NCBI GenBank assembly: GCA_030018915.1
Contig: JASEHE010000004.1
Coordinates: 1-40,322, forward strand
DNA: 40,322 nt
Source: Verrucomicrobiota bacterium
GTDB taxonomy: Bacteria > Verrucomicrobiota > Kiritimatiellia > UBA8416 > SLMC01
Direction: 5' to 3'
In this document: positions 1-40,322 of the stretch, in pieces
How positions within the stretch are numbered: position 1 is the stretch's first letter
How the letters are laid out: the number at the start of each line of letters is the position of its first letter
The notes under the pieces: generated by a model
Seen by the model: the letters and a program-made list of their open reading frames with translations, nothing else
Database searches by the model: none
What the model was told of the DNA's origin: nothing
Made by a program: the position numbers and the translations under genes

Positions 1-334
1 TTTTCAGGAGGTTACACCTTCTCCACTTTTACAGGAAGTATCGGACATCACCGGTTGCGTCGCATTCACCGCTTGAATTTGCGCCTGTTCAACTGCAATG
101 CAGTTGCAGTATCAGCGACCGCCAACGTGTAATTTCCGGAGGATTCAGACCGTGAAATGACAGCAACCCGATTGATCGAACACGAAGGTCAACGCATTTC
201 ACTCAATGTTCATCGAGTGAAGACAACGGACTCTGTTCAAACGCAAATTGTGGGTTCAACGCAATCAGGATAAGCGGGCTCGACGACAGGTAGGCGAGGT
301 TGGCCGCGGTAATTGGAAACGCGGCGGTCAAACT

Positions 335-1993
335 TCACGGCGCAAGCAGCCGTTCGGCGTCTTCCTTAATCGCAGGGAACTTATCCCGAATCTCATTCAG
401 CCGGCTCTGGACGCCGTCCGGGTTCCCGTTCTCGCGCAGGAAGACCCCGTAGGCAAGGGTCTGCTCGGAACGGATTTTTCGGTCGAGGCTCGTGTCGGCC
501 AAGCAGTACTCGATGATTTTGACCAGTTGGGCCGGGGGAACCTCCGGCCAGGCAATTTTTTCGCCGCCGGTGATCCGGATGCCTTCCTCGGCGGCGCCGA
601 GGATGTCCTTGGCCGAGGCGCCAGAGCTCCACCCCCATTTGTAGGGGCGGGCGTTGAGCGAGTTCATGACGAATGTCTTGAGGTTCCGCAGACACGTCAT
701 GCGCTCCACGTGGGACTTGAGCGCCGCCTTGGCTTCGTCGGTATGCAGTTCCGCCTCCTTGGCAGCTAAGGCCTTCCGCATTTCGTCGTAACGGCACTGC
801 CTGAGCAGTTCCGCCTTCTTGGCTCGGAGATCTCCGACAGCGGCCAATTCATCGGCGATCAGTTTCTTGTGGGCCCCTTCCTTCTTTCGGGTCTCCTCGG
901 CAAGGCGCTTCTGTTCCTTCATCTTGTCGGCCTTTTCCTTCAATGCCAGCACATTCTGAACCGGCTCGCTCATGGCAAAGAGCATCTGCTGAATATCGCT
1001 TTCGCAAACCTTCACGGTCTTCGATTGTTCGTCCAGTTGGAGCAGGCATGGGGTAGACTGCCGTGGCGACGTTGCGCCTGCCACAGTCGCCGCCGCCTGT
1101 TCGGCGAAGGCCAATATGGCATGCGCCGCTTCGGCTTTTTCCGCGATCGCGTCGGCCTCGCCGACGATCCGGCCCATGAGTATGACGATCTCAGGAGGCC
1201 TAGGCGGCGGCAGCCTTCCAGGACGCGGGCGGGCCACGGGCTCCCTGGCCGGCGGAGCTTTCTCTTCGGGCGTGGGCGGCGAGTCGGGCGCAGGAGCCCC
1301 CTCGTCCGGCTGGCGGGCCGACCCGAACCGCTTACGTGTGGCATCCAACTGGGCACGAGTCATTTCGCCTGGCGGCGCGTCGTCATCCCCGGCCGGTTGG
1401 GCCTGGGGCGCTGGCTCCGGCTTCTTGGTCTCGCTGCGGCGTTCCTCCTGGACTTTGCGCAGGGCGGCGAGCTGGTCATTGCTGAGAACTCCTTCCGGTT
1501 CTTTGGAGAAGGGTTGCCTGGAAGCGGCCGGTTTGTCGCCCTTGGCTGAGTCCTTCTCTTTCTGGGCTTTGCGCAAGGCGTCAAGCTGGTCGTTGCCGAG
1601 AATGCCCTCCGGGTCCCGGGGAGGTGGTGGCTTGGGCGCAGTTGCGGGCTTCTCCGCCTTGGTCTGGTTCGGTTCCTTTGGATGAGGAGTATCCGAGATA
1701 TGCAGAGGCAGATACCGCTTGACCTGCTCGCGGTCGAATTGCGCGCCCGTGACGGCGAACACAGCGTCTTCGGCTTTGCGCGCCTGCTGCTGCGCAGTGG
1801 CGTTCAGGGCCGCGATATTGGTCACCGCACCGTGAATAAAGAGCAGGCACCGGACGGCGTTTGCCTTGTGATGGGCAAGCGTTTCGCCGGCTTCGCGCCG
1901 CTTTCGCGTCTTCTCCTGCTCTACCCTGAAACAAAAGAAGCCGAGCCCGAGCAAGAACAAAACTAGCGGTACGAAGATGCGCGCATATTTCAT
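335..1993 (-). CDS. Hypothetical membrane-anchored protein (N-terminal hydrophobic helix, Pro/Ala/Lys-rich linker with 3 short repeats, coiled-coil, C-terminal globular domain)
   Basis: 552-aa ORF. The N-terminus MKYARIFVPLVLFLLGLGFFCF is a TM or signal segment, followed by a low-complexity middle and helical regions. A good upstream promoter is present. Confidence 0.75.
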   Translation of the reverse strand: MKYARIFVPLVLFLLGLGFFCFRVEQEKTRKRREAGETLAHHKANAVRCLLFIHGAVTNIAALNATAQQQARKAEDAVFAVTGAQFDREQVKRYLPLHISDTPHPKEPNQTKAEKPATAPKPPPPRDPEGILGNDQLDALRKAQKEKDSAKGDKPAASRQPFSKEPEGVLSNDQLAALRKVQEERRSETKKPEPAPQAQPAGDDDAPPGEMTRAQLDATRKRFGSARQPDEGAPAPDSPPTPEEKAPPAREPVARPRPGRLPPPRPPEIVILMGRIVGEADAIAEKAEAAHAILAFAEQAAATVAGATSPRQSTPCLLQLDEQSKTVKVCESDIQQMLFAMSEPVQNVLALKEKADKMKEQKRLAEETRKKEGAHKKLIADELAAVGDLRAKKAELLRQCRYDEMRKALAAKEAELHTDEAKAALKSHVERMTCLRNLKTFVMNSLNARPYKWGWSSGASAKDILGAAEEGIRITGGEKIAWPEVPPAQLVKIIEYCLADTSLDRKIRSEQTLAYGVFLRENGNPDGVQSRLNEIRDKFPAIKEDAERLLAP

Positions 1994-2024
1994 GGCGAGC
2001 CACCTTCAAAACGAAGGCCAATGA

Positions 2025-2054
2025 AATATATGGCATACCACAGGATCGTGTCAA
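2025..2054 (-). promoter_or_regulatory. Putative sigma70 promoter of the 552-aa gene
   Basis: Minus strand TTGACA (2054-2049), 18 bp spacer, TATATT (2030-2025). Confidence 0.55.
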
Positions 2055-2188
2055 CGGCAGGATGGCGGTTTTTGATTGTTCTGTGAGAGAATGCTGGCAA
2101 ACCGCCGGCTTCCCGATCAAAGGGATGCTTCTTTCATCTGCCTGGAATGGGCCGTTCGAATCCCGGAAGGCAGAGGCTGGTGAACCCG

Positions 2189-4129
2189 ATGAGTGTCGAC
2201 ACGCAGGACGCAGGCCAAGACGCGGCGGCCGCGCCATCGTCCGGGCTTGGGGTCGCCACGTCGCATGCGTTGGGGATTGGTTCTGGGCGCGCTGGGGGTG
2301 GTGTATGGCGACATCGGCACCTCGCCGCTCTACGCCGTGCGGGAATGCTTCAACCCCGAAGGCGGGGCGGCTCCGTCGGTAGAAAACGTTCTGGGCGTTC
2401 TCTCGCTGATCTTCTGGGCGCTGATCCTGCTCGTCGGCGTGAAATACCACGTGACGGTCTTGCGCGTGGACAACGCCGGTGAGGGGGGGGATCCTGGCGC
2501 TCTTGACGCGAGTGGTGTCCTACCCGGTCGCCAGGCGGCCGTTCCTGAACCGGCGATTCGCTGTGGTGCTGGGATTGTGCGGCGCCGCGCTATTTGGTGG
2601 CGGACGGCATGATCACTCCGGCCATAATCGGTGCTGAGCGCGATGGAGGGGCTGAACCTAGCGACCCACGCTCTTCATCCCTACGTTGTGCCGATCACCG
2701 TGGCGGTGCTGATGGGATTGTTCATGGTCCAGCGCTATGGAACAGGCCGGATCGGGGGGGTCTTCGGCCCGATCATGCTGCTCTGGTTCGCTGTCCTTGC
2801 GCTGCTCGGGTTTGTGTGGGTCGTCCGCGAACCCCGGGTCCTCTGGGCGCTGAATCCCGCGCATGCCGTGATGTTCTTCGTCCGCAATGGCTGGCATGGC
2901 ACGCTGGTTTTCGGCGCCGTGATCCTTTGCGTCACGGGATGCGAGGCGCTCTACGCCGACATGGGGCACTTTGGACGGAAGCCGCTGACGCTGGCCTGGT
3001 TCTGGTTGGTATTCCCGGCTTTCTTGCTCAACTACTTCGGACAGGGCGCTTGCGTCATGATCCATACGGGGGAGCCCGTGGGCAACTTGTTCTACCGGCT
3101 GGCCCCTGGACCCTTCCTGTATCCCCTGATCCTCCTGGCCACGGTCGCGACAGTGATCGCCTCGCAGGCGCTTATTTCGAGCATGTTCTCCCTCGCGCGC
3201 CAGGCCATCTTGCTCGATGTTTTTCCCCGCATGGGCATCGTTCACACTTCCTCGGAGATTGAGGGCCGAATCTACGTGCCCGTGGTGAACGCGACCCTCT
3301 TCTTGGCCACGATCGGACTGGTCCTGGGTTTCCGTCAATCCTCCAGCCTGGCTGGCGCATACGGCGTGGCGGTGATCGGGGTGATGATGATCACGACCCT
3401 GCTCCTCGGCGCCGTTCAAATCGAGCAGTGGAAATGGCCCCTCTGGCAGGTCATCGCCATGAGCGGAACGCTCCTCGTGATCGAGACAGCGTTCCTGATG
3501 GGCAACGCGCCGAAAGTCGAACACGGCGCGTGGTTCCCGTTGGCGGCCGGGCTCGGCGTGTTCCTCGTGCTCAACACGTGGCGGAAAGGAAAGATCACCC
3601 TCGCGCGCGGCGCCGGGAAGCGGATGGGTTGACGCTGGACGACATCGTCAAACAACTGGCTGCGGAACCCATCCATCGCGTGCCGGGGACCGCGCTGTTC
3701 ATGCTCCGCCCGAAATCCGCTCCACGCGCGCTGCTGCACCACCTCAAGCACAACAAAGTGCTCCATGAACGGATTCTGCTCCTGTCCGTGACAACGGAGG
3801 AGGTCCCCATGGTTCCGGAGGCGTGGCAGGTCTCGGTCGAGGATTTCCCGGGCGGTTTCACAAGGATTCGCGCGCGCTGCGGGTTCATGCAGAGCGTCAA
3901 TGTCCAGCGCCTGCTCCAACTGGGCGAGTCACAGGGGTTGAAATTGCCGCGTGGCGAGATCAGCTACTACGTGGGGCGCATGACTCTGCGGGCGACCGGC
4001 AGTTCGAAGATGTGGCGATGGCAGAAGCGGCTGTTCGTTTTTCTTTTCCACAATGAGCGGTCGCCGGCCGATCACTTCGGCCTGCCGCCCAACCGCGTCA
4101 TCGAGCTCGGCCAGCAGGAGGAAATCTAG
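2189..4129 (+). pseudogene. kup: KUP/HAK/KT potassium transporter, frameshifted (pseudogene or consensus errors)
   Basis: Kup motifs are spread over several frames: [98 protein letters not shown]. Apparent shifts lie near 2272, 2483, 2593, 2626 and 3605. Confidence 0.9.
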
Positions 4130-6021
4130 CCCAAAAGCTTTGCTTTCAGAGCCAGGTAGCGCCGTGTGTAGCGGGCGCCCATCAAGGATTCGCGGTGATC
4201 GAACCCGAAGGCCCGGCGCTTTACGGCCAGGATCGGCGGCGCCTGGATTCGCTTCACTAGGCCCATGCCCTGGTACCGATTCCACCAGCGCTCGAGATCC
4301 GCGATGAACACGTCCGGAGTTCCGAACAGTTTCCCGATCCGACCCGCGTATCCCAGCTTCTTCTCCAGGCGCCCGGCCGCGTACCATTCGAGAATCTCCT
4401 CCGGCGTGGTCCGGTTCCAGCGCTCTACCCAGCTCATGAACAACCGATCGTGGTACGGGTAAAACAGCGGATCGCCTTGGCCCGTGTCCACGTTCTGGGC
4501 GGCGCTCAGCTCCGCGGACGGTGTGAGATCGAAGATTCCCGCCGGGATAATGGTTCGCCGGTAGACCGCCCGGTTCAGGTGTCGGCCGAGCGCATAGACC
4601 TCCATCTTCCACAGGTCGGCGATGTTGGCGAGGTAGCCGCACAGGTCGCCGTAGAGCGTCGTGTAGCCCACGGTGGCTTCGGACTTGTTCGCGTTGCAGG
4701 TGAACACGCCGCCAAAGGCCGCGGCGATGGCTGCCAGAACCCGCGACGACCGATCCCGGGCCTGGACGTTTTCCGTCATGAAGCCGCTCAGTTCGAGGCG
4801 CTGCGGTGGCAGGCGGTCCGAAGCGCGGATTCGTCGCCCGTTGATCTGGCGGCGTGTGAGTCTCACGCTCTCTCGGATCGGCAGTTCCTTGTAGAAGCAG
4901 CCGAGATTGGCGGCCAGTTCGCGCGCCAGCCGGATCGTGGTGGGTGAGGTGAACGGGCCCGGCATGTTGACGAGCAGCAGGTAGTCCGGTGAGAGAATCC
5001 GCCGGTAGCCGGCGGCGACCACGGCGGAGTCGATGCCGCCGGACACGCCTACGGTCACTCGCTTTATCCCGCACAGGTGGAGGAACTTGCGGGTGCCGTA
5101 CTCAATGGCCCGGTAGACCTCGGCGATGTCGTCTTCGACCGGCCGCGCCGTCTCGCCCAGGCGGGCCGACGGTGCAATGGGCAGATCGAGGGTCAACTGG
5201 GCCTCGCTGAACGGCGAGGCCGCGCTCACGACGCGGCCGCGCTGGTCGTAGATGCAGGAGGCGCCGTCGAACGTGAACACGGTTTTGCCGTTGTTTTGAA
5301 TGCCCGTGTGGTTGACGTAGAGCAGTGGCCGCCCGAACCGGCGCGCGTGAGCGGCATAGAGACGGTTGCGCTTGTGGTTCTTGTTCAGCGTGAAGGGCGA
5401 GGAGCTGATGTTGACGAAGAGGTCCACGCCGCGGCGCGACAGGATTTCCAGCGGCGAGATCGAGTAATCGCTGTCCCAAGCATCCTCGCAAAGCAGACAG
5501 CCCAGCGACAGCCGGCCGATCCGGATCGGGCGAGTGAGCCTTTCGGTCGGCGTTCCCAGCTCGTCGGCGAGTTTGCGCAGATCGCAGAAGTGCCGGCTGT
5601 CGTCGAACTGCCGGTAGTTCGGGTGAAACGTCTTCTTGATGACGAAAGGATAGGGCCCGCCCCGGGGAGCGACCGGCCGGCGGTCGTGGGCGGCGAACAG
5701 CGCGTTGTATTTCCGGACGCGGCCGTCTTCATTGCGCTTTGCCCAGTCCACGGCAACACTGCCGAACACGACGATCATGCGGTCGGACGCAGCCACGAGC
5801 GCGCGGGCGCAGCTTTCGCATTCGCGGAGGAACGCCTCGCGCTCCCATTCGTCGCCGATGAGGCAGCCCGGAATGGCCATTTCCGGGAACACGAGCAGCT
5901 CGACGCGATCGGTCCGGGCCGCCCGGACCTGCTCGAGCATGCGGGCGGCGTTGTCGGCGGGGCGTCCCGGAAGCACCTCCATCTGGACCAGGCGCGCGCG
6001 GATGACGCGGGAGGCGCTCAT
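4126..6021 (-). CDS. nadE: Glutamine-dependent NAD+ synthetase
   Basis: N-terminal nitrilase domain with the E-K-C triad (FPEM, IKKT, LCEDAW). Synthetase motifs GVSGGIDS, ENVQARDR, NKSE, GYTTLYGD and PSAEL. Start placed at MSASRV (ATG 6021), overlapping the upstream stop. Confidence 0.93.
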   Translation of the reverse strand: MSASRVIRARLVQMEVLPGRPADNAARMLEQVRAARTDRVELLVFPEMAIPGCLIGDEWEREAFLRECESCARALVAASDRMIVVFGSVAVDWAKRNEDGRVRKYNALFAAHDRRPVAPRGGPYPFVIKKTFHPNYRQFDDSRHFCDLRKLADELGTPTERLTRPIRIGRLSLGCLLCEDAWDSDYSISPLEILSRRGVDLFVNISSSPFTLNKNHKRNRLYAAHARRFGRPLLYVNHTGIQNNGKTVFTFDGASCIYDQRGRVVSAASPFSEAQLTLDLPIAPSARLGETARPVEDDIAEVYRAIEYGTRKFLHLCGIKRVTVGVSGGIDSAVVAAGYRRILSPDYLLLVNMPGPFTSPTTIRLARELAANLGCFYKELPIRESVRLTRRQINGRRIRASDRLPPQRLELSGFMTENVQARDRSSRVLAAIAAAFGGVFTCNANKSEATVGYTTLYGDLCGYLANIADLWKMEVYALGRHLNRAVYRRTIIPAGIFDLTPSAELSAAQNVDTGQGDPLFYPYHDRLFMSWVERWNRTTPEEILEWYAAGRLEKKLGYAGRIGKLFGTPDVFIADLERWWNRYQGMGLVKRIQAPPILAVKRRAFGFDHRESLMGARYTRRYLALKAKLLG

Positions 6022-6167
6022 CGGTCGCCCTTCCACGGGGTCTTGCCCCAGCGCTCTTCCTCGAGCCGGCGCAGCCTGCGAAAGAAGCTCCGCAGTGTGA
6101 AGAACGTGACGCCGACTGTCAGAAGCGTTACGACGAGCATAATCGCCAGCTTGAAGATCTCATTCAT
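6018..6167 (-). CDS. Small single-pass membrane protein (49 aa), translationally coupled to nadE
   Basis: MNEIFKLAIMLVVTLLTVGVTFFTLRSFFRRLRRLEEERWGKTPWKGDR: one TM helix and a basic tail. ATGA overlap with nadE, and a promoter directly upstream. Confidence 0.65.
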   Translation of the reverse strand: MNEIFKLAIMLVVTLLTVGVTFFTLRSFFRRLRRLEEERWGKTPWKGDR

Positions 6168-6177
6168 AGCTGGAGGA

Positions 6178-6206
6178 AGTATAGGAGGACGGCGAGCCGG
6201 CGACAA
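6178..6206 (-). promoter_or_regulatory. Putative sigma70 promoter for small ORF-nadE (near-leaderless)
   Basis: Minus strand TTGTCG (6206-6201), 17 bp spacer, TATACT (6183-6178). Only 10 nt separate the -10 box from the ATG at 6167. Confidence 0.55.
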
Positions 6207-6283
6207 CAGGAATTACCGCTGCCGTTTGCCGCGCTTTCCGCGCGCGCTGCTCCGTCAATTTCCGGATCGGGCGCTATCTTGAA

Positions 6284-6312
6284 TTGATTTCTGAAGAGGG
6301 ACATGGTAGGTT
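6284..6312 (+). promoter_or_regulatory. Putative sigma70 promoter for mmsA-aminotransferase
   Basis: TTGATT (6284-6289), 17 bp spacer, TAGGTT (6307-6312) with an extended -10 TG. Confidence 0.4.
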
Positions 6313-6346
6313 CAAAGAATTGATCCCCAAACGGGATCGCATAGTT

Positions 6347-7873
6347 ATGTCCAAAAGCAAACCTAAGCGATTGAAGCTGCTCATCAACGGGGAATGGATC
6401 GAATCCAAGAGCGGCCGGCACATGCCGGTCACCAACAGCAGTACCGGCGAAGTCATGGCGGAAACGCCGAAGGCCACGGCTGCGGAGGTGAACATGGCGG
6501 TCGAAGCAGCCGCAGCCGCGTACCCTGAGTGGCGCGACACGCCGATCACCAAGCGCGTCCAGGTGATGTTCAAGCTCAAGGAACTCCTCGAGAAGAACTT
6601 GGGCGAATTGGCTGTCCTGGTGGCCACGGAGATGGGCAAGAACTACCAGGAAGCGCGCGGCGACGCGCTGAAGGCCATCGAGGTGGTGGAACTGGCCTGC
6701 GCGCTGCCGGTCACCATGCAGGGCCGGTCGCTGATGAACTGTTCCGCCCGTTTCGACACGGTGACCTATCGCGAGCCACTGGGCGTTTTCGCGGGCATCG
6801 CGCCCTGGAATTTCCCGGCAATGATTCCCATGGGCTGGATGACCCCGCTGGCCCTCACCACGGGCAACACCTGCGTCCTGAAGGCGGCGAGTTTTGTGCC
6901 GCAGAGCTCCATGCGCGTCGCCGAACTGCTCTACGAAGCCGGACTCCCAAAAGGCGTGTTCAACCTGGTGACCGCCGGACGCGACGAGGCGGAACTGCTC
7001 ATCAAACATCCTGCGGTCAGGGGCATTTCCTTCGTGGGATCCACCCAGGTGGGCCGGCACATCTACGCCACAGCCTCGGCCGGCGGAAAGCGCGTCCAGT
7101 GTCTCACCGAGGCCAAGAATCACGCCCTCGTGCTGAGGGACGCGCCGATCCGGGCCACGGCCCAGCGCATCATCAACTCCGCCTTCGGCTGCGCCGGCCA
7201 GCGATGCATGGCCTTGTCGGCGATCGCCGTCGAGGATACGATCGCGGACGAGCTGGTGGCCACGATCAGCGAATTGGCCCTGCAGCTCAAGATCGGGCCG
7301 GCCTGGGAACCGACCACGGAGTTGGGCCCGGTCTGCACGGACGAGCACCTGCGATTCGTGATCGACTGGATCGAGAAATCGGCAAAGGAAGGCGCCAAGC
7401 TCGTTCTCGACGGCCGCGGCGTGAAGGTCCCCGGCTGCGAGGGCGGCTATTTTATCGGCCCCACGATCTTCGACCACGTCACGCCGGAGATGAGTTGCGG
7501 CTGGCAGGAAGTGTTCGGCCCGGCGCTGTATGTCAAGCGTGTCAAGGATTTCGAGGACGGCATCCGGACGATCAACAGCAGCGAGTTCGCCAACGGCGCC
7601 TCGATCTTCACTCAGAGCGGCTACCACGCCCGCGAGTTCACACGCAGGATCGACGCCGGTATGGTCGGCGTGAACGTGGGCATTCCAGTGCCGATCTCCG
7701 TGTTCCCGTTCTGCGGGCACAAGAACAGCTTCTTCGGCGACCTGCACGTCATGGGCCAGGACGGAGTCGCGTTCTTCACTGAAACCAAGGCGGTGACCAG
7801 TTACTGGTTCGACGACAACGACAAGAAGGGCGACCGGGTGGGAACCTGGGAAGGCACGATCACGCGGACCTGA
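6347..7873 (+). CDS. mmsA: CoA-acylating methylmalonate/malonate-semialdehyde dehydrogenase (ALDH family)
   Basis: IAPWNFPAMIP, SFVGST, AKNH, SAFGCAGQRCMA (catalytic Cys), EVFGP and GMVGVNVGIPVP. Start placed at MSKSK. Confidence 0.92.
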   Translation: MSKSKPKRLKLLINGEWIESKSGRHMPVTNSSTGEVMAETPKATAAEVNMAVEAAAAAYPEWRDTPITKRVQVMFKLKELLEKNLGELAVLVATEMGKNYQEARGDALKAIEVVELACALPVTMQGRSLMNCSARFDTVTYREPLGVFAGIAPWNFPAMIPMGWMTPLALTTGNTCVLKAASFVPQSSMRVAELLYEAGLPKGVFNLVTAGRDEAELLIKHPAVRGISFVGSTQVGRHIYATASAGGKRVQCLTEAKNHALVLRDAPIRATAQRIINSAFGCAGQRCMALSAIAVEDTIADELVATISELALQLKIGPAWEPTTELGPVCTDEHLRFVIDWIEKSAKEGAKLVLDGRGVKVPGCEGGYFIGPTIFDHVTPEMSCGWQEVFGPALYVKRVKDFEDGIRTINSSEFANGASIFTQSGYHAREFTRRIDAGMVGVNVGIPVPISVFPFCGHKNSFFGDLHVMGQDGVAFFTETKAVTSYWFDDNDKKGDRVGTWEGTITRT

Positions 7874-7889
7874 CGGGGGAGGCGATGAC

Positions 7890-9185
7890 ATGACGACGCA
7901 GGAGCTCTACGATAAATACATGATCACGAGCATGGTGGCCGGGTTCGAGCCGGTCGTCGTGGACCGAGCGTCCGGCTGCGCGTACATCGAGCCGGACGGA
8001 AAGCAGTACCTGGACTGCTTTGCCGGCATTGCGGTGTGCAACGCCGGGCACGGGCACCCCAGGGTGGTCGCAGCGGCCAAGGCGCAGATAGACAAGCTGA
8101 TCCACTGCTGCACCTACGTCTACTACAGCCCGAAAGCGGCCGAACTGGCCAAGCTGCTGGCCGAGGCGACGCCGGGCGCGCTGCAAAAATCGTTTCTTGC
8201 GAACTCCGGCGCTGAGGCGATCGAAGGCGCGTTGCGCCTGGCCAAGCAGTTCACGAAGAGGCGTGAGATCGTGGCGCTGAGCCAGGGCTTCCACGGCCGC
8301 AGCTACGCGGCGCTGTCGGTCACGGGCAACTGGGCCCGGAAAAAGGGGGCCGGCCCCTATATGCCCGGCGTGGCGTTCGCGCCGGCGCCGGACTGCTACC
8401 GCTGCCCGTTCGGACATTCGGGCCCGGCGAAGTGCGGGATGGCTTGCGCCAAGCACATGGACTACGTCATCAAGTACAATACCTCGGCCGACGTGGCCGC
8501 CTTCATCGCCGAACCCATTCTGGGTGAAGGCGGCATCATCGTTCCGCCGGACGGGTACTTCAAGACGATCAAGCGGGTGCTGGACGCCCACAAGGCGCTA
8601 TTCATCTGCGACGAGGCGCAAAGCGGCTTCGGCCGGACCGGCAAGTTTTTTGCTATCGAGCACTACGGCGTAGAGCCGGAAATCATGACCATGGCAAAGG
8701 GCATTGCCGACGGCTTTCCGCTGGCGGCGTTCATCGCCCGCGAGGACGTGGCCGGCGCGTTCACGCCGGGCGACCACCTGTCCACGTTCGGCGGCAGCCC
8801 GGTATCCTGCGCGGCGGCCATTGCCAATATCGGGGTCATGAAGGACGAGAAGATTCCAGATGCGGCCGAGCGGCGCGGCCGGGAGATTTTGGCGCGACTC
8901 AAGGAGTTTCAGAAGAGCTGCAAGCTGGTCGGGGACGTGCGCGGCAAGGGCTTGATGATCGGCGTGGAACTTGTGAAGGACGCGGCCAAGACGCCGGCTG
9001 CGGCGGAAGCCAAGGCCGTGCGCAAGGCCTGCCGCGAGAGCGGAGTTCTGTTCGGACTGGGCGGGTCGCTGGCCAACGTAATCCGCATCCAGCCTCCGCT
9101 TACGATCAGCGCCAAGGAGGCCGACCTGGCCATGGACGTCCTGGAAAAAGCGCTGGCGGAAAAGGCTGTCGAAAAGCTCGCTTGA
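7890..9185 (+). CDS. Class III PLP-dependent aminotransferase (beta-alanine/4-aminobutyrate-type)
   Basis: GKQYLDCFAGIA, NSGAEA, FHGRS, AEPILGEGG, DEAQSGFGRTG, MAKGIADG (PLP Lys) and STFGG. GGAGG RBS, 16 bp downstream of mmsA. Confidence 0.9.
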   Translation: MTTQELYDKYMITSMVAGFEPVVVDRASGCAYIEPDGKQYLDCFAGIAVCNAGHGHPRVVAAAKAQIDKLIHCCTYVYYSPKAAELAKLLAEATPGALQKSFLANSGAEAIEGALRLAKQFTKRREIVALSQGFHGRSYAALSVTGNWARKKGAGPYMPGVAFAPAPDCYRCPFGHSGPAKCGMACAKHMDYVIKYNTSADVAAFIAEPILGEGGIIVPPDGYFKTIKRVLDAHKALFICDEAQSGFGRTGKFFAIEHYGVEPEIMTMAKGIADGFPLAAFIAREDVAGAFTPGDHLSTFGGSPVSCAAAIANIGVMKDEKIPDAAERRGREILARLKEFQKSCKLVGDVRGKGLMIGVELVKDAAKTPAAAEAKAVRKACRESGVLFGLGGSLANVIRIQPPLTISAKEADLAMDVLEKALAEKAVEKLA

Positions 9186-9320
9186 GTAGAAATCCGCGAT
9201 AAGAATACGGCCGCCGCCGTCCGCCACGCCCGCCTGCTGGTCAGGCCCGGGACGACGCTCTGCTCGTGGAAGGCGTGAAGGCGAAGGAGCGGCGGCAGCG
9301 CGGCCGGGACGGGCGCGCGC

Positions 9321-9689
9321 CTACGACGAGCCAGCGGGCGTTTCGTCGACCTCGATGCTCTCCAGGTGGAGCTCCCGCCCGTTCACCACCTCGACGTTGA
9401 CCGACGCGCACCCGGGGCACTCGAACGTCCAGTTCTCCACCGCGGATTCGGCCCCGCAGTCCCGACACTTCAGGCGGATCGGGATGAACCGGATCTTCAG
9501 GACGGAGCCTGCGGCAGGCGTGCCCCGCGTCAGCGCCGCGTACGCGGCTTCGAACGCCTCGGGCACGACCTGCCGCAGCCGACCGACCGCCACGCGCGCC
9601 TTGACCAGCCTCGCCGATCCCAGTCCCCTCCCCTCCATCTCACGCAGCAGGATGGCGAGCAGACTCTCGCACAAAGCGAACTCGTGCAT
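9321..9689 (-). CDS. hypA: Hydrogenase maturation nickel metallochaperone HypA
   Basis: MHE N-terminus, two CxxC motifs (CRDC, CPGC) and GRELHLESIEV. Confidence 0.95.
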   Translation of the reverse strand: MHEFALCESLLAILLREMEGRGLGSARLVKARVAVGRLRQVVPEAFEAAYAALTRGTPAAGSVLKIRFIPIRLKCRDCGAESAVENWTFECPGCASVNVEVVNGRELHLESIEVDETPAGSS

Positions 9690-9709
9690 GGGCTATGGGC
9701 TCCGTCGTG

Positions 9710-10246
9710 TCAATGGCCGCATTCTGACACAGCACCGTCCCCGGCCACAATGCAAACCGGAGGGGTCAGGCGCGCCGATCGGGGAGCGAGTTCGCGGGCA
9801 ACCCGCCGCACATAGGAATCTAGCCTGGCGTTCAGGGCCGGCGACAGGCGGTCGCCCGGACCCAGGTCCACGGGCTCCACGCCGAAGATCACCACCGACG
9901 CAGGGCACTCGCCCAGCCGCGCGGACAACTCGATCGCCTGCAGGATGTCGCCCTCGTGCAGGGAATAAGCGGACTGGGCCTTGCGGGAGGCGACGTCGCG
10001 GGGGGCAAACCGCAGCATGGCGCCCGGCCGTTCGCCCATTCGGGCGCAGTCGATAATGACGGCCTTCTTGCGACCGGCCAGCGCGTGCACGATCCCCATC
10101 CCCGCAGCGCCGGCCTCCACGAACTCGGTGTCCGGGGACTGCTCCTCTTGCTCGGCGAGCTTCCGGATGATGCGGATGCCCACCCCCTCATCGCCCATCA
10201 GGAGGTTTCCGAGCCCGATCACGACGGTTTCGGCGCGTTGAGACAT
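9710..10246 (-). CDS. Hydrogenase maturation endopeptidase (HyaD/HybD/HycI family)
   Basis: VIGLGNLLMGDEGVG, IIDC and SLHE motifs. Directly follows the large subunit. Start placed at MSQRAE. Confidence 0.92.
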   Translation of the reverse strand: MSQRAETVVIGLGNLLMGDEGVGIRIIRKLAEQEEQSPDTEFVEAGAAGMGIVHALAGRKKAVIIDCARMGERPGAMLRFAPRDVASRKAQSAYSLHEGDILQAIELSARLGECPASVVIFGVEPVDLGPGDRLSPALNARLDSYVRRVARELAPRSARLTPPVCIVAGDGAVSECGH

Positions 10247-10326
10247 GAGGAGGCCTCCGCGCAGGCGCGCGGCCTGCGGCCAATCGTCCGGAAGAAAAGC
10301 CGGGCGTCCTGCCCCACCCGGACGTG

Positions 10327-11625
10327 TCAGACGAACTGCACGTCCAGGTAGTGGGTCGAGCACGAGATGCAGGGGTCGTAGGACCGCACCAGCATTTCGA
10401 GGGCCTGGCGCACGTAGTCCTGGCCCCGGTCCATCATCGCCGGGACCAGCGCCTCGAAGTCCTTCTGGATGTTGGCGTGGTTCTGGCCGGTCGGGATGCA
10501 GATGTTGGCGCGCTCGCAGATGCCGGCCTTGTCAAACACATACCGGTGGAAGAGGATGCCGCGCGGCGCCTCGACGGCGGCGGCCCCGTTACCGGCCTTC
10601 GGCGTCACCTTCACGGGCTCCGGCTTGATTCCCCGGGTCAGCAGCTCGTCGATCAGTTGCAGGGCATGTTCCACCACCTGCGCGCTCTCGACGACCTGGG
10701 CGACCGAGTTCATGTAGGGATTGCAGCAGTCCGGCTTCAGACCGAAGGTCTTGGCCGTCTGGGCCGCCAGCGGCCGGAGGTGGGCGGCGTTCAGGTTGAA
10801 ACGGGCAAGCGCCCCCACGGCGTAGGAGTCGCGGTGCCACTTCGTCCACTTGGCCGTTGACTGCGGCGAGACATATTCGTTGGCGACCGACTCGAAGTTG
10901 TGAACATCCACGAGCTCCCGCGTGTCGGTGCTGCCGATCTTGCCGTGGTAGAACGTGTAGGTCTTGGGCTCGACCAGCGCGATGTACTCCGTGGGCCGGT
11001 CGAACGCCGGGAGCTTGCCGGCCACGCTGAGCACGACGCCGGCGATGGCCTCCAGGCGGGGAACGGTCTCCTCGATCTGTTTCTTCAGATCCCGGAGTTG
11101 CTGTTCGGTGGGGAGCCGGGCAAAGCCGCCCGGCACGGCGCTCACTGGGTGGGTCATGCGCCCGCCGATCACTTCCATGATCGCGTTGCCGACGCGGTGG
11201 GCGGCCACGATGGTCTTGACTTCGCTCGGGTGGGAGGCGACCAGTGGGATCACGGACTTGACGCCCAGGAGGTCCGGCGCAACGAGGTAGCCCACGTGCA
11301 GGACGTGGCTTTCGAGCTGCTCGCCACAGTCCAGGAGCAAGCGCAGCTTGTCGGTCTGCTCCGACACCTCAATGCCCATGGCGTTCTCCAGGGCCTTGAT
11401 GGCCACCAGGGAGTGGGAGACCGAGCAGATCCCGCAAATCCGGCTGACGATCGGCTGGATTTCGTCCCAGCGGCGGCCCCGCACCATGGCCTCGAAAAAG
11501 CGGGGGGCTTCGGGCGCCTGCCACTCCACCTTCTGGACCTTCCCGTCGCGGGCGCGCGCGACGATGTTGCCGTGCCCTTCCACGCGGGTGATGTGATGGA
11601 CGTCAATATTGAGTGTCTGGCCCAT
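10327..11625 (-). CDS. Group 3b [NiFe]-hydrogenase large (alpha) subunit
   Basis: ITRVEGHG, L1 motif RICGIC, EAPRG and L2 motif YDPCISCSTH followed by a short cleavable tail. Start placed at MGQTLN. Confidence 0.95.
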   Translation of the reverse strand: MGQTLNIDVHHITRVEGHGNIVARARDGKVQKVEWQAPEAPRFFEAMVRGRRWDEIQPIVSRICGICSVSHSLVAIKALENAMGIEVSEQTDKLRLLLDCGEQLESHVLHVGYLVAPDLLGVKSVIPLVASHPSEVKTIVAAHRVGNAIMEVIGGRMTHPVSAVPGGFARLPTEQQLRDLKKQIEETVPRLEAIAGVVLSVAGKLPAFDRPTEYIALVEPKTYTFYHGKIGSTDTRELVDVHNFESVANEYVSPQSTAKWTKWHRDSYAVGALARFNLNAAHLRPLAAQTAKTFGLKPDCCNPYMNSVAQVVESAQVVEHALQLIDELLTRGIKPEPVKVTPKAGNGAAAVEAPRGILFHRYVFDKAGICERANICIPTGQNHANIQKDFEALVPAMMDRGQDYVRQALEMLVRSYDPCISCSTHYLDVQFV

Positions 11626-12370
11626 TCGCAAGCTCCTGCTGGCTGTTGTAGAGCAGCATGCGGCTGCGCAAGTCGGCCACTGTCTTGCCGTAATGCGCCA
11701 TGATGTCCCTGGCGGCATTCACGTTGGGGTCGTCAACGAAGCCGCGGCAGCCGTAGCACCAGAACCCGCCCGACGGGCACTTCGCGCCGCACCCGGCGCG
11801 GGTGACGGGCCCCAGGCAGATCTCGCTGTACTCGAAGCGGCATACGTTCCCGGCCATCTTGCACTCGACGCAAACCGGGTGGTTCGGAATGAGCGGGGTC
11901 TTGCCCAGGGCCAGGCAGCGCGCGATAGAGGTGAACTCCGACTTCGTGATCGGGCAGCCGTGCACGGCGAAGTCCACCTTGACGACCTCACCGACGGCCT
12001 TGGTCGGCTGGGTGTCCAAGTGCGGCATGGCCGAGTCCTTTCCGTACACGCGCGCGCGGACATCGTCCATCGTGAAGTTGTTCTTCAGTCTATTCACCCC
12101 GCCCATGGCGGCGCAGGCGCCGAGCGCGATCAGGACCTTGGCCCGGGCCCGGATCTCCTTGAGGCGCTCCTCGTCTTGGGCCCGGGTGATGGAGCCCTCG
12201 ATGATGGCGATGTCGTAGTCCTCGCTGTGCTCGGTCATGGCTTCGCGCCATTGGACGGGCTGGACCACGGCAATCAGGTCCAGAAGCTCCTCCTCCAGGT
12301 TCACTAGCTGAAGCTGGCAGCCCTCGCAGCAGGCAAAATCAAAGATGGCCACTCTCGGCTTGCTCGTCAA
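11603..12370 (-). CDS. Group 3b [NiFe]-hydrogenase small (delta) subunit
   Basis: DFACCEGCQ, IIEGSI, LGACA, GCP, PVCVEC, CLGPVTRAGCGAKCP and CYGCRG. TTG start at 12370 with a GGAGG RBS, overlapping the gamma stop. Confidence 0.92.
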   Translation of the reverse strand: MTSKPRVAIFDFACCEGCQLQLVNLEEELLDLIAVVQPVQWREAMTEHSEDYDIAIIEGSITRAQDEERLKEIRARAKVLIALGACAAMGGVNRLKNNFTMDDVRARVYGKDSAMPHLDTQPTKAVGEVVKVDFAVHGCPITKSEFTSIARCLALGKTPLIPNHPVCVECKMAGNVCRFEYSEICLGPVTRAGCGAKCPSGGFWCYGCRGFVDDPNVNAARDIMAHYGKTVADLRSRMLLYNSQQELANGPDTQY

Positions 12371-13215
12371 ATCGCCTCCCTGACTTCGGCCACGTCGGAA
12401 TACCGAAAGACCGGCCCCTTCTGGCACACGTAAATTCCATTGACCTGGCAGTGGCCGCACTTGCCCACGCCGCACTTCATGTGGCGCTCCAGCGACACGT
12501 AGACGTTCGCGTCGGAAATCTTCAGCTTGCGGAGCTCGAGCAGGACGAACTTGTACATGACCGGCGGGCCGCAGATGACCGCCACGGTCCGGCCGGGGTC
12601 CACGGCCAGCCTGGGCATCAACGTGGTGATCACGCCGACGTTCCCCGTCCACCCCTCGTCGCCGCGGTCCACGGTTTCCTGGTAGGTCACGCCGGGCGCG
12701 GCCGCCCACCGGCGGGTTTCCTCCGTGAAGAGCCGCTCGGCCGGCGTCCTGGCGCCGAAAAGGATCGTGACCTTCCCGTAGTCGGCGCGGCGGTCCATGA
12801 CGTAGTTGATGGCGGAGCGCACGGGCGCCAGGCCGATGCCGCCGCAGATGAACAGCAGGTCCTTGCCCTTCATGGCGCCATCCACCTGGAACTCCGTGCC
12901 GAACGGCCCGCGGATGCCGACCTTCTCGCCCGCCGCGAGCGCGTGCAGCGCGCGAGTCACGTTGCCGACCTGCCGCGCGACCATCTGGAAGCTGCCCGCC
13001 TGGGTCGGCGAGGAGGAGATCGAGATCGGCGCCTCGCCGACACCGAGCACCGACAGTTCCACAAACTGCCCGGGCCGGTGCCCGAGCTCCCTGCCGGAGT
13101 CGAGCCGGAACTCGAGGAACCGATCGAGCTCGGTCATCGGCGCCGATCGGACCACGGTCGCCATCTCGGGCAGGTAGATGTCCGTTCCGCCTGCGCTTGT
13201 CTTCTTCTTGGCCAT
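12367..13215 (-). CDS. Group 3b hydrogenase gamma subunit (FAD/NAD(P)-binding, 2Fe-2S)
   Basis: PGQF, GEAPISISS, RGPFG, GGIGLAP, CGPPVM and ERHMKCGVGKCGHC...C. Start placed at MAKKK. Confidence 0.93.
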   Translation of the reverse strand: MAKKKTSAGGTDIYLPEMATVVRSAPMTELDRFLEFRLDSGRELGHRPGQFVELSVLGVGEAPISISSSPTQAGSFQMVARQVGNVTRALHALAAGEKVGIRGPFGTEFQVDGAMKGKDLLFICGGIGLAPVRSAINYVMDRRADYGKVTILFGARTPAERLFTEETRRWAAAPGVTYQETVDRGDEGWTGNVGVITTLMPRLAVDPGRTVAVICGPPVMYKFVLLELRKLKISDANVYVSLERHMKCGVGKCGHCQVNGIYVCQKGPVFRYSDVAEVREAI

Positions 13216-14243
13216 CAGCGCGCCTCCGCGAGTCGGTTGAAGACTTCCACCGGGTTGGCGATGCGCGCAACGCACGCCGTGATGCAGCGGCCGCATCCCA
13301 CGCACGCGATCTGCCCGCCGATTTTCTCCGGGATGTACTGTCCTTTCCTGTAGTAGCGGTGGCGGTACCGGTCCGCTTTGTTCTTCCGAAAGTTGTGGCC
13401 CCCGGCCACCTTGGCGAAGTCCGCGAGCATGCAGCTGTCCCATATCCGGACGCGCGTCCCCCGGGCCAGGCTCCAGCCCACGTCTTCGCGCGCGTCGAAG
13501 CAATAGCAGGTCGGGCAGGTCAGCGTGCAGGAGCCGCAGGAGAAGCACAGCTTCGCCTTCTCCTCCCACACGGAGTGCTCGTAGCCTTTGCGGAGCAGGC
13601 CGGGCCAGTCCGCAGGCGCCGCCTTCAGCTCATGCTTCTTCAGGCGCTGGGCGTTTTGGGCCCAGACCTCGCGGCGCGCTTCCTGCGCGGCGGCGTCCGC
13701 GTCGGCGGCCGAGGCGAGCGCCCCGGCAATCGCCTCGCCCTTCTTCGTCGCCAGCTCCGCCACGTAGCCATCGCCGATTCGGGTGAGCAGGATGTCGTAG
13801 CCCGTCTCGACGTGCGAGGCGCCCATGTGCCCGGCAAAGGTGTTGGCCGACACCGCCTGCACGTCGACCGCCACGATCGTTGCGGCCTCCCGCCGCTTCA
13901 GGTAGCGCGCGTCGGCATGATCTTGGGAGAAGACCTCGTCCATCTGCCGGATGGCTGCCAGGTCGTAGGGATGCACGCCGAGCAGGACGAACGGCTCGGC
14001 CTCCACGCAGCTCGTGTAGCCGCCCGCGCGGCTGAACTCGAGCAACTTCTCGCGCGGCGGCTGCAGAAACACCTTGGGCGGCAGAAGCGTCACGTCATAG
14101 TCCAGCCTGAGGTCGGCTGCCCTGGCCAGGGGGCCCCAGGTGAACCGGTCGTCCCGGGCCTGCGCGCCCATGACCCGCCGCTTCCGGATCAGATCGTCCA
14201 CCCAGTCCAGCAGCGCTTTCGCGCTCACGCTCTTCATGCGCAT
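13215..14243 (-). CDS. Group 3b hydrogenase beta subunit (4Fe-4S dicluster, AsrA-like)
   Basis: CFSCGSCTLTCPTCYCF, RIWDSC and CVGCGRCITAC. TGATG overlap with the gamma subunit. Confidence 0.93.
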   Translation of the reverse strand: MRMKSVSAKALLDWVDDLIRKRRVMGAQARDDRFTWGPLARAADLRLDYDVTLLPPKVFLQPPREKLLEFSRAGGYTSCVEAEPFVLLGVHPYDLAAIRQMDEVFSQDHADARYLKRREAATIVAVDVQAVSANTFAGHMGASHVETGYDILLTRIGDGYVAELATKKGEAIAGALASAADADAAAQEARREVWAQNAQRLKKHELKAAPADWPGLLRKGYEHSVWEEKAKLCFSCGSCTLTCPTCYCFDAREDVGWSLARGTRVRIWDSCMLADFAKVAGGHNFRKNKADRYRHRYYRKGQYIPEKIGGQIACVGCGRCITACVARIANPVEVFNRLAEAR

Positions 14244-14309
14244 ACGTTCCCCCGCTTTCTTCGATCAAGGCAGCGGGCTGACCTTCGCGGGGTCCGCCCC
14301 GGTGTTCTC

Positions 14310-14702
14310 CTAGAAACGGTCGTAGACTCGGTTCATTTCCCGCAGGATGTCATGGCGACTGACAATTCCCACGACACGCCCGTCCTCCACGATAGGCGCC
14401 CGCCGGATCCGCTTGGACGCGCACCAGTTCGCCAGCGCCTCCACCGGCGTGTCGGGCGGGAAGACCGTCACGTCCTTGGTCATGGCCTCGCTGACGCGCG
14501 TATCCCGCGCATTCCCGCTGAAGGCGAAGTTCATGACATCGTGTTCGGTGATCACGCCCACGAGCCGGCCGGTGGCGTCCACCACGGGGACGCCGCTGAT
14601 GCGCCAGCGGAGGAGCAGCTTGATGACGTCGGTCAGCAGCATGTCCGGATCGGCGGTGATGACCGCCGTGGTCATAATGTCCCTGGCTGTTCTCAACTTC
14701 AT
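14310..14702 (-). CDS. Stand-alone CBS-pair protein
   Basis: Two CBS motifs: ARDIMT...ISGVPVVD...GVITEHD and VSEAMT...IRRAPIVE...GIVSRHD. Confidence 0.92.
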   Translation of the reverse strand: MKLRTARDIMTTAVITADPDMLLTDVIKLLLRWRISGVPVVDATGRLVGVITEHDVMNFAFSGNARDTRVSEAMTKDVTVFPPDTPVEALANWCASKRIRRAPIVEDGRVVGIVSRHDILREMNRVYDRF

Positions 14703-14748
14703 GGCCTATCATCCCCTATGCAGATCACTATTGCGTCTTCAGAGCCAC

Positions 14749-14917
14749 CCGAACCGCAAATCGAGATTTGTAGTCGGTCTCCCCCGGGAAAATCAACTCT
14801 TTTCCCCCGCGGAGCCGCCTGGCCAGGCGAAGGCCGGCGCGCCGCCGCCTCCATCAATAAGCTCCTGGCGGAAACAGCCCGCCCGTAGTGCGCCGCCAGT
14901 CTCCTCTTGCGGTTCGG
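14749..14917. repeat. Inverted repeat bounding the CBS-RM intergenic region
   Basis: CCGAACCGCAA (14749-14759) and TTGCGGTTCGG (14907-14917) are a perfect 11-bp pair, 15/18 when extended. Internal 14-bp palindrome CGCCTGGCCAGGCG at 14816-14829. Confidence 0.5.
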
Positions 14918-17900
14918 TCAATCCTGCCCGTGCGTGTGCCAGTGAATGAGAGTGAAGACCACTCTCTCCTGCATGGGGACCTGGCCTGTGCGGGAGGCCG
15001 CGAGTTCCGTGAACCGTTGGCGCGCGGCGTTCAGGCGTTTCTGCAACTCCTGCCGACATTCCCGACACTCTTGCGCCGATTGGGGCACGGCCACCTCGCC
15101 CCGTATCTCCAGGTCGGCCAACGTCGCCACCAGAGCGGCTTGGCCAGGATTGGCATACGCGCGTTTGATGCCATTAGCGCCCTGTCTGAAGGCGACGGCT
15201 GAGGGATCGAACATGTCGTCGGAACCCAGGGCGGACGGCTTGCCGTCGGGGATCTCGACCGTGACCGTGTCGTCCCAACGGTCCTTGATCCAGTCGGCGA
15301 CAGGTTGGCCCTTCTCTTCCGCGGACAGCGAATCCCAGACGCTGGCCGCAAGGTCGCGGGGACCGATCTGTCCGCGGCCGGCCTCCGCCCGATTCTCAGA
15401 AGTCTGAATGTCCTGCGCGCGTTGATAACGGTAGTATCTCGCAGTCTCGATGTAGAGTTCGTCGAGCGTTCGCGCGCGATGAGTCGCGTCGTTGACGCCA
15501 ATCATTTCGAAAACAGCGTCGTCCAGCATGCGGCGATCCGACTGCTGGAGTTCTCTGGAGAGTTCCACCGGCCGCGCCAGAATCTCCCGCATGTGTTGTT
15601 CGCTGTGGCAGCGCAGCATAGACTCCTGAACGAGATGCGTGACATCGCGACACGCCATGGCGCCGAGCGCTTCGCTCATGCGTTGAGCAAGGGCGGGTGA
15701 AACGCCGCGCGGGTCGGGGACTTCCAGCAAAACCGTATCAACCACCTCTGTCTTCAGCGTGCCCTCTGTTCCGGCGTAGCGTCCGTAGAAACACTTCATC
15801 AGGGCGAGAATCGTGCTGTTCAGAACGGCGGCCAGAACCGTCCGTTCCTGACTATTCAACGACCGCGGAGAAACGTAAAAGAGATTGTGATTGCACACCA
15901 ATTTGTCCGGGTTCAACGGCACGATGTGACGATACTTCTGGGCCATGGGCCAAAACACGAGGCCGGTTTCGATGTTGGTGAGGTCATGCCAAAGAGGGCG
16001 CGCCGCGCAAGTCGAGCGCTCAGGAAGTTTGACCGGTTTGGACTTCTTCGACGCGAACGTCCCGCGCGCGCCCCACCGGATGTACTTCGCGGCATAGGTG
16101 TGGGCGATTTCCTGCAACTCCTGGTTCACCCAGAGCACAACACGGTTGCGGTCGGCGGTCCGGATGACCGGACGATCCACCTCCATGAGACTGTGGACTT
16201 CGGGGCGGACGAACTCCCGCTCGATCGGATGGAGGGTGTTGTCTCCAGCCCGCACGATTCGGACCTTGCCTTCCTCGAGTTCCTTCAGTTTGCAGGGGGT
16301 TAGAAGCCCGACGTCGCGCCAGGGTAGTCCCTTGGCGAGTTCGGCAAGGACTTCCTCGGTGACATCGCGCGGCATGAAGAAAGCGTCGCAACCGCTGGTG
16401 ATGCCGCGCTTGATTTCCGCCACTTCACCGAGGCGCACGAAGCGGTCGCCGTATTCACGGATCAGGCGGAAGTAGAGGTCGGGGGCGCGGATGAAACGGC
16501 CCCATTTCCCGGCCACATAGCCCCTTCCTATCTCATACATGGCGTGGGTCTCTTTGACGCGACCGGGTTCCGTATCTTCATCTTTGTGAACGTCGTTTGA
16601 GTCGAAATCCTCATCCCAAAACAACCAGCCGGCGCGCACGCCTTCGTCCCACAATTGTCTCTGGGGGACGGGCATGACGCGAAGAAGAGCATCCGCGTAA
16701 GGTTTGTTCGGCGAATCCACGTTGAGGATCCGACTCCTCAGTTGCTCCGCAGCCTTCTGTCGCGCGGACTCGTCACCTGCGGGGCGGTCGTCGCCCAGGA
16801 TCTCGGCCACAGGTTTCAGCAGTCGGACGAAACGCGTAAGGTTGGCCATTCGGCGCTCCCCATCCGAACAGCGTTGCAGAATCGTGATGGCCGTTTTGAC
16901 GCGCGCATCCGGGAACCAAGGCTCATCCAGGCTCTCGATCACCGCAAGCAATTTGAAGTTCTGGAGTATCCACCGTTGCAGGGCAAACCCGTACTCGACA
17001 TCGAGCCAACTGGACGACGTGAGGAATCCAAAATAACCGTTCTCGTTGAGGAGAGATGCCGCCGCCGGCCAAAAATAGCAGTGAAGATCGCTCCGCCCGG
17101 TGAGTTTGAGGCCCGGCCACAGGCGGGAACAGAGTTCCTGGAAGTGCTCCTTGGTGTTCTTTCTTCGGCCCTCAAACTCCGTCTTGGACTCGTCGGCGCG
17201 ACGTTTGAGTTCGCTGCGTTTTTCAATGGACTCCTGCCGCACGTACGGGGGGTTGCCGACGACGGCGTCCACCCTCGGCAGAGGCACAGCGACGCGCCCG
17301 CGACTCCCGTCCGCATTGCGGAGGGCCGACGGGACACGGCAGAAGTTGTCCCTGTGCTCGATGACCTCGAAAAAGTTTCCGCGCGCTATGTGCGGGTAGT
17401 TCTCCTCCTCGTGGATTTGGCGGGCTGCCAGATTGAGTGTCGCCGGGTGCGCGGCGAAAAGAGCGATATCACAGCCGTAGATATCGGTCAGGAGTTCCTG
17501 GTGATGGCGGTGACTGTCGGCGGTGCGCTGGCGCGCGCGGCGCCGCTCGGCCAGCCAGCCCTTGCGGTAGTAGGCGCGTATCAGGAAACTGCCGGAACCG
17601 CAGGCGGGGTCCATGACTTTGTCGCCCGCGCGGTGGATGCAGAAGGCATTGATGATATCCGCGATGTCTTCGTTGGTGAAGAACTGGCCGAACTTCCGAC
17701 GCTCCTCGGGGGCAATCAGCCGCTGAAAAATGCCGCCGATGATGTCGTAGGGGATATCGCGGAAGTTGTAGTGCTCAAGGTTTGCGAAGACACCGCGCCA
17801 ACCCTGGCGGGCCATCGGCGAGGCGAAGACGAGAGAACCGACCCGGTCCTCGACGTCGGGGTAGAAGATGGGCTCGTAGTCGCAGCTCTCGATGACGGCC

Positions 17901-18775
17901 TGGTGGAACTGACCACGGAAATACTGGTAGATGCCTTCGTGTCCGTGGCGACTTCCGGAGGGCATGCTGAGCGCCGTCAGATTGCCCGGGTACCTGGCGC
18001 GGATTGCCTCATAGAAGATGGCGCGGTTGCAGAAGACATAACAGAGGGTGCGGGCGGCGCGGTCGAGGGTCCTGCGCCAGTCATCGGCGTTGTCGGGGTC
18101 GAAGGTCCATCCCATGTCGCCCGCCAGCCAGGCTTGGAGTCTCGCCGAAGAGCTGCGGTCCGTCCGACAGGTCTCCGCGAGGTAGTCGCTGGTGCCAACG
18201 ACCGGCCAATCCAGATGGCTTTCCAGGGAATGGATGAAGGCGGCGTCGGGAGTTAACCCCCAGTCCGTCTTCTTGTGTATGAGGATATGTGCGAGGAGCG
18301 CGAAGAGTTCTGGCAGAAACCTGTCGCGTATGGTCGGCAGTACTTCGGGGCGGCGACAATCGGCAGCGCGCCTGAGCTGCAGATTCAGGTCCCAAGGTCG
18401 CACTCGCCGCTCGATCATGGGTGCCTGCCACTTGCTGCGGTCGAACAGGACGAAGGTGTTTACGTTCCAAGTGAAAAAATAGGGGCACTGGATATTATCG
18501 GCCTTCTGGAATGCATCCTGCATGAGGGCGGCGTCGTAGGGAGAACGGCCTTCCGGTGTGCCCGGCATCTTCACTTCGCCACATAGCACCGGAGTCTGGC
18601 TTCCCCTCTGGAAGAAGCGGAGGTCGCTCCGTCGGTAGTTGCCGCGTCCGTACTGTTCGATCGTGGCATGTGAGAAGGGCCATTCGGGGTGGGTCGTGAA
18701 CAGCGCGTCGCAAAAGGATTTGACCTCGCTGCAGAACTCGAGTTCGTGCATTCGGATCTGACTGTTTCGTGGCAT
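14918..18775 (-). CDS. Type IIG-like restriction-modification enzyme (PD-(D/E)XK nuclease, N6-adenine MTase and target-recognition region in one polypeptide)
   Basis: N-terminal RSDL...GEVK nuclease motif, GQFFT, SAM-binding DPACGSGSF, catalytic VGNPPY, SSWLDVEYG and IKRGITSGCDAFF. 1285 aa, less GC-rich than the flanking hyp genes. Confidence 0.85.
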   Translation of the reverse strand: MPRNSQIRMHELEFCSEVKSFCDALFTTHPEWPFSHATIEQYGRGNYRRSDLRFFQRGSQTPVLCGEVKMPGTPEGRSPYDAALMQDAFQKADNIQCPYFFTWNVNTFVLFDRSKWQAPMIERRVRPWDLNLQLRRAADCRRPEVLPTIRDRFLPELFALLAHILIHKKTDWGLTPDAAFIHSLESHLDWPVVGTSDYLAETCRTDRSSSARLQAWLAGDMGWTFDPDNADDWRRTLDRAARTLCYVFCNRAIFYEAIRARYPGNLTALSMPSGSRHGHEGIYQYFRGQFHQAVIESCDYEPIFYPDVEDRVGSLVFASPMARQGWRGVFANLEHYNFRDIPYDIIGGIFQRLIAPEERRKFGQFFTNEDIADIINAFCIHRAGDKVMDPACGSGSFLIRAYYRKGWLAERRRARQRTADSHRHHQELLTDIYGCDIALFAAHPATLNLAARQIHEEENYPHIARGNFFEVIEHRDNFCRVPSALRNADGSRGRVAVPLPRVDAVVGNPPYVRQESIEKRSELKRRADESKTEFEGRRKNTKEHFQELCSRLWPGLKLTGRSDLHCYFWPAAASLLNENGYFGFLTSSSWLDVEYGFALQRWILQNFKLLAVIESLDEPWFPDARVKTAITILQRCSDGERRMANLTRFVRLLKPVAEILGDDRPAGDESARQKAAEQLRSRILNVDSPNKPYADALLRVMPVPQRQLWDEGVRAGWLFWDEDFDSNDVHKDEDTEPGRVKETHAMYEIGRGYVAGKWGRFIRAPDLYFRLIREYGDRFVRLGEVAEIKRGITSGCDAFFMPRDVTEEVLAELAKGLPWRDVGLLTPCKLKELEEGKVRIVRAGDNTLHPIEREFVRPEVHSLMEVDRPVIRTADRNRVVLWVNQELQEIAHTYAAKYIRWGARGTFASKKSKPVKLPERSTCAARPLWHDLTNIETGLVFWPMAQKYRHIVPLNPDKLVCNHNLFYVSPRSLNSQERTVLAAVLNSTILALMKCFYGRYAGTEGTLKTEVVDTVLLEVPDPRGVSPALAQRMSEALGAMACRDVTHLVQESMLRCHSEQHMREILARPVELSRELQQSDRRMLDDAVFEMIGVNDATHRARTLDELYIETARYYRYQRAQDIQTSENRAEAGRGQIGPRDLAASVWDSLSAEEKGQPVADWIKDRWDDTVTVEIPDGKPSALGSDDMFDPSAVAFRQGANGIKRAYANPGQAALVATLADLEIRGEVAVPQSAQECRECRQELQKRLNAARQRFTELAASRTGQVPMQERVVFTLIHWHTHGQD

Positions 18776-19060
18776 GGTTAGGTTTTCGGTTTATGGCCAG
18801 GGGGGCAGGCCTCGTCTAGTGAATAGGGTCTCCCTTGATCAGAATCCTCTCTATTCCCGTCCTGAATTGTTTGTTCACCTTGCCTATTTCATACTCCTTC
18901 ACGTCCGGAAACGCCAGAGCGATTTGGTGGTTGGAACAGCGAGTGAACCGGAACAGTCAGAGACCACCGGCAGAGCCGGGGCTCACCTGTTGTCGTAACC
19001 GCAAACACGCGCTATTCCCAACTGGCTTGGCCGAGCACGGGCAAACGACCCAGACACCGC

Positions 19061-20089
19061 TCAGCAGATCCGCGGGAGATCCTCGCCCGTGGGCAGCGCC
19101 ACCATCCGCTCGCCGCCCGCGCGGGTTTCCATGACCACGGCGCCGGCGTGCCGGTCGGTCGCCCGGCCGATGACGGCCGCAGCCCGGCCGAGGGCCGTCC
19201 GTTGCAGCTCCCGGAGAACGGCCGCCTCATCTTCCGCCCGGCACACGATCACGGCTTTGCCCTCGTTGGCCACGTTCAGCGGGTCAAGGCCGAGAAGCTG
19301 GCATGCCCCACGCACCTCCCGCCGCGCGGGCAGCGCCTCCTCGCGAATCCGGATCCCGCACGACGACGACTCGGCAATATCCACCAGCGCGGCCGCCACT
19401 CCACCCCGTGTCGGGTCGCGAAGACAGCGCACGCCGGGCACGACATCAAGCAGCGGCCCGATCAGCGACCATAGCGCGGCCACGTCGCTTTCGAGCGCCG
19501 ACTCCAGGCCGAGATTCTCGCGGGCGTTCATGATCGCCATTCCGTGGTCGCCGATCGTCCCGCTGACGATCACGGCGTCGCCGGGCCGGGCGTTCGAGAC
19601 CGAGACGTCCACTCCCGGCTTCCGCGCGCCCAGTCCGGCCGTGTTGATAAAGAGCCCCGGCCGGCCGGCCCGGCCGGGATGCCCGCGCTCCACCACCTTG
19701 GTGTCGCCCGCCGCCACCAGCACGCCGGCTTCCCGGGCAGCCGCGCCGACCGAGCGGATCACCCTGCCCAGGTCCGCCACGGGCAATCCCTCCTCCAGGA
19801 TCAGACCGAGGGTCAGGTAGCGCGGGGCGGCGCCCTGCATGGCCAGGTCGTTGACCGTGCCGCAGACGGAGAGCTTCCCGATGTCGCCGCCCGGGAAGAA
19901 GATCGGCTGAACGACGTAGGAGTCGGTGGTCAGGACCAGGTACTGCTCCGGCACGGTCACGCAGGCGCCGTCGTCCAGCGTGTTGAGCGCGGGATTCCCG
20001 AGTTCGCGGACCATGAGGTCCCGGATCAATTGCCGGGTCAGCAACCCGCCGCCTCCATGCCCCATCAGGATAATCTCTTGAGTCTTCAT
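19061..20089 (-). CDS. hypE: Hydrogenase maturation protein HypE
   Basis: MGHGGGG, TTDSYVV, FPGGDIGKL, GDTKVV, RDPTRGG, ANEGK and C-terminal PRIC. Start placed at MKTQE. Confidence 0.96.
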   Translation of the reverse strand: MKTQEIILMGHGGGGLLTRQLIRDLMVRELGNPALNTLDDGACVTVPEQYLVLTTDSYVVQPIFFPGGDIGKLSVCGTVNDLAMQGAAPRYLTLGLILEEGLPVADLGRVIRSVGAAAREAGVLVAAGDTKVVERGHPGRAGRPGLFINTAGLGARKPGVDVSVSNARPGDAVIVSGTIGDHGMAIMNARENLGLESALESDVAALWSLIGPLLDVVPGVRCLRDPTRGGVAAALVDIAESSSCGIRIREEALPARREVRGACQLLGLDPLNVANEGKAVIVCRAEDEAAVLRELQRTALGRAAAVIGRATDRHAGAVVMETRAGGERMVALPTGEDLPRIC

Positions 20090-21153
20090 TTCGTCCCGTA
20101 CTTGTGCCAGGCGGCGCAGGCGCCCTCGCTGGAGACCATGCAGGGGCCCACGGGCGTGGCCGGCGCGCACGCCCGGGCGAACAATCCGCAGGCGTCGGGC
20201 GACACCTTGCCCATCAGCACCTCGCCGCAGCGACAGCCGCGCGCGTCCGCCGCAGGCGCCTGGGGAATGTCCTTGCCCAGCACTCGTTCGGCGTCGTGCC
20301 GGCCGAACGCCTCGCGAATCCGGCGCCCGCTGCCCGGGATGATCCCCAGTCCGCGCCATTCCGTGTCGCACTTCTCGAACACCTCGCCGCAGACGGCCTG
20401 CGCGCCGGGGTTGCCGTCCCGCGTCACGCTCCGGCGGTACTGCACCTCCACTTCGCCCCGCCGCTCGGCCACCTGGCGCAGCAGCATGACGAGTCCCTCG
20501 GCCATGTCCGCCGCCTCGAAGCCGGCAATGACGCAGGGGACGCGGTGCGCGCGGGCGAGCGGCTCGTAGGCGCCGGCGCCGATGATCACGCTGACGTGGC
20601 CGGGGCACAGGTAGCCGTCCAGGGCGGCCCCGCCGTCGAGCAAGGCGCCCATGGCCTCGGGTATGGTCTTGTGCGCGCAGGCCACCAGGAAGTTGGCGGT
20701 TTGGTCCGCCCGCGCCTGCCGGATCGTCCAGGCCACTGACGGCGCGGTGGTCTCGAAGCCGACGCCCAGGAACACGATACGCGCGGCCGGCCGCGCCTTC
20801 GCCAGTTCCAGCGCGTCGGCCGGGGAGTAGACGACCTCGACCCGCGCGCCCTCCGCCCGGGCGCGTTCGAGCGAGCCGCGCGCGCCGGGCACACGGACCA
20901 TGTCGCCGAACGTGGCCAGGACCACGCCGGGCCGGGCAGCCATGGCCATGGCGCGGTCCACGTAGCCTGTGGGCGTCACGCACACCGGACAGCCGGGCCC
21001 GGAAAGCAACTGGACGCCGGGCGGGAGCAGGGAGCGTAGACCGGAGCGGAAGCCCGTGACAGTGTGCGTTCCGCAGACCTCCATGAACCGCACCGGCCGC
21101 CCGATCCGGCCGGCCAGCCGCCGCATTTCGGCGATGTGTCCCTGGATGCTCAT
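20086..21153 (-). CDS. hypD: Hydrogenase maturation protein HypD
   Basis: MEVCGTHT, GPGCPVC, GFETT, PGHVS and GPCMVSSEGAC. Start placed at MSIQG. Confidence 0.96.
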   Translation of the reverse strand: MSIQGHIAEMRRLAGRIGRPVRFMEVCGTHTVTGFRSGLRSLLPPGVQLLSGPGCPVCVTPTGYVDRAMAMAARPGVVLATFGDMVRVPGARGSLERARAEGARVEVVYSPADALELAKARPAARIVFLGVGFETTAPSVAWTIRQARADQTANFLVACAHKTIPEAMGALLDGGAALDGYLCPGHVSVIIGAGAYEPLARAHRVPCVIAGFEAADMAEGLVMLLRQVAERRGEVEVQYRRSVTRDGNPGAQAVCGEVFEKCDTEWRGLGIIPGSGRRIREAFGRHDAERVLGKDIPQAPAADARGCRCGEVLMGKVSPDACGLFARACAPATPVGPCMVSSEGACAAWHKYGTK

Positions 21154-21380
21154 GGCTGGGCGGGCCCGCCGGCGTTGATCGAGCGCATGATCGCGTCGTA
21201 TTCCCGGACGTCCTCCTCGGACCATTTCTGGATCGCAAAGCCGGCGTGAACCAGCACGTGGTCGCCGAGCCGGGGCTCATGGACAAAGGTCACGTTGCAC
21301 CGGCGTCGGACGCCATCCGCTTCCACAACGGCGTCCTGCCCGGTCAACTCAACGATCTTGGCGGGTACAGCGAGACACAT
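21150..21380 (-). CDS. hypC: Hydrogenase chaperone HypC
   Basis: MCLAVP and VLVHAGFAI motifs. Confidence 0.96.
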   Translation of the reverse strand: MCLAVPAKIVELTGQDAVVEADGVRRRCNVTFVHEPRLGDHVLVHAGFAIQKWSEEDVREYDAIMRSINAGGPAQP

Positions 21381-21383
21381 TCT

Positions 21384-23663
21384 TCAATCCTCGCGCGCCA
21401 GTTCGCGGGCAATCGCCACCTGGCCCAAGCTGATGCAGGCGTCGTTCGGCGGCAGTCGCGCGTGCGAATAGACGCGGAACCCGCGTCCCAGCAGCTCCCG
21501 CGTCAGGCCGCCGAGCAGGCGCGCGTTCTGAAAACAACCGCCCGAGAGCGCCACCCGGTCCAACCGCTCCCGCAGGCGGATGGTTTCGCAGGCGCGCGCG
21601 CAGGCCGCGGCGACGGTCTCGTGGAAACCGGCCGCGATCGCGCCGCGATCCCGGCCGGCCTCGATGTCTTCGGCGATCTCGCGCAGCGCGGGGCCGAAAT
21701 CCAGCGTGTCGCCCGCCATCAGCCATCCGTACGGCGCCGCGGCCGCGACGCCCTCGGCCGCCGCCTCGAGGCGGACCGCCGCCTGGGCCTCGTAGGTAAT
21801 CGCGCCGCACACGCCCAGCATGGCCGACACCACATCAAACAGGCGTCCGGCACTGGAAGTCAAGGGCGATCGCGCGCCCCCTTCCACCATCCGGCGCAGG
21901 GCCGCTCGGAGGTCCGGGCCCAGGCCCGGGAGCAGGCGCGCGATCCGGTCCTCGTCCCCGTTCAGCTCGGTGAGCAGGCAACTGTAGGCCATCCGCTCCG
22001 GATGTTCGGTGGCGGCGTCGCCGCCGGGCATCCGGTAGGGCTTGAAGCGCGCGACCCGCCGGTATGCGCCGCGGCCGGCGGCGAGGAACTCGCCGCCCCA
22101 GAAGGTGCCGTCGTCTCCCATGCCGAAGCCGTCGAGGGCCACGCCGATCACGGAGCCGTCGAGCCCGTGCTCGGCCATGCAGGCCGCGATGTGCGCGTGG
22201 TGATGCTGTACTGCCACGTGGCGCGCGTCCGGGTAACGCCCCGCCTGCCGCGTGGAGACGTAGTCCGGATGCAGGTCGCGCGCGACCAACGCCGGCGTCA
22301 CCCCCAGCAGCCGGCAGAGGTCGGCGACCGCCTCGTGAAAGAACTCCTCGTTCCGCGGGTCCATGAGGTCGCCGACGTGCTGCGACACGAACGCCAGCGT
22401 CCCCCGGCTCACGCAGAACGTGTTCTTGAGGTCCGCCCCGCAGGCCAGGATGGAATCGGCGGCAGGCCCCTCCCCACTCGACTCGCCCCGCAGTGAAATC
22501 CCATCGGGCACGTAGCCACGCGAGCGGCGGATGAACAGCGGGCAACCGTCCGCCACGCGGACCACGGAATCGTCGCAGCGCCGGACGATCGGGCGGTCGT
22601 GCGCGAGGGCGTGGTCCGCGATGGGGCCCAGGATGCGCCGCAACTCCGCTTCGTCCCGCGCGATGGGTTCTTCGGCCCGGTTGCCGCTGGTCATGACCAG
22701 CGGCGCCACCTCCGCGAGCAGCAGGTGGTGAAGCGGCGTGTAGGGCAGAAACGCGCCGACATCGCGCGTATCCGGCGAGAGCAGGCAGGACAGGCCGGAT
22801 TCCGGAATGGTTTTCAGGATGACGATCGGCCGGGCGGCGCTCACCAGCAGCCGCTCCTCTTCCGGCCCTATCCGGCAGTGCTCCCGCGCGTGATCGAGCG
22901 AGCGGAACATGACCGCCAGGGCTTTGTGCGGCCGGCTCTTGCGCTCGCGCAGGAGTTCCACGGCCGCGTCCCGGCAGGCGTCGCAGCACAGGTGATAGCC
23001 GCCCACGCCCTTGACGGCGAGGATGCGGCCTTCGCGGAGAAGCCGGACCGCCTCGCGCAAGGGCTCGCCCGGCAGGCCGGCGCCGGCCGCGTCCAGAAGC
23101 GTCAGCCGCGGGCCGCACACGGGGCAGGCGTCGAGCTGGGCCTCGAACCGGCGGTCGCCGGGCCGGCCGAACTCCCGGCTGCACGCGGGGCACATCCGGA
23201 AGCCGGCCATGGAGGTGCGCTCCCGGTCGTAGGGCAGCTCGCGGGCGACGGTGAAGCGGGGCCCGCAGTCCGTGCAGTTGATGAACGGGTACCGGCGCCG
23301 GCGGTCGTTCGGGTCGGTCAACTCGGCCAGGCAGGCGTCGCAGGTGGCGAGGTCGGGCGGCAGGCCCACGGTCAGATCGCCGGAGCGCTGGCTGGTCAGG
23401 ATTTCGAAGGTTTCGCCGCCTGCGGGCGGCGCGTCCTCGACGGCCAGGTTATCGATGCGCGCCTGGCGGGGCGGGCGCTCGCGCAGGTCGGCGACGAAGC
23501 GCTCGAGAGGTGCGTCTTCCCCTTCCGCCTCGATCACCACGCCCGAGGGCGCGTTGCGGACCCAGCCGGCCAGGCCCCGCGCCACCGCCATCCGGTAGAC
23601 CGTGGGCCGGAACCCCACCCCCTGGACCCGGCCCGACACGCGGATGCGAATTCTCCGTTTCAT
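21384..23663 (-). CDS. hypF: Carbamoyltransferase HypF
   Basis: Acylphosphatase GRVQGVGFRP, Zn fingers (CDAC, CTDCGPR, CPAC, CPVCGP), KGVGGYHL, QHHHAH and SGGCFQN. Confidence 0.96.
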   Translation of the reverse strand: MKRRIRIRVSGRVQGVGFRPTVYRMAVARGLAGWVRNAPSGVVIEAEGEDAPLERFVADLRERPPRQARIDNLAVEDAPPAGGETFEILTSQRSGDLTVGLPPDLATCDACLAELTDPNDRRRRYPFINCTDCGPRFTVARELPYDRERTSMAGFRMCPACSREFGRPGDRRFEAQLDACPVCGPRLTLLDAAGAGLPGEPLREAVRLLREGRILAVKGVGGYHLCCDACRDAAVELLRERKSRPHKALAVMFRSLDHAREHCRIGPEEERLLVSAARPIVILKTIPESGLSCLLSPDTRDVGAFLPYTPLHHLLLAEVAPLVMTSGNRAEEPIARDEAELRRILGPIADHALAHDRPIVRRCDDSVVRVADGCPLFIRRSRGYVPDGISLRGESSGEGPAADSILACGADLKNTFCVSRGTLAFVSQHVGDLMDPRNEEFFHEAVADLCRLLGVTPALVARDLHPDYVSTRQAGRYPDARHVAVQHHHAHIAACMAEHGLDGSVIGVALDGFGMGDDGTFWGGEFLAAGRGAYRRVARFKPYRMPGGDAATEHPERMAYSCLLTELNGDEDRIARLLPGLGPDLRAALRRMVEGGARSPLTSSAGRLFDVVSAMLGVCGAITYEAQAAVRLEAAAEGVAAAAPYGWLMAGDTLDFGPALREIAEDIEAGRDRGAIAAGFHETVAAACARACETIRLRERLDRVALSGGCFQNARLLGGLTRELLGRGFRVYSHARLPPNDACISLGQVAIARELARED

Positions 23664-23675
23664 CGTGGGCGCCGT

Positions 23676-24317
23676 TCACCCTCCGCGACGCATCCACCCC
23701 ACCCATGCGTCCATCCCGGTCCCGCGCAGCGCGGAGACCTGGAACACGGGCAGGGCCGGATTGATCCGGCGGACGAAGCCGAGGCACGCTTCCAGGTCGA
23801 ACGTCAGATGCGGCAGAAGATCCGTCTTGGTCAGCACGAGCGCGCCCGCCTCGCGGAACAGCAGCGGGTACTTCAGCGGCTTGTCCTCGCCCTCGGTCAC
23901 GCTGAGCACGGCCACCTTGGCGTGCTCGCCGATGTCGAACTCGGCCGGGCAGACGAGGTTCCCGACGTTCTCGACCACCACGAGGTCCAGCGCGTCGAGC
24001 GGCAGATCGTTGAGCGCCGCGTGGACGAGCTTGGCCTCCAGATGGCAGGCGCCGCCGGTCAGAAGCTGGCTGACCCGCACGCCCAGGCTGGCGAGCCGCT
24101 CCGCGTCGCGGGTCGTCTCGACGTCGCCCTCCAGCACCGCGAAGCGGGTCGCCGGGCGCAGCCGCTCGGCGCTTTTCTCCAGGAGCAGGGTCTTGCCGCA
24201 GCCCGGGGAGCCGATCAGGTTGATCATGCGCGCGCGCTTCCCTGCCAGGGTCGCGCGAGTCTCCGCCGCCCACTTCGCGTTTTCTCCCATCAAGTCTTTG
24301 TATATCTTGACGTCCAT
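23676..24317 (-). CDS. hypB: Hydrogenase nickel GTPase HypB
   Basis: GSPGCGKT, CHL, ENVGNLVCP, EGEDKPLKYP and TKTD. Start placed at MDVKIY after a GGAG RBS; 24338 is an alternative start. Confidence 0.95.
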   Translation of the reverse strand: MDVKIYKDLMGENAKWAAETRATLAGKRARMINLIGSPGCGKTLLLEKSAERLRPATRFAVLEGDVETTRDAERLASLGVRVSQLLTGGACHLEAKLVHAALNDLPLDALDLVVVENVGNLVCPAEFDIGEHAKVAVLSVTEGEDKPLKYPLLFREAGALVLTKTDLLPHLTFDLEACLGFVRRINPALPVFQVSALRGTGMDAWVGWMRRGG

Positions 24318-24439
24318 CACCTGCTCCTTGCCGAACATGTTCAGAATGGGAAGATCGTCGCGGATTACGCGCCGGCCATATGCGGTGAGCAGACCCTATG
24401 AAGACCTGCCGCGTGCGCCTGATGCTCCGCGCGGGGACC

Positions 24440-24660
24440 GGTTTCGACTTCGACGACGGAATCCAAAACGACAGAAAATTCAGGGCGGTCCAGACCGGCG
24501 GTCCTTCCGGAGGTTGCATCCCGGCCTCGCTCCTCGATCTGTCGATAGACTACAAGCTCCTGACCGAGGCCGGCTCCATCATGGGCTCAGGCGGGATGAT
24601 TGTGATGGACGAGGACACCCGCATGGTTGACGTGGCCCGGTGCTTCCTCGATTTTCCGCG
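24440..24660 (+). pseudogene. Internal fragment of a NuoF/HydB/HoxF-type NADH-binding flavoprotein
   Basis: [16 protein letters not shown]...IDY...[29 protein letters not shown] matches the SLBB region. The N-terminal FMN domain and the downstream ESCGKC Fe-S motif are absent. Confidence 0.85.
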
Positions 24661-24806
24661 CGGCGAAAATGTCCACGTTCACACAGGCGCCGCACTGCCC
24701 AAGATCAGCCCGCATCGGCAGAACGCGCCGTCACCACGCGACCCTCGCGAACAGGCAGCCGGCCCGCGTTCCGCGTTTCCTTGAGCTCCGCGACGCCGTT
24801 CCCTGC

Positions 24807-27800
24807 TCAACGCCAGACGAAGACGGTGGGATATGTATTGGCGAAGCCGTCGCCATAGGTGTTGAAATAGGCGTTCGACGCCGCGTTCAGCCAGCAGGCC
24901 CAGACCCAGTTGGAAGAACGGGCCACTGTCTCGACCCTCGCTTCGTCCATGAAGCCGACGTAGTCGCAGCCGCCGCCGCTGCCCATGCAGGCATCTCCTC
25001 CGATGTCTTTCGGAGCGTAGGCGATGCCCGTCCCCATGGCCACGCCGTCCTCGTAAATGGCGCCCAGTGAGGACGCCCCGTTCAGAACAATGGCCACATG
25101 ATGCCACGCGCCGTCGTTCAGGTTCGTTCCATACGGCGTCCGCCATGTCCCATCGTGGTACCGAATCTGTGTGCCGCTGGTGGTGATGTCCATGATAAGC
25201 GGACCGGTCACAATATAGGTCAGCCGGGCATAGTTCCATGTTGTTGTGGTCTTCAACCAGTAGGAGAAGGTATAGTTCCGATTGCTGTTCGCGCCGCCGG
25301 CGTGCGCAATGCCGGTGATGTTGATGTCCGAGGAACCGTCGATGAAACTCTGTGCTCCGGCGATCTGCCCGGACACGTTCGCGCAACCGGAATTTATCCC
25401 GCCGAACTGGTTGGTAGTGGAGTCCGGAAACCGCGATGCGGCATTTGTGGTATGCAGATGCCACACTGCCAGGTGGCTGCTCGACCACGTTGCGCCATTC
25501 GTCGTGCAGGGCAACACGCTTGTCGCATCGGCATTCCCCCAATACGCCCAGATGTGGCAGTTGTTCGTGAAGATCGGGACCTGGACCCACACGTATGAGT
25601 TTGTGTTCGTGGCCCAGCTTTCGATCTCGTAGTTCAGCGGGTTCGTCGTCGTGGCGTCCGTGAACCGCAGATCGTACCCGTTGGTTGACGCAAACTGGCT
25701 GTACGAAAACCCGGTCAGGCTCGTTTTGAACACCACCAGCGCCGGGAAGTTCGTCAGCGGTTCGGTTCGGTTGTAGTTGGTGAACGAAATCCGCATCCGG
25801 CGCGCCCACTCGGACATGCCCGAATCGTCGTCCGTGATCGTCCCGACGCCGTTTCTGGATATCACGCCGTTCGTCGCCGAGGTCGCATTCAGGTAGAAGA
25901 ACTCGGACGGCCATTCGTTCAACGTGTCCCCAATCGCCGTCACCGTCACCGTCTTGGTCGTCTCGCCCGCGCTACAGAGGACGAGCCCGTTCGCGGCTGT
26001 ATAGTCGGTCCCGGCGACGGCGGTCCCGTCCGCCGTCGCGTAGACAACCCACACGTTCGTCGCGCTCTGCGCCGACAGGGTTAGAGCGAACGTCAAGTTT
26101 GTCGTGCCGCTGTTCCCTTCCGTGACCGTCGCGTCGCCGATCGTCACGTTCGGCGCCGGCGTCGTGAAGTTCGTGGTGGAATCCGCCCAGTCGATGTGCC
26201 AATCGTTGGTCACGTAACAGCGGTAGTAATACGTCTTGTTCGCCCACAGATTGCTCACCGCGATCGAAAATGCGCCTTCGCTCCGGGGCCCCAGGTTGTT
26301 CGTGTTGCCCCACGACGCCTGATTCGTCCCGCCGTCCGCGTCTCCCCAGAACACATACACCGTGCCCGTGTAGCCGTAAACGAAGTTGCCGTTCAGCGTG
26401 GCGTTCGTGGCCGTCACGCTCGTCGCGCCGGTGTTGGTGATCTGCGGGTCTTCGCTGTACAGCGTTATCGTCGCGCTATTCGGCTGCCGCGCCTCCGCCG
26501 CCACGACACTGGCAATCCGCACCGTCACGGTCTCCGCCGATTCCAAGTCCGAATCGTCTATTCCCGTCAGCACGATCGTTCCGGCCGGGTTTCCGGCCGC
26601 AATCGTGATGCTCGTGGCCGACATCGCGTAGTCCACATTCGACGACGCCGTGCCCTCGAACGAGAAGTTCACCGTCACATTGGACACGGCGGTCACGTCC
26701 AGCCGCGCCGTTACCGTCACGGTCCCGCCGGGCTCCATGAAACTGGACGCGTTCGCGTTCAGCCGCAGCAGCGCCGGCAGCGTAGCGAAGTTCGTGGTGT
26801 CGTTCGCCCAGTCAAAGCCGTACTCGTTCGTGGCGTAACAGCGGTAGTAGTAGGTCCCGCCCGCCAGCACCGTGACCGTTGTCGAGACCCAGCCGGCTTT
26901 CGCGGAGCCGACCGCGCTCGTGTTGGCCCACGAGCCCGGTGTTTCCACGCCGTCGCTCAGCCCCCAGTAGAACGTCACATCCGCCGGCCCGCAGGCGAGA
27001 TACCCGTTGAGCGTCGCTGCGGTCTGCGAGATGCTCGTGGCCATGCGGTTGCTGATCGCCGGCGCGCCGCTGGATCGGAAACTCTTCGCCGGATTGCCCC
27101 AGTCCTCGCCGGTGGAATTGGTTACATAGCAACGATAGTAGTACAGCGTGTTGGAAATCAAGCCGGTGATATTCGTTTCGAACGTCGCCCAGGCGCCGTA
27201 GCCGTTGCCGAGCGACTCCGTGTGCTCCCAACTCCCGGTTCCGGCCGTGCCGTAGTCATTTGTGCCCCAGCACACAAACACGTCCGGATTCGTCCCGCCC
27301 GTGTTCAATATCTCGCCGCGCATGGTCGCGTTGCTCCAGGTGATGCCGGTCGCCGCGAGGTTGCGCACCCGCAGAAGCGACTCCACGGTGGAATAGGAGT
27401 TGAACCACGAATTCGACGCCATGTTCCGGCATTCCGCCCATATCCAGTTCGTGGAGCGTCGGCACCACGAAATGCGCGCCTCGTCTATCAACCCGTCAAA
27501 CTTATACGCTGGGTACCCGGCGCCGCCGCCGCCGAGATAAAGATCCTTGCCGTCCGTGCCGGCCGCAGCCGTAGCGATCGTGGCCGCGTTGGTCCCGTCC
27601 ACAAAGAAAATGCCGTTCGTGCCTTGCCGGGTATAGGCCACGTACTTCCATTCCCAGTCGGGTATGGCCAGCGTACTCAGTTGCCACCCTGCACTATCCC
27701 TGAAACTCAGCGTGTTGTTCACGTTGTCGCGCAAGCCAAATACGAATCCGAGTCCGAGGTTGCAGTAGGTGCCCATAAAGATTTCCCAGTCCGCAAGGGC

Positions 27801-29843
27801 ATGCGACAGAATCAACGCGCTCACGGTGTAGTCGCCGGACAAGGTGAAATCCGCGCTGTCCGCCACCGCCACGTAGTCCACATCGGCGTCAAATTCGTTC
27901 GCCCCGTCCACCAGGCCCGTGGAAACCAACGTCACGCTGCCTTGCGCCTGACCGTGATGACGGTTGGTGGTGGAGTCCAGCGCGTTGGTCTGGGCCATGT
28001 GCCAAACGCCCTTGTAGTAAGTGTCCCACGTGGCGCCATTGGTCGTGCACGCCGGCGGATTGGTCGCGACCGGATTCCCCCAATACGCCCAGATGTGGCA
28101 GTTGTTCGTGAAGACCGGGACCTGGACCCACACGTATGAGTTCGTGTTCGTGGTCCAGTTTTCGACCTCGTAGTTCAGCGCGCTGCTCGTCGTGGCGTCG
28201 GTGAACCGCAGGTCGCCGCCCGCGGAAGAAACGAACTGGGTGTAGCCGAAGCCCGTCAGATTCGCGCCGAGCGTTACCAGAGCCGGAAAGTTGGTCAACG
28301 GCTCGGCGCGATTGTAGTTGGTAAATGAGATCATCATCCGGCAACTGAATCGCGTCATGTCCAGCAGCGTGTTGAAGCTTTCGCTGGACGACGCCCAGGT
28401 TCCGCCGTTCGCATTCTCGGCGTAGAAACGATAGTAATAGACGCCGTTCGGATTGAGGCCGCAGGCCGAGTATGCCATGGCCTCGCCCTGGGTCCGCGCG
28501 CCGAAATCAACCGCGTGGTCCCAGGCGATCGGCGCCGTGCCGCCGTCGTTATCGCCCCAGAACACCCACACAGCCGTTTGGGCCGTGCCGGTGCTGGTCA
28601 ATAGTCCGTTCAGCATGGCGTTCGTGGCCGCCACATTGCTCGCGCCGCTCCCGTTGCACACCACGGGAACAAGGCTCGCGCCGCCATCATACTCCTGGAA
28701 CACCACATTGTACGGCGAAGCGGCCCCTTCCTCCCACGTCAGGCCAATGCGGCCACTCGACATCACTTCATAGCAACTGATCGCGCTGACGATGGGAGTG
28801 GCGTCGGTCTTTACGTTCTGCTCCGCGCCCCAGGTCAGGCCATTGTACTTGCGGCAATATATCTTGTTGTCGTTCTTGTCGTAGAAGAGATAGAGATTGT
28901 CGCTACTGTCCCTGCTCAGGGCCGCCCTGCGGTGAGAAGTCAGTCCGGTGACGCTGTTGGTTATGGTTGACCACGTTCCGGCAAGCCCCGAAGTTCTCAA
29001 GCGATAATGGAGAGACCCGGCGTTATTGACATAGATCAAGTGGAGATTCCTGCAGGAGTCTTGAACCACGCCCCACGGATAATTATAATTGAGGTACCCG
29101 CCCCAGAGATCGCCGGCAACCACTTCATTGTTCGTATTCCACGTATTGCCGGAGGCATCATAGGTGTTGGCGGACAGCTCGTCCTCATAATGGCCATAAA
29201 CAAAAACCATATTGTTTCCACCCAGGGAAAATAAAACTCCGCCATTTCCTCCGGGGAAGTCCTCAAGCACGGAAGAAGAGACAGGATAGTAAGAAATCCA
29301 AGTTCCAATACCGCTTTGATTTGTGCTCAAAGCAGCGGCCATTTTTATCTCTTGCGCCCGAACTCCCACCCAGGGATAATTATTGTCATTTGTGCCAAGC
29401 CCCAGCACTCCCATCGCACATATCAACGACGGATTTACGGTTCTTGTTTGATCGCTCCATGTGACGGCCCCGCTGCTTTCAAGAAATCCCCTTCTGAAGA
29501 ACCCCCTATCCTCCCGTGTATTCGCCGCATAAACGTAGTTCCCCATGAATCTTGTTGTCCACATGCCGTGATTGTTACCTGGCGTATTGGTGAATATGTT
29601 GCCCTGGGAAGCCCAGGTATCACCATCCGCCGAAGAACAGATGACCGCGTTGGAGACGGCGCCGTCATCCTTCCAGAAGCATGTCCAATAGCGGCCGTTC
29701 GCGTATTGACAGTAGCGGGCGGGATATATGCGAAGCGCGTTGGTGGTCGTGCTCGTTCCCACCGTTGAGGCAGCCTCGACGCACCCGGCCAGAACCGCTG
29801 CTACTCCGATCGCCGACCACAGCGCTTTTCCGTAATTGCGCAT
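24807..29843 (-). CDS. Large secreted/surface modular protein (putative beta-propeller N-domain, 2x DUF2341-like + LamG-like, 4x Fn3-like YYYRCY repeats, 2x Calx-beta-like)
   Basis: Signal peptide with an LAGC lipobox. Duplicated ISFTNYNR.EPLTNFPALV...DLRFTD...LNYE.E.W...YVWVQVP. LamG ends (F.G..DEAR...RS.NW.WA), Calx-beta (VTEGNSGT...YATADGTAVAGTDY) and a GGAG RBS. Confidence 0.85.
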   Translation of the reverse strand: MRNYGKALWSAIGVAAVLAGCVEAASTVGTSTTTNALRIYPARYCQYANGRYWTCFWKDDGAVSNAVICSSADGDTWASQGNIFTNTPGNNHGMWTTRFMGNYVYAANTREDRGFFRRGFLESSGAVTWSDQTRTVNPSLICAMGVLGLGTNDNNYPWVGVRAQEIKMAAALSTNQSGIGTWISYYPVSSSVLEDFPGGNGGVLFSLGGNNMVFVYGHYEDELSANTYDASGNTWNTNNEVVAGDLWGGYLNYNYPWGVVQDSCRNLHLIYVNNAGSLHYRLRTSGLAGTWSTITNSVTGLTSHRRAALSRDSSDNLYLFYDKNDNKIYCRKYNGLTWGAEQNVKTDATPIVSAISCYEVMSSGRIGLTWEEGAASPYNVVFQEYDGGASLVPVVCNGSGASNVAATNAMLNGLLTSTGTAQTAVWVFWGDNDGGTAPIAWDHAVDFGARTQGEAMAYSACGLNPNGVYYYRFYAENANGGTWASSSESFNTLLDMTRFSCRMMISFTNYNRAEPLTNFPALVTLGANLTGFGYTQFVSSAGGDLRFTDATTSSALNYEVENWTTNTNSYVWVQVPVFTNNCHIWAYWGNPVATNPPACTTNGATWDTYYKGVWHMAQTNALDSTTNRHHGQAQGSVTLVSTGLVDGANEFDADVDYVAVADSADFTLSGDYTVSALILSHALADWEIFMGTYCNLGLGFVFGLRDNVNNTLSFRDSAGWQLSTLAIPDWEWKYVAYTRQGTNGIFFVDGTNAATIATAAAGTDGKDLYLGGGGAGYPAYKFDGLIDEARISWCRRSTNWIWAECRNMASNSWFNSYSTVESLLRVRNLAATGITWSNATMRGEILNTGGTNPDVFVCWGTNDYGTAGTGSWEHTESLGNGYGAWATFETNITGLISNTLYYYRCYVTNSTGEDWGNPAKSFRSSGAPAISNRMATSISQTAATLNGYLACGPADVTFYWGLSDGVETPGSWANTSAVGSAKAGWVSTTVTVLAGGTYYYRCYATNEYGFDWANDTTNFATLPALLRLNANASSFMEPGGTVTVTARLDVTAVSNVTVNFSFEGTASSNVDYAMSATSITIAAGNPAGTIVLTGIDDSDLESAETVTVRIASVVAAEARQPNSATITLYSEDPQITNTGATSVTATNATLNGNFVYGYTGTVYVFWGDADGGTNQASWGNTNNLGPRSEGAFSIAVSNLWANKTYYYRCYVTNDWHIDWADSTTNFTTPAPNVTIGDATVTEGNSGTTNLTFALTLSAQSATNVWVVYATADGTAVAGTDYTAANGLVLCSAGETTKTVTVTAIGDTLNEWPSEFFYLNATSATNGVISRNGVGTITDDDSGMSEWARRMRISFTNYNRTEPLTNFPALVVFKTSLTGFSYSQFASTNGYDLRFTDATTTNPLNYEIESWATNTNSYVWVQVPIFTNNCHIWAYWGNADATSVLPCTTNGATWSSSHLAVWHLHTTNAASRFPDSTTNQFGGINSGCANVSGQIAGAQSFIDGSSDINITGIAHAGGANSNRNYTFSYWLKTTTTWNYARLTYIVTGPLIMDITTSGTQIRYHDGTWRTPYGTNLNDGAWHHVAIVLNGASSLGAIYEDGVAMGTGIAYAPKDIGGDACMGSGGGCDYVGFMDEARVETVARSSNWVWACWLNAASNAYFNTYGDGFANTYPTVFVWR
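25490..25810 (-). repeat. Second copy of the internally duplicated DUF2341-like module (first copy about 28030-28345)
   Basis: Near-identical DNA in both copies, e.g. ATTCCCCCAATACGCCCAGATGTGGCAGTTGTTCGTGAAGA and GGGACCTGGACCCACACGTATGAGTT. Confidence 0.85.
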
Positions 29844-29930
29844 ATTTACTCCCTTCCGCCACGTTGGCGATGTGCTGTCATGTCAACCATTGCGCCTGTT
29901 GCTATACACGAAATCCGCTTCATCCTGCAA

Positions 29931-31193
29931 CTACGAAACCTCGACCAGGACAAAAGTTTTTTTGCCCGAGCGAAACACGAGCAGACGGCCGTCCAGAAGG
30001 TCGGAAAGCGCCACCCGCGTCCGTGGCGTTTCCACCCGGCGGTTGTTCAGATAGAGGCCGCGGCTTTCGATCAACCGCCGCGCCTCTCCCTTGCTCGCGC
30101 ACAGACCGCTTGCCGCGGCAACGTCAACCACGGATCGGCCCTCGACCTCCGCCCGCGAGAGCGTCCTTGATGGAACGTCCGCAAAAACACGCAGCAAGTC
30201 CTCGGCGCGCAGCCCTTCCATGGATTCGCCGAACAGGACGGAACTGGCGATCCGGGCTGCCCGCAGCCCGTCCTCGCCGTGGACCAGGCGCGTGACCTCA
30301 TCGGCCAGCCGCCGTTGCGCATCCCGCTTTTCCGGTTGCTCACGGACGCAGGCTTCGAGATCGTGGATAGCCTCAAGAGGCAGGAGCGTGAAAATCTTGA
30401 GCAGCCGGACAACGTCCACGTCCTCGGTCCGCAGGAAGAACTGGTAGAAATCGTAGGGCGGTGTCCGGGCGGCGTCCAGATACACGGCATTGCCCTCGCT
30501 CTTGCCGAGCTTTTGTCCGCTACTGTCGCAGACAAGCGGCAGCGTGAGTCCGTAGGCAACGGCATTCCGCAGCCTGCCGATCAGGTCAATGCCGGCCGTG
30601 ATGTTCCCCCACTGGTCGGCGCCGCCGATCTGCAGAACGCATTGCTCGGCATCGAAGAGCTTCAGAAAGTCGCAGGCCTGCAGGAGCGGGTAGCTGAACT
30701 CGGCGAAACTCATTCCCGCCTCGCCGGCAAGCCGGGCGCGAACGCTTTCCCTGCCCAGCATGGCGCCCATCCGGAAATGCTTGCCCACGTCCCGCAGGAA
30801 CTCGATGAACGCGAAGTTGCCGAGCCAGTCGTGGTTGTCGACGATTCGGGCCGGCGCCGCCGGTTGGCCGAGGAACCGGGAGAGGTTTTCCCGGATTCCC
30901 TCCACGTTGCGCCGCGCCGTTTCGACGTCCGGCAGCGCGCGCTCCGCGGACTTGCCGGACGGATCGCCGATCAGCCCGGTGCCGCCCCCGACCACGGCGA
31001 TAACGCGGTGGCCGCATTGCTGGAAATGCGCCAGCGCCATGATCGTGGCCAGGTTGCCCACCTGCAGGCTCGGCGCCGACGGATCGAACCCGGCATACAG
31101 CGTGACCGGCTTGCGAAGCGCGGTCTCCAGGGCCGGATCGGTCATGGCTTCGAACAGATGCCGAGCCTTCAGAATCTCAATGACGTTATCCAT
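29931..31193 (-). CDS. tyrS: Tyrosine--tRNA ligase
   Basis: LYAGFDP, GGGTGLIGDPSGK, FSYPLLQACDF, QIGGADQWGNITAG, KLGKS and a C-terminal S4 domain. Start placed at MDNVIE. Confidence 0.95.
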   Translation of the reverse strand: MDNVIEILKARHLFEAMTDPALETALRKPVTLYAGFDPSAPSLQVGNLATIMALAHFQQCGHRVIAVVGGGTGLIGDPSGKSAERALPDVETARRNVEGIRENLSRFLGQPAAPARIVDNHDWLGNFAFIEFLRDVGKHFRMGAMLGRESVRARLAGEAGMSFAEFSYPLLQACDFLKLFDAEQCVLQIGGADQWGNITAGIDLIGRLRNAVAYGLTLPLVCDSSGQKLGKSEGNAVYLDAARTPPYDFYQFFLRTEDVDVVRLLKIFTLLPLEAIHDLEACVREQPEKRDAQRRLADEVTRLVHGEDGLRAARIASSVLFGESMEGLRAEDLLRVFADVPSRTLSRAEVEGRSVVDVAAASGLCASKGEARRLIESRGLYLNNRRVETPRTRVALSDLLDGRLLVFRSGKKTFVLVEVS

Positions 31194-31299
31194 ACACAAC
31201 GCGGGCCGTGCCCGCAACCCAACTTTGTGAATTTTGCGCCTCTTGTGGTTTTCCGGTTTGCATGACGGTTCCGCGGGTGTGAGGCGTCGATCATCCTCT

Positions 31300-33105
<1,806 letters not shown>

Positions 33106-33367
33106 GCCTCTAGCCTGACCCCTCGCCGGCCCGCGCGGGCGGAAAGAACCTGCTCAGTCCGACAAGAAGTGTGGGATTGAGGTTGCTCCCTGCCATCCGG
33201 GCAAGTCGGCTTCATCCGGGCAGCAACCTGCTGCCCGGCAACGAATCGCAGACGAGCGCCCCGCGTCCGCCCGCAATCCGAGGTTTGTATTGTTCCCCGG
33301 TTTTCGATTGCCGTCGTCGAAGCCCGCCTCACGGGGTAATCGGCGGTCTCCGAACCGCGAAAGCCCG

Positions 33368-33396
33368 ACTCTACGCAAAATCGCGCCGCCCCGCAA
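33368..33396 (-). promoter_or_regulatory. Putative sigma70 promoter of rpsA, implying an approx. 255-nt leader
   Basis: Minus strand TTGCGG (33396-33391), 17 bp spacer, TAGAGT (33373-33368). Confidence 0.5.
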
Positions 33397-33404
33397 GCCA
33401 TAAA

Positions 33405-35216
33405 TCAACGCCTTTGAAGCACGCCTCGGTAGCGGGGATTGTTCGGCTCCAGCTCCGCCAGGCGAGCCAGGGCCCTTCCAGCCAGATTGCCGTCGCGGGT
33501 TGCCGCCGCGCACCGGAGCAGTCCCTGCCACGCGCGGACGTTTTTCGGGTCGAGGGAAACCGCTTGCTCCAATGCCACGACCGCTTCCCGAGGCTTCTGG
33601 AGGTCCGCCAGCGTCATCCCAAGGTTGTGCCAGGCATTGACGTGCGACGGCCAGCGGCTGATCACCCGCTCGAAGCACGCGCGCGCCTCCTCGTAGTCGC
33701 CCGCTTCGGCGTAGAACACGCCGAGATCCGCGAGGTAGTTCGGATAGCGCCGCAGTTCCGCGCGCCGGAGCGACTCCATCTTCTCGAGCGCGTCCTTGAA
33801 CTGCCCCTTGCGCCTGAGATTCCGGGCCTGCGCCCAGGCCACGTTGGCGTCCGTCCGCGCGAGCGACGCATCATAGAGAGCGTGGAGCCGCTCGAACTCC
33901 TCAAAATCGCCGGCGTTGTAGAGAGTGACCAGGTAGTTGCCGACGATCCGTTCCGACGGCGGCGAATGGGTGAAGGCAAATCGGGCCAGGGTGGGCCCGT
34001 CACGCCATTTTCCCGCCTCGACAAACGCTTCCGCGCCCAGCAGCAAGACCAGGGCGAAGCCGACGCCGACGACCCAGCCGGTCCGCCCGGCGGCGGCCCC
34101 GCGCAGAAACCCGACCGCCATAAGAAGGAATCCGACAAGTGGCAGATAGGCAAACCGGACGGCGAAATACTGCATCATCGGCGCCAGATTGGAAACCGGC
34201 AGCAGCGCCAACAGCAGCCAGGCACACCCGAACCACACGCACGCGTCCTGGCGCCGCCGCGCCAGGCGCCAGGCAAGCGTCGCAACGGACAGGCCGATCA
34301 AAAAAGCGCCCGCGATCACCGACAACGAAAAGACGCGGTATCCACCCTTCATGAACGAGTAGTCCGGCAGAAAAGGCGGGATACCCAGCATGACGGCTAG
34401 GTAGCGCCACGCCACGGGAATCATGTCGAGGAGCGTCTGGCCGTAGGTTCCGGACAGCGGCGCCGGGACTTGCGCCACGGCGCGGAGTACGATCGTGCGA
34501 GTCAGCAGGAAAATGGTCAAGACCGCGCCATGCATGGTCAGCCAGGCCGCGAACTGGCGCCATGGCGGACGGGAAGGCAGCGCGAGCGGAAACAGAAAGA
34601 GCAGGAACAGGCCTGCCACGGATTCCTTGGCGTACAGGGCCGCGGCAAAACAGGCCACGCTCAGGACCAGCCCGAACCCGCGCCGATCCGCAGGCCCCGT
34701 CCAGGCATTCCACGCGGCGAGAAACGCCGCCATCGCAAAAGCCGTGGCCATGATGTCGTCCAGCGACTTGGCCCATGGCGCCACCTCGGAGGCCACTGGG
34801 TGAACGGCGAACAACGCGGCGACCAGGAAAGCCAGACCGCGGTGGCAACGGGGAGGCGCTGGAAACGCGAGCAACCGGAACGCGAGCGCGTAGAGGAGCA
34901 GCGCCGCCGCGTAGTGCCAGATCAGGTTCGCGACGTGAAAGAGCAAGGGGTTGGGCGTCCTCGTGATCCAGGTCAGCATCGCGAAGTGCAGCGTCCGCAG
35001 CGGTCGGTAGGGATAGGGCGGCATGGACTTCTGCGCGAGGGCGGACGCAAGGATGTCGGCGACGCGGCCCGGAACGCGTAACGCTTCGTTGTGCTCTATG
35101 TAGTATGCGTCGTCCCAGACAAAATCGAACCCAATCGCCTGGGCCCACACCGCCGCGCAGAATGCGGCCAGCGCAAGCGCCGGCGCCGCCGCCGGATAGC
35201 GTAAAACCCGTCCCAT
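33405..35216 (-). CDS. Polytopic membrane protein with C-terminal TPRs (TMTC-like GT-C glycosyltransferase family)
   Basis: FVWDD acidic loop motif, YRPL, FH..NL..H, LFAVHP..SE, AKES and RFAYLP, followed by TPR repeats (AWHNLG, ALEQAVSLDP). Start placed at MGRVLR. Confidence 0.82.
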   Translation of the reverse strand: MGRVLRYPAAAPALALAAFCAAVWAQAIGFDFVWDDAYYIEHNEALRVPGRVADILASALAQKSMPPYPYRPLRTLHFAMLTWITRTPNPLLFHVANLIWHYAAALLLYALAFRLLAFPAPPRCHRGLAFLVAALFAVHPVASEVAPWAKSLDDIMATAFAMAAFLAAWNAWTGPADRRGFGLVLSVACFAAALYAKESVAGLFLLFLFPLALPSRPPWRQFAAWLTMHGAVLTIFLLTRTIVLRAVAQVPAPLSGTYGQTLLDMIPVAWRYLAVMLGIPPFLPDYSFMKGGYRVFSLSVIAGAFLIGLSVATLAWRLARRRQDACVWFGCAWLLLALLPVSNLAPMMQYFAVRFAYLPLVGFLLMAVGFLRGAAAGRTGWVVGVGFALVLLLGAEAFVEAGKWRDGPTLARFAFTHSPPSERIVGNYLVTLYNAGDFEEFERLHALYDASLARTDANVAWAQARNLRRKGQFKDALEKMESLRRAELRRYPNYLADLGVFYAEAGDYEEARACFERVISRWPSHVNAWHNLGMTLADLQKPREAVVALEQAVSLDPKNVRAWQGLLRCAAATRDGNLAGRALARLAELEPNNPRYRGVLQRR

Positions 35217-35376
35217 TTGCTCCCCTTTCACGAATCCGATTTCGGAACATTGCAATACTAGGACAAGGAATATATGGAATAATGGAACAATGGGAAGAAA
35301 TCTTTCCGGGAGCCTTGAGCAACGTCTCCACGGAACTAAGGCAATCCGCGAGAAACTCGCGGATTGATGATCCCCC

Positions 35377-36456
35377 CTACCCCTTCCACTGCCGGACTTG
35401 GCTCAAAACAGAGGCGACGGCTTCGGATTCCGAGACCGTGGCAACCGGTTCACCCTTGACGTACAGGGCGAATTTGCGCCGGCCGCCCGCAATGGCAATG
35501 TCGGCTTCCAGCGCCTCGCCCGGACCGTTCACCCGGCAGCCCATCACCGCCACCATGGGCCGCGGCGCCTTCGGGTTCTGCCGGTAGTACCGATCCAATT
35601 CCTCCTCGATCCGGCCGGCCGCCGCGATCACGTCCACCTCGATCCGGCCGCACGTCGGACAGGACGTCACGCTCGACCCCGGTTCACGCAGACCGAGCGA
35701 GCGAAGCAGTTCCAGCCCGACTCGAACCTCCCGGGCCGGCGTGTCGGTCAACGAAACCCGGATCGTGTCGCCGATGCCTTCGCTCAGCAAGATTCCCAGG
35801 GCAACGCACGAGCGAACCGTGCCGGCCAGGAAGGTTCCAGCTTCCGTCACCCCGAGGTGCAGCGGATAGTTCGTCCGTTCGGCGAGAAGCCGGTATGCCT
35901 CGACGGTCCGACGCGCGTCCGAAGCCTTCACGGATATCTTGATCCGCGCGAAGCCGAACTCTTCCAGCAGGCGGACGTGTCCCAACGCGCTCTCCACGAG
36001 CGCTTCGGCCGTGATGCCGCCGTGCTTGACGAGCAACTCCTTTTCGAGCGAGCCCGCATTGACTCCGATCCGGATGGGAACGCGGCGCGATTCGGCTGCC
36101 AGCGCGAGTTCCTTGACATGCCGCGGCGATCCGATGGTGCCGGGATTGATCCGAAGGCCGTCCAACCCGGCGTCCAGCGCCGCAAGCGCAAGCCGGTGGT
36201 TGAAATGGATATCGGCGATCAGCGGAATCGACGTTTGTTTGCGGATTGCGACCAGGGCCTTGGCCGCATCCTCGTCCGGAACCGCCAGCCGCGCGATGTC
36301 GCACCCAAGCGACTCGACTTCCCGAATCTGGGCCACGGCGCCGGAAACGTCCCGGGTGTCGGTCTTGGTCATGGTCTGAACGCTGACCGGGGCGCCGCCG
36401 CCCACCGGGACGCGGCCCACGAAAACCTGCCGGGTACAATACGGGATAGCGCTCAT
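35377..36456 (-). CDS. ispG: (E)-4-hydroxy-3-methylbut-2-enyl-diphosphate synthase
   Basis: VQTMT, IADIHF, RINPG, RIGVNAGS, PLHLGVTEAG, GIGDTIRVSL, SCPTCGR and MGC.VNGPGE. Confidence 0.97.
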   Translation of the reverse strand: MSAIPYCTRQVFVGRVPVGGGAPVSVQTMTKTDTRDVSGAVAQIREVESLGCDIARLAVPDEDAAKALVAIRKQTSIPLIADIHFNHRLALAALDAGLDGLRINPGTIGSPRHVKELALAAESRRVPIRIGVNAGSLEKELLVKHGGITAEALVESALGHVRLLEEFGFARIKISVKASDARRTVEAYRLLAERTNYPLHLGVTEAGTFLAGTVRSCVALGILLSEGIGDTIRVSLTDTPAREVRVGLELLRSLGLREPGSSVTSCPTCGRIEVDVIAAAGRIEEELDRYYRQNPKAPRPMVAVMGCRVNGPGEALEADIAIAGGRRKFALYVKGEPVATVSESEAVASVLSQVRQWKG

Positions 36457-37931
36457 CGGTTCTCCGACGGCGCCTCAGGCGGGCTGGAAGGCGGCGCACC
36501 GGAGTTCGGTTGGTCGGTCTCTTCCGGGTTCGCGTCGGGTTCTCGGCTCGAAGCATCCGGGTTGCCCTTTACCATCCGCCGCGCGCGCGCGCCCCAGGTG
36601 GTGAAGCGGTCCAGATCACGGACGCTGAGGAAGACCAACAACCCCATCAGAAGCGCCATACAGACGTTGACCAGCGCGCCGGCGACCTTCTCGGGAACGG
36701 GCCGCCGCGCGCCGGCCTCCCAGAGCGAAAACAAGATATGTCCGCCGTCAAGCACCGGGATCGGTAACAGGTTGATAATCGCCAGGTTGACGTTCAGGAA
36801 GCCGATGAACCAGACGGCCAACATGAACGACAGCTTGGTCACGTGCCAGATTCCAAGGATCACGGCAACCGGGCCGCCCACGGCGCTTTGCGCGGCGCCC
36901 GCCGTCTTGGGATTTGTCAGGGCGGCCAGCACCCGGAAAATCGCCGTGGCGTGATCCCTGAGCTGATCGCATGGAGTCGGGCGTATGACCGCGCCGGTGT
37001 CCAACAGAGCGTGGCTGAACTTGATGCCCAGCCGGTATTCATTGGTCTCGGAATCCAACCGTGGCGCGACCGTCAGCGCCAAGTCTTCCGACTTCCCCCT
37101 TTGCGCCGGCCGCCGGATTTTCAAGGCGACAGGCCGGCCTTTCGCCTCCTGAACGATTTGGCGCACATGGGCGGCGCTCAGCACGGAAACGCCGTTCACT
37201 TCCAGAACGCAATCGCCCTCGCGCGCGCCGGCCTCGCGCGCGGCGCTATCCTCAACCAACTCATCCACTTTGCAGAGGTCCGGGCCCAACACCCCGGGAA
37301 TCATGCGCTCGCCGGTCTCCGCCTTCTCCGTCTTGAGCCGGATCGTCTTGCTCGACGAGTCCTGGGCCGCAACAACCAGCGTCACCTCTGTGGCCAGAGC
37401 GGCTTCCATCCGCGCGTCGCGCCAGGTCCGGACCGGCCGGCCGTTGACCGACAGAATGCGATCAGCCAGGCGAAGCCCTTGCGCATAAGCCTCTCCGTTC
37501 CGATCTATAAAGCCGACCGCCGAGTTGAACTCCTGTGGAATCCCCACCCAGTACACTATCCAGGCAATCAGGACAGCCAGCAGGACGTTGCCCGTGGCGC
37601 CTGCCAGGGACACAACGATCTTCTTCCAGGCCGGGGCCGGCGGCAGAATCTTCGGTTCCGATCCGTCGCTTTCCGATGTCTGGATGCGGCTCATGCCGGC
37701 AGGATCGATCTGCGGGAGGGCGACGTATCCGCCGAACGGGATCAAGCCGATCTTGTACACAATACCCTTACGTCGTTTCTTCCAGATCGCCGGTCCGAAG
37801 CCCATGGAAAAAACCTCTACGACCAGTCCAAGCGCGCGGGCGGAAAGGTAATGCCCGAACTCGTGAACGAGAATCGTAATCCCCAGGAAGACAACCAGCA
37901 AAATCAACACGGCTATGCCGGGTAATTCCAT
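36453..37931 (-). CDS. rseP: RIP metalloprotease RseP (site-2 protease, two PDZ domains)
   Basis: HEFGH, FSMGFGP, IPFGGYV and NLLPIPVLDGG. Canonical position between dxr and ispG. Confidence 0.95.
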   Translation of the reverse strand: MELPGIAVLILLVVFLGITILVHEFGHYLSARALGLVVEVFSMGFGPAIWKKRRKGIVYKIGLIPFGGYVALPQIDPAGMSRIQTSESDGSEPKILPPAPAWKKIVVSLAGATGNVLLAVLIAWIVYWVGIPQEFNSAVGFIDRNGEAYAQGLRLADRILSVNGRPVRTWRDARMEAALATEVTLVVAAQDSSSKTIRLKTEKAETGERMIPGVLGPDLCKVDELVEDSAAREAGAREGDCVLEVNGVSVLSAAHVRQIVQEAKGRPVALKIRRPAQRGKSEDLALTVAPRLDSETNEYRLGIKFSHALLDTGAVIRPTPCDQLRDHATAIFRVLAALTNPKTAGAAQSAVGGPVAVILGIWHVTKLSFMLAVWFIGFLNVNLAIINLLPIPVLDGGHILFSLWEAGARRPVPEKVAGALVNVCMALLMGLLVFLSVRDLDRFTTWGARARRMVKGNPDASSREPDANPEETDQPNSGAPPSSPPEAPSENR

Positions 37932-37995
37932 TCCGAATTCCTTTCGCGCCGGCTGCCATGCTGAAACCGGCAGCCGTTCGTCCGGCCCGTTCCCG

Positions 37996-39186
37996 TCACG
38001 GCGCGCGGCACATTTCCACGGCCAGGTCCCGGGAAAAGCGATCCGCCGCGAGGACCGTGTCCAGGTCCGGGCTCGGCGCGCGGCGATGCCGATCCATCAC
38101 TTTTCCCACGACTTCCCAGATTCCCGAGAAGGCGATCCGTCCTTCCAGGAATGCCCGCACGGCGACCTCGTTGGCGCCGTTGAGGACCGCCGGCATTGTC
38201 CCGCCGGCTTTCGCCGCTTCGCGGGCCAGCCGCAGGCACGGGAAACGCCTTTCGTCCGGACAAAAGAAGCGCAATCCCTTGATCCGCGTCAGGTCCAGAG
38301 GCGGCAGCCCTCCATCCAGTCGCTCAGGATACGTCAAAGCGTACTGGATGGCAAACCGCATATCCGGAACGCTGAGCTGGGCCAGAACGCTGCCGTCCAC
38401 GAACTCGACCATCGAGTGGAGGATGCTTTGGGGGTGAACGAGGATGTCTATCTTCCGGATCGGCACATCGAAGAGCCAGCGGGCCTCCATCATCTCCAGC
38501 CCCTTGTTCATCAACGTCGCGGAATCTACGCTGACTTTCCTGCCCATGTTCCAGTTGGGATGAGCCAGCGCCTGCGCAACCGTCACTCGATCAAACGCGA
38601 CGCGCTTCCGGAACGCGAACGGCCCCCCGGAAGCGGTGAGGATCAGCCGCCGGATGCCCCGGGCTTCCCTGCCTTCGCGATCAGGCTTATGATTCCCGTT
38701 CTCCACGGCGCCGGCCAGGCACTGAAAGATGGCGCTCTGCTCGCTGTCTATCGGCAAAAGCCGCCCACCGTACTTCCGGCACGCCAGTGCCACGAGGTGT
38801 CCCGCGACCACGAGCACTTCCTTGGTTGCCAGCGCCACGTCGCACCCGAGCCGCAGCGCGGCGAGCACCGGCCTCAGCCCGGCAGTGCCGACCACCGCGC
38901 ATACGACGACATCCGCCTCGTGGAGCGTCGCAAGCTGTTCGAGACCCTCTGTCCCGGCATGAACGCGGACGCCGCGCGGCGCCTGGCAGGCGCAGCGGCG
39001 CGCCCCGGCGGCGTCGGCCACGGCCACGTGTTTCACGCCCAACTGCCGCGCCTGTTCCAGAAGCCGGCGGTGGTTCCGGTGGGTCGCCAGGCCGACGATC
39101 TTGAACGCCGGCCGCAGCGCCCGCGCAACGCGAATCGTATTCTCGCCGATGGACCCCGTGCTGCCAAGAATAACGATCTTCTTCAT
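37996..39186 (-). CDS. dxr: 1-deoxy-D-xylulose-5-phosphate reductoisomerase
   Basis: ILGSTGSIG, ALATKE, PIDSE, LTASGGPF, HPNWNMG, DSATLMNKGLE and NGANEVAV. Start placed at MKKIVI. Confidence 0.97.
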   Translation of the reverse strand: MKKIVILGSTGSIGENTIRVARALRPAFKIVGLATHRNHRRLLEQARQLGVKHVAVADAAGARRCACQAPRGVRVHAGTEGLEQLATLHEADVVVCAVVGTAGLRPVLAALRLGCDVALATKEVLVVAGHLVALACRKYGGRLLPIDSEQSAIFQCLAGAVENGNHKPDREGREARGIRRLILTASGGPFAFRKRVAFDRVTVAQALAHPNWNMGRKVSVDSATLMNKGLEMMEARWLFDVPIRKIDILVHPQSILHSMVEFVDGSVLAQLSVPDMRFAIQYALTYPERLDGGLPPLDLTRIKGLRFFCPDERRFPCLRLAREAAKAGGTMPAVLNGANEVAVRAFLEGRIAFSGIWEVVGKVMDRHRRAPSPDLDTVLAADRFSRDLAVEMCRAP

Positions 39187-39207
39187 GTTTCGTCTTGAAC
39201 CATGCCT

Positions 39208-39236
39208 AGAATAAGACAATGATTTCCGGGTGTCTA
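39208..39236 (-). promoter_or_regulatory. Putative sigma70 promoter of dxr-rseP-ispG
   Basis: Minus strand TAGACA (39236-39231), 17 bp spacer, TATTCT (39213-39208). Confidence 0.55.
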
Positions 39237-39369
39237 CCTCCTTATCCTTGCCTTGATTTCCTTTACGGACCGCTTGGGGCTCGGTACTATTCTCCCAATC
39301 CCAATTTGGCGGCGTTCAGGGTTCAGGTCAATCGTGAACATTGCTCCCGTTGCGCGTTGCGAGGCAATC

Positions 39370-39678
39370 ATGAAAACAAACTACGACGTCATGGTTGCGG
39401 GACACCTGTGTCTGGACATCATCCCGCGCTTCACGGACACGGGCACTCGCCGTTTCGACGAGATTTTCAGGCCCGGCAAACTCGTTTTCATGCGCGGAGT
39501 CGCGATCGGCACTGGCGGGTCGGTTTCCAACACCGGCATCGTGCTGCAGCGGCTGGGCAACCGGGTATGTTTCAGCGCGCGGGTCGGCGACGACGACTTC
39601 GGAAGATTGACCGTTGAAGCGCTCAAGCGGCACGGCTGCGCCGATGGAGTTCGCGCCGTTGAAGGCGCTGACAGGTAA
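39370..39678 (+). pseudogene. PfkB-family carbohydrate kinase, truncated by an IS insertion
   Basis: VAGHLCLDI and GGSVSNTG..LQRLG...VGDDDFG are present. The protein ends after about 100 aa at a TAA supplied by the IS terminus GTAAC. Confidence 0.88.
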
Positions 39679-40269
39679 CTACTCAGCAGGCATCCCGCGG
39701 CGGGATGCCTGCTGAGGTAAAAGGGGCAAGCCCGCGCTGGAGTCATGGGTAAAGATCACGAGGTGTTGACTGCCGGCACGAAGGGGTTGCCGAGGAACAC
39801 ACGCTGCAACGCATCCAACGCGTTGAGTCCGTTTTTGCGGGCGGTGGAGACGTATCCGCGGATGCGACAGAAGTTCACGAGGGCCTCGAAGCTGCGGAAG
39901 GTGCCGGAGATTTTCTGCCGCAGCTTCATCATGCGCAGGTCCGTTTCCGACTGGTTGTTCGTGAATGGGATCGAGAAGTTCCGCATGAAGGCGAGGATGC
40001 CATCGGAGTGGTCGCGGAAGCGGTCAAGGAGGTTGCGGGCCTTGCTCTGCTTGCGGCGGCCCCGCCGTTTCGGGCCGTGTGCCGGAGCGACCGGGTTCTG
40101 CGCATAGCCCGCTTGCACGATGCGCTCGTAGCCCTTGAGGAACCGCTCCTGGTCTGACGGCGGCAGGGCGCTCAGGCCGGCGGCGCGGGCTGTGTCGACA
40201 GCGTTCTTGATGCCCAGCAACTGGTCGATCATGCCCTTGGCCCACCGTTGAGCCTGCTCCTCCCACAGA
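39675..40269 (-). mobile_element. IS66-family element, downstream end with 3' part of the transposase
   Basis: Terminus GTAACTACTCAG at 39675 coincides exactly with the pfkB truncation. The transposase C-terminus lies inside. Confidence 0.88.
39756..40269 (-). pseudogene. IS66-family DDE transposase, C-terminal portion, interrupted at 40270
   Basis: LWEEQAQRWAKGM...KQSKARNLLDR...PFTNNQSETDLRMMKLRQKISGTFRS...FCRIRGYVSTARKNG. The reading frame runs into a second IS terminus. Confidence 0.88.
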
Positions 40270-40322
40270 GTAACTACTCAGGTGCCCGCCCGCAGCGGGC
40301 GCGCACCTGAAGGAATTGGCCC
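40270..40322 (-). mobile_element. Terminus of a second, related IS66-like element nested in the first transposase (runs off the window)
   Basis: A second GTAACTACTCAG at 40270-40281 in the same orientation, followed by a different subterminal palindrome. Confidence 0.75.

Follow-up and report, generated by a model that had tools for sequence, protein, structure and literature searches.

The right-hand end of the window (the whole 40,322-nucleotide stretch that was analysed, which is the entire contig C154 of a 2.1-Mb draft genome in 209 contigs) contains two ends of a massively expanded IS66-family insertion sequence (IS) that resembles the ISBst12 group, and each end carries a subterminal palindrome that is locked in position relative to the tip and whose arms differ in sequence between the two ends while remaining complementary. 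The position-locked palindrome is a character of one clade and not of the IS66 family at large, and palindromic ends are a feature apparently undescribed for IS66-type transposons. We favor, tentatively and with a probability of roughly 0.4, a reading of the sequence comparisons in which the hairpin would act at the DNA level as a cis element of the IS end, in end recognition or synapsis. The comparisons define a widespread environmental IS66 clade with self-complementary, covarying and flipping ends, together with an unstudied DUF4338 gene. To our knowledge, transposition in the IS66 family is poorly understood and its ends have been treated as plain inverted repeats. The original prediction, made from the sequence of the window, noted that such a structure was not known to be described for this family, and a literature search agrees with this, as no description of hairpins or palindromes at IS66 ends was found, judged at the level of abstracts.

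A direct repeat, GTAACTACTCAG, at 39675 and 40270 forms the 12-nt tip of both ends (Table 1), and the arms of both palindromes start within this common terminus. In palindrome A the arms (39682–39698 and 39700–39716) are 17 nt long, 100% complementary and separated by 1 nt, and in palindrome B they are 16 nt long (40278–40293 and 40295–40310) and 94% complementary. Counted from the terminal G, both centers (39699 and 40294) are 24 nt inward. Comparison of the A and B arms shows five stem positions that have changed on both sides (C-G/G-C, A-T/T-A, G-C/C-G, A-T/C-G and T-A/G-C), the uncompensated difference being the one C.C mismatch in B. When folded as single-stranded DNA, end A reaches -23.6 kcal/mol (z -7.0) and end B -16.6 kcal/mol (z -4.1), with 0 of 200 shuffles folding as well in either case. 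The palindromes at the two IS ends are not chance occurrences. All of the features predicted originally were reproduced from the sequence and by repeat search, namely the 17-bp perfect and 16-bp single-mismatch palindromes, the common 24-nt offset of their centers, the overlap of the arms with the terminal repeat, and the compensatory differences between arms; the assignment to IS66 was likewise borne out, by a match of the adjoining open reading frame to PF03050 and of a full-length relative to NF033517.

Table 1. Features at the right-hand end of the window (positions are those of the whole stretch; arms and centers of the palindromes are given in the text).
Feature	Coordinates	Strand	Evidence
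pfkB-family sugar kinase gene, 5' part, interrupted by insertion	39370..39674	+	Pfam PF00294, E 9.7e-07
8-bp target-site duplication (GCTGACAG) of IS copy 1	39667..39674	.	Reverse-complement match to C148 flank
Right end (IRR, type A) of IS copy 1: conserved 12-nt tip and subterminal palindrome	39675..39720	-	
Palindrome A: perfect 17-bp arms, 1 central base	39682..39716	.	Inverted-repeat search
Possible second small hairpin, GGG-CAAGC-CCC region, weak	39723..39733	.	Minimum-energy fold
IS66-family transposase of IS copy 1, C-terminal 170 codons and stop	39756..40269	-	PF03050, E 4.4e-10 (39.9 bits, cut-off 23.1)
Left end (IRL, type B) of IS copy 2, runs off contig	40270..40322	+	Same 12-nt tip
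Palindrome B: 16-bp arms, one C.C mismatch, 1 central base	40278..40310	.	Inverted-repeat search

The 12-nt tip occurs at 50 places in the genome, nearly all of them within ~55 nt of a contig end; 21 copies are type A and 28 are type B, and the remaining one is too short for typing. The assembly is broken into 209 contigs because ~50 contig ends stop in this same IS. In six A/B pairs the 8-nt flanks outside the tips are reverse complements of each other, against a chance expectation of 0.009; the window A end forms one of these pairs with the B end on contig C148. The A end, lying beside the C-terminus of the transposase, is the right end (IRR) and the B end is the left end (IRL) of a single IS that generates 8-bp target duplications, and 8-bp duplications are also present in the relatives L028, L034, L081, L086, L093, and G063. 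The kinase frame ends at 39675 and the other half of the insertion site is on C148; copy 1 of the IS is inside the pfkB gene, and copy 2 is nested within the transposase gene of copy 1, whose reading frame (stop codon at 39756–39758) is cut upstream at 40270. The body of the element is absent from the draft genome, and 595 bp remain between the two ends in the window. On contig C22 a B-type end is followed first by a hairpin (TTGGC-CCCA-GCCAA), then by a C10 run and by the sequence upstream of ORF1. This continuation past the B end matches the layout of relatives L020 and L028. Further C or G runs of at least 9 nt elsewhere in the genome are in unrelated contexts.

The two ends of L028 are nearly identical over 45 bp, which indicates that the common offset reflects a long (~45 bp), diverged terminal inverted repeat (TIR). 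The two position-locked ends that were proposed originally therefore do have a common offset but are not two independent solutions, being the IRR and IRL of one element.

The full structure of the element was taken from G001, a relative from the same family of organisms whose 496-residue transposase is 79% identical to the window fragment, and from 80 loci of other assemblies (80 of 560 relatives). Full-length relatives are ~2.6 kb and consist of the left hairpin end, a run of 8–11 C, ORF1, ORF2, and the right end. ORF2 (496 residues) contains a leucine-zipper-like DUF6444 segment, a zf-IS66 domain, and a DDE_Tnp_IS66 domain, and the G001 product matches PF03050 with an E value of 3.8e-39 and NF033517 with 288 bits (cut-off 180). 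A leucine-zipper domain in IS66 TnpC, as well as beta-clamp binding, has been reported (PMC3971601). ORF1 (291 residues) is a DUF4338/DruA protein (PF14236, E 4.5e-34), DUF4338 having been termed a GNAT-like domain (PMC10853773). It has a weak DruA match in PADLOC (E 0.0057), and Pfam gives DruA/DUF4338 alone; sequence searches gave no NCBIfam or PDB match to ORF1, and no DNA-binding domain was detected in it by Pfam, NCBIfam, or PDB sequence search. The first ~80 residues of ORF1 precede the Pfam domain. Both tnpA and tnpB are absent from the full-length relatives, the upstream DUF4338/DruA ORF being present instead. The closest full-length proxy, L020, is 2638 bp, has a transposase 82% identical to the window fragment, and has a left end almost equal to type B. 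The distance from stop codon to IS tip is about 87 nt and constant in many relatives, and the window IRR lies 81 nt past the stop of the transposase reading frame on the minus strand. The clade was found in PVC-group, Planctomycetota, Chloroflexota, and Acidobacteriota assemblies, and a search of 400 genomes of the phylum identified five further genomes with the transposase.

Members of the IS66 family have terminal inverted repeats beginning with GTAA, and the DDE_Tnp_IS66 transposase, the GTAA tip of both IS ends, and the 8-bp duplication are those of the family. Within it, the element resembles the ISBst12 group but with an added DUF4338 gene. The NF033517/zf-IS66 transposase with a leucine-zipper-like N-terminus is common to both, tnpA and tnpB are missing from the group and from the full-length relatives of the element, and the named Geobacillus elements ISGst1 and ISGka4 (plasmid-borne, cultured) are 39–40% identical. 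ISDge4 of Deinococcus geothermalis, a member of the ISBst12 group of IS66, has the TIR GTAACTGCTCAGCA and transposes with an 8-bp direct repeat (PMC12898284); the tip of the present element, GTAACTRCTCAG, is identical to the TIR published there, and the duplication is 8 bp in both. In contrast, members of the group are ~1.5 kb whereas the present element is ~2.6 kb with the extra upstream DUF4338/DruA-like ORF, and its TIR is ~45 bp with a GC-rich palindrome of 15–17-bp arms at nt 8–42, a structure that the named and cultured relatives examined do not have (ISGst1 has a 7–8-bp stem only, and the Deinococcus copy has none).

To compare ends across elements, a stem was anchored at nt 8 of each end and allowed to close at nt 38–48, its first 14 pairs were scored for Watson-Crick complementarity with a threshold of at least 11 of 14, and elements were grouped by whether their transposase was at least 65% or less than 65% identical to that of G001. 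The hairpin is present in 25 of 31 right ends in the first group, closing at nt 42–45, with seven of the 25 coming from one metagenome-assembled genome and the counts not being phylogenetically independent. Shuffled ends reach the threshold in 0.13% of cases. By the same score the hairpin is present in 0 of 30 right ends of the second group (maximum score 9) and in 0 of 129 unselected metagenomic ends starting with GTAACTACTCAGGT. It is retained down to ~68% transposase identity and across several phyla, with DNA-fold energies of -13 to -24 kcal/mol within the clade versus -2 to -9 kcal/mol elsewhere, and clade members that are decayed or without the hairpin are L025 (decayed), L032, L034, L042, L048, and L073. 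The clade TIR is extended to ~45 bp, of which nt 8–42 are self-complementary, with the conserved inner part of the tip (CTCAGG...) serving as the outer arm and an inverted copy of it (...CCTGAG) as the inner arm. Relatives without the palindrome, or with it at random offsets, had been named at the outset as evidence against a position-locked element, and the wider GTAACTACTCAGG-tip family does lack it (present in 0/30 and 0/129), so that the prediction is in part contradicted, with most right ends of the clade retaining the palindrome.

Two kinds of left end can be distinguished. One has a long palindrome centered on nt 25, as in the window B end, L020, and L028 (nt 22 in L082), and the other has a shorter stem, GGTAGCsCCAyyATGGsGCTACC, centered on nt 23, which persists to 54%-identical copies in the complete genome G063. 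Elsewhere in the family, direct repeats similar to the tip core are present near the tip, for example GGCTGAAGG and GGTTCAnGG, and other members have iterated tip-core-like motifs just inside the tip (e.g. GGCTGAAGGCTGAAGG and GGTTCACGGTTCAAGG). An exact inverted copy of nt 8–13 is present within nt 17–90 of 13 of 126 metagenomic ends, a sevenfold excess over the 1.8 expected, and these inverted copies are at scattered offsets (33–88). Miniature elements of 60–95 bp also occur in the family outside the clade.

An alignment of 35 distinct hairpin-bearing ends, selected for having the hairpin, was examined for covariation. In this alignment 88.5% of the cells are paired, versus 35–46% with slid partners, nine of the 17 stem pairs have changes on both sides, and 64 cells have two-sided changes, versus 5–14 with slid partners. 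The covariation score is 0.300 (0.026–0.073 when slid), a value reached by 0 of 500 shuffles, and RNAalifold recovers the same stem from the alignment. Alignment of further ends, suggested originally as a check for covariation, thus shows a palindrome kept in position with compensatory changes across many elements. There are at least seven stem types (GGTAGCCGCC, GGTAGCCTCC, GGTGGCCTCC, GGTGCGCTCC, GGAGGCATCC, GGATGCrTCC, and GCAGGCATCC), and there is hardly any variation in the outer CTCAGG/CCTGAG and inner CC/GG columns. Within a single element, the left stem is usually unlike the right one (window, L022, L036, L039, and L041), indicating that complementarity is internal to each end and is not that of a shared sequence read by a protein.

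Variation among the copies within the genome is also informative. Twenty-five B ends have the C.C mismatch and a central A. The C22 B end has the majority B core in exact reverse complement (a flip), and in two other B ends the palindrome is perfect, around a central A on C75 and a central T on C196 (arm conversion). Among the A ends, C1 has a central G changed to C (a flip), and four have single C-to-T changes. Flip or conversion variants are therefore found at three of 28 B ends and one A end, a frequency like that of point variants. Flips also distinguish elements from one another, as L019 has a 20-nt core that exactly reverse-complements that of the L038 group, and the loop CAAAGC of L027 and L045 corresponds to GCTTTG in L022. 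The flips and conversions therefore show that intrastrand DNA pairing occurs in vivo, by which the palindrome is inverted and symmetrised, and the ends illustrate cleanly how palindromes flip and convert their arms in nature. The flips support a DNA-level structure, yet they also offer a non-selective route to "compensatory" change. The proposal of a selected structural element thus survives as a conserved and covarying stem, but the covariation does not prove selection, as flips and conversions symmetrise the arms by mutation.

Several known systems have comparable structures. Elements of the IS200/IS605 type have an HUH/Y1 transposase, lack terminal inverted repeats, and make no target duplication. 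The ends described here resemble them in having a hairpin a few nucleotides inside each end, left stems that are usually imperfect, and a stem sequence that varies while the structure stays, but they differ in having a DDE transposase, a 12–45-bp TIR, and an 8-bp duplication, and in a stem that includes the TIR itself. Ends of HUH type were rejected on the DDE transposase, TIRs, and target duplication, there being no evidence of single-strand transposition. Like REP/BIME sequences, the palindromes are GC-rich, 30–35 nt long, and without T-tracts, and the host has several REP-like families; the palindromes here, however, occur only fused to the IS tip and are never free-standing in the genome. 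An origin from REPs was rejected, as the sequences differ from the REP-like families of the host. In quasi-palindrome template switching, and in the flip/flop of parvovirus telomeres, an asymmetric center or mismatch is inverted, or one arm is corrected by the other. Parvovirus flip and flop forms have the 1:1 ratio of hairpin-primed replication whereas flips are rare here (one or two of 28 B ends and one of ~20 A ends), and this rarity fits sporadic mutation and not hairpin-primed replication. Subterminal transposase-binding repeats are found in DDE transposons such as Mu, Tn7, IS21, and hAT/CACTA, and the palindrome can be viewed as one inverted copy of the tip-core motif, although here there is a single inverted copy abutting the tip, with a complementary, GC-rich and covarying interior.

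Under the preferred reading, a DNA-level cis element, the inner arm copies the inner tip in inverted form, such that a snapped-back strand or an extruded cruciform would rebuild the normal end duplex. To a transposase with a leucine-zipper dimerisation domain, the duplex end would present two tip cores related by a dyad, and recognition might take place while the end is single-stranded at a replication fork. Symmetry would be kept by selection on transposition-competent copies together with hairpin-templated correction (template switching), and template switching would give rise to the observed flips and arm conversions. The symmetry reaches the single central base in the window A end, L018, L023, L028, and the left end of L020, and since the innermost pairs are impossible in a hairpin loop, this was counted in favor of the DNA over the RNA level. 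Against a DNA-level role, the wider family transposes without the palindrome, which therefore cannot be indispensable for the chemistry; the two ends of one element do not have the same stem interior, and ~7 nt (CTCAGGT) alone could be a duplicated protein site; some clade members have a decayed hairpin or none; a duplex dyad site needs no palindromic spacer; and flips and conversions also give a purely mutational upkeep of arm complementarity. The ends provide a concrete, mutable cis element for asking whether DNA secondary structure takes part in DDE transposition. A more elaborate version, which we regard as quite improbable, is that ends of the clade are recognised folded and single-stranded, with the hairpin rebuilding the transposase-binding duplex on the lagging-strand template in convergence with HUH elements and integron attC sites, the imperfect left and perfect right stems providing strand or end discrimination, and the DUF4338 protein acting as a clade-specific cofactor.

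It is possible, if doubtful, that the structure acts in RNA, at the right end by stabilising the 3' end of the transposase mRNA or terminating it without a U-tract, or at both ends as an insulator by which transcription into or out of the IS is stopped or paused. The stem of palindrome A is very stable and lies 40 nt past the transposase stop codon, as fits a 3'-UTR position; the constancy of the distance from stop codon to tip in many relatives agrees with this, as does the small TIR-closing stem of the low-GC ISGst1, which is followed by a T-run. Canonical hairpin-plus-T terminators are not enriched in the 63% GC host (15 versus 16.3 in shuffles), in which T-less GC-rich palindromes are plentiful, and flips would be harmless to a pure stem. 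However, neither stem is followed by a T/U tract (the inward sequence is GTAAAAGG or AGGAATTG, and the outward one is TAGTTAC plus flank), and hairpin-plus-T arrangements are not enriched at the ends of the family (IRL 3/44 versus 2.0, IRR 0/58 versus 1.4, metagenome 11/129 versus 6.9). Stem mismatches in the right-end rows are G.T/T.G in nine cases, A.C/C.A in 11, and others in 21, with no wobble bias, such that G.U-compatible mismatches are not preferred to A.C on either strand (9 versus 11). The palindromic symmetry extends into what would be the loop, the left-end stem is ~150 nt upstream of ORF1 and covers no ribosome-binding site, and there is no Rfam 15 match over either palindrome at E values up to 1 (window 39300–40322, L020, and L235). 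The transcript-stem and small-RNA options of the original prediction accordingly fared poorly, for want of a T-tract, a wobble bias, or an Rfam family. An intrinsic terminator was rejected, as there is no T/U tract, the stems are absent from a terminator scan, and the family shows no enrichment.

We consider it unlikely that the palindrome has no selected function and is an ancestral fold-back duplication of nt 8–24, with arms kept alike by intrastrand template switching, even though this process of conversion and flipping is directly visible among the B and A ends of the genome and flips also distinguish elements of different assemblies. The broader family works without the palindrome and several clade members are decayed, which is in keeping with such neutrality, but 25 of 31 right ends keep the palindrome at an unchanged offset, to ~68% transposase identity and in several phyla, and the second, shorter left-end hairpin centered on nt 23 is conserved to 54% identity. 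Even in unrelated family ends the inverted tip core is sevenfold enriched (13/126 versus 1.8), and whereas the stems of L040 and L025 are clearly degraded, those of the multi-copy, recently active element in the window genome are intact. Very improbable, in our estimate, is an operator in duplex DNA bound without folding by a dimeric protein, for which ORF1 or the leucine-zipper transposase are candidates. The palindrome is confined to the clade carrying ORF1, the near-invariance of the outer CTCAGG/CCTGAG and inner CC/GG columns would suit a protein-binding site, and symmetry to the center is typical of operators; yet the middle 7–9 bp of the arms vary between ends and elements while staying complementary, which is unexpected for a sequence-reading dimer, L034, L037, L048, and G063 carry ORF1 without the palindrome, and ORF1 has no DNA-binding domain found by Pfam, NCBIfam, or PDB sequence search.

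The possible second hairpin next to the window A end (Table 1) is weak; small GC-rich hairpins are present at the matching place in relatives.

Roughly 25 copies of the ISBst12-group IS66-family element are present in the 2.1-Mb draft genome (G000), and the element is the main cause of its fragmented assembly. About 50 contig ends break off 50–55 nt into the IS, 21 of them at A (right) ends and 28 at B (left) ends, and the body of the element was binned out of the genome.

Left ends of the element and of several relatives contain a run of 8–11 C residues approximately 85–95 nt inward, on the upstream side of ORF1, with a conserved AAAAAA-N-TTTTTTGCTGGACTC motif after it. Copies and elements differ in the length of this run, and it could therefore modulate expression of ORF1 and the transposase. 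A DUF4338/DruA-family protein regularly accompanies this IS clade as a passenger or cofactor, with no Druantia defence context around it; its similarity to the PADLOC DruA model is weak (E 0.0057), and PMC10853773 assigns a GNAT-like fold to the family. Left ends of the short hairpin type (L016, L041, L047, L100, L225) have an ATG within the loop that starts a mini-ORF of 7–9 codons (e.g. M-A-L-P-L-T-G-x), terminated by the TAG conserved in the ATAGTCTA motif; the mini-ORF may encode a leader peptide or be a coincidence.

Many family members have 2–4 tandem direct repeats of 7–8 nt directly after the conserved 14-nt tip, and these resemble the tip core, yTCAGG. They are probably transposase-binding iterons. 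Three metagenome contigs (L146, L162, L165) contain miniature derivatives of 60–95 bp, consisting of two facing GTAACTACTCAGGT tips with a duplicated target sequence on both sides. The complete genome G063 has three copies of a 54–56%-identical element (L225, L230, L231) whose right end begins GTGAC, not GTAAC, and which has a different long-range inverted repeat (arms of ~17 bp, loop of ~34 nt) starting ~42 nt inward from that end; its target duplication is GAAAGATC.

At least three further families of repeated GC-rich palindromes, REP-like and lacking T-tracts, are found in G000: GAATTTTGCGCGC...GCGCGCAAAATTC, CGCATATTTCACRC...GYGTGAAATATGCG, and CTCACACTTTGCAAAGTGTGAG.

Features of the IS and its relatives (L-numbered loci) and of G000 contigs (C-numbered).
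Feature	Locus	Coordinates
Contigs ending in the IS (examples)	C5, C110, C178, C198	
C run	L235 (G000:C22)	nt 47-56
C run	L014	nt 1-10
C run	left ends of L016, L020, L028, L225	
DUF4338/DruA-family protein	L014	79-954
DUF4338/DruA-family protein	L020	1540-2493
GGCTGAAGG repeats, metagenome ends	such as L124, L132, L140, L167, L180	
GGTTCAnGG repeats, metagenome ends	such as L133, L144, L164, L193	
REP-like palindrome (example)	C125	6343-6375
REP-like palindrome (example)	C129	456-492
REP-like palindrome (example)	C111	11040-11087
REP-like palindrome (example)	C143	4499-4536
REP-like palindrome (example)	C148	11845-11878
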